Origin: Anaeromyxobacteraceae bacterium
GTDB taxonomy: Bacteria > Myxococcota > Myxococcia > Myxococcales > Anaeromyxobacteraceae
Length of the DNA stretch: 64,000 bases
Direction of reading: 5' to 3'
NCBI GenBank assembly: GCA_047602405.1
Contig: JASGHJ010000002.1
Coordinates: forward strand, 1,088,001 to 1,152,000
In this document: positions 1-64,000 of the stretch, one piece after another
Layout: the number at the start of each line of letters is the position of its first letter
Position numbering within the stretch: position 1 is the stretch's first letter
Program-made: the position numbers and the translations under genes
The notes under the pieces: generated by a model
Told to the model about the DNA's origin: nothing
The model's database searches: none
Seen by the model: only the letters and a program-made list of their open reading frames with translations

Positions 1-1728
1 GAGGAGGGGATCGGCCAGCCCGAGCGTGGTCCTCGAGAGGGCCAGCTCCTGGTGGGCAGCGGAGCGCGCCAGGAACGCCGCGAGCGCGTACGGCGAGCCT
101 GGAGGCGGGACGAGAATTGCCTCCAGGCCAGCGGGTGGGAGGGGCGGATAAGGGTACAGCCCGCTCTCGTCGGGCGCGAGGTATCCGCCCGGTGGGACCT
201 CGACCACGGTCTCGATGCCCGCGGGCAGCTCGACCCACCTGGCCGTGCCCTGGGCGTCGACGACCGTGACGGCGTGCGGGACGAGCGGTGCGAGCTCGCC
301 CCCGGGCGCGGTGAAGGTGAACGCGCGGGTGCTCCCCAGGCCCCACGAGGAGACGAGCGGGAGCCCCTTCACCGTCAGCTGTTCGCGGACCCGCTCCAGC
401 GTCGCGGCGTCGAGGTGGGGTGCGAACGCCTGGACGAGGTCCTCGCCCCGGGCGCTGCCGTCCGCGTGGGCGGCGAGGAAGGCGCGCCACGTGGACCAGA
501 AGGTGTCCTCGCCGAGGAGCACGCGCAGCTGCGAGAGGAGGTAGGCCGCGCGCCGGTACGGGCCGTTCCCGTACTTCTCGACCCCCCGCAGCGACGGGTC
601 GACGATCGCGTCGCCGGCCGCGAACCGGAACTCGCTCCCGAGGAATCGGCCGAGCCCGGCCCGGTCGCGCCCGGCCCGCTCTGCCTCGAAGCCGAGCAGC
701 GTCGCGAAGCCCTCCTTCACGAAGAGGTCGTCCGGCGTGCGGATCGTGACCCAGTCGCCCGCCCACTGGTGCGCGAGCTCGTGGGCGTGCAGCTGCTCCC
801 ACGGGTCCCCGGTCGCCCAGAGCTCGCCGATGAACGTGATCCCGACGTTCTCCATGCCCTGGCCGTAGGGTGGCGTCGGGACGAGCACGACGGCGTAGCT
901 TTTCCAGGGATAGGGCCCGAGGAGCCGCTCGATGCCGGTGAGCTGCGACTCCACGAGGTCGAGGTAGGCGTCCACGTCGAGGAGGAGGCCGCTGCGCCAC
1001 CAGAGCGCCACGGGGTACCGCTCGCCGGAGGGAGACGCGTGGGTGCGGACGCGGCGGTCGAGCGCACCCGCCGCGAAGGCCATCACGTAGGGCGGGATGG
1101 GCCGATCCATCGCGTAGCCGATCCGCCGGCCGCCCGACGAGACCGGCTCATCGAGCACCCGCTCGCCGTTCGCGACGAGGTCGACCCCGTCCGGCACCTC
1201 CAGGCTGAACGAGAAGCGCGCGCGATCCGCGGGCTCGTCGTTCTCGACCATCCAGGTGTGGCCGAGCCGAGGCTCGGAGGCGGTCATGACCAGGGCCGTC
1301 TTCAACGGGTCGCCGGCGCCGGCGCCCTCGCGCGTGAAGAGCAGGCCTCCGCCCGCCGCGGGGGCGACGTACTCGACCTCGAGCTGCACGGTGTCGCCGG
1401 CCTCGCCCGGGACCGGCACGGTCAGCGTCTGCGCCGGGGTGTCGCGGGTGAACGCGGTAACCTTGCCGGCCACCTTCACCGAGAGGACGACGGGGGGCAC
1501 GTCGAGCTCGAGGCTCGCCGCGGCACCCTCGCAGAGCCCCAGCGTGAGGGTCTCCTTCGCGGACAGCGCTCCGGTGGTCCAGTCGAGGCGCCCCGCGACG
1601 TCGTAGGCCAGCGCGTCGTAGGCGCGCGGGCCGGGCGTCGTGTACGCGCACTCCGCCGTGGGCCGGTGCTTCGAGCCGGGGCAGGCGGAGAGGAGGAGGG
1701 CGGAAGCGAGGCAGGCCGGAGCTCGCAT
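1..1728 (-). CDS. M1 family aminopeptidase, lipoprotein (3' end outside window)
   Basis: Manual translation of the minus strand from ATG 1728 gives MRAPACLASALLLSAC (lipobox), a GQGMEN (GAMEN-like) motif and HELAHQW...KEGFA (HEXXH+E). An AAGGAG SD lies upstream. It is absent from the ORF track because it runs off the edge. Confidence 0.85.
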   Translation of the reverse strand, partial: MRAPACLASALLLSACPGSKHRPTAECAYTTPGPRAYDALAYDVAGRLDWTTGALSAKETLTLGLCEGAAASLELDVPPVVLSVKVAGKVTAFTRDTPAQTLTVPVPGEAGDTVQLEVEYVAPAAGGGLLFTREGAGAGDPLKTALVMTASEPRLGHTWMVENDEPADRARFSFSLEVPDGVDLVANGERVLDEPVSSGGRRIGYAMDRPIPPYVMAFAAGALDRRVRTHASPSGERYPVALWWRSGLLLDVDAYLDLVESQLTGIERLLGPYPWKSYAVVLVPTPPYGQGMENVGITFIGELWATGDPWEQLHAHELAHQWAGDWVTIRTPDDLFVKEGFATLLGFEAERAGRDRAGLGRFLGSEFRFAAGDAIVDPSLRGVEKYGNGPYRRAAYLLSQLRVLLGEDTFWSTWRAFLAAHADGSARGEDLVQAFAPHLDAATLERVREQLTVKGLPLVSSWGLGSTRAFTFTAPGGELAPLVPHAVTVVDAQGTARWVELPAGIETVVEVPPGGYLAPDESGLYPYPPLPPAGLEAILVPPPGSPYALAAFLARSAAHQELALSRTTLGLADPLL

Positions 1729-1966
1729 GGGGCGCTCCTTCGCGAGGGAGGCGCCAGCATACGCGGCTGGCAGGCCTTCACGCGCGGTCCATGCAGCCAT
1801 CCGGCCCCGGGCTGCAGGCGCGGGCCGCCACGCCAAGTTCGCGCCACGGCCCGTGTCCCGCGCAGGTCCTTCGCTGCGACCGTCGGCCGCACGCTGCGTA
1901 CAGGGCCGTCCCCACGGCGGTTCTTCCGCGGCCTCCCGTGGCCCGCGATCTGCACTCCTCGCGATG

Positions 1967-1980
1967 TAGCGAACTCGCTA
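1967..1980. promoter_or_regulatory. Inverted repeat TAGCGA-ac-TCGCTA, probable ArsR operator
   Basis: Perfect 6-bp arms ending 7 nt before the arsR ATG. Confidence 0.45.
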
Positions 1981-1987
1981 GGTGACT

Positions 1988-2290
1988 ATGGCCAACGTCT
2001 CGATCCGGAACGATCCAGCCCGCGCGGAGCACGTCGCCACGGTGCTGCGCGCCATCGCGCACCCGCTCCGCGTGCGCATCGTCGCGACGCTCTGCCGCTC
2101 GGAGCTGCACGTCTCGGCGCTCGCCGAGGCGCTCGACGCTCCGCAGGCGATCGTCTCGCAGCAGCTCAAGATCCTGCGCGCGGAGCGGCTCGTCGAGGCC
2201 CGCCGCGAGGATGGGTTCGCCTACTACCGGATCGCGGAGCCTGCGCTCCGCGACCTCGTCTGCTGCATGGAGAAGTGCCGCGCCGCCTGA
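1988..2290 (+). CDS. ArsR/SmtB family repressor (possible BigR/SqrR-like sulfur sensor)
   Basis: LRAIAHPLRVRIV...VSQQLKILR...RREDGFAYYRI winged HTH; Cys in TLCRS and C-terminal CCMEKC. Confidence 0.85.
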   Translation: MANVSIRNDPARAEHVATVLRAIAHPLRVRIVATLCRSELHVSALAEALDAPQAIVSQQLKILRAERLVEARREDGFAYYRIAEPALRDLVCCMEKCRAA

Positions 2291-2312
2291 GGCGGCGAAG
2301 GGAGAGCGCAGC

Positions 2313-4631
2313 ATGGCCATCGGCCGCAGGCAGTTCATCCAGATCGGCGCCGGCGCCGCGGGCGTGGCGGGCGTCTCCGGGCTCTCGAGCCGCTGGTGGG
2401 GGCTCGACGGGGACCCCGTCCGCGACCCGGGCACCGAGGGCGATCACGTCGTCGCGACCTACTGCGAGCTCTGCTTCTGGGGCTGCGGGCAGCTCGCCCA
2501 CGTGAAGGACGGGCGCGTGACGAAGCTCGTCGGCAACCCGGCCCACCCGCTCTCGAACGGCGCGCTCTGCCCGCGCGGCGCGGGCGCGACCGGGCTCCTC
2601 TACGACCCCGATCGCCTGAAGAAGCCGCTCGTCCGCCGCGCCATGCGCGGCGAGGACGTGTTCGAGGAGGTCTCCTGGGACGCCGCGCTCAACGAGGTCT
2701 CCGAGCGCCTCCTCCAGGTGGCGAAGCGGCACGGCCCCGAGGCGGTCGCCCTCTTCACGCACGGCTCGGGTGGCGTGTGGTGGAAGACGTTCATGAAGGC
2801 CTGGGGGTCGCCCAACATCGGCGCCCCGTCCTACGCGCAGTGCCGCGGCCCGCGCGAGGCCGCCTTCACGGTGACCTTCGGCACGCCGCTCGGCTCGCCG
2901 GAGCCGCTCGACCTCGCGAACGCGCGGTGCATCACGCTCATCGGGTCGCACCTCGGCGAGAACATGCACAACACCCAGGTGCAGGAACTCGCCCAGGCCG
3001 TGGGCCGGGGCGCCGCCCTCGTGGTGGTGGACCCCCGCTTCAGCGTCGCGGCCTCGAAGGCGAAGCACTGGCTCCCGGTGAAGCCGGGCACCGACATCGC
3101 GCTCCTCCTCGCGTGGATGAACGTGCTCATCACCGAGAAGCTCTACGACGCCGAGTGGGTGAAGGAGCACGCGGTCGGCTTCGAGCAGCTCGCCGAGCAC
3201 GTGGCCGACAAGACACCGGAGTGGGCCCACCCGATCACGGGCCTCAGGCCCGAGCTCATCCGCGCCTCCGCCCGGACCCTCGGCGGCGCGCGGCCCGCGT
3301 CGCTGATCCATCCCGGCCGCCACACGGTCTGGTACGGCGACGACACGCAGCGCGGCCGCGCGATGGCGATCCTCGCCGCGCTGCTCGGCTCGTGGGGCCG
3401 CCGCGGCGGCTACGTCGCGACGGAGAAGTTCCCGCTCGCGCCGTACCCGCTGCCGGAGGGGCTGCCCCACCTCGTTTCCGGGGGGCTCGGCGCCCCCCGC
3501 CCCGCCGAGCAAGGCTCGTCGGGGCCCCACCCCGGCAGCACCGCGGCTGGCTGGACGCCGCGCCCGAAGGCCGACCTCCCGAAGGCGGGCGGCTACCCGC
3601 TCGCGACCGAGATCATCGCCTCCGGCCTCTGCGACGCGACCCGCCCCGGGCACGCGCTCTACGACCTCAAGGCCTGGATCGTCTACGGCTGCAACCTCGT
3701 CCAGGCCATGCCGGACCGCAAGCAACTCATCGAGACCATGCAGCACCTCGACTTCCTCGTCGCCGTCGACGTGCTGCCCTCCGAGATCGCCGGCTTCGCC
3801 GACGTGGTGCTGCCCGAGACCACCTACCTCGAGCGGCACGACGACCTCTCGGCGCCCGCCTGGAAGCGCCCGTTCGTGGCGCTCCGCCAGCCGGTGGTCG
3901 AGCCGATGTACGACGCGAAGCCGGGCTGGTGGATTGCGAAGGAGCTCGCGACCCGCACCGGGCTCGGCGCGTGGTTCCCGTGGAAGGACGCCGGCGAGTA
4001 CCTCGAGAAGCGGGTCACGGCGAAGGGGCTCGACTGGGAGAAGCTCCGGAAGGACGGCGTCCTCCTCGGCGCGCCCATCGCGACCTGCGAGGAGGAGGGG
4101 CTCCCGGTCTCGATCCCGACCGAGGACGGCAAGGCCCAGCTCTGGTCGAAGGAGCTCGCCGCGTTCGGCTTCGATCCGGTGCCGCAGTACGTGCCGCAGG
4201 AGGAGGCCCCGCAGGGCATGTTCCGCCTCCTCTCCGGGCGCGCGCCGACCCACACCTTCGGCCGCACGGTGAACAACCGGCTCCTCGCCGAGCCGTTCCC
4301 GGAGAACGAGGTCTGGATCAACGCCGCCGTGGCGGCGTCGCTGCCCGGCTTCGAGGAGAAGCCGCTCCGGGACGGCGACCGGGTGGTGCTCGTGAACCAG
4401 GACGGCATCCGATCGACGCCGGTCCGCGCGAAGGTCACCGAGCGCATCCGCGGCGACTGCGTGTTCATGGTCCACGGCTGGGGCCAGACCGCCAGGAAGC
4501 TCCGCTACGCCCACGGCAGGGGCGCCTCCGACTCGGCGCTGACGAGCCGCTACAAGGTGGACCCGATCATGGGCGGGACCGGGATGAGCGTGAACTTCGT
4601 GCGCCTCGAGCGCGCCGCCGAGGTGGCCTGA
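2313..4631 (+). CDS. psrA: Polysulfide/thiosulfate reductase catalytic molybdopterin subunit (PsrA/PhsA-like)
   Basis: Tat motif GRRQFI; CELCFWGC...LCPRG Fe-S motif; APSYAQCRGPRE with Cys as the likely Mo ligand; PGTDIA; DVVLPETTYLER. Confidence 0.8.
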   Translation: MAIGRRQFIQIGAGAAGVAGVSGLSSRWWGLDGDPVRDPGTEGDHVVATYCELCFWGCGQLAHVKDGRVTKLVGNPAHPLSNGALCPRGAGATGLLYDPDRLKKPLVRRAMRGEDVFEEVSWDAALNEVSERLLQVAKRHGPEAVALFTHGSGGVWWKTFMKAWGSPNIGAPSYAQCRGPREAAFTVTFGTPLGSPEPLDLANARCITLIGSHLGENMHNTQVQELAQAVGRGAALVVVDPRFSVAASKAKHWLPVKPGTDIALLLAWMNVLITEKLYDAEWVKEHAVGFEQLAEHVADKTPEWAHPITGLRPELIRASARTLGGARPASLIHPGRHTVWYGDDTQRGRAMAILAALLGSWGRRGGYVATEKFPLAPYPLPEGLPHLVSGGLGAPRPAEQGSSGPHPGSTAAGWTPRPKADLPKAGGYPLATEIIASGLCDATRPGHALYDLKAWIVYGCNLVQAMPDRKQLIETMQHLDFLVAVDVLPSEIAGFADVVLPETTYLERHDDLSAPAWKRPFVALRQPVVEPMYDAKPGWWIAKELATRTGLGAWFPWKDAGEYLEKRVTAKGLDWEKLRKDGVLLGAPIATCEEEGLPVSIPTEDGKAQLWSKELAAFGFDPVPQYVPQEEAPQGMFRLLSGRAPTHTFGRTVNNRLLAEPFPENEVWINAAVAASLPGFEEKPLRDGDRVVLVNQDGIRSTPVRAKVTERIRGDCVFMVHGWGQTARKLRYAHGRGASDSALTSRYKVDPIMGGTGMSVNFVRLERAAEVA
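3464..3555. repeat. Palindromic element apparently inserted in frame in psrA
   Basis: Two hairpins (GGGGGGC-tcggc-GCCCCCC; CCCCGCCGAGC-aag-GCTCGTCGGGG) and a repeated GCCCCAC at 3464 and 3524; encodes a low-complexity G/P/S peptide. Confidence 0.5.
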
Positions 4632-4633
4632 CC

Positions 4634-5182
4634 ATGGCGAAGGATCTCAAGCGGTACGGCATGGCGGTCGACACCCGGCGCTGCGTCGGGTGCAACGCCT
4701 GCGTCATCTCCTGCAAGACCGAGAACGCGCTCCCCGAGGGCGGCTTCCGCGACTGGGTCGTGCAGGAGACCTGGGGGACCTTCCCGGAGCTCTCGATGCA
4801 GATCCGCTCCGAGCGCTGCAACCACTGCTCGGACACGCCCTGCGTCTCGGCCTGCCCGACCGGCGCGAGCCACGTGGGGGAGGGCGGCACCGTCCTCGTG
4901 AACCCCGCGAAGTGCACGGGCTGCAAGGCCTGCATGGCCTCCTGCCCGTACGGCGCCCGCTACGTCCACCCCGACGGCCACGTCGACAAGTGCACCTTCT
5001 GCCTGCACCGCGTGACGAAGGGGAAGGATCCCGCCTGCGTCGAGACCTGCCCGACCCGCGCGCTCACCTTCGGCGACCTCGCCGATCGGGAGAGCCCGGT
5101 CGCGAGGCTCCTCGCCGCGCGCCGCCACGAGGTGGTGAAGCCCGAGGCCGGCACGAAGCCCAACGTCTTCTTCCTCGTATGA
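4634..5182 (+). CDS. psrB: 4x[4Fe-4S] electron-transfer subunit (PsrB/NrfC-like)
   Basis: CVGCNACVISC, CNHCSDTPCVSACP, CTGCKACMASCP, KCTFC...PACVETCP. Confidence 0.9.
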   Translation: MAKDLKRYGMAVDTRRCVGCNACVISCKTENALPEGGFRDWVVQETWGTFPELSMQIRSERCNHCSDTPCVSACPTGASHVGEGGTVLVNPAKCTGCKACMASCPYGARYVHPDGHVDKCTFCLHRVTKGKDPACVETCPTRALTFGDLADRESPVARLLAARRHEVVKPEAGTKPNVFFLV

Positions 5183-5751
5183 GCGAGGTCGTGATGGAAT
5201 CGACGAACTCCGTTGGCCCCGAGCCTCAGGGTGCCGTTCGCCCCGAGCCTGTCGAGCGGCCCTTCTGGAACCCCTATCTCGGCGGCGCCGCGCTCGGCCT
5301 CGTGCTCCTCACCGCGTACATGGTGATGGGCAAGGGCCTGGGCGCCTCCGGCGCCTCCTTCCGCCTCGGCGTCGCCGCCGTCTCGGTGTTCGCGCCGGGG
5401 CATGCCGCCACCGCGCCGGGCCTGAGGTCGGTGGCGGCCGCGCCCTTCGACGACTGGCTCGTCTTCGAGGTGCTCGGCGTCGTCCTCGGCGGCCTCGTGG
5501 GCGCGTACACCTCGGGGCGCCTCAGGCTCGAGGTGCTGCGCGGCCCGGCGATCTCCGTGGGCGCGCGCCTCGCGATGGCGCTCGGCGGCGGCCTCCTGAT
5601 GGGCTTCGCGGCGAAGCTCGCGCGCGGCTGCACCTCCGGCCAGGCGCTCTCCGGCGGCGCGATGCTCTCGGCGGGCTCCTGGGCCTTCATGATGATGGTC
5701 TTCGCGGGCGGCTACGCCTTCGCGTGGACGGTGAGGAGGGCCTGGCGATGA
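5179..5751 (+). CDS. YeeE/YedE family sulfur-compound transporter (N-type half)
   Basis: WNPYLGG, GLGASG, GFAAKLARGCTSGQALSG motifs; ATGA overlap with psrB; alternative start at 5194. Confidence 0.85.
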   Translation: MSEVVMESTNSVGPEPQGAVRPEPVERPFWNPYLGGAALGLVLLTAYMVMGKGLGASGASFRLGVAAVSVFAPGHAATAPGLRSVAAAPFDDWLVFEVLGVVLGGLVGAYTSGRLRLEVLRGPAISVGARLAMALGGGLLMGFAAKLARGCTSGQALSGGAMLSAGSWAFMMMVFAGGYAFAWTVRRAWR

Positions 5752-6947
5752 CGTTCCCCTTCGACGTCCTCGTGCACGGGGGCCGGGAGCTCGGCCTCGT
5801 CGTCGCCGTCGCGATCGGCTTCGGCTTCGGGTTCGTGCTCGAGCGCTCCGGCTTCGGCCGCGCGCAGAAGCTCGTGGCGCAGTTCTTCGGCGACGACATG
5901 ACCGTGTTCAAGGTCATGTTCGGCGCCATCGTCACCGCGATGCTCGGGGCGGTGGTGCTCTCCGGCCTCGGCCTCGCCGACCTCAGGGCCATCGCCGACA
6001 GCGCGACCAGCGCGACCTGGCTGTGGCCCATGATCGCCGGCGGGTTCCTCCTCGGCGTGGGCTTCATCGTCTCCGGCTACTGCCCGGGGACCTCGGTCGT
6101 GGCCGCCGCCTCCGGCAAGCTCGACGGCCTCGCCACGGTGGTCGGCGTCGTCGCCGGCACCGTCGTCTACGGCGAGCTCATGGCGTGGGCGCCCTTCGCG
6201 GCGTTCAGCGACTCCGGCTACCTCGGCCACGTCTACCTGTACGAGCTCCTCCACCTGCCGCCCGCTGTGGTGGCGCTCTTCGTCGCCGCGATGGCGGTGG
6301 CCTGCTTCGTCGGCGCGGAGAAGCTCGAGGCGATCTTCTCGAAGGGGGCGGCCTCGTCTCCGTCGGGTCCGAGGCGCCTCGTGTTCGCCGGCTTCGGCGC
6401 CGTAGCCCTCGCGGGCGTCGCCACGCTCGCGCTGCCCTCGGCCACCGCGGCCGTCGCCGCGCCCGCCCGCATCGACCCCGAGGCGCTCGCGCACCGGGTG
6501 GTCGAGGCGCCCTGGAACGTGCGCGTGCTCGACCTCCGCGCCGCGGAGGCCTGTGGCCAGGCCCGCGTCCCCGGCGCCGAGTGCGCGCCGGCCGCGAGCC
6601 TCGCAGAGCTCGACCTCGGCTTCGCCCCGGCCTCGCGCGACCTCGTCCTCGTCGCGGACGGCGACCTCGCCGAGGTCCCCGCCGCGGCGCGCGCCTACCG
6701 CGGCCGCGTGCTCGTCCTCGAGGGCGGCTGGGAGGCCTGGAAGACCTGGGCCCTCGACCGCGAGGACGCCGTGCAGTCGATGCCGGCCCCGGGCGCGCCC
6801 GCCGCCGACGTCGCCGCCTACCGGTTCCGCAACGCGGTCAACGCCGCCCTCACCGGCGTGAAGGTCGCGCCGCCCCCCGCGCCGGCCGCCGGCGGCGGGA
6901 TGCCCGCCCCGAAGCGCAAGGCCTCGGGCGGCGGCTGCAGCGGCTAG
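5748..6947 (+). CDS. YeeE/YedE protein fused to a rhodanese-like domain and a Cys-tipped C-terminal tail
   Basis: GFGFGFVLERSGF, GYCPGT; then VRVLDLR...ARVPGA...VLEGGWEAW (rhodanese fold); ends PPPAPAAGGGMPAPKRKASGGGCSG. Confidence 0.8.
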   Translation: MTFPFDVLVHGGRELGLVVAVAIGFGFGFVLERSGFGRAQKLVAQFFGDDMTVFKVMFGAIVTAMLGAVVLSGLGLADLRAIADSATSATWLWPMIAGGFLLGVGFIVSGYCPGTSVVAAASGKLDGLATVVGVVAGTVVYGELMAWAPFAAFSDSGYLGHVYLYELLHLPPAVVALFVAAMAVACFVGAEKLEAIFSKGAASSPSGPRRLVFAGFGAVALAGVATLALPSATAAVAAPARIDPEALAHRVVEAPWNVRVLDLRAAEACGQARVPGAECAPAASLAELDLGFAPASRDLVLVADGDLAEVPAAARAYRGRVLVLEGGWEAWKTWALDREDAVQSMPAPGAPAADVAAYRFRNAVNAALTGVKVAPPPAPAAGGGMPAPKRKASGGGCSG

Positions 6948-6963
6948 CCCCGGGAGACACGCC

Positions 6964-7893
6964 ATGCACGAGCTCGACACCTCTCGCCACAGCCACCTCG
7001 TCGATCCCCAGCTCCACGTGTGGGGCTGGGAAATCCCGGTCTACCTCTTCCTCGGCGGCATGGCCGCGGGGCTGATGATCACGACCTCTCTCCTCGCCGG
7101 CCGCGAGGGCGAGCGCAGCCGGGCCGCCCGCTGGCTCGGGCTCGCCGCGCCGGTGCTCGTCTCCCTCGGGATGGGCGCGCTGTTCCTGGACCTCGCGAAC
7201 CGCCTCCACGCCTACCGCTTCTACCTCGCGCTGCGGCCCACGAGCCCGATGAGCTGGGGCGCGTGGATCCTGCTCGTCGTCTACCCGGTGACGCTCCTCG
7301 GCGGCATCGGCGGGCTGACCGGCGCAGACGCGGCGCTCCTCGCGGCGCGGGCGGGGCCGCTCGGCGGCGCGGTGCGGTGGGCGCGGGCCTTCGCCGCGCC
7401 TCGTGCCGCGGCGCTCCGGGCCTGGACGCTCTGGACCGGCGTCGCGCTCGGCGTCTACACCGGGATCCTGCTCTCGTCCCTCGGCGCGCGGGCGCTCTGG
7501 GCCTCGCCGCTCCTCGGTCCGCTCTTCCTCGCCTCCGGCGTCTCCACCGGCGCGGCCTTCATGCTGCTCTTCGGCCTCGACGCCGGCGAGCGGCACGCGG
7601 TCTCGCGCTGGCACCTCGCCGCGGTGGGCCTCGAGGTGGCGCTCCTCGCGCTCTTCCTCGTGGGGCTCCTCGCCGGCGGCCAGGCGAGCCGCGACGCGGC
7701 GCAGCTCCTGCTGGGTGGCAGGTTCACCGCGGCGTTCTGGGCGCTCGTCGTGATCGCGGGCCTCGGGGTCCCGGTGGCGCTCGAGCTCGGGGAGGCGCGG
7801 CTGCGCCTGCGCCCCACGCTCGCCGCGCCCGCGCTCGTGCTCCTCGGCGGGCTCTCGCTGCGCTGGATCCTGGTGGCCGCAGGGCAGCTGTGA
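6964..7893 (+). CDS. psrC: Polysulfide reductase membrane anchor (NrfD/PsrC family)
   Basis: WGWEIPVYLFLGG, SPMSWGAWIL, YTGILL, LRW motifs; about 8 TM segments. Confidence 0.9.
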   Translation: MHELDTSRHSHLVDPQLHVWGWEIPVYLFLGGMAAGLMITTSLLAGREGERSRAARWLGLAAPVLVSLGMGALFLDLANRLHAYRFYLALRPTSPMSWGAWILLVVYPVTLLGGIGGLTGADAALLAARAGPLGGAVRWARAFAAPRAAALRAWTLWTGVALGVYTGILLSSLGARALWASPLLGPLFLASGVSTGAAFMLLFGLDAGERHAVSRWHLAAVGLEVALLALFLVGLLAGGQASRDAAQLLLGGRFTAAFWALVVIAGLGVPVALELGEARLRLRPTLAAPALVLLGGLSLRWILVAAGQL

Positions 7894-7924
7894 GCCTCGA
7901 CGGTGGGCCGCTCGCCCGGCGGGC

Positions 7925-8560
7925 TCAGCCCCGGAGGAAGCGCCAGAGCGCTCCCGCCGACGGCGCCACGCGGAAGAGCGCCCAGAGCACCCGGCGCCGC
8001 GCGCGGCCCCGGCCCGCGGGGCGCACGCGCTCGAGCAGCAGGCGCGCCGCGTCGCGCTCGCCGCGCCGCGCGTAGACCGGGGCGAGCGCGAGCGCGCCCT
8101 CGAGGTGCCGCGGCTCCTCCCGGAGCGCGCGCTCGAGGAGCGACACGCCGGCGTCCTGCCGCCCGGCCCTCAGCTGCGCCCGGCCGCCGGCCACGAGCCC
8201 GTTCACCGCGTCCTGCCGGCGCCCCCGCAGGAGCTCCAGGCGCGCGAGCTCGAGCCGGAAGCCCGCGTCGAGCGGGAGCGCGCGCACCGCCGCGGCGTTG
8301 ACCGCCACGGCACGGTCGGTGAACCCGGCCTCGAGGTGGCGCTGGGCCGCCACGCGGAACGAGCGCGCCGCGCCGTCGCCGTCGCCCATGCGCGCGAGCA
8401 CGGGGCCGAGCTTCACGTGCACGGCGGGATCGGTGTCGTCGGCGCCGAGCGCCTCGCGGTAGCCCGAGACCGCGGCGTCGAGGCGGCCCTTCACGCGCGC
8501 CCGGTCGGCGGCGGCGATGAGCTCGGCCCGGGTGCGCGGGCGGCGGCGGAAAGGCCACAT
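7925..8560 (-). CDS. Tetratricopeptide-repeat-like protein
   Basis: C-terminal part of the long antisense ORF from ATG 8560 (MWPFRRRP...); TPR-like helices AVSGYREAL, VSLLERALREEP. Confidence 0.65.
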   Translation of the reverse strand: MWPFRRRPRTRAELIAAADRARVKGRLDAAVSGYREALGADDTDPAVHVKLGPVLARMGDGDGAARSFRVAAQRHLEAGFTDRAVAVNAAAVRALPLDAGFRLELARLELLRGRRQDAVNGLVAGGRAQLRAGRQDAGVSLLERALREEPRHLEGALALAPVYARRGERDAARLLLERVRPAGRGRARRRVLWALFRVAPSAGALWRFLRG

Positions 8561-8696
8561 GGCGAGGTGGAATTTCGCACGTGCTTCCAGGGGTTTTGGG
8601 TCCCGGATGGGCTCCGTGAAAGAAGCCGGGGCGAGGGCCGTATGCGGTGATGTGCGGCGCAACGGAGCGCCCCCGAGCCTGAAAGGGAACACCGCC

Positions 8697-8810
8697 ATGA
8701 TGCAGGGAATCCTGAACCGGATGGACGAGCGGCAGCAGGGCTTCATCGGCTTCTTCGCGGTCGTCTCCATGCTGAACGCGTACGCGATCGCGCAGCTCAT
8801 GCTCATGTAG
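8697..8810 (+). CDS. 37-aa small membrane protein
   Basis: MMQGILNRMDERQQGFIGFFAVVSMLNAYAIAQLMLM; AAAGGGA SD-like site; GC3-rich codons; one hydrophobic segment. Confidence 0.6.
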   Translation: MMQGILNRMDERQQGFIGFFAVVSMLNAYAIAQLMLM

Positions 8811-8845
8811 GACCTGCCCCGTGGCGTGTGGTATGAGCCCGCGAG

Positions 8846-9982
8846 TTGACCGAGGAGATCCTCATCGTCGCCGGCGAGGCGAGCGCCGATCTCCACGCGG
8901 CGCGCGCGCTCGCCGAGCTTCGTGCGCTCCGGCCCGGGGTCCGGGCCTTCGGCGTGGGCGGACCGCGCCTCAGGGCCTCGGCGGACTTCGAGGCGATCGC
9001 GCCCGCCGAGGACATCTCGGTCATGGGGCTCGCGGAGGTCCTCCCGCGCATCCCGCGGATCCTGTCCATCCTGAACCAGCTCGCGCGCGCGGCCGACGCG
9101 CGCCGCCCGCGGGCCGCGCTCCTCGTCGACCTGCCCGACTTCAACCTGCGCCTCGCGCGGAAGCTCAAGGCGCTCGGGATCCCGGTCGTCTACTACGTCT
9201 CCCCGCAGGTCTGGGCCTGGCGGCAGGGCAGGGCGAAGAAGATCGCCCGGCTGGTCGACCGGATGCTCTGCATCCTCCCGTTCGAGCCCCGCTACTACGA
9301 GGGCACCGGCCTCTCCGCCCGGTTCGTAGGTCACCCCTTCGCCGAGAGGCCCGACCCGGGCCCGAAGGAGGGCTACCGCGCCGCGCTCGGCCTCGCGGCC
9401 GCCCGCACCACCATCGCGCTCGTCCCGGGGAGCCGCCCGAGCGAGCTGCGCCGCATCTTCCCGCCCATGCTGGAGGCTGCCGAGCGCATCCGGGCGGCGC
9501 ACCCCGACGCGCAGTTCGTCGTGCCGGTCGCGCCGACGCTGCCGCGCGAGGCGCTCGCGCCGTACCTCGCCGGCCACCCCGGCGTCGAGGTCACGCTCGT
9601 CGACGGCCGCACCGACGAGGCGGTCGGCGCGAGCGACGCCGCCATCGTGAAGAGCGGCACCGCCACGCTCGAGTCCGCGCTCATGCTGCGGCCGATGATC
9701 GTGGTCTACCGCCTGGCCTGGCTCACCTATTTCGTGGGCCGGCTCCTCGTGAGGATTGCCCATTTCTCGCTGGTGAACATCCTGGCGGGCAGGACCGTGG
9801 TCCCCGAGCTGCTCCAGCGCGACGCGAGCCCCGAGCGGATGGCCGCCGAGATCGAGCGGCTGCTCGCCGACCGGGGCGTGCGCGAGACGCAGCTCGCCGG
9901 GCTCCGGGAGGTCCGGGCGTCCCTCGGGGAGCCCGGCGCGCCGCGGCGGGTCGCGGAGACGATCGCCGAGGTGATGCCGTGA
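8846..9982 (+). CDS. lpxB: Lipid-A-disaccharide synthase
   Basis: IVAGEASAD, DLPDFNL, YYVSPQVWAWR, FVGHP, PGSRPSE, KSGTATLE; TTG start. Confidence 0.95.
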   Translation: MTEEILIVAGEASADLHAARALAELRALRPGVRAFGVGGPRLRASADFEAIAPAEDISVMGLAEVLPRIPRILSILNQLARAADARRPRAALLVDLPDFNLRLARKLKALGIPVVYYVSPQVWAWRQGRAKKIARLVDRMLCILPFEPRYYEGTGLSARFVGHPFAERPDPGPKEGYRAALGLAAARTTIALVPGSRPSELRRIFPPMLEAAERIRAAHPDAQFVVPVAPTLPREALAPYLAGHPGVEVTLVDGRTDEAVGASDAAIVKSGTATLESALMLRPMIVVYRLAWLTYFVGRLLVRIAHFSLVNILAGRTVVPELLQRDASPERMAAEIERLLADRGVRETQLAGLREVRASLGEPGAPRRVAETIAEVMP

Positions 9983-10729
9983 AGCCCGCGCTCCTGTGCC
10001 TGCCGACCTACGACGAGCGGGAGAACCTCGAGGCCCATCGTCACGGCGATCCTCGCGGCCACCCCGGACGTCGAGATCCTGGTCATCGACGACAACTCCC
10101 CCGACGGCACCGGCCGGCTCGCCGACGCCCTCGCGGCACGGGAGCCGCGGGTGCACGTGCTGCACCGGGCCGGGAAGGAGGGGCTCGGGAAGGCGTACCT
10201 CGCCGGGTTCGCCTGGGCCCTCGCGCGCGGGTACCGGTTCGTGCTCGAGATGGACGCCGACTTCTCGCACGACCCGAAGTACCTCCCGGGCATGCTGGCC
10301 CGCGCCGCGGACGACGCGGACCTGGTGCTGGGCTCCCGCTACGTGCCCGGCGGCGGGACCGTGAACTGGGGCCTCGGGCGGAAGATCATCTCGCGCGGGG
10401 GCAGCCTCTACGCGCGCCTCATCCTGGGCGTGAAGGTCCGGGATCTCACCGGCGGCTTCAAGTGCTTCCGGCGGGAGGTGCTCGAGGCCATCAATCTGGC
10501 CAGCGTGGAGTGCTCCGGGTACTCGTTCCAGATCGAGCTCACCTACCGGGCCATCCGCTGCGGGTTCCGGGTCGCCGAGCTCCCCATCGTGTTCGCCGAC
10601 CGCCGGGTGGGGCAGTCGAAGATGCACCGCCGCATCGTCCTCGAGGCCATCCGGAAGGTCTGGGCGATGCGGGCGTCCCGCTTCGTGCGCTCGCTGCCGA
10701 AGCTTCCCGCGCGGTCCGCGCCGGGGTAG
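9979..10729 (+). CDS. Polyprenol monophosphomannose synthase-like GT2, with a +1 frameshift near 10033
   Basis: PTYDERENL in one frame, then DDNSPDGTG, EMDADFSHDP and DLTGGFKC in the next; length 751 = 3n+1. Confidence 0.85.
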
Positions 10730-10741
10730 AACCGGCGCTGG

Positions 10742-11398
10742 ATGTGGCGGGAGCTCCTCAGCCTGAGCCTGGTCTCCCTCTCGGCGATCTTCTTCGTGGT
10801 CGATCCGGTCGCGGCGGTGCCGTTCTTCCTCGCCATGACCCGGGACGCGACCCCGGCGAAGCGCCGCGAGACGGCCCTGCGCGCCTGCGTGACCGCCGGC
10901 CTCATCCTGGCGGGGTTCGCGCTCGCCGGGGAGCTCATCTTCCAGCTGCTCGGCATCAGCCTCGGCGCCTTCAAGATCGCGGGCGGGGTGGTGCTCCTGC
11001 TCCTCGCCCTCGACATGATCCGGACCCAGCCCTCCCGGACCCGCATCACCGAGGGGGAGGTGGCCGCCGGCGCCGACAAGGAGGACGTGGCCATCGTGCC
11101 GCTCGCGATGCCCCTCCTCGCGGGCCCCGGCTCCATCGCCACCGTGATCGTCCTCATGACCCGGGCGCGCTCGGGTCCCTGGTGGTACGCGCTGCCGGTG
11201 CTGGGCGCCGTGTTCGTGACCGCGGCGGCCGCCTACGTCATCCTGGCGGGGGCCTCCACCACCGAGAAGGTGCTCGGCCGGAGCGGCCTCGCCATCCTCG
11301 AGCGCGCCGCCGGCCTCCTCCTCGTGGCCGTCGCCATCCAGTTCATGCTGGACGGCCTCGGGGAGACGCTCCCCTCCCTGCTCTCCCTCTCCCGCTAG
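10742..11398 (+). CDS. MarC family membrane protein
   Basis: FFVVDP, FKIAGG, VPLAMPLLAGPGSI. Confidence 0.9.
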   Translation: MWRELLSLSLVSLSAIFFVVDPVAAVPFFLAMTRDATPAKRRETALRACVTAGLILAGFALAGELIFQLLGISLGAFKIAGGVVLLLLALDMIRTQPSRTRITEGEVAAGADKEDVAIVPLAMPLLAGPGSIATVIVLMTRARSGPWWYALPVLGAVFVTAAAAYVILAGASTTEKVLGRSGLAILERAAGLLLVAVAIQFMLDGLGETLPSLLSLSR

Positions 11399-11539
11399 CG
11401 ACCCCGGGGACCGCCGGAGCGGCGGACGGCCGCAAGGTGACTTTCGCGTGGCGCGCGGGGGGGCATCGGGTGCATCCTCTCGCCACGAGAAGTTCTCTGA
11501 ACGACAAAGGGTTCCTGACGGACCAAGGAGAGACGACCC

Positions 11540-13612
11540 ATGGGCTCCAAGGTGACTCGTACCCTCTCGATGCTCGGCGCGGACGGCGCAGGAAAGACCG
11601 CCCTCGTCGAGTCGCTCCTGCGCATCGCCGACGCCAAGAAGGCCGCGGCCGACGGCTCGACCTCGCGCCTCGACGCGGAGCCTGAGGAGAAGAAGCGCAA
11701 CTTCACCCTCAGCCTCCACCCCGAGAGCTTCGAGGAGAGCGGCCGCGGCTTCCACGTCCTCGACTGCCCCGGCTTCGCGGCGTTCCTGACCGAGGTCGAG
11801 TGGGCGCTCCAGGTGACCGACGGCGCCTTCCTCGCCGTCTCCGCCGCCGACGGCGCGCACAACCGCACCGAGCGCACCTACGACGTGCTGGCCGAGTCCG
11901 GCCGCCCCGCCATCGCGGTCGTCAACCGGCTCGACCACGAGCAGGCCGACTGGCAGAAGGCCGTCGCCGACGTGGAGTCTTCGCTCAAGGTGAAGCCGGT
12001 GCTGCTCCAGCTGCCGCTCGGCCCGAACGGCAAGCCCACCGGGATCGTCGACCTCGTGTCGATGAAGGCGCACCTCCCGGACGCGAAGGCCTACGGCAGG
12101 TTCGCCGAGGCCGAGGTCCCGGCCGACGTGAAGGCCGAGGCCGACCGGCTGCGCACCGCGCTCGTCGAGGCGGCCGCCGAGGCCGACGACGAGCTCCTCG
12201 GGAAGTACCTCGAGGGCACGCCGCTCACCGCGGAGGAGATCGACCGCGGCCTCGCCGCCGGCGCCGCCGGCCAGAAGTTCCTGCCCGTCGCCTTCGCCTG
12301 CGTGAAGAGCGGCGTCGGCGTCCGGGAGCTGCTCGACCTCGCGGTGCGGGTCTTCCCCGGGCCCGAGGCGCGGCAGGTCAAGGGCGCCGACCTCCACGGC
12401 AAGGAGGTCGTCCGCCCGGGCACCGCCGACCAGCCCTTCGTCGGCCAGGTCTTCAAGACCTCCATCGATCACTTCGCCGGGCGCATCGACTACGTGCGCA
12501 TCCTGAGCGGGACGCTCAAGCCCGAGGCGATCCTGATGAACCCGCGCACGCGGTCGGAGGAGCGCATCTCGCACTTCCACCGGACCGACGGCGCGCAGAA
12601 CGCCGAGATCAAGGAGGCCGGGCCGGGCGAGTTCGTGGTGCTCCTGAAGCTCAAGGACGCGCACACCGGCGACACGCTCTGCGACGCCTCGAGCCCGCTC
12701 GTGCTCCCGGCGTTCGCGCAGCACACCCGTCCGGTGTCGTACGCCGTGCACGCGAAGGCCGGCGACGACAAGGCCGCCGCGGCGCTCCACAAGCTCATCG
12801 AGGAGGATCCCTCCCTCGAGCTCGCCCGCTCGCCGGAGACCGGCGAGATGCTGCTCCAGGGCATGGGCCAGGCCCACATCGACGTGACCGTCGAGCGCGT
12901 GAAGCGCAAGCACGGCGTCGAGATCACGCTCGCCCCGCCGACCCCGGCCTACCTCGAGACCATCACCGCGCCCGCGAAGGCGCAGGGCAAGTTCAAGCGC
13001 CAGACCGGCGGCCACGGCCAGTACGGCGACTGCACCGTCGAGCTCTACCCGAAGGCGCGCGGCGAGGGCTTCGAGTTCGAGGACGCCATCGTCGGCGGCG
13101 TGATCCCGCGCCAATTCATCCCGTCGGTGGAGAAGGGCATCCGCGGCTCCATCGGCTCCGGCCCGCTCGCCGGCTACCCGGTCGTCGACTTCAAGGCGAA
13201 GCTCGTCTTCGGCAGCTACCACGACGTCGACAGCTCCGACATGGCGTTCCAGGTCGCGGGCTCGATGGGCTTCAAGAAGGCCGTGCTCGAGGCGCGGCCC
13301 ATCCTGCTCGAGCCGGTGATGAAGCTCGAGGTGCGCGTGCCGGAGGAGTACGTCGGCGCGGTGATGGGCGACCTCAACAGCCGCCGCGCCAAGGTCCAGG
13401 GCATGGAGCCGCTCGCCCGCGGCGTCCTCGTGAAGGCGGTCTGCCCGCACGCGGAGGCCATGACCTACGACGCCGACCTCCGCTCGCTCACCCAGGGCGC
13501 CGGCTACTTCACCATGGAGCCGTCGCACTACGACCCCGTCCCCCCGCACCTCGCGCAGAAGATCATCGAGAAGCGCCGCGCGGAGGGGAAGGTGAAGGGC
13601 ATCGAGGAGTAG
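11540..13612 (+). CDS. Elongation factor G paralogue (EF-G2-like)
   Basis: GADGAGKT, EKKRNFTL, DCPGF, GMGQAH, QTGGHGQYG, GSYHDVDSS, LLEPVM; outside an str operon. Confidence 0.9.
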   Translation: MGSKVTRTLSMLGADGAGKTALVESLLRIADAKKAAADGSTSRLDAEPEEKKRNFTLSLHPESFEESGRGFHVLDCPGFAAFLTEVEWALQVTDGAFLAVSAADGAHNRTERTYDVLAESGRPAIAVVNRLDHEQADWQKAVADVESSLKVKPVLLQLPLGPNGKPTGIVDLVSMKAHLPDAKAYGRFAEAEVPADVKAEADRLRTALVEAAAEADDELLGKYLEGTPLTAEEIDRGLAAGAAGQKFLPVAFACVKSGVGVRELLDLAVRVFPGPEARQVKGADLHGKEVVRPGTADQPFVGQVFKTSIDHFAGRIDYVRILSGTLKPEAILMNPRTRSEERISHFHRTDGAQNAEIKEAGPGEFVVLLKLKDAHTGDTLCDASSPLVLPAFAQHTRPVSYAVHAKAGDDKAAAALHKLIEEDPSLELARSPETGEMLLQGMGQAHIDVTVERVKRKHGVEITLAPPTPAYLETITAPAKAQGKFKRQTGGHGQYGDCTVELYPKARGEGFEFEDAIVGGVIPRQFIPSVEKGIRGSIGSGPLAGYPVVDFKAKLVFGSYHDVDSSDMAFQVAGSMGFKKAVLEARPILLEPVMKLEVRVPEEYVGAVMGDLNSRRAKVQGMEPLARGVLVKAVCPHAEAMTYDADLRSLTQGAGYFTMEPSHYDPVPPHLAQKIIEKRRAEGKVKGIEE

Positions 13613-13664
13613 GCGCGCTGCACATCGGGCATCCGGGGGTCCTTTCGGCTAGGATGTCCCGGCC

Positions 13665-15497
13665 TTGAGGACCTACCTCCGCCTCCTGCGGTTCGCGCTG
13701 CCGTACCGCTGGCGCATGCTGGCGGCGGTCGCCTGCATGGCCGTCCTCTCCGGGACGACCGCCCTCTACACCTGGCTCATCGGCCCGGTGCTCCAGTTCC
13801 TCTTCACCGGCGACACCCGCGCGGCGTCCAGCCTCGGGAAGCTCGCGCCGGCGTCGGTGAACCTCGGCGAGCGGATCGCGGCGCTCGACCGGGCGGAGCT
13901 CCTCGCCTGGCTGCCGGCGGTGATCGTGGGCGTGGCGATCCTCAAGGGGTTCGCCTACTTCGGGCAGTTCTTCATCGTCGGCATGGTCGGCCAGCGGGTC
14001 ATGGCCGACATCCGCCGGACGCTCTTCGACCACCTCCTCACGCTCTCGCCGGGCTTCTACACGCGCCGCCACTCCGGCGACCTCATCACGCGCTTCAACA
14101 CCGACGTCGGCGCGGTCGACCTCGCGCTGACGAGCGCCATCCCCACCTACCTGCGCGACGGCATCTCGGTCGTGGTGCTGCTCGCCTCCTGCTTCCTCCT
14201 CGACTGGCGCATGTCGCTCGTGGCGTTCGGCGCGATCCCGGTGACGCTCGTCCCGGTGCTCCGGCTCACGAAGCGGCTGCGCCGCGTGACCGGGAAGGCC
14301 CAGGCGACCTACGGCGACCAGGGCGAGGTCCTCACCGAGGCCATCGGCGGCATGCGGGTGGTGCAGGCGTACGGGATGGAGCGGTGGGAGTCGGCGCGGT
14401 TCGCCCGCGCGAACGACCAGCTCGTCCGCTTCATGCGCAAGAGCCTCCTCATCCGCTCGTTCTCGTCGCCGCTCATGGAGGTCATGGGCGCCGCCGGGCT
14501 CGCCGCGGCGATCTGGTGGGTGGGCGGCAAGATCCTCGAGGGGCAGCTCGAGCCGGGGAAGCTCCTCTCCTTCGTGGGCGCGGTGCTGTTCCTCTACCAG
14601 CCGGTGAAGTCGCTCGGCCGGGTCGGCCAGGTCGTCATCCAGGGCGCCGCCGCCGGCGACCGCATCTTCGAGATCCTCGACACGCCCACCCCGGTGCCCG
14701 ACGCGGGCACCCGCGAGCTGCCGCGCTTCCAGGAGGCGGTCCGGTACGAGCGGGTGAGCTTCAGCTACGGCGAGCGGCCGGTGCTCTCCGAGTTCTCGCT
14801 CGAGGTCCGGCGCGGCGAGGTCGTGGCGCTCGTGGGCAGCTCGGGCGGCGGGAAGACCACCGTCGCGAACCTCCTGCCGCGGTTCTGGGACCCGGTGGCG
14901 GGCCGCATCACCGTCGACGGCCACGACGTCCGGGACGTGACGCTGCGCAGCCTGCGCGCGCAGCTCGCGATCGTCACCCAGGAGAACGTCCTCTTCAACG
15001 ACACGATCCGGAACAACATCGCCTACGGGCGGCCGGAGATCTCCCAGGCCGACGTCGAGCGCGCCGCGAAGCTCGCCCAGGCGCACGAGTTCATCCTGGC
15101 GCAGCCCGAGGGCTACGGCACCCGCGTCGGCGAGCGGGGCGTGCTGCTCTCCGGCGGCCAGCGCCAGCGCCTCGCGATCGCCCGCGCGTTCCTGAAGGAC
15201 GCGCCCATCCTGATCCTCGACGAGGCGACGAGCGCGCTCGACGCCGAGAGCGAGCGCGAGGTCCAGCGCGCGCTCGACTCGCTCATGGGGCTCGAGGGCG
15301 GCGCCCGCCGCACGACGCTCGTCATCGCCCACCGGCTCTCGACCATCCGCAACGCCGACCGGATCGTGGTCATCTCGGGCGGGCGGGTGGTGGAGACCGG
15401 CACGCACGACGACCTCGTGACGCGCGGGGGCGAGTACGCGCGGCTGCACCGCATCTCGGAGGGCGAGCGGCGCGAGGAGAGCCGCGCCGCCGTCTAG
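13665..15497 (+). CDS. msbA: Lipid A flippase-type ABC transporter
   Basis: TMD+NBD; GSSGGGKT, LSGGQRQR, ILDEATS; LPS context; TTG start. Confidence 0.85.
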   Translation: MRTYLRLLRFALPYRWRMLAAVACMAVLSGTTALYTWLIGPVLQFLFTGDTRAASSLGKLAPASVNLGERIAALDRAELLAWLPAVIVGVAILKGFAYFGQFFIVGMVGQRVMADIRRTLFDHLLTLSPGFYTRRHSGDLITRFNTDVGAVDLALTSAIPTYLRDGISVVVLLASCFLLDWRMSLVAFGAIPVTLVPVLRLTKRLRRVTGKAQATYGDQGEVLTEAIGGMRVVQAYGMERWESARFARANDQLVRFMRKSLLIRSFSSPLMEVMGAAGLAAAIWWVGGKILEGQLEPGKLLSFVGAVLFLYQPVKSLGRVGQVVIQGAAAGDRIFEILDTPTPVPDAGTRELPRFQEAVRYERVSFSYGERPVLSEFSLEVRRGEVVALVGSSGGGKTTVANLLPRFWDPVAGRITVDGHDVRDVTLRSLRAQLAIVTQENVLFNDTIRNNIAYGRPEISQADVERAAKLAQAHEFILAQPEGYGTRVGERGVLLSGGQRQRLAIARAFLKDAPILILDEATSALDAESEREVQRALDSLMGLEGGARRTTLVIAHRLSTIRNADRIVVISGGRVVETGTHDDLVTRGGEYARLHRISEGERREESRAAV

Positions 15498-15518
15498 CCC
15501 GCCGCCCGGAGCCTGGCC

Positions 15519-16802
15519 TTGCACCTCGTCTACGCCATCGCGAGCTACCTCCTCTTCGTCGTCGCGCTCCCGGTGCTGCTCTCCCACCCGAAGCTGCGGA
15601 GCGGGAAGCGCCTGCGCCTCGGGCTCTACCCGTCCGACCTCGCGCGCGGGAAGGGGACGCCGCGGGTCTGGATGCACGGCGCGAGCGCCGGGGATCTCCT
15701 GGCCCTCGAGCCGATGATGCGCGAGCTGAAGCGGCGCGCCCCGGGCGCGTGCCTCATCGTCTCCACCATGACGAACAGCGGCCAGGCCATCGCGCGGAAG
15801 AAGCTCGCCGACGTCGCCGACGTGGTCGTCCCGGTGCCCTACGACCTGCCCGGCGCGACCCGCCGGGCGGTGGCCGCGCTGCGGCCCGACCTCCTCGTCC
15901 TCGAGTACACCGAGATCTGGCCGAACCTCATCCGCGCCGCGCGGAAGTCCGGCGCGCGCATCGCGCTCACGAACGGCCGCTTCAACCCGGAGAAGCTCGG
16001 CCGCTACCGGGCGCTCTTCGGCGCGATCGGGAACCCGCTCCGCCGCATCGACTGCTTCCTGATGCGCTCCGACGAGGAGGCCGAGCGCGCGCTCGCCCTC
16101 GGCGCCGCGCCGGACCGGGTGTGGGTCACAGGCAACACCAAGTTCGACGCGCTCGTCCTCGGCCCCGACGACGGCCGCGAGGCGGCGCTGCGCGCCGAGA
16201 TGGGGCTCGACCCGGCGGCGCCGGTCTTCATGGCGGGCTCGACGCACGAGGGGGAGGAGGAGCACCTCGTCGCGGTCTACCGCCGGCTCCGCGAGCGCCA
16301 CCCCGGGCTGCAGCTCGTCGTCGCGCCGCGCTACGTGGAGCGGGCGGGCAAAATCATGGCGCTCGCCGGCGAGACCGGGCTCTCGGTGCGGCTGCGCAGC
16401 GGCGGCGCCCGGGCCGGCCACGCGGAGGTGGTCGTGCTCGACACGATCGGCGAGCTCTCCATCGCGTACCGGCTCGCGACGCTGGTGTTCGTGGGCGGCA
16501 GCTTCGTGACCCGCGGCGGGCAGAACGTGCTCGAGCCCGCGGCGCAGGGGAAGCCGGTGCTGTTCGGCCCGCACATGGAGAACTTCAAGGACTCGGTGCA
16601 GGTGCTGCAGGGCCGCGGCGGGCTGCAGGTGCAGGACCCCGACCAGCTCTTCCGCGTCGCCGACGAGCTCCTCGGCCGCCCGGACCAGCTCGCGGAGCTC
16701 GGCGGGCTGGCGCGCCGGGCGGTGGGCTCGATCCGCGGGGCCTCGGCGCGCAACGTCGAGCACATGCTGGGCGTGCTCCCGCGGGGCAAGGCCGCCGCAT
16801 GA
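15519..16802 (+). CDS. waaA: Kdo transferase
   Basis: WMHGASAGD, TEIWPN, TGNTKFD, AGSTHEGEE, GGQNVLEPA; TTG start. Confidence 0.9.
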   Translation: MHLVYAIASYLLFVVALPVLLSHPKLRSGKRLRLGLYPSDLARGKGTPRVWMHGASAGDLLALEPMMRELKRRAPGACLIVSTMTNSGQAIARKKLADVADVVVPVPYDLPGATRRAVAALRPDLLVLEYTEIWPNLIRAARKSGARIALTNGRFNPEKLGRYRALFGAIGNPLRRIDCFLMRSDEEAERALALGAAPDRVWVTGNTKFDALVLGPDDGREAALRAEMGLDPAAPVFMAGSTHEGEEEHLVAVYRRLRERHPGLQLVVAPRYVERAGKIMALAGETGLSVRLRSGGARAGHAEVVVLDTIGELSIAYRLATLVFVGGSFVTRGGQNVLEPAAQGKPVLFGPHMENFKDSVQVLQGRGGLQVQDPDQLFRVADELLGRPDQLAELGGLARRAVGSIRGASARNVEHMLGVLPRGKAAA

Positions 16803-17797
16803 GCGACCCCTCGAGCATCCTGGTGGTGCGCTACAGCGCGCTCGGCGACGTCGTCCTCGCCACGAGCGTGCTCGAGCCCCTGCGCCGGCGGTTCCCCGGG
16901 GCGCGGATCGAGTGGGTGACCGACGCGCCCTACGCGCCGCTCCTCGAGGGCCTGCCCGAGCTCGCGGCCGTGCACGTGCTCTCCCGCGAGGGGTGGTCGG
17001 GCACGACCGCGCTCGCCTCGCGCCTGCGCGGCCGCTTCGACGTCACGATCGATCTGCAGAACAAGCTCCGCAGCGCGGTGATCGCCGCGGCGGCCTCGCC
17101 GAGCCGGCTCGTCTTCCGGCGCCGCACCGCGGGGGAGGCCCTGAAGGCCCTCTTCGGCTCCGATCCCCCGCTCGTGCGGGCCCACCAGACCCGCCTCTAC
17201 GCGGCGCCGCTCGCCTCCCTCGGAGTCACCGACCCCGGCCCGCTCAAGGTGAACCTCTCCGCGCACGCGCGCGACCTCGCCGCGGACGCGCTGCGCGGGG
17301 TGGAGGCCCCGGCGGTCGCCATCGCGCCGGGCGCGCGCTGGGCCACGAAGCGCTGGCCCGCCGAGCGCTTCGCCGAGGTCGCGACCGCCCTCGAGCAGGA
17401 CGGCAACGCCATCGTGCTCTGCGGCGGCCCTGGCGATCGCGACGCCTTCGCCGCCTTCCGCGCCGCCTACCGCGGCGAGATCGCGGCCGACCTCTCGCCG
17501 CTCCCCATCGACGCGCTCGCCGCGGCCATCGCGCGGCTCCAGCTCCTCGTGACCTGCGACTCCGGCCCGGTGCACCTCGCGTCCGCGGTGGGCACGCCCG
17601 CGCTCGCGCTCTTCGGGCCGACCTCCGCGGTGCGCTGGGGCCCGGCGCCGCCCGGGCGCGCGCTCTCGCTGGCGCTCGACTGCGCCCCCTGCTCGAACCA
17701 CGGCGGCGAGTTCTGCCCCCAGGGGCACCACCGCTGCCTCGCGGACCTGTCCCCGCAGGCGGTGACCGCCGCGGCCCGGGAGCTGCTCCGCCGATGA
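16799..17797 (+). CDS. LPS heptosyltransferase (GT9)
   Basis: RYSALGDV, PGARWATKRWP, DSGPVHLA, LFGPT. Confidence 0.9.
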   Translation: MSDPSSILVVRYSALGDVVLATSVLEPLRRRFPGARIEWVTDAPYAPLLEGLPELAAVHVLSREGWSGTTALASRLRGRFDVTIDLQNKLRSAVIAAAASPSRLVFRRRTAGEALKALFGSDPPLVRAHQTRLYAAPLASLGVTDPGPLKVNLSAHARDLAADALRGVEAPAVAIAPGARWATKRWPAERFAEVATALEQDGNAIVLCGGPGDRDAFAAFRAAYRGEIAADLSPLPIDALAAAIARLQLLVTCDSGPVHLASAVGTPALALFGPTSAVRWGPAPPGRALSLALDCAPCSNHGGEFCPQGHHRCLADLSPQAVTAAARELLRR

Positions 17798-18903
17798 GGG
17801 CGCTCGAGCGCGCCTGGTGGCGACGCGACGAGGGCGCGCTCGCCCGGGCGCTGCTCGCGCCGCTCGCCGTGCCGGAGGCGGCCTTCCGGGCCGGGACCGC
17901 GCTCCGGGGGCTCGCCTACGATCGCGGCCTCCTCGCCGCCGCGCGCGCCGCGGCGCCGGTCGTCTCGATCGGCAACGTGGCGGTGGGCGGCGCGGGCAAG
18001 ACCCCGGTCGCCATCGAGGTGGCCCGCCGGCTGCTCGCGCGCGGGCGCCGGGTGGCGGTCCTCTCCCGCGGTTACGGCGCGACCCGGACCGACCCCCGCG
18101 TGGCGGCGGGCGGCCCGGGCCCGGCGCTCCCCGCCGCCGAGGCGGGCGACGAGCCCGCGCTCGTGGCCCGCCGGCTGCCCGGCGTCGCGGTGCTGTGCGG
18201 GCCCCGGCGCGCGGCCCTGGCCGAGCTCGCGGTGCGATCGCTCGGCGCCGACGCGCTCGTGCTCGACGACGGCTTCCAGCACCGCGCCCTCGCCCGCGAC
18301 CTCGACGTCGTCGTGCTCGACGCGTCGAACCCTTTCGGCAACGGCCGGCTCCTGCCGCGCGGCCCGAACCGCGAGCCCGTGGCGGCGCTCCGGCGCGCCG
18401 GGCTCCTGTGGCTCTCGAAGGCCGACGCCGCCGACCCCGCGGCCCTCGCGGCCCTGCGCGGGCTCGCCCGGGAGCTCACCGGCCTCGACGCGGTCGAGTC
18501 GCGCCACGCGCCGCGCGAGGTGGTCGACGGGACGCTCTCCCGCTCGCTCGGCCCGGAGGCGCTGCGCGGGCGGCGGGTGCTGCTCCTCTCCGGCATCGCG
18601 CGGCCGGAGGGCTTCCGGCGCACCGCCGAGGCGCTCGGGGCGGTCGTCGCGGCGGAGCGGGCCTACCCGGACCACCACGTCTTCACGGCGGCCGAGCTCG
18701 ACGAGGCGCTCGCCGCGGCGGCCGCCGCGGGCTGCGAGCGCGTGCTCCTGACCGAGAAGGACGCGGTCCGGCTCGACCCCGCGCGCGCCGCCGATCCGCG
18801 CCTCGCGGCGGCGCGGATCGAGGCCGAGGTCCTCGCCGGCGGCGCGGCGCTCGACCTTGCGCTGGACCGGGCGCTCGGTTCGCGCGACAACGGCGGTCGA
18901 TGA
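17794..18903 (+). CDS. lpxK: Tetraacyldisaccharide 4'-kinase
   Basis: SIGNVAVGGAGKTP, SRGYG, GDEP, LDDGFQH, TEKDAV. Confidence 0.95.
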   Translation: MRALERAWWRRDEGALARALLAPLAVPEAAFRAGTALRGLAYDRGLLAAARAAAPVVSIGNVAVGGAGKTPVAIEVARRLLARGRRVAVLSRGYGATRTDPRVAAGGPGPALPAAEAGDEPALVARRLPGVAVLCGPRRAALAELAVRSLGADALVLDDGFQHRALARDLDVVVLDASNPFGNGRLLPRGPNREPVAALRRAGLLWLSKADAADPAALAALRGLARELTGLDAVESRHAPREVVDGTLSRSLGPEALRGRRVLLLSGIARPEGFRRTAEALGAVVAAERAYPDHHVFTAAELDEALAAAAAAGCERVLLTEKDAVRLDPARAADPRLAAARIEAEVLAGGAALDLALDRALGSRDNGGR

Positions 18904-19776
18904 TCCTGGTCGGGAAGCTCCTCGCGCTCCTCCCCCGCGGCCTGCTCGACGCCATCGGCGCGGGGCTGGGGACCCTCGTCTGGCTGCTCGGCATCCGGCG
19001 CGGCGTGGTGCTCTCCAACCTGGCGCTCGCGTTCCCGGAGAGGTCCGGGGCCGAACGGCGCGCCATCGCGAAGGCCACCTACCGGAACCTCGGCCGGATG
19101 GTGTTCGAGTTCATGCGGCTGCCGGGGCTCTCCCGCGAGGAGGTGGAGGGCCTGTTCGAGTACGAGGGCTGGGAGCACGTCGAGCGGGCGCTCGAGGGGA
19201 AGAGGGGGCTCATCGCCTGCACCGCCCACTACGGCAACTTCGACCTGCTCGCCTCGGCCATCTCCCGCCGGGGCATCCCGCTCACCATGATCGCGCGCAG
19301 GATGGGCGCGTCGAAGGCGAACGACATGTGGCGGGCGGTGCGCCACCGCTCGGGCGTCGAGGAGCTCGTCGTGAAGAAGGGCGAGACCCTGCGCGCGGCC
19401 CGCCGCGCGCTCGAGTCCGGCCGCATCCTCGGCTACGTCATCGACCAGAACGAGCGCCGGCGCTCGGCGATCTTCCCGACGTTCTTCGGCGTGCCCGCGG
19501 CGACCGCCCCGACCCCGGCCGTGCTGGCCCGGCGGACGGGTGCGCCGGCCATCTTCACCGTCAGCTACCCGATCGGCGGCGGCCGGCACCGGGTCGTCAT
19601 CGAGCCTGCCGCCCCGCCCGCCACCGGCGACCACGAGGCCGACGTGCTCGCCTTCATGCAGGATTCTCAACGACCGGCTCGAGCGCTGGGTGAGGGCCCA
19701 CCCGGAGCACTGGTACTGGCTCCACCGCCGGTGGAAGACGCGGCCGCCGTTGACGCCCGGCGAGCGCGCGCGGTAG
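18900..19776 (+). CDS. lpxL: Lipid A secondary acyltransferase (LpxL/HtrB family), with a +1 frameshift near 19664
   Basis: AHYGNFD and IDQN; C-terminal PEHWYWLHRRWKTRP lies in the shifted frame; length 877 = 3n+1. Confidence 0.85.
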
Positions 19777-33147: not shown

Positions 33148-36100
33148 GGCAGCGCCTCCCGGGCGGCGACGCCGTGGGGCGGGGTGGCGACCCCGGACCC
33201 CGGCCCGGCACCGGCGGCGCGCGGCGTGGCGCCACCGCCGCCCGTCCCCGTCGCGCCGCGGAGCCGTGCGCGCAGCTTCTCCACCCAGACGAAGACGACC
33301 GGCACGAGCCACAGGGTCAGCATGGTGGAGGTGAGCACGCCGCCGATGACCGCGATGGCCATCGGGGAGCGGAACTCCGAGCCCATCCCGGTGCCGAGCG
33401 CGGTGGGCAGCATGCCGAGGATCATCGCGGCGCTCGTCATGAGGATCGGGCGGAGCCGGCGCGGGCCGGCCTTGCGCATCGCCTCCTCCGCGCCGTCCCC
33501 GTCGTCGCGCATGTGCTGGAGCGCCCCGTCGACGAGGAGGATCGCGTTCTTCGTCACGAGGCCCATGAGCAGGATGAGCCCGATGAGCGAGCCGATGTTG
33601 ATGCTCTTCCCCGTGGCGCCGAGGCCCAGGAACGCGCCGACGAAGGCGAGGGGGAGGGCCATCATGATGGTGAACGGGTGCACGAGCGACTCGAACTGGC
33701 TCGCGAGCACGATGAAGATGAAGATCACCGCGATCCCGAGCGCGAGCCCCATGGCCGAGTTGGTCTCGCCCATGTCCTTCTGCATGCCGTCGAAGATGTA
33801 GAAGTAGCCCGCCGGCAGCCCCTTCCCGTCGAGCTTCTGCTTCAGCATCGCGGAGGCGCCGCCGAGGTCGGCGCCGGGCGCCATCTGCGCCCAGACCGAG
33901 ATCTGCCGCTCGCGCTGCTCGTGCTCGATGACCGCCGGGCCGGTCGAGGGCCGCAGGCTCGCGAGCTGCCCGAGCGAGACCTGTCCCTTCGCCGCCTGGA
34001 TCCGAATCCGCCCGAGGGCCTCCTGCGACTCGCGGTCCTCGCCGGCGAGCCGGACCCGGATGTCCGACTCGCGCCGGCCCTCGCGGAGCTTCCCGGCCAC
34101 CTCGCCCTGCGTGGCGAGGCGCACCTGCTGGGCGACGAGGCCCGCCGGCACGCCCGCCCGGGCCGCCTCCTCGCGGTCGACCGCGACCTGGAGCTCGGGC
34201 TTGCCGGGGCTGTCCTTCAGCTGGATGTCGGCGAGGCCCGGCACCGTCCGCATCACCTCGATCATCCGCGCGGCCTCCTTGCGGAGGACGTCGAAGTCGC
34301 GGCCGACCACCCGCATCAGCACCGGTGGCCAGTCGCCGAGCCCCTCCAGCGTGGGCGGGTCGGAGACGGCGGAGGTGAGGAGGAGCCGGTCCTTCGCGAG
34401 GATCGCGCGGATCTTCTCCTTGTAGCGCTCGTCCGACTCCGCGCGGGCGTTCTTGTCCACGAGGTTCACGCGCCAGCGCGCGAGCCGCACGTCCTCGGAG
34501 GGCCCGATGACCGCGTACACGGCGGCGACGCCGGGCAGCTCCCGCACCGCCTTCTCGAGGGCGCCGGAGCGGGCCGAGGAGGTGGGGAGGCTCGTGCCCG
34601 GCGGGTACTCGAGGTTCACGACGAGCTGGTTGCGGTCCTCGTTCGGGAGGAACTCGGAGCCGAGCGCGCCCGCCACGCCGAGGCTTCCGACGAACAGCAG
34701 CGTCGCGGCGGCGGCGGTGAGCACCTTGTGGCGGAGCACCCAGTCGAGCGTCCGTGCGTAGATCCGGTCGTTCGCGTCGAAGAACGCCCGGATGCGGGTC
34801 GCGACCGGCCCGCTCGCCTCGTGGGCCCCCCCGGGCCGGCGCGCCCTCGCGAGCCGCGCCGAGAGCATCGGGTCGAGCGTGAAGGCGATGAAGAGCGAGA
34901 TGAGCACCGCCACCGAGATGGTGAGGCCGAACTCGCGGAAGAACTGGCCGACGATGCCGGACATGAAGGCGACCGGCACGAACACGGCGACGAGCGTGAA
35001 GGTGGTCGCCATGACCGCGAGCGCGATCTCGCGGGTGCCCTCGCTGGCGGCCGTGGCCGGGTCCTGGCCGGCCTCGAGCCGGCGGGTGATCGACTCGCGC
35101 ACGACGACCGCGTCGTCGATGAGGAGGCCGATGGCGAGGGACAGCCCCAGCAGCGTGAGCTGGTTGAGCGAGAAGCCCATCGCGTACATCGCGAAGAGGG
35201 TGCCGATGACGGAGGTGGGCAGGGCGAGCGACGAGATGAACGTGCCGCGCCCGTCGAGGAGGAACACGAGGATGATGAGGATCGCCATCGCGCCGCCGAA
35301 GAAGATGGCGATCCAGACCTCGTGGGCGTTCGCCTCGATGGTGACGGCCTGGTCGATGAGGATCTGGGCCTGGAAGCGGTGCTGGGCCTCGAGCTCCGGG
35401 AGGAGCTTCTTGACCGCGTTCGCGACGACCGCGGTGTTCGCGCCGGCCTGCTTCACGACCTCGAGCGAGACCGACTCGACGCCGTTCGTGCGGACGATGG
35501 TGCGGACCTCCTTCGGGCCCGCGCGGACGAGCGCCACGTCGCCGAGCCGGACGAGCGAGCCGTCCGGGCCGGTGGCGACCGGCATGGCGCGGATCTCGTC
35601 GACCGACTGGAACTCGCCCTTCACGCGCACGCCCACCTCGAGCGCGCCGGAGGGGTAGCGGCCGCCGGGGAGGTCGAGGTGCTCGGCCTGGATCCGCTGG
35701 AACACCGCGCTCGGCGTGAGTCCCAGGGGGGAGAGCCGCTCCGGGAAGAGCTCGACCAGCACCTCGGGCTCGGCGCCGCCCTGGATCCGCACCGCGGCGA
35801 CGCCGTCGAGCTGCTCGATGCGCGGCCGGACCCGGTCGTTGAGGAGCTCCCGGAACGCGACCGGGTCGGCGCCGGACGCGGCCGAGAACACGAGCACCGG
35901 CTGGGCCGAGATGTCGTACTGGGCGATGACCGGCTGCTCGGACCCGAGCGGCAGCTGGCCCTGCGCGATGCCCACCTTGTCGCGGGCGTTCTGCACCGCC
36001 TGCCCGATCGGCACCGAGAGCTTGAACTGGATGAAGACGAGCGAGACGTTCTCGCGGGAGAGCGAGAAGACCCGGTCGACGCCGGCGATCGAGGAGACCG

Positions 36101-36308
36101 CGTCCTCGATCGGGCGGGTGATCGACTCCTCCACGTCCTCGGGGCTCGCGCCCGGGTAGACCGTGGAGACCGTGACGAAGGGGAAGGTGACGTCCGGGTA
36201 GAGGTCGGTGCCGAGGCGCCGGTACCCGAGGATCCCGAGCACGATCAGCGTCACCGACATCATGGCCGTGAAGACCGGCCGCCGGATGGCGACGTCGGAG
36301 ATCGTCAC
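33144..36308 (-). CDS. RND efflux transporter permease (AcrB/AcrD/AcrF family)
   Basis: IRRPV, YPGASPEDVE, LIDDAVVV, KNAILLVD, RLRPILMTS. Confidence 0.95.
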   Translation of the reverse strand: MTISDVAIRRPVFTAMMSVTLIVLGILGYRRLGTDLYPDVTFPFVTVSTVYPGASPEDVEESITRPIEDAVSSIAGVDRVFSLSRENVSLVFIQFKLSVPIGQAVQNARDKVGIAQGQLPLGSEQPVIAQYDISAQPVLVFSAASGADPVAFRELLNDRVRPRIEQLDGVAAVRIQGGAEPEVLVELFPERLSPLGLTPSAVFQRIQAEHLDLPGGRYPSGALEVGVRVKGEFQSVDEIRAMPVATGPDGSLVRLGDVALVRAGPKEVRTIVRTNGVESVSLEVVKQAGANTAVVANAVKKLLPELEAQHRFQAQILIDQAVTIEANAHEVWIAIFFGGAMAILIILVFLLDGRGTFISSLALPTSVIGTLFAMYAMGFSLNQLTLLGLSLAIGLLIDDAVVVRESITRRLEAGQDPATAASEGTREIALAVMATTFTLVAVFVPVAFMSGIVGQFFREFGLTISVAVLISLFIAFTLDPMLSARLARARRPGGAHEASGPVATRIRAFFDANDRIYARTLDWVLRHKVLTAAAATLLFVGSLGVAGALGSEFLPNEDRNQLVVNLEYPPGTSLPTSSARSGALEKAVRELPGVAAVYAVIGPSEDVRLARWRVNLVDKNARAESDERYKEKIRAILAKDRLLLTSAVSDPPTLEGLGDWPPVLMRVVGRDFDVLRKEAARMIEVMRTVPGLADIQLKDSPGKPELQVAVDREEAARAGVPAGLVAQQVRLATQGEVAGKLREGRRESDIRVRLAGEDRESQEALGRIRIQAAKGQVSLGQLASLRPSTGPAVIEHEQRERQISVWAQMAPGADLGGASAMLKQKLDGKGLPAGYFYIFDGMQKDMGETNSAMGLALGIAVIFIFIVLASQFESLVHPFTIMMALPLAFVGAFLGLGATGKSINIGSLIGLILLMGLVTKNAILLVDGALQHMRDDGDGAEEAMRKAGPRRLRPILMTSAAMILGMLPTALGTGMGSEFRSPMAIAVIGGVLTSTMLTLWLVPVVFVWVEKLRARLRGATGTGGGGATPRAAGAGPGSGVATPPHGVAAREALP

Positions 36309-37426
36309 GGCGCGGCCTCCGCCACGACCGTCCCCTCGGCGATGCCGACCGGGGGCCGGGCGACGACCTTCAGGCCCTTGGGCCAGCCACCGGGCGCGGA
36401 CACCACCGCCGCGTCGCCCTCCTCCGCGAGGAGCCGCACCGCGAGCGCGCGGGCCTTGCCGTCGCCCGCTGCCACCCAGACCGCGAACCCGCCGTCGCGC
36501 TGCACGAGCGCGGCCGCCGGCACGCGCCAGGCGTCGCGCTCCGCGCCCTTCCCGAGCTCGGCGCGGGCGTGGGCGTTCGGGAGGAAGGCGCCGTCGTCGT
36601 TCGGGACCTCGATCTCGACGGGGACGCGGTTCGTCCCGGCCTCGACCGCCGGGACGACCGCCGTCACGGTGGCCTTCTCGGTGCGCGCGCCGGTCGCCGG
36701 CACGTGGACCACCGCCCGGGCGCCGGCCCTCACCTCGGCGGCCTCCTCCTGCGTCAGCGAGGTCTCGAGGACGAGCGTGCGGGTCGCGAGCAGCGTGACG
36801 AGCGGCATCCCGGCGGCGACGGTCACGCCCGTGCCGTCGGGGATGCGCGTGACGACCCCGGCGAAGGGCGCGCGCAGGACGTGGTGGTCGAGGTTGACCT
36901 GCGCCTGGCGGAGCTGCGCGGCGGCGGCCTGGACCTGCGCCGCCGCGAGGTCGCGCTGGGCGCGGGCCTGCACGGCCTGGGACTCGCTCGCGCCGTCCTC
37001 GGCCTTGATGCGGGTGAGGCGGGCGAGGCCGTCCTCGGCCAGGGCGAGCTGGGCCTTCGCCGCGGCGAGGCCGGCCTCGGCCTGCGCGACCTGCGCGGAG
37101 GCGAGGTCGGCATCCAGCGCCGCGAGGAGGGTGCCCTGCTTCACCTCGGCGCCGCGCGCGACCGCGACCCTGGCGAGGATGCCGGAGGCCGCCATGGCGA
37201 GCGGCGAGGCCTGGCGCGCCTTGAGCGTCCCGCTCGCGAGGACCTTCGGCGCGTGCCGCACGGGCTCGGGATCGACGAGGCGCGCGCCCGCGGCGGCGGC
37301 CGGGGCGGCGGCGGCCGGCGGAGCGCCTCCGGCAGGCGCGGCCGGGGCGGCGGGGGCGTCCTTCCGGGCGCAGGCGGCCGCCAGGGCCAGGGCGGCGAGG
37401 GCGAGGCGGAGTGCGACGCGGCGCAT
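36305..37426 (-). CDS. RND membrane fusion (adaptor) protein
   Basis: Lipobox LAAAC, lipoyl half-motifs, LRAPFAGVV. Confidence 0.9.
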   Translation of the reverse strand: MRRVALRLALAALALAAACARKDAPAAPAAPAGGAPPAAAAPAAAAGARLVDPEPVRHAPKVLASGTLKARQASPLAMAASGILARVAVARGAEVKQGTLLAALDADLASAQVAQAEAGLAAAKAQLALAEDGLARLTRIKAEDGASESQAVQARAQRDLAAAQVQAAAAQLRQAQVNLDHHVLRAPFAGVVTRIPDGTGVTVAAGMPLVTLLATRTLVLETSLTQEEAAEVRAGARAVVHVPATGARTEKATVTAVVPAVEAGTNRVPVEIEVPNDDGAFLPNAHARAELGKGAERDAWRVPAAALVQRDGGFAVWVAAGDGKARALAVRLLAEEGDAAVVSAPGGWPKGLKVVARPPVGIAEGTVVAEAAP

Positions 37427-37438
37427 GCGGGTCTCTCC

Positions 37439-38113
37439 TCAGCGTGAGATTCGTGACCGGCGGGTCATCCGGGGCGGGGCGGCGGCCGGGGTGGGGCCGA
37501 GCACGCCCTGGTAGAAGACGGCGAGGAACGAGCGGGCCCACGCCTCGAGATCGGGCCGGGCCGCGAGGTCGGACATCCGGCGCCCGAAGGCCTCGTAGGC
37601 GCCGACGATCATGTCGGAGAGCTGGTCGGGATCGACGTCCCGGCGCAGGGCGCCGGTGCCCTGCTGGTCGCGGAGCCGCCCGGCGACCAGCGTGCGGATG
37701 CGGCGGCGGAAGTCGGCCACGAGCCGCGCGTTGCCCGCGCCCGCGCTGTCGAAGGCGGCGAGGAGCTGGCGGTTGCGCCAGAGCGTCTCGAGCAGCTCCA
37801 CGTCGAGGCGCACGTCGAACGCCATGCGGCGGGCGAACGCCTCCGGGCCCTCCGGCGCCCAGGTCGCGCAGAAGCCCTCCTCCGCCTCGTGGCGGCGGCG
37901 GGCGTGCTCCTCGAGCGCGCCGAGCAGTCGCTGAAGGAGCTCGCCGAAGGCCTCCTCCTTGGTCGAGAAGTGCAGGTAGAAGGCGCCCTTCGAGATGCCG
38001 GCGCGCCGCGCGATGTCCTCGACGCGCGCGCCGTCGACGCCCTTCTTGCCGAACTCGGCGCGGGCGGCCTCGAGGAGGCTCTCGCGGGCGTCCGGACGAG
38101 GGGGGCGTGCCAT
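37439..38113 (-). CDS. TetR/AcrR family regulator
   Basis: ARVEDIARRAGISKGAFYLHFSTKE. Confidence 0.93.
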   Translation of the reverse strand: MARPPRPDARESLLEAARAEFGKKGVDGARVEDIARRAGISKGAFYLHFSTKEEAFGELLQRLLGALEEHARRRHEAEEGFCATWAPEGPEAFARRMAFDVRLDVELLETLWRNRQLLAAFDSAGAGNARLVADFRRRIRTLVAGRLRDQQGTGALRRDVDPDQLSDMIVGAYEAFGRRMSDLAARPDLEAWARSFLAVFYQGVLGPTPAAAPPRMTRRSRISR

Positions 38114-38157
38114 GGCGCGGCTTGTACCGGGCCCGGCCGCCGGGCGCAAGGCATTCC

Positions 38158-38171
38158 TGACCGGCCGGTCA
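38158..38171. promoter_or_regulatory. Palindrome TGACCGGCCGGTCA, probable TetR operator
   Basis: Perfect 14-bp palindrome about 45 nt upstream of the tetR start. Confidence 0.65.
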
Positions 38172-38347
38172 TAAACACCCGCCGAGGGCGGGGCCCGCCC
38201 GGCCGGGGAGCCCGGGCCGTGCGCGCGCCGGCCGCGCGGCAGCCGGGCGCGTGCGGCACGCCGACGCGCGGCCCCATCTCGGTCGGCCGCGGGGTCCTTG
38301 CCTCGGATCCCCGCGGGGCGTCTGCTCGCATCACGGGGGAGCGAGAC

Positions 38348-38695
38348 GTGGACCTCCGGAGAGAAGTGGACGCGACCGCGGTGGACCCGCTCGAGCGGCT
38401 GCGGGGTGACGAGGCCACGCTCGCGGACGACGTCTCCCGGGCCCGCGCGTCCGCCGAGGCCGAGGTGGAGGCGGCCCGGCGCGAGGCCGAGCGGCTCGCC
38501 GCGGAGGCCCGGGCGGGCGCCGAGGCGGAGCGGGAGGTGGAGCGGGCGTCGGCGGAGGCCGCGCTCCGGCGCGAGGCGGAGGCGGCGGAGGCCGCGCGCG
38601 AGGTGGAGCGCGCCGCGCTGTGCGCGCGGGCCGCGGCGCGCCACGCCGAAGCCGTCGCGCGGGCCCTCGCGCTCGTGCTCGGGGAGGCGCCGTGA
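38348..38695 (+). CDS. V/A-type ATPase peripheral stalk subunit G/H-like
   Basis: E/A/R-rich coiled coil, first gene of the operon, GTGA overlap with subunit I. Confidence 0.6.
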   Translation: MDLRREVDATAVDPLERLRGDEATLADDVSRARASAEAEVEAARREAERLAAEARAGAEAEREVERASAEAALRREAEAAEAAREVERAALCARAAARHAEAVARALALVLGEAP

Positions 38696-40560
38696 TCCTC
38701 CCCATGGCCCAGGTCCGGCTGCTCGGGCCCCGCGACCTCCGGGAGCGCGCGCTCGCGTTCCTGCAGGAGCAGGGCGTCCTCGAGCTGCGCGCCCCCTCGG
38801 CCGCCGATCCCGGCGCGGTCCGGCCGCGGCCGGCCGATCCGCTCGGCGCCGGGCGCGAGGCCCGGCTCGAGGACCAGCGCGCGCGCGCGCTCGCGCTCGC
38901 GGAGCGCCTGCCGGCCGTGCCGCCGGGGCCACCCGCCGCGATGCCGCCGCCCGGCTCGCCCGAGCTCGCGGCGCGCCTCGCCGGGCTCGAGCTCGAGGTC
39001 GGGGCGCTCCTCGCCCGCCGCGCGGCGCTCGCGCAGGAGCGCGAGGAGGCGGAGCGGTTCGCGCGGCTCGTCGTCGCGCTCGCCCCCTTCCGCCACGCGC
39101 TCGACCCCGGGCTCGAGCCCGAGCTGCACGGCCTCGTGCTCCGCGCCGACCCGGAGGCGCTCGCGCTCCTCGAGCGCGAGGTGGCGCGGATCACCGGCGG
39201 GGCCTGCGAGGTGCGGTCGCGCACGCTCGATCCGGAGCACGTGGGCGTCCTCCTCGTGGTGCCCCGCGCGCACGGGCGGGCGGTCGGCGCGCTCCTCTTC
39301 GAGCGCGGGGTCGACGAGGTCCGGCTCCCGGCGCGCTGCGCGGGGGAGGGCATCTACGAGGTGCTCCTGAACCTCCACGCCCGCCTGCAGGAGCTCCCCG
39401 GCGAGCTCGCGGCGGCCGACGCCGAGCTCGCCCGGATGGCGGCGAGCTACGTCCCCGCGCTCGCGGCGGCCGCCGCCGAGGCCGCCTCGGCGCTCGCGCG
39501 GGAGCGCGCGGGGGCGCGCTGCGGGGAGACCCGCTTCGCGTTCGTGATCTCGGGCTACATGCCCGAGGAGCGGGTGGCGCCGCTGCGGGCGGCCGTCCAC
39601 GGGGCGCTCGGCGACCGGGTGGTCCTCCTCTCCGCGCCGCCGCCCCGCGCCGCCTGGGCGGACGTGCCGGTCGTGCTCCGGAACGGCCCCGCGGTGCGCC
39701 CCTTCGAGCGGCTGCTCGCGCTCGTCCCGCTGCCCCGCTACGGGTCGATCGACCCGACCCCGTGGCTCGCGGTGTTCTTCCCGCTCTTCTTCGGGCTCGT
39801 GCTCGGCGACGTCGCCTTCGGCGTGCTCGGCCTCGCGGTGGCGCTCGCGCTGCGGTGGCGGAGGGTGGGCGGCCCGCTCGGGCGGGATCTCGCCGCCGTC
39901 GCGGCGGCCTGCTCGGCGAGCGCGCTCGCCTTCGGCGTCCTCTTCGGCGAGGCGCTCGGGGCGCTCGGCGAGCACGTGGGCCTCCACCCGCTCCTCATGG
40001 ATCGCCGCGGCCGGGTGCTCGAGTTCCTCGCGCTCGCGCTCGGGGTCGGCGCCGTCCACGTCGCGGTCGGCATGGCGCTCGGCGTGGCCGGCGCGGTCCG
40101 GGCCGGTCACCGGCGCGAGGCGATCGCCCGGGCGGGCCGGCTCCTGCTCCTGCTCGCGGCGGCGGTGCTCGCCGCCGCGCTCGGCGGCGCCCTGCCGCGG
40201 CCGTTCGCGACCGGCGCGGCGGTGGTGGCCGGGGCGGGGCTCCTCGCGGCGGTCCTCGCCGAGGGGCCGATGGCCGCCCTCGACGTCGTGCTCGGCCTCG
40301 GGCACGTGCTCTCGTACGCCCGCCTCATGGCGCTCGGCCTCGCGTCGGTCCTCCTCGCCGAGGTGGCGAACCTGGTGGCCGGCGCGCTCAGGCCCGCGGC
40401 GGCGGGGCTCGCGGTCGCGGTGCTCCTGCACGCGGTCAACTTCACCCTGGGGCTCATCAGCCCGACCGTGGCGGCGCTCCGCCTCCACTACGTGGAGTTC
40501 TTCGAGAAGTTCTACGACGCGGGGGGCGAGCCCTACCGACCCTTCGCGCGCACCGGGTGA
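38692..40560 (+). CDS. V/A-type ATPase subunit I (a)
   Basis: DPTP, FFGLVLGD, LSYARLMAL, LRLHYVEFFEKFY. Confidence 0.93.
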   Translation: MILPMAQVRLLGPRDLRERALAFLQEQGVLELRAPSAADPGAVRPRPADPLGAGREARLEDQRARALALAERLPAVPPGPPAAMPPPGSPELAARLAGLELEVGALLARRAALAQEREEAERFARLVVALAPFRHALDPGLEPELHGLVLRADPEALALLEREVARITGGACEVRSRTLDPEHVGVLLVVPRAHGRAVGALLFERGVDEVRLPARCAGEGIYEVLLNLHARLQELPGELAAADAELARMAASYVPALAAAAAEAASALARERAGARCGETRFAFVISGYMPEERVAPLRAAVHGALGDRVVLLSAPPPRAAWADVPVVLRNGPAVRPFERLLALVPLPRYGSIDPTPWLAVFFPLFFGLVLGDVAFGVLGLAVALALRWRRVGGPLGRDLAAVAAACSASALAFGVLFGEALGALGEHVGLHPLLMDRRGRVLEFLALALGVGAVHVAVGMALGVAGAVRAGHRREAIARAGRLLLLLAAAVLAAALGGALPRPFATGAAVVAGAGLLAAVLAEGPMAALDVVLGLGHVLSYARLMALGLASVLLAEVANLVAGALRPAAAGLAVAVLLHAVNFTLGLISPTVAALRLHYVEFFEKFYDAGGEPYRPFARTG

Positions 40561-40573
40561 GAGGAGGTCGACC

Positions 40574-40789
40574 GTGGAGAAGCTCTTCCTGGCAGCGAGC
40601 GCGGCGGCGGCGATCGGGGTCGCGGCGGTGGCGACGGCCTGGGTCCAGTCCCGGATCGGCGCGGCGGGCGCGGGCGCGCTCGCGGAGAAGCCGGAGGTGC
40701 GCGGCACCATCATCGTGATGCTCGCCATCCCCGAGACCATCGTCATCCTCGGGTTCGTGGTGGCCGTCCTCATCCTCACCGGAGGCTGA
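40574..40789 (+). CDS. V/A-type ATPase subunit K (c), single hairpin
   Basis: Two TM helices, QSRIGAAG...AIPET. Confidence 0.93.
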
Positions 40790-40790
40790 C

Positions 40791-41411
40791 GTGGCCTACG
40801 ACGCGCTGCTCCGCGTCGTGGCGGAGGAGGCCGCGCACGAGGTGGAGCGGATCCGGGAGGTCGCCCGCCGCGAGGCGGGGCGCATCGTCGACGAGGCGCG
40901 CGCGGCGGCGTCGACCGCGCGGGAGGCCGTCGTGGCCCGCGAGCGCGAGGCCGGCGCGGCGCGCCTGCGGGCCGCGCGGGAGCGGCTCGTCCTCACGCGG
41001 GAGCGGGCGCTCCTCGCCGAGCAGCGCCGGCTGCTCGCGGCCGTCGAGGCCGAGGTGCGCGGCCGGCTCGCGGCGGCCGGCGGCACCGCCCTCGACGCCC
41101 GCCTCCTCGCGGCGCTCGTGCCGGAGCTCCCCGCGGGGCCGCTCGAGGTCGAGGTGGACCCCGGCGCCGCCGCGGCCGCCCGCGAGGCGCTCGTGCGGCT
41201 CGCCCCCGCGGCTGCCGCGCGCGCGCGCTTCCGCGAGGTCGAGGCGCCGCGCGGCGGCGTCGCGGTGCGGGGCGGCCGCCTCGTGCTCGACGCGACCCTG
41301 CCGGCGCGGCTCGAGCGGGCCTGGCCCGCGCTGGAGCTCGAGCTCGCGCGGCTCCTGTTCGGGGAGCACCCGGCGCCGCCCGCCGGGGAGCCCGGGGCGG
41401 TGCCCGGGTGA
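40791..41411 (+). CDS. V/A-type ATPase subunit E
   Basis: N-terminal coiled coil, GGV...LDATL..RL; operon position. Confidence 0.8.
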
Positions 41412-42355
41412 GGCTCGACCTCGCGAACGCGCGGCTCGGCGCGCGCCGGGCGCGGCTCCTCGGCCGGGAGGGGCTGCTCGAGCTCCTCGCGCGCGGCGCG
41501 GGCGAGCGGGCCCCGGCGGCCGTCGAGGCGGCGCTGCGGGCCGCGCTGCGCGCCGAGGCCGCCGAGGTCCTCCGCTGGATCGAGGGTCCCCGGGCGCGCC
41601 GGCTCCTCTCGGCCTGGCTCTCGCTCGAGGAGGCGGAGGCCGTGAAGGCCATCGTCCGCGGGCTCGTCCACGGCGAGCGCGCGGACGCGATCCTGGCGGC
41701 GGCGCCCGCGACGCCCGCCCTCGGCGCGGAGGCGCTCCGGGCGGCGGTGGCCGCGCCCTCGGCGGAGCAGGCCCTCGGGCTCCTCGCGGCCGGCGGCAGC
41801 GAGGTCGCCGCGGCGGCGCTCGTGGCGCTCCGCGAGGCACCCTCCGCGCACCGTTCGCTCGTGCCGGTCGAGGTCGCCGCGGATCGGGCCGCGCTCGCGC
41901 GCGCCCGCGCGGCGGCCCGCGCGCGCGGGGAGGACGCCGGGGTGCTCGCCGCCCACCTCGCCGACCGCGTCGACGCCCGGAACGGCGCGACGCTGCTCCT
42001 CCTCGGGGACGCCGCCGCCGGGGAGGGTGCGCTGCTCGAAGGCGGCCGGCGGCTCGGCGCGGAGCTCCTGGCCCGCCTCGCGCGTGCACCGCTCGCGGAG
42101 CGGCGCGCCGCGCTCGAGGCGTGCCTGGGCCTCCCGGCCGCCGCGCTCGCCTCGCCCGCCCTCGCCGACCTCGCGCTCGAGCGGGCGGCGCTCGCGCCAC
42201 TCGTCCGGGCCGCGCGGGCGAGGCCGCTGTCCCTCGCGGTGCCGCTCGCCTACCTCGCGCTCCGGCGCGCGGAGGTCCGCAGGCAGGCGCTCGCGCTCCG
42301 CGCCCGCGCGCTCGGGCTGCCGGGCGACGAGGTCCTGCCGCTCCTGGAGGCCTGA
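41408..42355 (+). CDS. V/A-type ATPase subunit C (d)
   Basis: ANARL...LL, D..N, AYL..R..EVR; operon position. Confidence 0.75.
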
Positions 42356-42730
42356 ATGACCCCGCTCGCCACCGCCCCGCCGCGCCGCCCGCTCCACCTC
42401 GTCGTGGCCGTCCGGCCGGGCGACGCGCTCGGGTTCCGCCTCGCCGGCGCCGAGGTCGCGGCGCTCGCGGCGGGGGACGAGGCCGCCGACTGGAAGCGGG
42501 TGGCCGGGGACGCGGAGGTCGGCGTCCTCGCGATCGAGGAGGAGGTCCTCGCCGCGGTGCCGGAGCGGCTCGTCCGGCGGGCGCGGAGCCGGGGCCTGCC
42601 GGTGCTGCTCCCGTTCGCCCTGCCGCGCCGCTGGTCCGACGCGGGGAAGGGCCAGGCCTACGTCGCGGCCATCATCCGCCGCGCGGTCGGCTACGGCGTG
42701 AAGCTCGCGGGGCCGGGAGGGGAGCCATGA
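42356..42730 (+). CDS. V/A-type ATPase subunit F
   Basis: [14 protein letters not shown]. Confidence 0.85.
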
Positions 42731-44463
42731 GGGGCGAGCTCGTCCGGATCGCGGGGCCGACGGTGGTGGCGCGCGGGCTGCCCGCCGCGGCGCTCAACGA
42801 GGTGGTCTGGGTGGGCGAGGAGCGGCTGCTCGGCGAGGTGATCCGGGTGGAGGGCGAGCTCGCCACGCTGCAGGTCTACGAGGAGACCGCGGGGCTCGCG
42901 CTCGGCGAGCCCGCCGAGGCCACCGGCGAGCCGCTCGCCGTGGAGCTCGGCCCCGGGCTCCTGGGCGCGATCTTCGACGGCGTGCAGCGCCCGCTCGCCG
43001 CGCTCGCCGAGGAGCAGGGCGAGTGGCTCGGCCGCGGCGTGCGGCTCCCGGCGCTCGATCGCAGGCGGCGCTGGGACTTCGAGCCCGCGGTGAAGGAAGG
43101 CGACGCGCTGCGCGCCGGCCAGCGGCTCGGGACGGCCCGGTCCGCGGGCGCCGAGGAGCCGGTGCTCGCGCCGCCCGACGTCGCGGGCCGGGTGGCGGGC
43201 GTGCGGTCCGGCCCCGCGGCCGTCGAGGAGGGCGTGGTGGCGCTCGAGGACGGCCGCGTGCTGTCGCTCCTGCACCGCTGGCCCGTGCGCCGGCCGCGGC
43301 CCGTCGCCCGCCGCCTCGCGCCCGACGTGCCCTTCCTCACCGGACAGCGGGTCCTCGACTGCTTCTTCCCGGTCTCGGCGGGCGGCACGGCGATGGTCCC
43401 CGGCGGCTTCGGGACCGGGAAGACCGTCCTCGAGCAGAGCCTCGCGAAGTGGGCCGCCGCCGACGTGGTCGTGTACGTGGGCTGCGGCGAGCGCGGCAAC
43501 GAGATGGCCGAGGTCATCGACGAGTTCCCGCGGCTCGTCGACCCCAGGACCGGGGGCGCGCTCCTCGCCCGCACGGTGCTCGTCGTCAACACGTCCAACA
43601 TGCCGGTCGCGGCCCGCGAGGCCTCGATCTACACGGGCTGCACGATCGCCGAGTACTTCCGGGACACGGGGCGCTCGGTCGCGCTCATGATCGACTCCAC
43701 CTCGCGCTGGGCCGAGGCGCTGCGCGAGATCTCGGCGCGCCTCGAGGAGATGCCCGGCGAGGAGGGCTACCCGACCTACCTCGCCTCACGCCTCGCGCGC
43801 TTCTACGAGCGGGCGGGCCGGGCCGAGGTGCTCGGCGGCGGGGACGGCGCGGTCACGATCGTCGGCGCGGTCTCGCCCCCGGGCGGCGACCTCTCCGAGC
43901 CGGTGACGCAGTGCTCGCTCCGCGCCACCGGCGCGCTCTGGGCGCTCTCGGCCGACCTCGCGCACCGCCGCCACTACCCGGCGGTCGACTGGGGCGTCTC
44001 CTTCTCGCTCGAGGCGGAGCGGCTGCGCCCCTGGTTCGAGCGCGCGGGGGGCGAGGGCTTCGGGGCGCTGCGCGACCAGGCGATGGGCCTCCTCCAGCGG
44101 GAGCGCGAGCTCGCGGAGGTGGCGGAGCTCGTCGGCACGGAGTCGCTGCAGGACTCGGAGCGCCTCGTCCTCGAGTCGGCCCGGCTCCTCCGGGAGGGCT
44201 TCCTCCGGCAGAGCGCGCTCCACCCGGCCGACGCCTCGTGCTCGCCCGGCAAGGCGCGCCGGATGCTGGCGGCGTTCCTGGCCGTCCACGGGCGAGCGGA
44301 GGCCGCGGTCTCGGCGGGCGTGCCGCTCCGGTCGATCCTGGAGACCGGCCTGCCGGAGCGGCTGCTCCGGCTCGCCGAGACGGAGGAGGCGGCGGTGGAC
44401 GGCGAGGCGGCCCTGCTCGAGCGCTCGGCCGCGGCGGCGTTCGGGCGGCTGACGGCGGACTGA
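42727..44463 (+). CDS. V/A-type ATPase catalytic subunit A
   Basis: [37 protein letters not shown]. Confidence 0.96.
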
Positions 44464-44470
44464 GGTGACC

Positions 44471-45853
44471 ATGGACCTCGTGACGCGCAGGGTGATGGGG
44501 GCCGAGGCGATCGCGGGGCCGCTCCTGTTCCTCGAGGGCGTGCCGCGGGCCCGGCTCGGCGAGCTCGTGCGGATCCGCGCGGGGCGGGAGGAGCGCAGCG
44601 GCCAGATCATCGAGCTGTCGGGCGCGCGGGTGGCGGTGCAGGTGCTCGAGGACACCCGCGGCCTCGCCCCGGCGCGGGTGGAGGTGACGCTCACCGGCGA
44701 GATCGCGACGCTGGGGGTCTCGCGCGGCATGCTCGGCCGCGTGCTCGACGGGCTGGGTCGGCCGGCCGACGGGCTCCCGGCGCCGCTCGCCGAGGCGCGC
44801 GTCCCCATCCACGGCGCGGCCCTCAACGTCACCCGCCGCGCGAAGCCGTCCGACTTCATCGAGACCGGCGTCTCGGCCATCGACGGCCTGAACACCCTCG
44901 TGCGGGGCCAGAAGCTCCCGATCTTCTCGTGCGCGGGCCTGCCCGCCGGGCGGCTCGCGGCGCAGATCGTGTGCCAGGCGCGGGTCCGCGGCGGCGAGCC
45001 GTTCGCGGTGGTCTTCGCGGCGATGGGCGCGCCGTTCCGCGAGTACGAGGCCTACCTCGCGGCCTTCCGCGAGGCGGAGGTGCTCGACCGGACCGCGGTG
45101 TTCCTCAACCGCGCCGACGACCCGCCCATCGAGCGGCTCATGACGCCCCGCTGCGCGCTCACCTGCGCCGAGCACCTCGCGTTCGCGCACGGCCTCCAGG
45201 TGCTCGTGGTGCTCACCGACATGACCGCCTACTGCGAGGCGCTCCGCGAGGTGGCGCTCGCGCGCGAGGAGGTGCCCGGCCGGCGCGGCTACCCGGGCTA
45301 CATGTACACGGACCTCGCCACGATCTACGAGCGCGCCGGGCGCGTCACCGGCCGGCCCGGCTCGGTGACCCAGCTGCCCATCGTCACGATGCCGGACGAC
45401 GACCTCACGCACCCGATCCCCGACCTCTCCGGCTACATCACCGAGGGCCAGCTCGTCCTCTCCCGCGACCTCGATCGCAAGGGCGTCTACCCGCCCATCG
45501 ACGTGCTGCCCTCGCTCTCGCGCCTCATGGGGCTCGGCGCAGGGGAGGGGCGGACCCGCGCCGACCACCGCCCGGTCGCAGACCAGCTCTACGCGCTCTA
45601 CGCGCGGGGCCGCGACGTCCGGCGCATGTCGGCGATCGTCGGCGCCGCGAACCTCGGCGAGGACGAGCGGCGGCTCCTCGAGTTCGCCGACCGCTTCGAG
45701 CGGGAGCTCGTCGGGCAGGGCGGCGCGTTCCGGTCGATCGAGGAGACGCTCGAGGCCGGCTGGCGGCTCCTCGGGGCCTTCCCGGCCTCGGCGCTCACGC
45801 GCATCCCGGCGAGGGTGCTCGCCGCGCGCGAGCGGCGCGGGGAGGGCGCGTGA
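44471..45853 (+). CDS. V/A-type ATPase subunit B
   Basis: GQKLPIFS, PGRRGYPGYMYTD, THPIPD, LPSLSRLM. Confidence 0.96.
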   Translation: MDLVTRRVMGAEAIAGPLLFLEGVPRARLGELVRIRAGREERSGQIIELSGARVAVQVLEDTRGLAPARVEVTLTGEIATLGVSRGMLGRVLDGLGRPADGLPAPLAEARVPIHGAALNVTRRAKPSDFIETGVSAIDGLNTLVRGQKLPIFSCAGLPAGRLAAQIVCQARVRGGEPFAVVFAAMGAPFREYEAYLAAFREAEVLDRTAVFLNRADDPPIERLMTPRCALTCAEHLAFAHGLQVLVVLTDMTAYCEALREVALAREEVPGRRGYPGYMYTDLATIYERAGRVTGRPGSVTQLPIVTMPDDDLTHPIPDLSGYITEGQLVLSRDLDRKGVYPPIDVLPSLSRLMGLGAGEGRTRADHRPVADQLYALYARGRDVRRMSAIVGAANLGEDERRLLEFADRFERELVGQGGAFRSIEETLEAGWRLLGAFPASALTRIPARVLAARERRGEGA

Positions 45854-46485
45854 GCCGCTCGCCCACCACGCGCTCCGGGCTCCTGGAGCTCCGGTCCCGG
45901 CGCGGGATCGCCACGAAGGGCGCGCACCTCCTGCGCGCGAAGCGCGAGGTGCTCGCCGGCGAGACCTGGAAGCTCATGCGGGAGGTGCTCCGTGGCCGGG
46001 CGAGGCTCGACGAGGTGCTGCGGGAGGCGGTGAAGGCGCTCGCGCTCGCCGGTGGCCTCGACGGCGAACCCGCGCTCGGCTCCCTCGCCCTCCCGGCCGG
46101 GCGCGAGATCCCGGTCCAGGTCACGACCCGGCGGGTGTGGGGCGTGCCCACCCCGGCGATCGACGCGCCGGGGCTCGTGCGCGGCGCGGACGCGCGCGGC
46201 AGCTCACCGGCGGGCTGGAGCCCGCAGGCCGCCGAGGCCGCGCGCCGCCACGAGGAGGCGCTCGAGGTGCTCCTGCGGATCGCGTCCCGGGAGCTCCACC
46301 TCGCCCGGCTCGGGGAGGAGATCCGCGCGACCTCCCGCCGGATCAACGCGCTCGAGCAGCTCGTGCTCCCCGCGCTCGCAGCGGAGGCGGCGCGGGTGGA
46401 GGGCGCCCTCGACGAGCGCGACCGGGAGGACGCGGTCCGGCGCAAGCGCTTCCGGGCGAGACGGAGTCGCGACGGTTCGCCTTGA
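45850..46485 (+). CDS. V/A-type ATPase subunit D
   Basis: TRSGL, LLRAKREVL, TSRRINALE. Confidence 0.93.
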   Translation: MSRSPTTRSGLLELRSRRGIATKGAHLLRAKREVLAGETWKLMREVLRGRARLDEVLREAVKALALAGGLDGEPALGSLALPAGREIPVQVTTRRVWGVPTPAIDAPGLVRGADARGSSPAGWSPQAAEAARRHEEALEVLLRIASRELHLARLGEEIRATSRRINALEQLVLPALAAEAARVEGALDERDREDAVRRKRFRARRSRDGSP

Positions 46486-46518
46486 CGCCCACATGCACGC
46501 AGGGTGTATAGGGCATCC

Positions 46519-47157
46519 ATGCGCGCCCTCCTCGCCCTCGTCCTCGCCGCCGTGCCGCTCGCTGCCTCTGCCCAGGCCCACCCCGGCTCGCTGCGGCTCT
46601 CGGGCGGTACCGGCTTCGCCTCCTCGAGCACGAGCTACTCCGCCGAGGGACAGAGCGACGCCCTCACGCTCAAGACCCGGTCGGCCGCGGCCGAGGGGGT
46701 CTACCTCCTGACGCCCTTCGTCGGCGTGGGCGCGAGCCTGCAGTACACGAAGACCACCGCCTCGATCACGGGCCTCGAGGACTCGAGCGACGAGGCCTGG
46801 ACCGCGGGGCCGATGCTCGCCCTCGAGTACCCGCTGGAGCGGGCGGTGCTCCGCGCCGAGGCCGGGTGGATGTGGGGGCACACCTCGGCCGCGGGCTCGG
46901 AGGCGGTCAAGTCGTCGGGGTGGGCCATCGCGGGCGGGGTGGGGTTCCTGCTCGCGCCCTCGCTGTCCGTCGACCTGGGGGTGAAGTACGCGTCGATGGG
47001 GGCGAAGTTCTCCGGCGTCGACGTGACGATGGACACCTTCTCCGCGTCGGTGGGCTTCTCGGTCTACCTCGGCGGCGCGGTGGTGCACGCCGGCGGCGCC
47101 GGCGCGGACACCTCCGGCACCCGCACCACCGGCGCCGGCAACCCCTCGCCCTGGTAG
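46519..47157 (+). CDS. Outer-membrane beta-barrel protein
   Basis: Signal peptide, alternating amphipathic strands ending VGFSVYL, G/T-rich tail. Confidence 0.75.
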   Translation: MRALLALVLAAVPLAASAQAHPGSLRLSGGTGFASSSTSYSAEGQSDALTLKTRSAAAEGVYLLTPFVGVGASLQYTKTTASITGLEDSSDEAWTAGPMLALEYPLERAVLRAEAGWMWGHTSAAGSEAVKSSGWAIAGGVGFLLAPSLSVDLGVKYASMGAKFSGVDVTMDTFSASVGFSVYLGGAVVHAGGAGADTSGTRTTGAGNPSPW

Positions 47158-47185
47158 CCCGGCCGCCGCGGCGCGCGGCGCCGCG

Positions 47186-48664
47186 TCAGGCCCGGGCCTT
47201 CGGCACGAGCGAGAGCCCGCGCCGCTTCGCCTCGACCACGGTGCGCACCGCGGCCGTGGCCCGGTCGACCTCCGCCTCGGTGTTGTACAGGTAGAAGCTC
47301 AGCCGGCAGCTCGCCGCCGGCTCGAGCCCGAGCGCGTGGTGCGCGAGCGTCGCGCAGTGGCAGCCCGCGCGCGACTCGACGCCGAGCGCGTCGAGCCCCT
47401 CGGCGAGCTCGAACGGGCTCATGCCCGCGACGTTGAAGGCGACGAGCGCCGTGCGCCGCTCCGCCTGGCGCGGCCCGTAGACGGTGAGGCCGGGCACGCG
47501 GGCGAGCGCGTCGAGGGCCCGCGCGGTGAGCCGGCGGAGGTGCGCGCCGATCCGGTGCATGGCCCGCACGACGTCGCCGTGCTCGATGGGCTCCGGGGCG
47601 CCGAAGCGTGCGCCCGCGGCGCCGTCGAGGGCGAGGTCGAGCAGCAACCGCACCGCCTGGCCGGAGAGGATCGTCCCGAGCACGTTGGGCGTCCCGGCCG
47701 CGAACTTCCAGGGCAGGGCGTTGTAGCCCACGTGCTCCGGGGTCACCTGGCCGTCCGCGATCATGTCGCCGCCGTACAGGAACGGCCGCGCACCCTCGAG
47801 GATCCGCTCGCGCCCGTAGAGCACGCCCACGCCGAACGGGGCGAGGAGCTTGTGGAACGAGAACGAGAGGAAGTCGGCGTCGAGCGCCTGGACGTCGACC
47901 GCGGTGGACGGGACGAGCTGCGCGCCGTCGACGAGGAGGTACGAGCCCGGCGTGCCGTCCGGCTGCACGTACCCGCTCTCCGACGAGATGGCCCGCACGG
48001 TGTGGAGCGGGTTCTTCGTGCCGAAGAAGTTGGACGCGCCGGTGCAGCAGACGAGCTTCGTGCGGGCGTCGACGAGGGAGGCGAGGTGGTCGAGGTCGAG
48101 CTGGCCGGTGGCCGGATCGAAGCGGGCGAGCCGCACCTCCGCCTTGACGCCGAAGCGCGGGAGGAGCTCGCGGACGAGCCCGTACCAGGGCACGTAGTTC
48201 GAGTTGTGCTCCATGAGCGTCGTGACGACGTTGTCCCCGTCGCGCAGCTCGGTCATGAGCATGTACATGACCGCGTTGTGAGCCTCGGTGGTGTTCCGGC
48301 AGCCCACGATGCCGCGGCGGGAGGGCGCGTGGATGAACCGCGCGATGGTGTCGTACGCCTCCTCGAACCGCGCGGTGGTCACCCGCGAGGCCGTCGACTG
48401 CCCGCGGTGGACGTTCTCGTACTCCGGCGCGAGCGCGCCGAGGAGCCGGACGAGCGCGGTCGGCGGCTGGGTGCTCGCCGCGTTGTTCGTCACGATCCGG
48501 CCGTGCGCCGGGAACGCGAAGTGCGCGCGGATCGCGGCGACGTCGAGGCCGTCCGGCGCCGGCGCGCCCGGGAGGTGCACGTGGCGTACGGGCGGCGTCC
48601 GGCCGAGGGCGGGGAGGGCGGGGCGGGTCATCGCGCTCTGGAGGGCGGCGGCGTTCTTCACCAT
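47186..48664 (-). CDS. Class V PLP enzyme, SufS-like cysteine desulfurase
   Basis: NNAASTQ, NVHRG, EHNSN, DGAQ, SFHK, RAGCHCA. Confidence 0.88.
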   Translation of the reverse strand: MVKNAAALQSAMTRPALPALGRTPPVRHVHLPGAPAPDGLDVAAIRAHFAFPAHGRIVTNNAASTQPPTALVRLLGALAPEYENVHRGQSTASRVTTARFEEAYDTIARFIHAPSRRGIVGCRNTTEAHNAVMYMLMTELRDGDNVVTTLMEHNSNYVPWYGLVRELLPRFGVKAEVRLARFDPATGQLDLDHLASLVDARTKLVCCTGASNFFGTKNPLHTVRAISSESGYVQPDGTPGSYLLVDGAQLVPSTAVDVQALDADFLSFSFHKLLAPFGVGVLYGRERILEGARPFLYGGDMIADGQVTPEHVGYNALPWKFAAGTPNVLGTILSGQAVRLLLDLALDGAAGARFGAPEPIEHGDVVRAMHRIGAHLRRLTARALDALARVPGLTVYGPRQAERRTALVAFNVAGMSPFELAEGLDALGVESRAGCHCATLAHHALGLEPAASCRLSFYLYNTEAEVDRATAAVRTVVEAKRRGLSLVPKARA

Positions 48665-48814
48665 GGGCGCGAGGATGCCGGAGGCGGGGTGGGGAAGGCT
48701 GTGCGCGGGCTCACGCGGCGTGACTCCCGCACGGGTTCGACCACCTGCTCCCGACGGGCGCCGCCGTGATCACCGTCACGCAGCGGGGCCGCCGGACCGG
48801 ACACGGCGACCCAC

Positions 48815-49252
48815 TCAGGACGCGCGCCGCCAGTAGGGCTCGAGCTCGACGGGCAGGCGGTTCCCGAGCTCCTCCGCCTCGGGCTCGCCGAGCTGGGCGC
48901 GGATCGCCGAGAAGACGGCGCGGATGACGCCGGGGACGTCGCCGGGCTCGCCCCCGGGGCGGTCGAGGTCGTCGGCCACGAGGCCCTCGAACTCGTCGGC
49001 GGTCGCGGGCGTGAAGCGCGACGCCGCGTGGCGCTCGCAGGCGGCCAGGCGCTCCTTGAACGGGCTCGGCAACAGCTCGCGCAGCCGGTCCCACGCGGGG
49101 TCGCGCGTCCGGAGGGCGAGGGCGCAGACGACGGCCTGCACCGCGCGGGTCGCGTCCGACCGGCGGGTGAGCCCCGCGCGGGCGAGCGCCTCCACGAGCG
49201 GGCCGTGCGACGCGGAGGCTTCGAGGTCCACGGGGCGGAGGCGGGTGGGCAT
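48815..49252 (-). CDS. DUF2267-like protein
   Basis: ATRAVQAV...LRELLP; VIRAVFSAI...LPVELEPYW. Confidence 0.7.
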   Translation of the reverse strand: MPTRLRPVDLEASASHGPLVEALARAGLTRRSDATRAVQAVVCALALRTRDPAWDRLRELLPSPFKERLAACERHAASRFTPATADEFEGLVADDLDRPGGEPGDVPGVIRAVFSAIRAQLGEPEAEELGNRLPVELEPYWRRAS

Positions 49253-49314
49253 CGAGCGCAACCTGGGCACTCGCGCCAGCCCGGGCACCGGCGCCGCCGC
49301 CTCCCCGGCCGCGG

Positions 49315-49794
49315 TCAGCCGACCTCGATCTTTCTCGCGGTGGCCTTCGCGGGGTCCGCGCGCGGCGCTCGCACCTCGAGCACGCCGTCCCTGAACGTGG
49401 CGATCACCTTCTCCACGACGACCTCGGCCGGCAGCCTCACCGTCCGCGTGAACGCGCCCGAGGAGCGCTCGAGCCGGTGGTAGTCCTTCCGCTCGACCTT
49501 CTCCTCCTTCTCCTTCTTGCCGGAGAGGGTGAGGAGGTCGCCGGTGACGTCGACCGTGATCTCCTCGCGCCGCAGGCCGGGCAGTTCCGCCTTCACCACG
49601 ACGTCGCCGCCTTCCGCGAAGACGTCCACGGCCGGCACCCGCATGCCCATCTCGTCGGCCAGGCGAAACATCGGCGCGAACGGGATCCAGCGGTCGAGCA
49701 GCAGGTCGTCCATCCACCGCGGCACCAGCGAGGTAGGCCAGTGAAGGGCGTGCTCCCGGCGCTCCGCCTCCTCCTGCTTCATGAGCTTCGCCAT
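49315..49794 (-). CDS. Hsp20/alpha-crystallin small heat-shock protein
   Basis: PAVDV, AELPG, ERSSGAFTRTVRLP, ATFRDGVLEV. Confidence 0.93.
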   Translation of the reverse strand: MAKLMKQEEAERREHALHWPTSLVPRWMDDLLLDRWIPFAPMFRLADEMGMRVPAVDVFAEGGDVVVKAELPGLRREEITVDVTGDLLTLSGKKEKEEKVERKDYHRLERSSGAFTRTVRLPAEVVVEKVIATFRDGVLEVRAPRADPAKATARKIEVG

Positions 49795-49932
49795 CGTCGG
49801 TCCTTCCCTCGACCCTCCGGCCCGATCCTCGCGCCGCGCGAGGCGTGCCGGCGCGGGCCCGCTTGGGCTTGCGGGCGATTGCCACACGCGCCCGGGCGCT
49901 GCTAGATCGGAAGTACCTCCTCCGGAGTCCCC

Positions 49933-51538
49933 GTGCCCAGCGATCTCGACTACGACTACGCCATCATCGGCTCCGGGTTCGGTGGCTCGGTGTCCGCGCT
50001 CCGCCTCAGCGAGAAGGGCTACAGGGTCGCCGTCCTCGAGATGGGGCGCCGCTGGCGGAAGGAGGACTTCGCCGCCACCAACTGGAACATCCGGAAGTTC
50101 CTCTGGCTGCCGGCGCTCAGGCTCTGGGGCATCCAGCAGAATCACGCTCCTCAAGGGGCTCTTCATCCTCCACGGCGCCGGCGTCGGCGGCGGCAGCCTC
50201 GTGTACGCGAACACGCTGCCCCACCCGCCCGACGAGGCCTTCCAGGACCCGCACTGGCCCGCCGGCCACGACTGGAAGGCGGAGCTCGCCCCGCACTACG
50301 CCGAGGCGCGGCGGATGCTCGGCGCGGTGCCCGCCCCCCGCGTCTTCGCCGCCGATCACCTCCTCAAGGAGGCGGTCGAGGAGGAGACGGGGAGGGGGGC
50401 GACCTTCCGCACCCACGACGTCGCGGTCTTTACCGGCGACCCCGACGTCGAGGTGCCCGACCCCTACTTCGGCGGCGAGGGGCCGCCGCGCACCGGCTGC
50501 AACTACTGCGGCTCGTGCATGACCGGCTGCCGGGTCGGCGCGAAGAACACGCTCGACAAGAACTACCTCTGGCTCGCCGAGCGACGGGGCTGCCGGATCC
50601 TGCCCGAGACGAGGGTCGTCGACGTGCGCCCGGCCCCGGGCGGCGGCTACGAGGTCGTGACCGAGCGCGCCACGGCGTGGTTGCTGAAGCGGCGCCGCAC
50701 GCTGCGGGTCCGCGGGGTGGTGTTCTCGGCGGGCGCCATCGGCACGACGCGCCTCCTCCTCGAGTGCAAGGCGCGCGGGAGCCTGCCGGACCTCTCGCCC
50801 GCGCTGGGCGACTTCGTGCGCACGAACTCGGAGGCGCTCGTGGGCGCGCTCGCGCCGGAGGTGAAGACCGACTTCTCGAACGGCATGGCGATCACCTCGG
50901 GCGTGGACGCCGACGAGCACACGCACATGGAGATCGTCCGCTACGGCCGCGGCCAGGACTTCATGGGCACGATGGTGACCCGGCTCACCTCCGGGGAGCC
51001 CGGGGTGCCGCGCTGGCTGCGCTGGCTCGGCGGCGTGCTGCGCCATCCGCTCGCGACGCTCCGCGCGCACGACGTCCGGGACTGGGCGCGGCGCACGATC
51101 ATCATCCTCGTGATGCAGCCCATCGGCTCGTGGGTGCGGATGCGGCTCGCGTGGCGGCCCTGGGGCCGGACCCTGGTCTCCGACTTCGAGGGCGGGAAGG
51201 CGCCGCCCACGTACCTCCCCATCGCGAACGCGATCGCGAACCGCCTCGCGCGGAAGGTGGACGGGACGCCGGGGAACCTCCTCCTCGAGGTCCTCGGCAA
51301 CCGCTCCTCCACGGCGCACATCCTCGGCGGGGCGATCATGGCCGACGACCCGTCGAAGGGCGTGTGCGACGCGCGGGGCCGGGTGTTCGGCTACGAGGGG
51401 CTCCACGTCGCCGACGGCTCGCTCGTGCCGTCGAACCTCGGCGTGAACCCGTCCCTCACCATCACGGCCCTCTCGGAGCACGTGATGGCGGGGATCGAGG
51501 CGAAGGCGGCGAAGGGAAAGACGGTCGCGGTCGGCTGA
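49933..51538 (+). CDS. GMC oxidoreductase (cholesterol oxidase ChoD-like), with a +1 frameshift near 50140
   Basis: IGSGFGGSV...LEMGRR, then [31 protein letters not shown] and NPSLTI in the shifted frame; length 1606 = 3n+1. Confidence 0.87.
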
Positions 51539-51542
51539 CCCG

Positions 51543-52046
51543 CTACTTCGCCGCCACGCTCGCCGTGACCGGCACCTTCTCGATGAGGCACCGGTCGGGG
51601 TTGCACACGCTGAACGCGACCACGCCCGCGAGCGTCGCCTCGCCGGCGGCCTTCGCCGTGAAGGGGAGGGGCGAGGCGACCGCGCAGCTCTCGCCGGGGT
51701 GATCCTTGCAGGCCGTGCGCTCGGCGCCCGCCTGGTTGAGCGGGACCTTCTCGCCGGCGAACGCGACCGTGGACGCCGTGGCGTCGGGGCGGAACGCCAT
51801 CGGGTAGTCCTTGTTCACGTGGTACGGGCCCTTCGCCTTCACGACGACCTTCGCCGTCGCGGGCGCGCCGGGCTTCGCCGCGGCGGGCGGCACGAGCGCG
51901 ACCTCGTAGGTGTCGCCGCTGGCCGACGCCGCCGCCGCAGGCTTCGGCGCCTGGGCGAGGGCCATGGAGGCGTATCCGAGGGCGAGCGCCACGGCGGCGC
52001 CGCAGAGCGCGACGGTCCTGCTCACACGGATCGGCTCAGTTCGCAT
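51543..52046 (-). CDS. Secreted protein, DsbD N-terminal-domain-like
   Basis: Signal peptide; [16 protein letters not shown]-terminal Cys pair; overlaps the redoxin gene. Confidence 0.55.
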
Positions 52047-52650
52047 ACTTCACCCCGCACCCGTAGGCCTTCGTCTCGGCCGTCCTCACCGGGCGGCCGG
52101 CCTGGACGTCGGCGAGCGCGGCCGTCACGTACTCGAGGAGCGCCCCGCCCTGGGGCGAGCCCCGCTCGCCGTCCGGCGAGTTGTCGATCGCGCCCCGGTA
52201 CGCGAGCTTCCCGTCCCTCGCGATGACGAACATGTGGGGCGTGTTGGTGGCGCCGTAGGCCCTGCCGACCTTCCCGTCCTCGTCGAGCAGGATCGGGTGC
52301 GCGAGCGACCACCTCCGCGCGGCCTCGCGGTTCAGCTCCACGCCGTGGCCCTGCTTGCCGGGGGCGGCCGAGTTGACGGCGAGCCAAATCACGTCGCCCT
52401 TCCCGTGCCTCGCGGCGGCGTCGACGAGCGAGCCCTTCGTGTGGGAGGCGACGACGTACGGGCACCCGGGGTTGAACCACTCGAGGACGACGACCTTGCC
52501 CTTCAGGTCGCCGAGCTTGACGGTCTTCCCGTCGAGGTCCTGGAGGGCGAAGTCGGGGGCGGGCTGGCCAATCGCCGCACCGGGGCCGGGGGCCGCAGCG
52601 CGGGCCGGCGCCGACAGGGCGAGGAGGGAGAGGACGGCGAGGTTTCGCAT
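52036..52650 (-). CDS. Exported thioredoxin-fold redoxin (AhpC/TSA-like)
   Basis: Signal peptide, APDF, EWFNPGCPYV, YGATNTPH, YRGAID, AYGC. Confidence 0.88.
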   Translation of the reverse strand: MRNLAVLSLLALSAPARAAAPGPGAAIGQPAPDFALQDLDGKTVKLGDLKGKVVVLEWFNPGCPYVVASHTKGSLVDAAARHGKGDVIWLAVNSAAPGKQGHGVELNREAARRWSLAHPILLDEDGKVGRAYGATNTPHMFVIARDGKLAYRGAIDNSPDGERGSPQGGALLEYVTAALADVQAGRPVRTAETKAYGCGVKYAN

Positions 52651-52713
52651 GCCGCCTTCATAACGCGGCGACGCCCCATCCGCGACACCCCGGGATGGGT
52701 TAAGAACCTCCGC

Positions 52714-53208
52714 ATGCTTCCACTCCATCCGCGCCTCGTGCACCTGCCGATCGCCCTCGCCGTCCTCATGCCCCTCGTCACGTCCGGGCTGCTGCTCGCC
52801 TGGTGGCGCGGCTGGCTGCCGCGCCGCGCGTGGGTGGTCGCGGTGGTGCTGCAGGGTGCGCTGGTGGTGGGCGGCATCGCGGCGATCCGCAGCGGCGAGG
52901 GGGACGAGAAGCGGGCCCAGACCGTCGTCACCGAGGCCCAGCTCGAGGAGCACGAGGACGCAGGGAAGGCGCTCACCGGCGCCGGCCTGGTGGTGCTCGC
53001 CCTCGCGGCGGCGGGGCTGCTCGTGAAGGCCGAGGGCGCCGGGAGGGCCGCGGCCGCGGCGGCGGTCGCCGGCTCGCTCGTGGTCCTGCTCCTCGCGTGG
53101 CGCGCGGGCGAGCTCGGCGGCCGGCTCGTCTACGTCCACGGCGGCGCGAGCGCGTGGCGGCCGGTGCCCGGGGCGGCGATGCCCGCCCCGGCGAGGCAAG
53201 GGGAGTGA
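52714..53208 (+). CDS. DUF2231-like membrane protein
   Basis: LHPRLVHLPIAL, EEHE, GELGGRLVYVHG. Confidence 0.8.
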   Translation: MLPLHPRLVHLPIALAVLMPLVTSGLLLAWWRGWLPRRAWVVAVVLQGALVVGGIAAIRSGEGDEKRAQTVVTEAQLEEHEDAGKALTGAGLVVLALAAAGLLVKAEGAGRAAAAAAVAGSLVVLLLAWRAGELGGRLVYVHGGASAWRPVPGAAMPAPARQGE

Positions 53209-53210
53209 GC

Positions 53211-53585
53211 GTGGCCGACCCGGTCCAGACCGCCGACCTGCCCGCGAAGTTCGCCGCGGTCGGCGAGCACTGGCGCCCGAAGATCGTCGCGGCCCTGAAC
53301 GGCCAGGAGCTCAAGGTCGTGAAGGTGCAGGGCGTCTTCCCGTGGCACCGCCACGCGGACTGCGAGGAGCTGTTCCTCGTCTGGCGCGGGCGGTTCAGGG
53401 TCGAGTTCCGGGACCGCGTCGTCGACATGGGGCCGGGCGAGCTGTGCGTCGTCCCGCGCGGCGTCGAGCACCGGACGGCGGCCGACGCCGAGGCCGAGGT
53501 GGTCATCCTCGAGCCCGCGGGCGTCGTGAACACCGGCGACGCGCCGGCCTCCGGGTTCACGGCGCCGACCGGGGTGAAGCTCTAG
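53211..53585 (+). CDS. Cupin domain protein
   Basis: WRPKIVA, FPWHRH..CEELF, VPRGVEH. Confidence 0.88.
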   Translation: MADPVQTADLPAKFAAVGEHWRPKIVAALNGQELKVVKVQGVFPWHRHADCEELFLVWRGRFRVEFRDRVVDMGPGELCVVPRGVEHRTAADAEAEVVILEPAGVVNTGDAPASGFTAPTGVKL

Positions 53586-55706
53586 GGCGCCCCGGCCGCG
53601 GCGCTCACCTCGACCGGCACGCCGGAGAGCGCCGCGGTGCCGCTGAGCGGGTCCACGAGCACCTCGTCCGTCACGTCGTTCACGCTCGCGCCGCCCGCCG
53701 CGGCCGCCACCCGCAGCGCGACCCCGGGGCGGTCGTGGCCGAAGCCGTGCGGGAGCGACACCACGCCGGGCGCGATCTCGTCCGAGACCCGGAGCGGCAC
53801 CTCGATCGCGCCGGCCCGAGAGGAGAGGCGCACCGTGGCGCCGTCCGCGAGGCCGCGCCGGGCGGCGTCGTCGGGGTGCATGAGGAGCGTGCACGCGGGC
53901 GGCCCCTTCACGAGGCGGGGGCTGTTCCCGAGCCAGGAGTTGTTCGAGCGGAGCGTCCTCCGGCCGACGAGCACGAGGCCGTCGGGCGGCGCGCCGAGGT
54001 CCGCCTCCACGGCGGCGAGCCCCGCCGCGAGGCGCGGGGGCGCGAGGGCGACCCTCCGGTCCGGCGTCCCGAGCGCCCGGGCGAGCGCGCCCGGGCGGAG
54101 CGGGCCGAGGTCGAGGCCGTGCGGCGCGGCCCGGAGCCTCGCGAGGGAGAGCCGGTGAGGGCCGGTCCTGAGCAGGAGGTCGAGCACCCGCCGGGGCCCG
54201 AACGCCCGCAGCGCGCGCAGCGCGAGCGCGGGGCCGAGCTTCCGGCGCCCACCGCCGCGGGCGTGGAGGCGCAGCCCGAGCTCGGACAGGACCTGCCAGT
54301 CGTGCCGCACGCCCGGCGGGGGCTCGACCACCGCCTCCACCCACCGCGCCGCGTTGTGGCCCGCGAGCGCGTAGAAGGCGAGGTCGTGGTGGTCGCGCTC
54401 GGGCCCGAAGCTCGTCGGCAGGACGAGGTGCGCGTGCCGGGTCGTCGCGTTCACGTAGAGGTCGATGGAGACCATGAAGTCGAGCTTCGGGAGGGCGCGC
54501 TCGAGGCGGCGCCCGTTCGGCGCGGAGTGGACCGGGTTGCCCGCGTACGTGACGAGCCCGCGCACCTGGCCTTCGCCGGGCGTCTCAATCTCCTCGGCGA
54601 GCGTCGCCGCGGGGAGCTCCCCGCCGAACTCCGGGAGCCCGCGCACCCGGCTCCGCCACCGCCCGAAGCTCCCGCGCTCGCCCAGCCGCGAGGCGAGGCC
54701 GACGAGGTCGGCGGCGGGCGTCGCGATCATCGCGCCGCCCTCGACGTCGAGGTTGCCGGTGACGGCGTTGAGCGCGAGGAGCAGCCAGGCCGCGACGCCG
54801 CCGTGCACCTGCGTGCAGAGCCCCACGCGGCCGTAGGCGACCGCGGGCCGGGCCGCGGCGAACGCCCGCGCGAGCGCGCGGATGCGCCCGGGCGCGAGGC
54901 CGGTGCGCGCGGCCACCCGCTCGGGCGTGAACGGCGCCACCGCGGCGCGGAGCGCCTCCAGGCCCGAGAGCGGGAGCGCGGAAGGGCGGGGCGGCCCGTC
55001 CGCGAGGATCACCTGGACGAGCGCGGCGAGGAGCGCCGCGTCGCCGCCCGGGCGGAATCGCGAGGTGCTCGTCCGCGAGGGCGGCGGTCTCGGTCCGGCG
55101 GGGGTCGACGACCACCACCCGTCCGCCCCGGGCGCGCAGCGCCTTCAGCCGGTCGGCGACGCCGGGGAGGGTGAGCAGGCTCCCGTTCGACACCGCTGGG
55201 TTCGCGCCGAGGACGAGCAGGAACCGGGTGCGCTCGACGTCGGGGACCGTCATGAGGAGCTGGTGTCCGAGGACCTCGAGCGCCGCCAGCATCTGGGGCT
55301 GCTGATCGAGCGAGGTCGCGGAGAAGCGCGCCCGGCTGCCGAGCAGCTTCGAGAGGAGCGGGACGGTGAGGAGCGCCGAGTAGCTGTGGACCGACGGGTT
55401 GCCGAGGTAGAGCCCGACGGCGGAACGCCCGTGCGCGCGCTGGAGGGCGGCGAGCCGGGTGGCGGCCTCGTCGAGCGCCTCGTCCCAGCCAATCTCCACG
55501 AACCGGTCGCCGACGCGCCGGAGCGGCGCGCGCACGCGATCGGGGTCGGCGACGACGTCGGGGATCGCCGCCGCCTTCGGGCAGAGGTGGCCGCGGCTGA
55601 AGGGGTCGTCGCGGTCGCCGCGCACGGAGCGGATGGTGCCGTCCTCGACCTCGAGCGAGAGGCCGCAGACGGCCTCGCAGAGCACGCAGGTGTGGAGCCG
55701 GGTCAC
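53582..55706 (-). CDS. Cytoplasmic molybdopterin oxidoreductase, with a +1 frameshift near 55056
   Basis: CVLCEAVC...CPK, SATSLDQ, DPRRTETA; C-terminal RSNNSW, MHPDDA, PHGFGH; length 2125 = 3n+1. Confidence 0.87.
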
Positions 55707-56749
55707 GACTCGCCCGCTCCGGCGGGAGCCTGCTCCATCCGGCCGTCGACGTGCCGCGCGAAGCGGCCCTGGTCGCGGGGGAACACCGGCTCCTCGCTCG
55801 ACCAGGGCCAGCCGCCGAAGCGGGTCCGCTGGTAGTCGCGGAACGCCTGCTGCAGCTCCTGCTCGGTGTTCATGACGAACGGGCCGTAGTGCGCGACCTC
55901 CTCGCCGATGGGGCGGCCCTGGAGGACGAGCAGCTCGGCCTCGTCCGGCCCGGCCTCGAGCGAGAAGGGCACCTCCCCGCGCACCTCGAGCCCGGCGTGG
56001 CCGGGGACCTCGTGGCCGGCGGCCTTCAGCCCCGTGCCGCGGAAGAAGTAGAGGGTGCGGTTCACCCCCGCGGGCGCGGCCGGCAGGGTGAAGCGCGCCC
56101 CGGGCGCGAGCCGCAGCGTCCAGACCGCGACGTGCGCGTCGGCGCGGGCCGCCCAGGAGCGCGGCGGCGGGGCAGGCGGGCGGGCGCCCTCGAGCCGGCC
56201 GGCGACGACGGTCACCTCCACCTCGCGGCCGGCCTCGTCGCGCTCCACGTGGCGGGGCACCGAGGGCGCCCAGAACATCGCGAAGTGCGGCGGCGCCATC
56301 TTGTCGGCCGCCGGGAGGTTGAGCCAGATCTGGAAGAGCTCGAGCGTGTTCGGAGCGCCCGGGTCGAGGAGCGGGAACATCTCGGAGTGCTGGATGCCCG
56401 CGCCCGCCGTGAGCCACTGCACGTCGCCGTGGCCGTACCGCGCCATCGCGCCGAGCGAGTCGGAGTGGTCGACGAGCCCGCGGCGCACGACGGTGATGGT
56501 CTCGAAGCCGCGGTGCGGGTGGCCGGGGAAGCCCGGCACCCGCGCCCCGTGGTACATGCGCCAGCCGTCCTTGCCCGCGAAGTCCTGGCCGAGGTCCCGG
56601 CCCTCGAGCGACGCGGCCGGCCCGAGCACCTCGTTGCCCGCGGGGTAGAGGTCGAGGTGGTGGACGCAGAAGAGGAACGGATCCTGCGTCTCCCACGGGA
56701 AGCCGAGGCGGAGGGCGCGGAGGATCTCGCCCGTCGGAGGAGGGGCCAT
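55703..56749 (-). CDS. Pirin family protein
   Basis: DPFLF, HPHRGFETIT, WLTAGAGIQHSE, QIWLNLP, GPFVMN. Confidence 0.93.
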   Translation of the reverse strand: MAPPPTGEILRALRLGFPWETQDPFLFCVHHLDLYPAGNEVLGPAASLEGRDLGQDFAGKDGWRMYHGARVPGFPGHPHRGFETITVVRRGLVDHSDSLGAMARYGHGDVQWLTAGAGIQHSEMFPLLDPGAPNTLELFQIWLNLPAADKMAPPHFAMFWAPSVPRHVERDEAGREVEVTVVAGRLEGARPPAPPPRSWAARADAHVAVWTLRLAPGARFTLPAAPAGVNRTLYFFRGTGLKAAGHEVPGHAGLEVRGEVPFSLEAGPDEAELLVLQGRPIGEEVAHYGPFVMNTEQELQQAFRDYQRTRFGGWPWSSEEPVFPRDQGRFARHVDGRMEQAPAGAGES

Positions 56750-56832
56750 GCCGGTGTCCTGCCCCGATACCCTTCCGGGCGCAACGCCATCCTTGGGCTG
56801 CCCGCCTGGCCCCCTTATGCCTCTCTGACGCC

Positions 56833-57423
56833 ATGACCCGAGGCCGGCTCGAAGCGTTCAGCGATGGCGTCATCGCCATCATCATCACGATCATGGTCCT
56901 CGAGCTGAGGCCGCCCCACGGCCACGCGCTCGAGGATCTCGCCCCGCTGCTCCCGAAGTTCCTGAGCTACCTGCTGTCGTTCGTCTTCGTGGCGATCTAC
57001 TGGAACAACCACCACCACCTGCTCCACACCGTCGAGCGGGTGAACGGCCGGATCCTGTGGGCCAACATGCACCTGCTCTTCTGGCTCTCGACGGTGCCCT
57101 TCGTCACGGCCTGGATGGACGAGGCGGGCGGGACGCCGGTGCCGGTCGCGCTCTACGGCGGCGTGCTCCTCCTCTGCGCCGTCGCGTACTCGGTGCTCGT
57201 CGTGGTGCTGGTCGCCGCGCACGGCCCGGAGTCGCGCCTCGCGCGGGCGCTCGGCTCGGACCTGAAGAGCAAGCTCTCGCTCGCCGCCTACGTGATGGCG
57301 ATCCCGCTCGCGTTCGTCTCGACGTGGCTCTCCTACGGCCTCTTCGTCGCGGTGGCGCTGGCGTGGTTCGTGCCGGACCTGCGGCTCGAGCGCACGGTGG
57401 AGCGCGGCCCCGCCGCAGGCTGA
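56833..57423 (+). CDS. TMEM175 family K+ channel
   Basis: RLEAFSDGVIAIIITIM, YWNNHHH. Confidence 0.9.
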   Translation: MTRGRLEAFSDGVIAIIITIMVLELRPPHGHALEDLAPLLPKFLSYLLSFVFVAIYWNNHHHLLHTVERVNGRILWANMHLLFWLSTVPFVTAWMDEAGGTPVPVALYGGVLLLCAVAYSVLVVVLVAAHGPESRLARALGSDLKSKLSLAAYVMAIPLAFVSTWLSYGLFVAVALAWFVPDLRLERTVERGPAAG

Positions 57424-57437
57424 AGGCCCGCCGTCGC

Positions 57438-58370
57438 TCAGGCGCGCGCGGCGGCCTCGATCCTCGCGTACCGCTCCTTCAGCACCTCGCCCACCGCCTT
57501 CAGCGCGGGCTCGACCGCGGCGCCGCGCCGCCAGACGAGCGCGAGCGTGCGGGAGGGCGCGCGGCCCGGCGAGAAGGGCCGGACCTCGAGCGCGTGGCGG
57601 CGGTTCTCGACCGGGAGCGCGAGGGAGGGGAGGAGGGTGACGCCCGCGCCGCCCGCGGCCATCTGCACGAGCGTCGCCAGGCTCGTGGCGCGGTAGCCGG
57701 CCTCGCCGGCGCCGGCGCGGGAGCAGAACGCGAGGGCCTGGTCGCGGAAGCAGTGCCCGTCGTCGAGGAAGAGCACCTGCTCGCCGTCGAGCTCGCGCGG
57801 ATCGAGCGAGCGGCGGGCGCTCGCCAGCCGGTGGCCGGCCGGGGCGGCGAAGACGAAGGGGTCCTTGCCGAGCACCACCCGGGGCAGGTCGCCGAGCTCC
57901 GCCTCGAGCGCCACGAGCGCGCCGTCGAGCTCGGCCCGGCCGAGCTGCTCGACGAGGGTGGCGGTCTTGTCCTCGGTCCACAGGAAGACGAGCCGCGGGA
58001 AGCGGGCGCGCAGCGCGGGGGCGACCTCGGGGAGGAGGTAGGGGCCGACCGTCGGGATCACGCCGAGCCGCAGGGGCCCCGCGAGCGGATCGCCGAGCGT
58101 GCGCGCGGCGTCGACGAGGGCATCGGCCTCGAGGAGGATGGCGCGGGCGCGCGCCACGAACGCGAGCCCCGCCGCGGTGGTCACCACCCGCCGGCGATCG
58201 CGCTCGAAGAGCCGCACCCCGAGCACGTCCTCGACCTGGGCGAGCTGGGCCGACAGCGAGGGCTGGGCGACCCGGCAGGCCTCGGCGGCCTGGCGGAAGC
58301 TGCGCCGGTCCGCGACGGCGACCACGTACTGCAGCTGGCGCAGCGTGAACGGGTGCGGGGCGAGGTTCAT
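57438..58370 (-). CDS. oxyR: OxyR-type LysR regulator
   Basis: LysR HTH; LDDGHCFRDQALAFC with both redox cysteines; ATSLATL. Confidence 0.85.
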   Translation of the reverse strand: MNLAPHPFTLRQLQYVVAVADRRSFRQAAEACRVAQPSLSAQLAQVEDVLGVRLFERDRRRVVTTAAGLAFVARARAILLEADALVDAARTLGDPLAGPLRLGVIPTVGPYLLPEVAPALRARFPRLVFLWTEDKTATLVEQLGRAELDGALVALEAELGDLPRVVLGKDPFVFAAPAGHRLASARRSLDPRELDGEQVLFLDDGHCFRDQALAFCSRAGAGEAGYRATSLATLVQMAAGGAGVTLLPSLALPVENRRHALEVRPFSPGRAPSRTLALVWRRGAAVEPALKAVGEVLKERYARIEAAARA

Positions 58371-58371
58371 G

Positions 58372-58417
58372 ACAGCATGAACCTATCACAGTGGTAAGAA
58401 CGATGTCATGGAGCTAT
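58372..58417. promoter_or_regulatory. Degenerate OxyR-type box
   Basis: ACAG-N7-CTAT and ATGT-N7-CTAT in the AT-richer divergent intergenic region. Confidence 0.5.
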
Positions 58418-58459
58418 CAGGGCGACGGGGGCATGCTCCCTGGACGAAAGGAGAACACC

Positions 58460-59038
58460 ATGGCCACCGCCCTCCTCCTCGGCGCGGGCTCCGGCGCGCT
58501 GCACGCGGTCACCGGGCCGGACCACGTCCTCTCGCTCGGGCCGGTCGCGCTCCGCCGCGCCCGCGGATCGTGGCGGGTGGGGATGGCGTGGGGCCTCGGC
58601 CACGCGCTCGGCACGCTCGTCCTCGCCGTGCCCGCGCTCGTCCTCGCCGGGCTCGTCCAGGTGCCCGCGCTCGCCGCCTGGGGTGACCGCCTCGCGGGCG
58701 TCGCGCTCATCGGCACCGCGGCCTGGTCCTGGCGCTCCATGCGCCGCCGCGCGGACGGCGAGCCGGACGGCCGGAACCCGGGGCTCGTGGGCTTCGTCCA
58801 CGGCGCGACCGGCGCGGGGAGCCTCGTCCTCGTGCTGCCGGTGCTCCTCACCGGCTCGACGGGCCGGTCGCTCGCGTTCCTCGTCGCGTTTTCACTCGGG
58901 AGCACGCTCGCGATGTCCGGCCTCACCGCCGCGATCGCCCGGGTGGGCGCGCGGCTCGAGGGCCGCGTCGTGGCCCGGCTGCAGCGCGCGATGGTCGCCG
59001 CGTCGCTCGCGCTCGGGGCGGCGTGGGTGGTGATCTAG
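58460..59038 (+). CDS. UreH/NiCoT-like membrane protein
   Basis: LHAVTGPDH, WGLGH and GFVHG motifs; AAAGGAG SD. Confidence 0.7.
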   Translation: MATALLLGAGSGALHAVTGPDHVLSLGPVALRRARGSWRVGMAWGLGHALGTLVLAVPALVLAGLVQVPALAAWGDRLAGVALIGTAAWSWRSMRRRADGEPDGRNPGLVGFVHGATGAGSLVLVLPVLLTGSTGRSLAFLVAFSLGSTLAMSGLTAAIARVGARLEGRVVARLQRAMVAASLALGAAWVVI

Positions 59039-59051
59039 GCCCTCACCCGGC

Positions 59052-60026
59052 TCATCCGAAGTGGTACGCCGACAGCTCGAGGTCCGCGATGGTGCCGCGC
59101 CACGCGACCCGGCCGCGGTCGGCGCCCGCGGCGCCGGCGACGACCATGAGCGGGAGCAGGTGCTCCTCCCGCGGGTGGCAGAGGCGCGCCGCGGGGGCCT
59201 CCTCCCAGCGCACGAGCGCGGCGTCGCGCGCCGCGGGCTCGGCGGTGCCCGCCTCGCGGAGCCAGGCGTCGAAGGCCGCCGCCACCGGGGCCGCGCCGGG
59301 CTGGAAGAAGCCGCGCAGGTTGTGGAAGGTCATGCCCGAGCCCACGATGAGCACGCCCTCGTCGCGCAGCGGCGCGAGCGCCTTGCCGATCGCGAGGTGC
59401 TCGGCCGGATCGAGCCCCGCGCGCAGCGAGAGCTGCACGGTGGGCAGCTCGGCGCCCGGAAAGGCGACCTTGAGCGGCACGAACGCGCCGTGGTCGAAGC
59501 CGCGGGCCCGGTCCTCGCCCGACTTCAGGCCCGCCGCGCCGAGGAGCGCGCGCACGCGGGCCGCGAGCGCGGGGCTGCCGGGCGCCGGCCAGGTGATCCG
59601 GTACGACTCGGGCGGGAAGCCGGAGTAGTCGTAGAGCATCGGCGGCCGCGGCGAGGTCATCACCGTGGGCTCCGGCTCCTCCCAGTGCGCGGACACGCAG
59701 AGGATCGCCGCCGGGCGGCGGCCGGCCACCTCCGCGATCGAGCGCAGGTAGCCCGCCATCGCGTCCTGCTCGGCCTGCGTGCCGATGCCGGTCTCGACGA
59801 ACGGCCACGGTCCACCGCCGTGGGGCAGGAAGACGACGGGCATCCGGCGGAGCGCGTCCTTGCCGCCCTGGCCGTGCGAGCCCGGGGTCGCGGCGGGGGA
59901 GGGCGCGGCGGAGCTCCCGCCGGCCACGGCGTTGCCTGCCGCGGCGAGGACCGCGGCGCCCGCGCCGGCGATGCCGGCGACCAGGGCCTCCCGGCGGGTG
60001 AGCCCATCCTGACGTTCGTTCTTCAT
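59052..60026 (-). CDS. DODA/LigB-type extradiol dioxygenase with a Tat-like leader
   Basis: LTRREAL; PHGGGP, SAHWE, RGFDHG, GSGMTFHNL, HPREEHL. Confidence 0.88.
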   Translation of the reverse strand: MKNERQDGLTRREALVAGIAGAGAAVLAAAGNAVAGGSSAAPSPAATPGSHGQGGKDALRRMPVVFLPHGGGPWPFVETGIGTQAEQDAMAGYLRSIAEVAGRRPAAILCVSAHWEEPEPTVMTSPRPPMLYDYSGFPPESYRITWPAPGSPALAARVRALLGAAGLKSGEDRARGFDHGAFVPLKVAFPGAELPTVQLSLRAGLDPAEHLAIGKALAPLRDEGVLIVGSGMTFHNLRGFFQPGAAPVAAAFDAWLREAGTAEPAARDAALVRWEEAPAARLCHPREEHLLPLMVVAGAAGADRGRVAWRGTIADLELSAYHFG

Positions 60027-60164
60027 GCCCGCAGTCCTAACGCCCGGGCCGGCCGCGCACCAGCCGCCCGGGGCGGGAATGATCGTTCCGGTGGCGGAAC
60101 GATCTCCCGGGGCCCGGGACCGCGCTCCCCGGCGTCGAGGGCCGCCGGCCCCGCGGCCCCGAGC

Positions 60165-62540
60165 CTACAGCCGGGCGCGGCCCAGCCGGAGCGCGTTCCC
60201 GATGACCGAGACCGACGAGAACGCCATGGCCGCGGAGGCGAGCATCGGGCCCACGAGCACGCCCGTGAACGGGAACGCGAGCCCGGCCGCGAGCGGCACG
60301 CCGAGCGCGTTGTAGCCGAACGCGAACGCGAGGTTCTGCCGGACGTTGCGCAGGACCGCCGCCGACAGCCGCCGCGCCCGGACGATCCCCTCGAGGTCGC
60401 CCTTCACGAGCGTCACCGCGGCCGTGTGCAGCGCCACGTCGGTGCCGGTGCCCATCGCGACGCCCACGTCCGCGAGCGCCAGGGCGGGGGCGTCGTTGGC
60501 GCCGTCGCCGGCCATGGCGACGCGCCGGCCCTCGGCCTTCAGGCGCGCCACGAGCGCGCCCTTCTCGTGCGGGAGGACGCCCGCGTGGACCTCGTCGATC
60601 CCGAGGCGGCGCGCGACCGCCTCGGCCGTCGCCCGGGCGTCGCCCGTGGCCATCACGATCCGCAGCCCGGCCTCGCGGAGCGCCCGGAGCGCCGAGGCGG
60701 CCGACGGCTTCACGGGATCCGCCACCGCGAGGAGCCCGGCCGCCTCGCCGTCGATCGCGACGAGGACCACCGTCTGCCCCTCCGCCCGCAGCGCTGCGGC
60801 CCGGGCCGCGAGGGGCCCGGCGTCGACGCCGAGCCGCGCGAGGAGCGCCTCGTTCCCGAGCGCGACCCGGTGCCCGTCCACCGCGCCCACCACGCCCTCG
60901 CCGGTGAAGGACTCGAACCCCTCCGCGCGCGCCACGACCACGCCCCGTGCCCCGGCGCCGGCGACGATCGCGGCGGCGAGGGGGTGCTCGCTCGCGCGCT
61001 CGAGCCCGGCCGCGAGCGCGAGGAGCCGCGCCTCGCCCCACCGCCCGGCCGTCTCGACCGCGGACAGCACCGGCCGGCCCTCGGTGAGCGTGCCGGTCTT
61101 GTCGAGGACGAGCGTGTCGACCTTCGCGAGGAGCTCGAGCGCCTGCGCGTCGCGGAACAGCACGCCCGCCTGCGCGCCGCGCCCGGTGCCGACCATGACC
61201 GACATCGGGGTCGCGAGCCCGAGCGCGCAGGGGCAGGCGATGATGAGCACGGCGACCGCGTTCACGAGCGCGTAGGCGAGCCGGGGCTCGGGGCCGAAGA
61301 GGCTCCACACGATCGCGGTGAGGGCGGCGGCCGCCACCACGGCGGGGACGAAGACCGACGAGACCCGGTCGGCGAGCCGCTGCACCGGCGCGCGGCTGCG
61401 CTGGGCCTCCGACACGAGCTGGACGATCCGGGCGAGCAGCGTCTCCCGGCCGACCTTGCGCGCCTCCATGACGAGGGCACCGGTGCCGTTGAGCGTGCCG
61501 CCGGTGAGCGGCGCGCCGGCCACCTTCTCGGCCGGGAGGGGCTCGCCGGTGACCGACGACTCGTCCACCGCGCTGCGGCCCTCGAGCACGACGCCGTCCA
61601 CCGGCACGCGCTCGTGAGGGCGGACCCGCAGCCGGTCGCCCGGGACCACCGCGTCGAGCGGCACGTCCTCCTCGCCGCCGTCCGGGCGGAGGCGCCGCGC
61701 CGTCTTCGGCGCGAGGCCGAGCAGGGCCCGGATGGCCGAGGACGTCGCGTGCCGCGCCCTGAGCTCGAGCACCTGGCCGACGAGCACGAGCGTGACGATC
61801 ACCGCCGCCGCCTCGAAGTAGACGTGCGGGGCTCCGCCCCGGTGCAGGCCGTGGGGGAGGATCCCCGGCGCGAGCGTCGCGACCACGCTGAACCCGAACG
61901 CCGCCGCCGTCCCGAGGGCGATGAGCGTGAACATGTTCAGGTGCCGCGACACCACCGAGGCCCAGCCCCGCTCGAAGAACGGCCAGCCGCCCCACAGCAC
62001 GACCGGGGCCGAGAGCGCGAGCTGGAGGAGGTTCCCCGTGGCCGGCGGGATCACCGCCTGGACCGGCTGGCCCGGGAGGAGGTCGCTCATGGCGAGGGCG
62101 AAGGTCGGGAGGGTGAGCGCCGCCGAGAGCCACAGGCGCCGCGACATGTCGCGCAGCTCCGGGTTCTCGGCCTCGTCCGCGGTGACCTCGCGCGGCTCGA
62201 GCGCCATGCCGCAGATCGGGCAGGCGCCGGGGCCGACCTGCACGATCTCCGGGTGCATGGGGCAGGTGTACTCGCGGAGGTCGGCCTGGCCCGTGGGGGC
62301 CGGGGGCGCGGCCGAGCTCGCGGCGGGGACGCTCGCCCGGGCGAGGTACCTCGCGGGCTCCGCGACGAACTTCGCGCGGCAGCGCGCGCTGCAGAAGTGG
62401 AAGGTCTCACCGCCGTGGACGGCCGAGCCGCCCTTCGGTGCGGACGGATCCACGGTCATGCCGCAGACGGGGTCGATCGCGCGGGGCGTGGTCAAGGGCG
62501 GACGGTGGGCATGGGCGTGGGCGTGGGCGTGATGCTTCAT
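60165..62540 (-). CDS. copA: Cu(I)-type P1B ATPase with His-rich N-terminus, YHS and CPMHP domains
   Basis: DPVCGM...FCSARC, YTCPMHP...CPICGM, TGE, CPC, DKTGT, YN, MAFSS. Confidence 0.93.
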
Positions 62541-62572
62541 GGTGGGGGTCCTCCGGTCGGTTCGCCCCTGCT

Positions 62573-62598
62573 GACGCACGGCCCCCGGCGGCCTTACA
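62573..62598 (-). promoter_or_regulatory. Candidate ECF promoter for copA
   Basis: The minus strand reads TGTAAG-N16-CGTC upstream of a GGAGG SD. Confidence 0.5.
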
Positions 62599-62641
62599 CC
62601 CGGGTGCTGCGCCCGGGCGGGGCCCCGGCTACACGAGCGGG

Positions 62642-63202
62642 GTGCAGCCCGCGCTCCGCTCCTCCGCACCCGCACCCGAGGTGGTCGCCCGCCTCGTCGG
62701 GAGCCACCGCGCCTTCCTCGGCTTCCTCGAGAAGCGCCTGCCGAGCCGCGCCGCCGCGGAGGAGGTCCTGCAGGACGCGTTCGTCCGGACGATGGAGCGC
62801 GGCGGGGAGCTCCGGGACGGGGAGGGCGCCGTCGCCTGGTTCTACCGGCTCCTGCGGAACGCCATCGCCGACTGGTACCGCCGGGGCGGCGCCGAGGCGC
62901 GGGCGCTCGAGCGCGAGGCCCGCGAGGCGACCGAGGCGGACGAGCCGGAGCTCCGGCGGGTCATCTGCGCGTGCATGGGCGACCTCATCACCGACCTGAA
63001 GCCGGAGTACGCGGACCTGCTGCGGCGCGTGGACCTCGAGGAGGTCCCGGTCGCGGACGCGGCGGCGGCGCTCGACATCACGGTGAACAACGCGCACGTG
63101 CGGCTCCACCGCGCCCGCCGGGCGCTGAAGGGCCGGCTCGAGGCCTCCTGCGGGACCTGCGCCACGCACGGCTGCCTCGACTGCACCTGCGGCCGGGGCT
63201 GA
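62642..63202 (+). CDS. CorE-like ECF sigma factor with Cys-rich C-terminal domain
   Basis: [21 protein letters not shown] (CxC), [24 protein letters not shown]. Confidence 0.87.
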
Positions 63203-63239
63203 TGTACGCACGGTGAACCCCGCGGAAGGAGAGGGCGTG

Positions 63240-63941
63240 ATGGGCAGGTTCGACGGCAGGAACATCCTCGTCGCCGGGGGCGCGGGCGCGCTCGGCGCGA
63301 GCGTCTCCCTCGCGTTCCTCGCCGAGGGCGCGGCGGTGACGGTGACCGGGCGGAGCCGCGAGCCCTTCGAGCGGCTGCGCGCGTCCGCGGGCGCCGCGGG
63401 CGCGCGGCTCGCGTTCCACGCCGCCGACGCCGGCGACCCCGCGCAGGCGGCCGCGGCGGTGGCGGCTGCGGCCCGCGGCGGCCGGCTCCACGCGGTGGTG
63501 AGCACCGTCGGCGGCTGGGCGGGCGGCGCGCCGTTGGCGGACGATCCGCCGGAGCGCCTCGCCGCCATGGTGGCCGCGAACCTCGTCCCCACCCACGCGC
63601 TCCTCAGGGCCGCCGCGCCCGCGCTCGCGGGCGGCGGCGCGTTCGTCGAGATCGCCTCGCTCGCCGCGGTGGGACCGCAGCCCGGCCAGGCGGCCTACGC
63701 CGCCACGAAGGCGGCCGCCCTGTCGCTCGTCCTCTCCGCCGCCGAGGAGCTGCGCGCCCGCGGCGTGCGGGTCAACGCGGTCCTGCCCGGGACCATGGAC
63801 ACCGAGGCGAACCGCCGGGCCATGCCGGGGGCGGATCGTCAGGGCTGGGTGAGCACCCAAGCCGTCGCCAGCACGGTGCTTTTCCTCTGCTCGGAGGAGG
63901 CGTCCGCGGTGTCCGGGGCGGCCATCCCCGTCCGGCGTTGA
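63240..63941 (+). CDS. Short-chain dehydrogenase/reductase
   Basis: GGAGALG, YAATK, VNAVLPG. Confidence 0.9.
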   Translation: MGRFDGRNILVAGGAGALGASVSLAFLAEGAAVTVTGRSREPFERLRASAGAAGARLAFHAADAGDPAQAAAAVAAAARGGRLHAVVSTVGGWAGGAPLADDPPERLAAMVAANLVPTHALLRAAAPALAGGGAFVEIASLAAVGPQPGQAAYAATKAAALSLVLSAAEELRARGVRVNAVLPGTMDTEANRRAMPGADRQGWVSTQAVASTVLFLCSEEASAVSGAAIPVRR

Positions 63942-64000
63942 CCCAAGAATCGGTTCGGCCTCCCGGCGCGGCGCTGGCCATGGTAAGAGGCTGACGCGAC

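Follow-up and report, generated by a model that had tools for sequence, protein, structure and literature searches.

A Psr-type reductase operon from an Anaeromyxobacteraceae bacterium encodes a split YeeE channel and a rhodanese-fold domain with a cysteine-tipped tail

Among the closest described relatives of the locus examined here are the PsrABC enzymes of Thermus thermophilus and Wolinella succinogenes, and in the latter organism Sud hands sulfur to Psr. The route by which Psr-type enzymes obtain their sulfur substrate and the cargo of the PmpAB half-channels are both open questions. Published accounts already place psrABC/phsABC, pmpAB and a sulfurtransferase together in Ca. Electryonea clarkiae and Caldithrix abyssi (PMC9324843, PMC5317091), and describe the transported species and the role of the sulfurtransferase as unclear (PMC9324843). 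In C. abyssi neither sulfur nor thiosulfate respiration supported growth, and S0 and thiosulfate were reduced only during fermentation (PMC5317091). On the channel side, a PmpA/PmpB heterodimer has been proposed (PMC11582611), E. coli YeeE requires its loop-A cysteine (PMC7449682), and the YeeE-family members so far tested, TsuA and SoxT, import (partly PMC11582611). A cysteine swinging arm that bears sulfur is known from SoxY (PMC5336275).

The window, meaning the whole 64,000-nt stretch of DNA that was analysed, carries six ORFs on the plus strand between positions 1988 and 7893, in the order arsR-psrA-psrB-pmpA-pmpB/rhodanese-psrC. The features are as follows.

1988..2290, plus strand: arsR, ArsR/SmtB-family repressor, 100 aa (NF033788, 75.8 bits, cut-off 55)
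2313..4631, plus strand: psrA, PsrA/PhsA-type Mo-bisPGD catalytic subunit, 772 aa (profile and PDB matches)
4634..5182, plus strand: psrB, electron-transfer subunit PsrB, 182 aa, with four 4Fe-4S cysteine motifs (at residues 17, 62, 94 and 120)
5179..5751, plus strand: pmpA-type, 190 aa, corresponding to the C-terminal half of a YeeE channel (Pfam PF04143, positions 174-309 of 310)
5748..6947, plus strand: pmpB-type, 399 aa, corresponding to the N-terminal half of YeeE and extended by a sixth helix, a domain of rhodanese fold and a cysteine-tipped tail (PF04143, positions 1-198 of 310)
6459..6755, plus strand: rhodanese-fold domain lacking the catalytic cysteine, residues 238-336 of the pmpB product (structure)
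6855..6944, plus strand: flexible Pro/Ala/Lys-rich tail ending GGGCSG, with Cys397 at nt 6936-6938 (AF2 model, homologue alignment)
6964..7893, plus strand: psrC, 309 aa, membrane anchor of the quinol-binding NrfD type (PF03916, 126 bits)

The intergenic gaps were 22, 2, -4, -4 and 16 nt, and a re-check of the ORFs confirmed the six closely spaced genes with ATGA overlaps at 5179 and 5748 that a sequence-only reading of this DNA had described. The start of the gene at 5179 is ambiguous, with a second ATG at 5194 and homology beginning near residue 27-29. A promoter and terminator scan of the sequence returned 0 sites, a result that says little at 74% GC, and no operator-like repeat stood out within 1700-2330. 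RNA data from two runs of one study, available as contigs only (X1 and X2, shares 0.09 and 0.06), were mostly 85-95% alike pieces of relatives and also covered sequence outside the operon, so they cannot show co-transcription.

The A subunit was found to side with Psr/Phs and not with the Arr, Ttr, Fdh or DMSO reductases, as the sequence-only reading required. The best PDB match of PsrA was Thermus 2vpw_A (E 1.2e-210, 705 bits; next match 218), and a quick tree, which carried long-branch warnings, grouped it with Salmonella PhsA against the five other Mo enzymes of the genome (SH-aLRT 99). The twin-arginine motif GRRQF (R5, R6, F8), the Fe-S motif (C51/C54/C58/C86) and Cys177, which falls on Thermus Cys173, presumably the Mo ligand, had their key residues invariant in 101 sequences. 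PsrC found a single match by profile search (2vpw_C, E 1.2e-5) and showed seven hydropathy segments above threshold with one weaker stretch; its residues Y27, D76, S94, Y165 and R300 align to Thermus H21, E67, S87, Y130 and R239, whose roles are described in PMC8076601. Y27, D76, Y165, T166, E224 and R300 were invariant in 40 sequences, and the quinone-site and proton-path residues are, as judged from the alignment, retained. A Psr anchor is distinguished as a cofactor-free NrfD type of about eight TM helices from the haem b PhsC (PMC12949373), and the locus combines such an NrfD-type anchor with a Psr/Phs/Srr-clade A subunit that bears a Tat signal and a B subunit with four 4Fe-4S motifs. A Salmonella-type PhsABC was not indicated: the PhsA equivalog model scored 438 bits against a cut-off of 694 (ArrA 143, TtrA 59), identity was 31%, and the anchor is NrfD-type rather than a di-haem PhsC. 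The operon has no gene for a TorD-like chaperone; PF02613 matched once in the genome, on the other contig.

Sequence alone does not separate PsrA, PhsA and SrrA (PMC12949373), and the enzyme could in principle be an Srr-like selenite or other chalcogen-oxyanion reductase, with the channel and tail handling selenium. The srr operon also has rhodanese-domain genes (PMC12949373, PMC12481199), and YedE-type proteins move selenium in Methanococcus (PMC11582611). However, the srrD chaperone and srrE/srrF that define that operon (PMC12949373, PMC12481199) were absent here, as was any gene of srrE/F size, the closest solved relative is the Thermus Psr, the seleno-YedE models scored far below cut-off, and complete tails have cysteine at the loci listed. 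We consider a selenium function very improbable.

Two YeeE/YedE transporters had been placed between psrB and psrC by the sequence-only reading, and while this position stood, the transporter pair turned out to be one split transporter. Both middle genes exceed the Pfam Sulf_transp cut-off, and each covers just half of the model, so they are complementary halves of one YeeE; two independent YeeE transporters were rejected on this basis. PmpA aligns to S. thermophila YeeE 239-329, and the AF2 model of the pmpB product (pLDDT 88; six TM helices predicted from hydropathy and charge) could be superposed over residues 13-212 on YeeE 1-194 (Z 8.9, rmsd 3.9, 178 aligned). No significant match was found by hhalign between the PmpA and PmpB halves, and among the Foldseek matches listed for the 399-aa model only rhodanese-type structures appeared, the YeeE half being recovered only in the VIA comparison. 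As in PmpA/PmpB, the two adjacent half-length PF04143 genes have one channel cysteine each: Cys151 of PmpA (nt 5629-5631, GCTSG), the YeeE loop-D cysteine (C293 equivalent), invariant in 66 sequences, and Cys112 of PmpB (GYCPG, C91 equivalent). The loop-A cysteine (alignment columns 36-38) is missing. With the split chain, this loss and TsuA models at 35 bits against cut-offs of 400-645, the genes do not correspond to a TsuA/YeeE importer of the described kind, a single chain of about 340 aa with three channel cysteines and a neighbouring YeeD/TsuB. No TusA/YeeD gene was found in the operon, and four TusA-domain genes lie elsewhere in the genome.

The proposed fusion of yeeE to a rhodanese held for the fold, and not for the active site. 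The Pfam match was below cut-off (19.1 vs 22.2 bits), and structural comparison by VIA confirmed the fold, with 1yt8 (Z 12.9, rmsd 2.3, 96 aligned) and GlpE (Z 12.3) as matches. Alignment with domain 2 of 1yt8 sets its catalytic Cys on Ala303, where the active-site loop begins, and an active rhodanese was rejected; in homologues this column read G54/A49/S10/D3/P3 (119 of 121 residues shown). The pair C269/C279, conserved in 103 of 119 homologues, is likely a structural disulfide. After residue 370 no secondary structure was predicted (pLDDT 53-60), and the chain ends in the cysteine tail. This end is strictly conserved, with the G-C end in 120/120 homologues and the tail Cys in 121/121 ungapped rows, and it is rare, with 20 of 32,374 six-frame ORFs of the genome ending in a tail of G-C type.

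The tail was observed on three scaffolds: fused to PmpB, as in the window; on a stand-alone rhodanese-fold protein with a membrane anchor, seen in Bacteroidota, Calditrichota and Myxococcota; and on a secreted OB-fold protein of about 100 aa ending KKxGGC, at 17 loci. The OB-fold protein is unrelated to the rhodanese-fold carrier, has a signal-peptide-like N-terminus, and gave no meaningful match in a PDB sequence search. Our idea that clusters without a rhodanese-type arm lack the tail was rejected, as the OB-fold protein carries it there. The Cys-tipped tail is predicted to face outward, and the signal-peptide-like N-terminus of the OB-fold protein backs a periplasmic tail independently of the helix count. 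The gene set is already in print, and for the tail we found no description in the main texts of the mostly open-access literature searched. The available portions of PMC9324843 and PMC5317091 make no mention of an absent active-site Cys or of a terminal G-E/G-C.

The sequence-only reading had also assigned control of the operon to a sulfur-sensing repressor, a claim unsupported as it was written. The best PDB matches of ArsR were BigR 3pqj and then 13ct/6o8k, and its cysteines are Cys36 and a C-terminal C92-C93-x3-C97. The BigR/SqrR/SoxR sensor is a pair of cysteines in alpha-2 and alpha-5 (PMC10451225), and here the alpha-2 position is Ala33. Homologues of more than 55% identity had the CxxxC in 39 of 39 cases and the canonical alpha-2 Cys in 0 of 39. 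A BigR/SqrR orthologue was rejected on this missing Cys and on a BigR model score of 64.2 bits (cut-off 155); since the canonical alpha-2 Cys is absent, sulfur sensing by ArsR is something that we infer.

Matches to PsrA were found in 37 of 59 Anaeromyxobacteraceae genomes, 45 of 86 genomes of a Calditrichota sample and 41 of 301 of a Bacteroidota sample. We narrowed the comparison to the 96 PsrA-found loci with enough flank, many of them kin and non-independent, so that counts overstate events. The channel and a G-C-tailed gene occurred together in 81 of these, pmpAB without the tail in 0, the tail without pmpAB in 1, and neither in 14. One locus (L108) lacks pmpAB and has the gene for a secreted G-C-tailed protein immediately behind psrC. 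Two genomes (G014 and G036, 99% complete) and a sister clade of 12 flank-complete loci kept psrABC without any PF04143 gene, so the channel-tail module is dispensable for some Psr enzymes. In many relatives the channel-plus-tail unit adjoins octahaem Otr-like genes, and it looks portable rather than Psr-specific. The order with the yeeE halves between psrB and psrC recurs in many Anaeromyxobacteraceae and related loci and is not due to chance. At least four arrangements occur among related loci, and the Calditrichota loci compared here read A-B-C-pmpA-pmpB-rhodanese-like. By tree comparison the split order is a single derived shuffle of psrABC-pmpAB (AU p 1e-7), inside an already existing operon, and the internal yeeE position, once offered as evidence of integration, is not special. 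A special insertion into an intact psrABC was rejected, pmpAB having already stood after psrC, and the interrupted gene order is the least important feature of the locus.

These patterns bear on whether the parts are co-regulated but independent, Psr reducing free polysulfide or thiosulfate and PmpAB with its arm forming a separate uptake or signalling unit under a shared promoter, with the order an ordinary shuffle. The labile order, the loss of the module in 14 of 96 loci, its company with Otr and an arm whose presence follows that of the channel more closely than that of Psr all speak for such independence. However, a cytochrome b anchor of the reductase is fused to PmpA at three loci (L213, L268 and L273), which fits a shared membrane module, L108 keeps its tailed gene beside psrC without pmpAB, and the linkage was maintained over three phyla; we regard full independence as unlikely. 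The single membrane module that had been proposed thus finds support in the fusions and in a reductase-transporter link that, from the distribution of the genes, is old and spans three phyla, but not in the internal gene position or in the two genomes with psrABC and no YeeE.

The uptake role that the sequence-only reading gave to the transporters is only putative, and the direction of transport was considered from the same loci. In one genus (g3) a YeiH-family putative exporter gene stands after psrC in place of pmpAB (PF03601 164 bits; TIGR00698 86 bits, below cut-off), and at one of its two loci a TauE gene is present as well. YeiH confers sulfite resistance on Salmonella, some orthologues being annotated as putative sulfate exporters (PMC12880088), a Tat-exported periplasmic reductase has no need of substrate import, and C. 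abyssi forms sulfide without respiratory growth (PMC5317091). The channel might then move surplus cytoplasmic sulfane sulfur or sulfite out onto the arm, with Psr a detoxifying electron sink, ArsR sensing cytoplasmic persulfide excess, and no respiratory growth. We hold this to be rather improbable: the tested TsuA and SoxT are importers, and the exchange for YeiH happened once, in a pair of sister genomes. Import is slightly favoured for the channel by homology to TsuA and SoxT.

Beside the gene set, its families, the half split, the rhodanese Cys loss, the invariant tail Cys and the tail-channel co-occurrence, all of which the data show, we propose a model in which a periplasmic, menaquinol-driven Psr-type Mo reductase works with the YeeE halves, and the Cys397 tail is a tethered sulfur carrier between outside sulfur, enzyme and channel; we give it about an even chance. 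PsrAB would be exported by Tat and seated on PsrC, PmpA and PmpB would together form a YeeE of nine helices that retains two of the three channel cysteines, and an additional helix would bring the rhodanese domain to the outer side. Polysulfide, S0 or thiosulfate would persulfidate Cys397, which would then pass sulfane sulfur to the Mo site to yield sulfide, as Sud does for Wolinella Psr, and also to the outer Cys151 of the channel. Part of the sulfur may cross the membrane and relieve repression by the Cys-rich ArsR. The co-occurrence of the tail with the channel, its persistence through scaffold changes, its rarity, the anchor-PmpA fusions and the Otr neighbourhood suggest such a carrier; the loci that keep psrABC without the module, the loss of the loop-A Cys, the lack of TusA/YeeD or TorD in the operon and the physiology of C. 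abyssi weigh against it. More tentatively, and with less than even confidence, the unit may be a widespread 'reductive SoxY', a portable channel and Cys-arm module, convergent on rhodanese and OB folds, that serves Psr, Otr and further redox enzymes of the periplasm. The true substrate of these enzymes would then be persulfide held on a protein and delivered to, or taken from, a split YeeE channel, which would couple quinol oxidation to transmembrane sulfur traffic. The locus narrows both opening questions to single residues (Cys397, Cys151 and Cys112), and the genus includes cultured strains, among them A. oryzae Red232, which has this gene order, and Anaeromyxobacter sp. Fw109-5, which has the fused PmpB. 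Natural variants without the module, or with a replacement, serve as controls. Should the arm prove to be a carrier, sulfane sulfur would be handled on a protein tether by many bacteria of soil and sediment that are not known to reduce sulfur.

In comparison with known systems, the locus shares with Thermus (PDB 2vpw-2vpz) and Wolinella PsrABC a Tat-type Mo subunit, the Cys-ligand position, the FS0 motif, a four-cluster B subunit and an NrfD-type anchor with quinone-site residues, but here a split YeeE parts psrC from psrB. In place of Sud, the free and catalytically active protein that we take to be the Wolinella counterpart of the arm, there is a tethered rhodanese-fold domain with no catalytic Cys and a C-terminal Cys, which matched 1qxn at only Z 8.2. 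A periplasm-predicted flexible C-terminal Gly-Gly-Cys tail is shared with SoxY of the SoxYZ carrier, which ends GGCGG, whereas the rhodanese/OB scaffold is non-homologous and membrane-tethered here, the partner is a reductase, and SoxY itself (PF13501) had no match in the 98%-complete genome. ArsR resembles BigR/SqrR/SoxR in its top PDB matches, BigR and its closest relatives, in being Cys-rich and in leading a sulfur operon, and differs in having Ala for the alpha-2 sensing Cys and a conserved C-terminal CxxxC instead. The Electryonea and Caldithrix clusters have the same gene set; the locus differs from them in the fusion of the rhodanese-like gene to pmpB, in having psrC at the end and in starting with arsR. 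As for YeeE/TsuA and PmpA/PmpB (PMC7449682, PMC11582611), the two genes correspond to YeeE 1-194 and 239-329 and retain counterparts of Cys91 and Cys293, whereas the C-half gene precedes the N-half, a Cys22 counterpart and an adjacent YeeD/TsuB are both lacking, each half exceeds the canonical PmpAB length of about 130 aa, the central helix being included, and a predicted outward domain with a Cys arm has been added.

Six closely spaced open reading frames, all on the forward strand, make up the operon in the layout that a sequence-only reading had described. The genes, spaced by 22, 2, -4, -4 and 16 nt and with the overlap sequence ATGA at both 5179 and 5748, are:

1988-2290, +, arsR, regulator
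2313-4631, +, psrA, reductase subunit A
4634-5182, +, psrB, reductase subunit B
5179-5751, +, PmpA-type half of a YeeE-type channel
5748-6947, +, PmpB-type half, carrying a C-terminal arm
6964-7893, +, psrC, membrane anchor

No YeeD/TusA or TorD-like gene was observed in the operon. Its GC content is about equal to that of its flanks, and the closest named homologues of PsrA are from Anaeromyxobacter. Elsewhere, GC falls to ~0.56 at 24000-31000 versus 0.75 around it, so this stretch is likely a foreign island. The upstream gene divergent from the operon (1-1730, minus strand) appears peptidase-like by eye, with an HExxH motif, while the downstream frames (8846-15497) are presumably lpxB-like, glycosyltransferase, MarC-like, EF-G-like and ABC-transporter genes.

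PsrA (772 aa) matched Thermus PsrA (2vpw_A, E 1e-210, 705 bits), with the next solved structure at 218 bits. NCBIfam ranked the PhsA model first (438 bits, under its cut-off of 694), well ahead of ArrA (143) and TtrA (59). Across 101 sequences the arginines of the Tat motif and the FS0 cysteines did not vary, nor did H150 and C177, which align to Thermus H145 and C173. PsrB contains four cluster motifs. The last gene encodes an NrfD-type anchor for which the profile search matched only 2vpw_C, and in that alignment Y27, D76, S94, Y165 and R300 fall on Thermus quinone-site and gate residues. Excerpts of PMC12949373 state that the A subunit sequence does not reveal the substrate and that anchor type separates Psr from Phs; by this anchor criterion the enzyme classes as a Psr, not a Phs. 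A quick tree of 47 rows, flagged for long branches, placed PsrA with Salmonella PhsA and apart from the other Mo enzymes of the genome (SH-aLRT 99). The grouping with non-sulfur reductases that was to count against the sequence-only reading was therefore not seen. Selenium chemistry as the operon's role appears very improbable.

The two yeeE genes had been read as a pair of transporters. Each covers only part of PF04143 (Pfam Sulf_transp), positions 174-309 for the gene at 5179 and 1-198 for the gene at 5748, and together they make up a single split channel, the PmpA/PmpB arrangement, for which an excerpt of PMC11582611 proposes a heterodimer. The first half aligns to S. thermophila YeeE 239-329, and the structure model of the second superposes on YeeE 1-194 (Z 8.9, rmsd 3.9, 178 residues). 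One channel cysteine is kept per half (C151, PmpA-type; C112, PmpB-type), and the loop-A cysteine is absent. The YeeE N-terminus lies outside (PMC7449682, in excerpt); with six helices and its residues 189-210 forming a basic loop, the PmpB-type protein is therefore predicted to be periplasmic from residue 230 onward.

Residues 238-336 of this protein form a rhodanese fold (Z 12.9) with Ala303 at the catalytic position; in homologues, all of the 119 residues listed there, out of 121, are Gly, Ala, Ser, Asp or Pro. A helix and a disordered Pro/Ala/Lys stretch follow, ending GGGCSG. Glycine-cysteine plus at most two residues formed the C-terminus in 120 of 120 homologues among the matches listed, a set biased by a query that included the tail region and by the presence of the window's own protein. 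For an unbiased count we used only loci retrieved with PsrA as query. They included 40 of the 42 places located in Bacteroidota and, for the 52 in Calditrichota, 23 stretches, picked mostly for long contigs. All PsrA-retrieved loci together gave 137 distinct full-length PsrA, of which 41 were excluded for short flanks. Among the remaining 96 loci, whose kin are not independent, 81 contained pmpA, pmpB and a gene with the G-C tail, one the tail only and 14 neither; pmpAB without the tail was observed in none of the 96. The tail pattern was broadened by one letter once locus L137 had been seen; before that change it matched the ends of 20 among the 32,374 six-frame ORFs of the window's genome.

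Three types of protein carry the tail: the PmpB fusion found in the window; a stand-alone rhodanese-fold protein, anchored at its N-terminus, with EGC or GGC as its last residues (Bacteroidota, Calditrichota, other Myxococcota); and, at 17 loci, a ~100-aa OB-domain protein with a signal-peptide-like start and a KKxGGC end. This conserved cysteine arm, swapping scaffolds, is the part worth an experiment, while the gene order itself is ordinary.

Channel and tail are found together with octahaem Otr-like genes as well, and the window's genome has examples of this. One locus (L006, G000:C1:203505-209272) contains Otr (TIGR04315, 538 bits, above cut-off), a heptahaem/cytochrome b fusion, pmpA and pmpB; its pmpB frame extends to 728 aa with the VKGGCG tail in a different frame, pointing to a frameshift or assembly error. 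At L007 (G000:C1:215765-226200) YeeE and a Cys tail stand with yet another redox enzyme, the third: an SQR-like gene (minus) is followed by ArsR-rhodanese, tandem rhodanese, full-length YeeE, a short ORF ending GGGCL, and alpha, beta and haem b genes of a type II DMSO reductase (TIGR03479 at 729 bits, under its cut-off). A distinct unit, pmpA-pmpB-secreted OB-fold GGC protein-octahaem cytochrome (Otr-like, 153 bits, below cut-off), was observed at L058-L063, L067, L069, L070, L105 and L198, usually with arsR next and often adjoining a psr site. A second Psr-like operon type (L125:1462-7025, also L045, L075, L078-L081 and L210; PsrA 43-45% identical) has a PsrB-cytochrome b anchor fusion, followed by pmpA, pmpB and an arm encoded on its own, with ISGGCG/IGGGCG at its end; in A. 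oryzae the two types lie in tandem. The reductase-channel-arm unit can also be plasmid-borne, as psrABC-pmpA-pmpB-arm (end QGGCS) with a second rhodanese lies on a Chondrinema litorale plasmid (L192, NZ_CP111047.1).

The window's order occurred at 19 of the 81 loci, psrC directly after psrB at 58 and a cytochrome b anchor at four. In a PsrA tree of 87 rows, loci with the window's order fell within a single nested group (SH-aLRT 98), and reversions came later. A single clade of all A-B-C-pmpA-pmpB rows was rejected (AU p 1.1e-7, from a quick tree of 26 rows whose groups were defined once the first trees had been seen). The likely path runs from A-B-C-pmpA-pmpB-arm through fusion of the arm to pmpB to the move of psrC to the end. 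The internal position of the yeeE genes, from which a joint reductase-transporter membrane module had been argued, is a shuffle inside an older operon; better evidence for such a module comes from three loci of the Calditrichota sample, where PmpA and a cytochrome b anchor are fused. Anchor and PmpA as one ~490-aa protein, with a G-C-tailed gene nearby, were noted at L213, L268, L273 and L233.

Relatives having psrABC without the channel argue against the module being obligate. In G014 and G036 (99% complete) psrABC is retained with zero PF04143 genes genome-wide, and a YeiH-family gene comes after psrC. This gene stands in place of pmpAB in genus g3 (L194:5286-6314, L195:5994-6965), where a catalytic rhodanese lies on the opposite strand and, in L194, a TauE gene upstream. 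psrABC also stands alone at 12 flank-complete loci of a long-branch sister clade, which may, as a guess, be the green-sulfur-bacterial PSRLC2 mentioned in an excerpt of PMC9324843. That reductase and channel are merely co-regulated we consider unlikely.

The best solved matches of the regulator were BigR and close relatives. The BigR-type alpha-2 Cys aligns to its Ala33 and was found in none of 39 close homologues, all 39 of which have a C-terminal CxxxC, with a Cys near the alpha-2 end in 32. The protein is a thiol-bearing ArsR, for which context makes sulfane sulfur a plausible candidate effector. Two similar arsR genes in tandem precede psrA at L040, L050, L051, L099, L101 and L125, with one or none in other relatives.

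The most likely model, to which we give an even chance, is one in which Psr would face the periplasm, driven by menaquinol, and Cys397 of the arm would act as a tethered carrier of sulfane sulfur for the Mo site of PsrA as well as for the outer cysteine of the channel; part of the sulfur would cross the membrane and inform the repressor. A role in export and detoxification seems doubtful beside this tethered-carrier model.

Literature searches limited to main texts showed neither the arm nor the window's gene order to have been described. The locus is a variant of a published cluster: an excerpt of PMC9324843 reports that in Ca. Electryonea and C. abyssi pmpA/B and a sulfurtransferase come after phsABC, calling the function unclear, and according to an excerpt of PMC5317091 fermenting C. 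abyssi forms sulfide from S0 and thiosulfate, with no growth on them with acetate or H2.

Follow-up and report, generated by a model that had tools for sequence, protein, structure and literature searches.

The window, by which is meant the whole stretch of 64,000 nucleotides analysed here, contains a psr operon with the gene order arsR-psrA-psrB-yeeE(C-half)-yeeE(N-half)::rhodanese::tail-nrfD. The two YeeE-arm genes are located between psrB and psrC, the latter being the nrfD gene, and the stop and start codons overlap. The features, with positions in the window, are as follows.

1988..2290, + strand: ArsR/SmtB-family repressor, first gene of the operon (Pfam HTH_5; NCBIfam NF033788 above cut-off)
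2313..4631, + strand: PsrA-type Mo-bisPGD subunit with a twin-arginine leader, a 4Fe-4S motif and Cys177 at the Mo-ligand position
4631..5182, + strand: PsrB-type 4Fe-4S subunit (Pfam Fer4_11; NrfC/TtrB-like)
5194..5751, + strand, start possibly 5179: YeeE C-terminal half, PmpA-like (PF04143 positions 174-309; alignment to 6LEO/8J4C)
5748..6947, + strand: fused ORF, YeeE N-half::helix::rhodanese::tail, 399 aa, ending ...KRKASGGGCSG-TAG
5748..6347, + strand: YeeE N-terminal half, PmpB-like, residues 1-200 of the fused ORF (PF04143 positions 1-198; 8J4C_B at Z 8.0)
6363..6434, + strand: extra transmembrane helix, residues 206-229 (AF2 helix 206-228; predicted to run from cytoplasm to periplasm)
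6453..6758, + strand: rhodanese-fold domain without a catalytic Cys (structure matches to rhodaneses; Cys counts in the loop)
6855..6947, + strand: Pro/Ala/Gly linker, KRK (6912-6920) and terminal GGGCSG, the proposed carrier arm
6964..7893, + strand: NrfD/PsrC quinol-reactive membrane anchor (Pfam PF03916, E 3e-36)

The enzyme genes displayed features of the Psr/Phs/Srr family, namely a Tat leader, a 4Fe-4S motif, a Cys ligand to Mo and an NrfD anchor. The nearest solved structure to PsrA was that of T. thermophilus PsrA (2VPW, E 1e-210), and the score against the PhsA model was 438 bits, below the cut-off of 694. C177 was found in 38 of 40 aligned PsrA sequences, the other 2 rows being gapped. 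The ArsR protein scored 64 bits with the BigR model (cut-off 155). An alignment of 21 ArsR proteins from module loci showed that they keep Cys residues of the CxxxC type in the last helix, placed differently from those of the best match to the BigR model, and ArsR is possibly a candidate sensor of sulfane or persulfide sulfur. A search of 1700-8200 for sigma-70 promoters and terminators gave no match, which is uninformative at the GC content of the locus. The source assembly is 6.16 Mb and 98% complete, and its nearest named relative is an Anaeromyxobacter MAG whose protein is 97% identical to the fused one. None of the sequencing runs covers as much as half of this locus; with RNA shares of 0.06-0.09, these runs give no evidence on its expression. 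Elsewhere in the window, the GC content falls to 0.56-0.68 in 24000-32000 from about 0.75 in the rest, and this segment is a probable horizontally acquired island.

The motifs quoted in the initial annotation were all found in the translation of the ORF 5748-6947. LVLVADGD comprises residues 299-306, EACG contains C269 (6552-6554), AECA contains C279 (6582-6584), and the terminal Cys, encoded at 6936-6938, is C397. The annotation had named a YeeE domain followed by a rhodanese-like fold. YeeE is indeed present (PF04143), albeit as the N-terminal half only, the C-terminal half being the upstream gene 5194-5751. Together the two adjacent genes form a split YeeE, with one Cys at each of the C91 and C293 positions of PF04143. 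C112, the Cys of GYCPG (codon 6081-6083), corresponds to C91 of S. thermophila and C94 of E. coli and is kept in 106/106 rows; C146 of the upstream gene corresponds to C293 of S. thermophila and C302 of E. coli, the periplasm-side Cys, and is kept in 103/103 rows. The position of C22/C25 is occupied by Gly in the N-half of the window by HMM alignment to E. coli TsuA. PmpB/PmpA is such a split YeeE arrangement (PMC11582611, excerpt), and the two halves are predicted to form a heterodimer.

The AF2 model of the 399-aa protein (pLDDT 81, 40-row alignment) shows membrane helices, then a compact fold over residues 236-337, and is disordered at the end, where the tail residues 393-399 have pLDDT below 50. 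YeeE was not among the top rows of the Foldseek 'pdb' search, while the VIA match to 8J4C_B stood at Z 8.0. Residues 235-336 of the model resemble rhodaneses in both Foldseek and VIA-align, the best fold match quoted being GlpE 1GN0 (Z 12.2, rmsd 2.7 across 98 residues in VIA-align), and Pfam Rhodanese matched weakly to residues 257-332 (E 0.0018, 19 bits; cut-off 22.2). No NCBIfam model covers the tailed domain. Alignment to solved rhodaneses placed A303 (6654-6656) at the catalytic position, or D304 in one alignment. The loop without Cys noted from the sequence was borne out among the homologues, where a Cys occurred in the loop (301-306) in 0/120 close, 3/106 distant and 2/60 locus-derived rows; the exceptions are a few distant homologues that hold the loop Cys and the tail Cys together. 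The two further Cys reported near this loop, C269 and C279, are likewise present. They occur together in 18/106 distant rows and singly in 1/106, and were rejected as catalytic residues given that only about 18/106 distant rows have them, almost always paired. Because the pair is subfamily-specific and occurs as a pair, it is likely to be a structural disulfide. The rhodanese fold itself is predicted to serve as a scaffold. In one clade of split tailed rhodaneses ending EGC (L050:7365-7991, L051:7269-7877, L052:8494-9108), a CxxCH motif lies within the rhodanese domain and is a possible c-type heme site.

Conservation of the terminal Cys, which the annotation had proposed to check, was confirmed by the homologue alignments. 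C112, C269, C279 and C397 were invariant in the best 120 of 1030 homologues. Among the best 150 of 2539 cluster representatives, the terminal Cys was kept in 93 of 105 full-length proteins of 27-60% identity, where full-length means 350 aa or longer and a tail is GC plus at most three residues at the end. The 45 shorter rows were set aside; 23 of those end in GC. The 12 misses comprised 3 with a near-terminal Cys lacking Gly, 2 with extra rhodanese domains and 7 that by eye were apparently frameshifted or truncated; a frameshift is also suspected in at least 2 of the 93 tail-positive rows, whose match may be fortuitous. One tail-less homologue, P0326, instead has a tandem rhodanese appended to it, with a Cys in the loop. 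As a control for chance, GGC plus at most three residues stood at 4 of 5680 coding-like ORF ends in the source genome, as delimited by a crude ORF caller, and 3 of those 4 were rhodanese-like proteins adjoining the three YeeE loci of this genome. A C-terminal Cys-Sec selenoprotein was considered and rejected, as the window protein ends in GCSG-TAG and 12 of 36 homologues with GC before the stop end in TAA or TAG (TGA 24, TAA 7, TAG 5). Read-through at a selenocysteine codon was also discarded, the two matches with 'TGA inside' being ordinary stops after GGGC.

The S. thermophila YeeE has its N-terminus outside, C22 on the cytoplasm side and C293 on the periplasm side (PMC7449682, excerpt). Across 60 homologues, predicted inside loops had a mean K+R of 3.9 and 5.4 and two outside loops of 0.6 and 1.5, with the exception of the predicted inside loop 120-127, which is not basic (K+R 0.8). 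The most basic of these loops (5.4) comes after the H7 equivalent and directly precedes the extra helix. Split homologues start with a hydrophobic signal or anchor in place of that helix, and the tail Cys was the sole Cys after it in 15 of the 16 split forms listed. Because of the YeeE topology, the basic loop and then one further helix, the domain and its tail are predicted to face the periplasm, the same side as the Tat-exported PsrA and the outer Cys of the channel. The side on which the tail lies, a question raised in the annotation, is thus predicted from YeeE homology, K+R counts and the anchors of split forms. Regarding the suggested replacement of a separate carrier, the tail could fill the place of Sud or SoxY. 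It could not replace YeeD/TusA, because the tail is predicted to be periplasmic and YeeD is cytoplasmic (PMC11582611, excerpt). The tailed protein has no PF01206 (TusA) match and the operon no cytoplasmic YeeD/TusA gene; the source genome has four TusA-family matches elsewhere.

The arm was found in named homologues from Myxococcota, Bacteroidota, Ignavibacteria, Gemmatimonadota, Planctomycetota, Fibrobacterales, Pseudobdellovibrionaceae and Reinekea. A single-protein search of genome contigs found only 2 loci, and a profile search for stand-alone tailed forms gave mainly fused proteins and fragments. In 80 metagenome loci, the best 80 of 573 confirmed, the domain was fused in 49, split in 19 and not in view in 12, and 56 of 57 complete domains keep the tail Cys. 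Psr-type enzyme genes were seen in 33 of these loci and Otr-type genes in 19; 1 locus had both, and the 27 with neither were mostly short contigs. Two cultured Bacteroidota illustrate the range: Fulvitalea has Otr and a fused arm, and Chondrinema has Psr and a split arm, WP_284687217. PsrA, proposed as the partner of the arm, is therefore not its only one, as the same arm is found in Otr operons and two genomes have PsrABC without YeeE or arm in the operon. A gene for a FadL/OMPP1-family outer-membrane channel flanks several psr operons (L045:11524-12891, L047:15251-16714, L048:9926-11215), and this channel may let polysulfide in.

All three YeeE loci of the source genome bear a GGC-type tail. 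Besides the psr operon there are two further modules.

G000:C1:203577-209275, second module: Otr (above the TIGR04315 cut-off), a heptaheme/cytochrome b fusion, a YeeE pair and a tailed rhodanese ending KGGCG
G000:C1:217800-225000, third module: ArsR-rhodanese regulator, exported tandem rhodanese, full-length YeeE, tailed gene and DMSO-reductase-family operon

The enzyme operon of the third module belongs to the type II DMSO-reductase family, its tailed rhodanese-like gene ends GGGCL, and SQR-like and SorA-like genes lie directly upstream; with the Otr locus it constitutes a sulfur island of about 25 kb. Two of the three tailed paralogues, the fused gene of the second module and the tailed gene of the third, are frameshifted in the source assembly, which may reflect sequencing error or decay.

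The tail was also encountered on an unrelated scaffold. Where the YeeE N-half has no tether, it is followed by a signal-peptide protein of about 100 aa ending KKxGGC or KKAAGC (L073:1805-2116, L160:6411-6725, L142:1498-1824). Its model is an OB barrel (pLDDT 78, 4-row alignment; Foldseek best E 8.5e-4), and no Pfam or NCBIfam family matched it above cut-off. It weakly resembles ExtJ (E 0.002-0.007, below cut-off) and is CusF-like with a score of 0.90; an identity as ExtJ was rejected on that below-cut-off score and with ExtJ matches above cut-off in 0/151 genomes. In a quick midpoint-rooted tree of 104 YeeE N-halves, made without a clade test, the untethered halves formed one clade (SH-aLRT 95) nested in a clade (99) containing the window protein. 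This suggests that the tether was lost once, in one event in which another tailed protein was recruited.

A survey of 301 Myxococcota genomes, one of them (G196) unpublished and included in this total only, identified PsrA at E up to 1e-150 in 33, of which 31 have YeeE plus a GC-tailed protein; related genomes among the 33 are not independent. The arm was fused in 26 (25 on the PsrA contig), split in 1 and present as YeeE plus the OB protein in 4, of which 3 have it in the psr operon and 1 on another contig. In the two remaining genomes, G027 and G130 from a single genus, psrABC is present, YeeE has no match and the operon lacks an arm; Psr can therefore occur independently of the module. Judged by gene co-occurrence, the association of the arm with YeeE is closer than that with Psr. 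The OB protein, which precedes Psr or octaheme genes, follows a DUF3373 gene in 6 of 9 matches where YeeE is missing from the surrounding 1.5 kb or so, with an octaheme gene next in 4, and the tail is therefore not specific to YeeE. By comparison of these sequences, then, the tail appears as the conserved element and the scaffold as replaceable. A further lead came from T. thermophilus, whose PsrA (2VPW chain A, about 380-395) has GGCSG in a variable internal loop and whose genome, used as a control, has no PF04143 match. In the corresponding loop (near 3470-3560 in the PsrA of the window), GGC was found in 0 of 40 PsrA from arm-bearing loci, and a plasmid search for more PsrA with an internal GGC loop gave the Chondrinema record only. 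The Thermus loop could be an arm in cis, but as the only such case it serves as no more than a lead.

On balance, and with confidence a little above even, we read the GGC tail as a membrane-tethered persulfide carrier arm linking the YeeE channel and the neighbouring reductase. Cys397, predicted to be periplasmic, would hold sulfane sulfur and pass it between the outer Cys146 of the channel and the reductase. Its thiolate would attack polysulfide, thiosulfate or tetrathionate, or take sulfur from Cys146, giving a persulfide or S-thiosulfonate on C397, and the linker of about 28 residues would allow the loaded C397 to extend either to Cys146 at the mouth of the channel or to the Mo site of PsrA. 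From Cys146 the sulfur could be relayed to Cys112 and then to a cytoplasmic thiol; at the Mo site, electrons from quinol via PsrC and PsrB would release HS-. Passage through the channel may serve import, export or signalling to ArsR. The pattern suits a carrier whose function would depend on a single exposed thiol in the periplasm and not on the fold. Precedents are found in Sud, which presents polysulfide to Psr (PMC2628731, excerpt), in a transfer from SoxY to SoxT proposed as conceivable (PMC11582611, excerpt) and in the divergent soxY (soxY-S3) that adjoins otr (PMC11237559, excerpt).

The arm might instead load the YeeE channel only, importing sulfane sulfur for ArsR signalling or for assimilation, and would then make no contact with the reductase, its genes being merely co-regulated with it. 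This would account for its absence from the two Psr operons without YeeE and for the other tailed protein where the tether was lost; ArsR with a conserved C-terminal Cys heads many loci, SoxT1B is described as a signal transducer (PMC11582611, excerpt), and YedE1E2 imports zero-valent sulfur (PMC10812762, excerpt). We consider it unlikely, however, in view of the DUF3373-OB-octaheme loci, where a tailed protein stands beside an enzyme with no adjacent YeeE, of the GGCSG loop in T. thermophilus PsrA itself, and of the overlapping YeeE-arm genes in the psrB/psrC interval of the psr operon. Since disulfides form easily on a single Cys exposed to the oxidising periplasm, Cys397 could have a thiol-redox or structural role and carry no sulfur, for example by a disulfide to Cys146 that gates or protects it, or between subunits. 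A DsbD-like/thioredoxin gene pair about 1 kb from one Otr-type locus (L046) is in line with such a role, which is nonetheless improbable: Cys397 has no CxxC partner, and sulfur carriage is better matched by the SoxY-like Gly-Gly-Cys context and by P0326, where a catalytic-type rhodanese takes the place of the tail.

Binding of selenium or a soft metal by the tail, in the service of selenite respiration or metal handling, has in its favour that selenite is among the substrates of the Psr/Phs/Srr family (PMC10100899, excerpt) and that a selenite reductase of this family has rhodanese genes in its operon (PMC12481199, excerpt). ExtM-like cytochromes flank some loci, and the OB protein has the weak resemblance to ExtJ and CusF given above. 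On the other hand, ExtKL is itself a polysulfide reductase (PMC13510729, excerpt). The tail, moreover, is not a selenocysteine site, as the TAA and TAG ends indicate, and the other two YeeE loci of the genome neighbour Otr, SQR-like, SorA-like and rhodanese genes, so that we hold this reading, too, to have little chance of being correct. The YedE/FdhT family is thought to deliver a sulfido or selenido ligand for formate dehydrogenase, and the module could mature the molybdoenzyme by supplying such a ligand; the matches to YedE/FdhT models, although weak, and the insertion of the genes in a Mo-enzyme operon point in this direction. Yet in 19 of the 80 loci the module goes with Otr systems, which contain heme only, and Tat substrates receive their cofactors in the cytoplasm, on the opposite side from the predicted periplasmic location of the arm, which makes maturation highly improbable.

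Returning to the carrier arm, the fusion is real, strongly conserved and apparently undescribed in print; no description of a YeeE-rhodanese fusion with a GGC tail was found in a literature search outside of which most subscription papers fall. It is conceivable, though we remain doubtful, that across many phyla sulfur respiration in the periplasm uses protein-bound sulfur, carried by a Gly-Gly-Cys arm on unrelated scaffolds, these being the inactive rhodanese, the OB fold, SoxY and the loop inside Thermus PsrA. If so, the arm would be the reductive counterpart of SoxYZ, connecting porins and YeeE channels with Psr, with Otr and with other Mo enzymes, and the loaded arm would be the real in vivo substrate of Otr and of these Psr enzymes. 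The matter bears on the entry and exit of sulfane sulfur at the periplasm side of YeeE-type channels (PMC11582611, excerpt) and on the in vivo role of Otr, whose physiological substrate is unsettled (PMC12949373, excerpt). A tethered arm with a single Cys would also give a marker gene for arm-based sulfur respiration.

Among known systems, the PsrABC of Thermus thermophilus (2VPW-2VPZ) and the SrrABC-SrrEF of Bacillus selenitireducens belong to the same Mo-enzyme family as the PsrA of the window, the Thermus enzyme differing in its internal GGCSG loop from the PsrA of arm-bearing loci. Rhodanese genes are found in the srr operon (PMC12481199) and in the psr operon of Desulfurivibrio (PMC12142623), for which the excerpted published accounts mention no YeeE or tailed domain. 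PmpA/PmpB, which are YedE1/YedE2, likewise consist of two halves with one Cys each at C91 and C293 (PMC11582611, excerpt). Compared with these and with YeeE(TsuA)-YeeD(TsuB), the N-half of the window adds H7, the extra helix and the predicted periplasmic domain. Sud of Wolinella succinogenes (1QXN) uses the Cys of its active-site loop and is a separate protein, whereas the domain of the window has an Ala there, a conserved tail Cys and a fusion to a channel half. Sud is also a periplasmic rhodanese fold serving PsrABC (PMC2628731, excerpt), matched at Z 8.0 but with an rmsd of 11.3.

The likeness to the 'swinging arm' of SoxY, which had been drawn from the sequence, stands as far as the flexible end is concerned: both proteins have a flexible C-terminal Gly-Gly-Cys arm in the periplasm, in the present case by prediction. 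It does not extend to the family, since the window protein has no PF13501 match (E up to 0.1) and is a membrane-tethered rhodanese fold instead. The SoxY motif is VTIGGC (PMC11237559, excerpt), of which the tail in the window shares GGC only. A sox context is absent from the operon and no SoxY match was found in the 98% complete genome, the partners of the arm being reductase-type operons, and the likeness to SoxY is probably convergent. The tailed module would work like SoxY or Sud but belongs to neither family.
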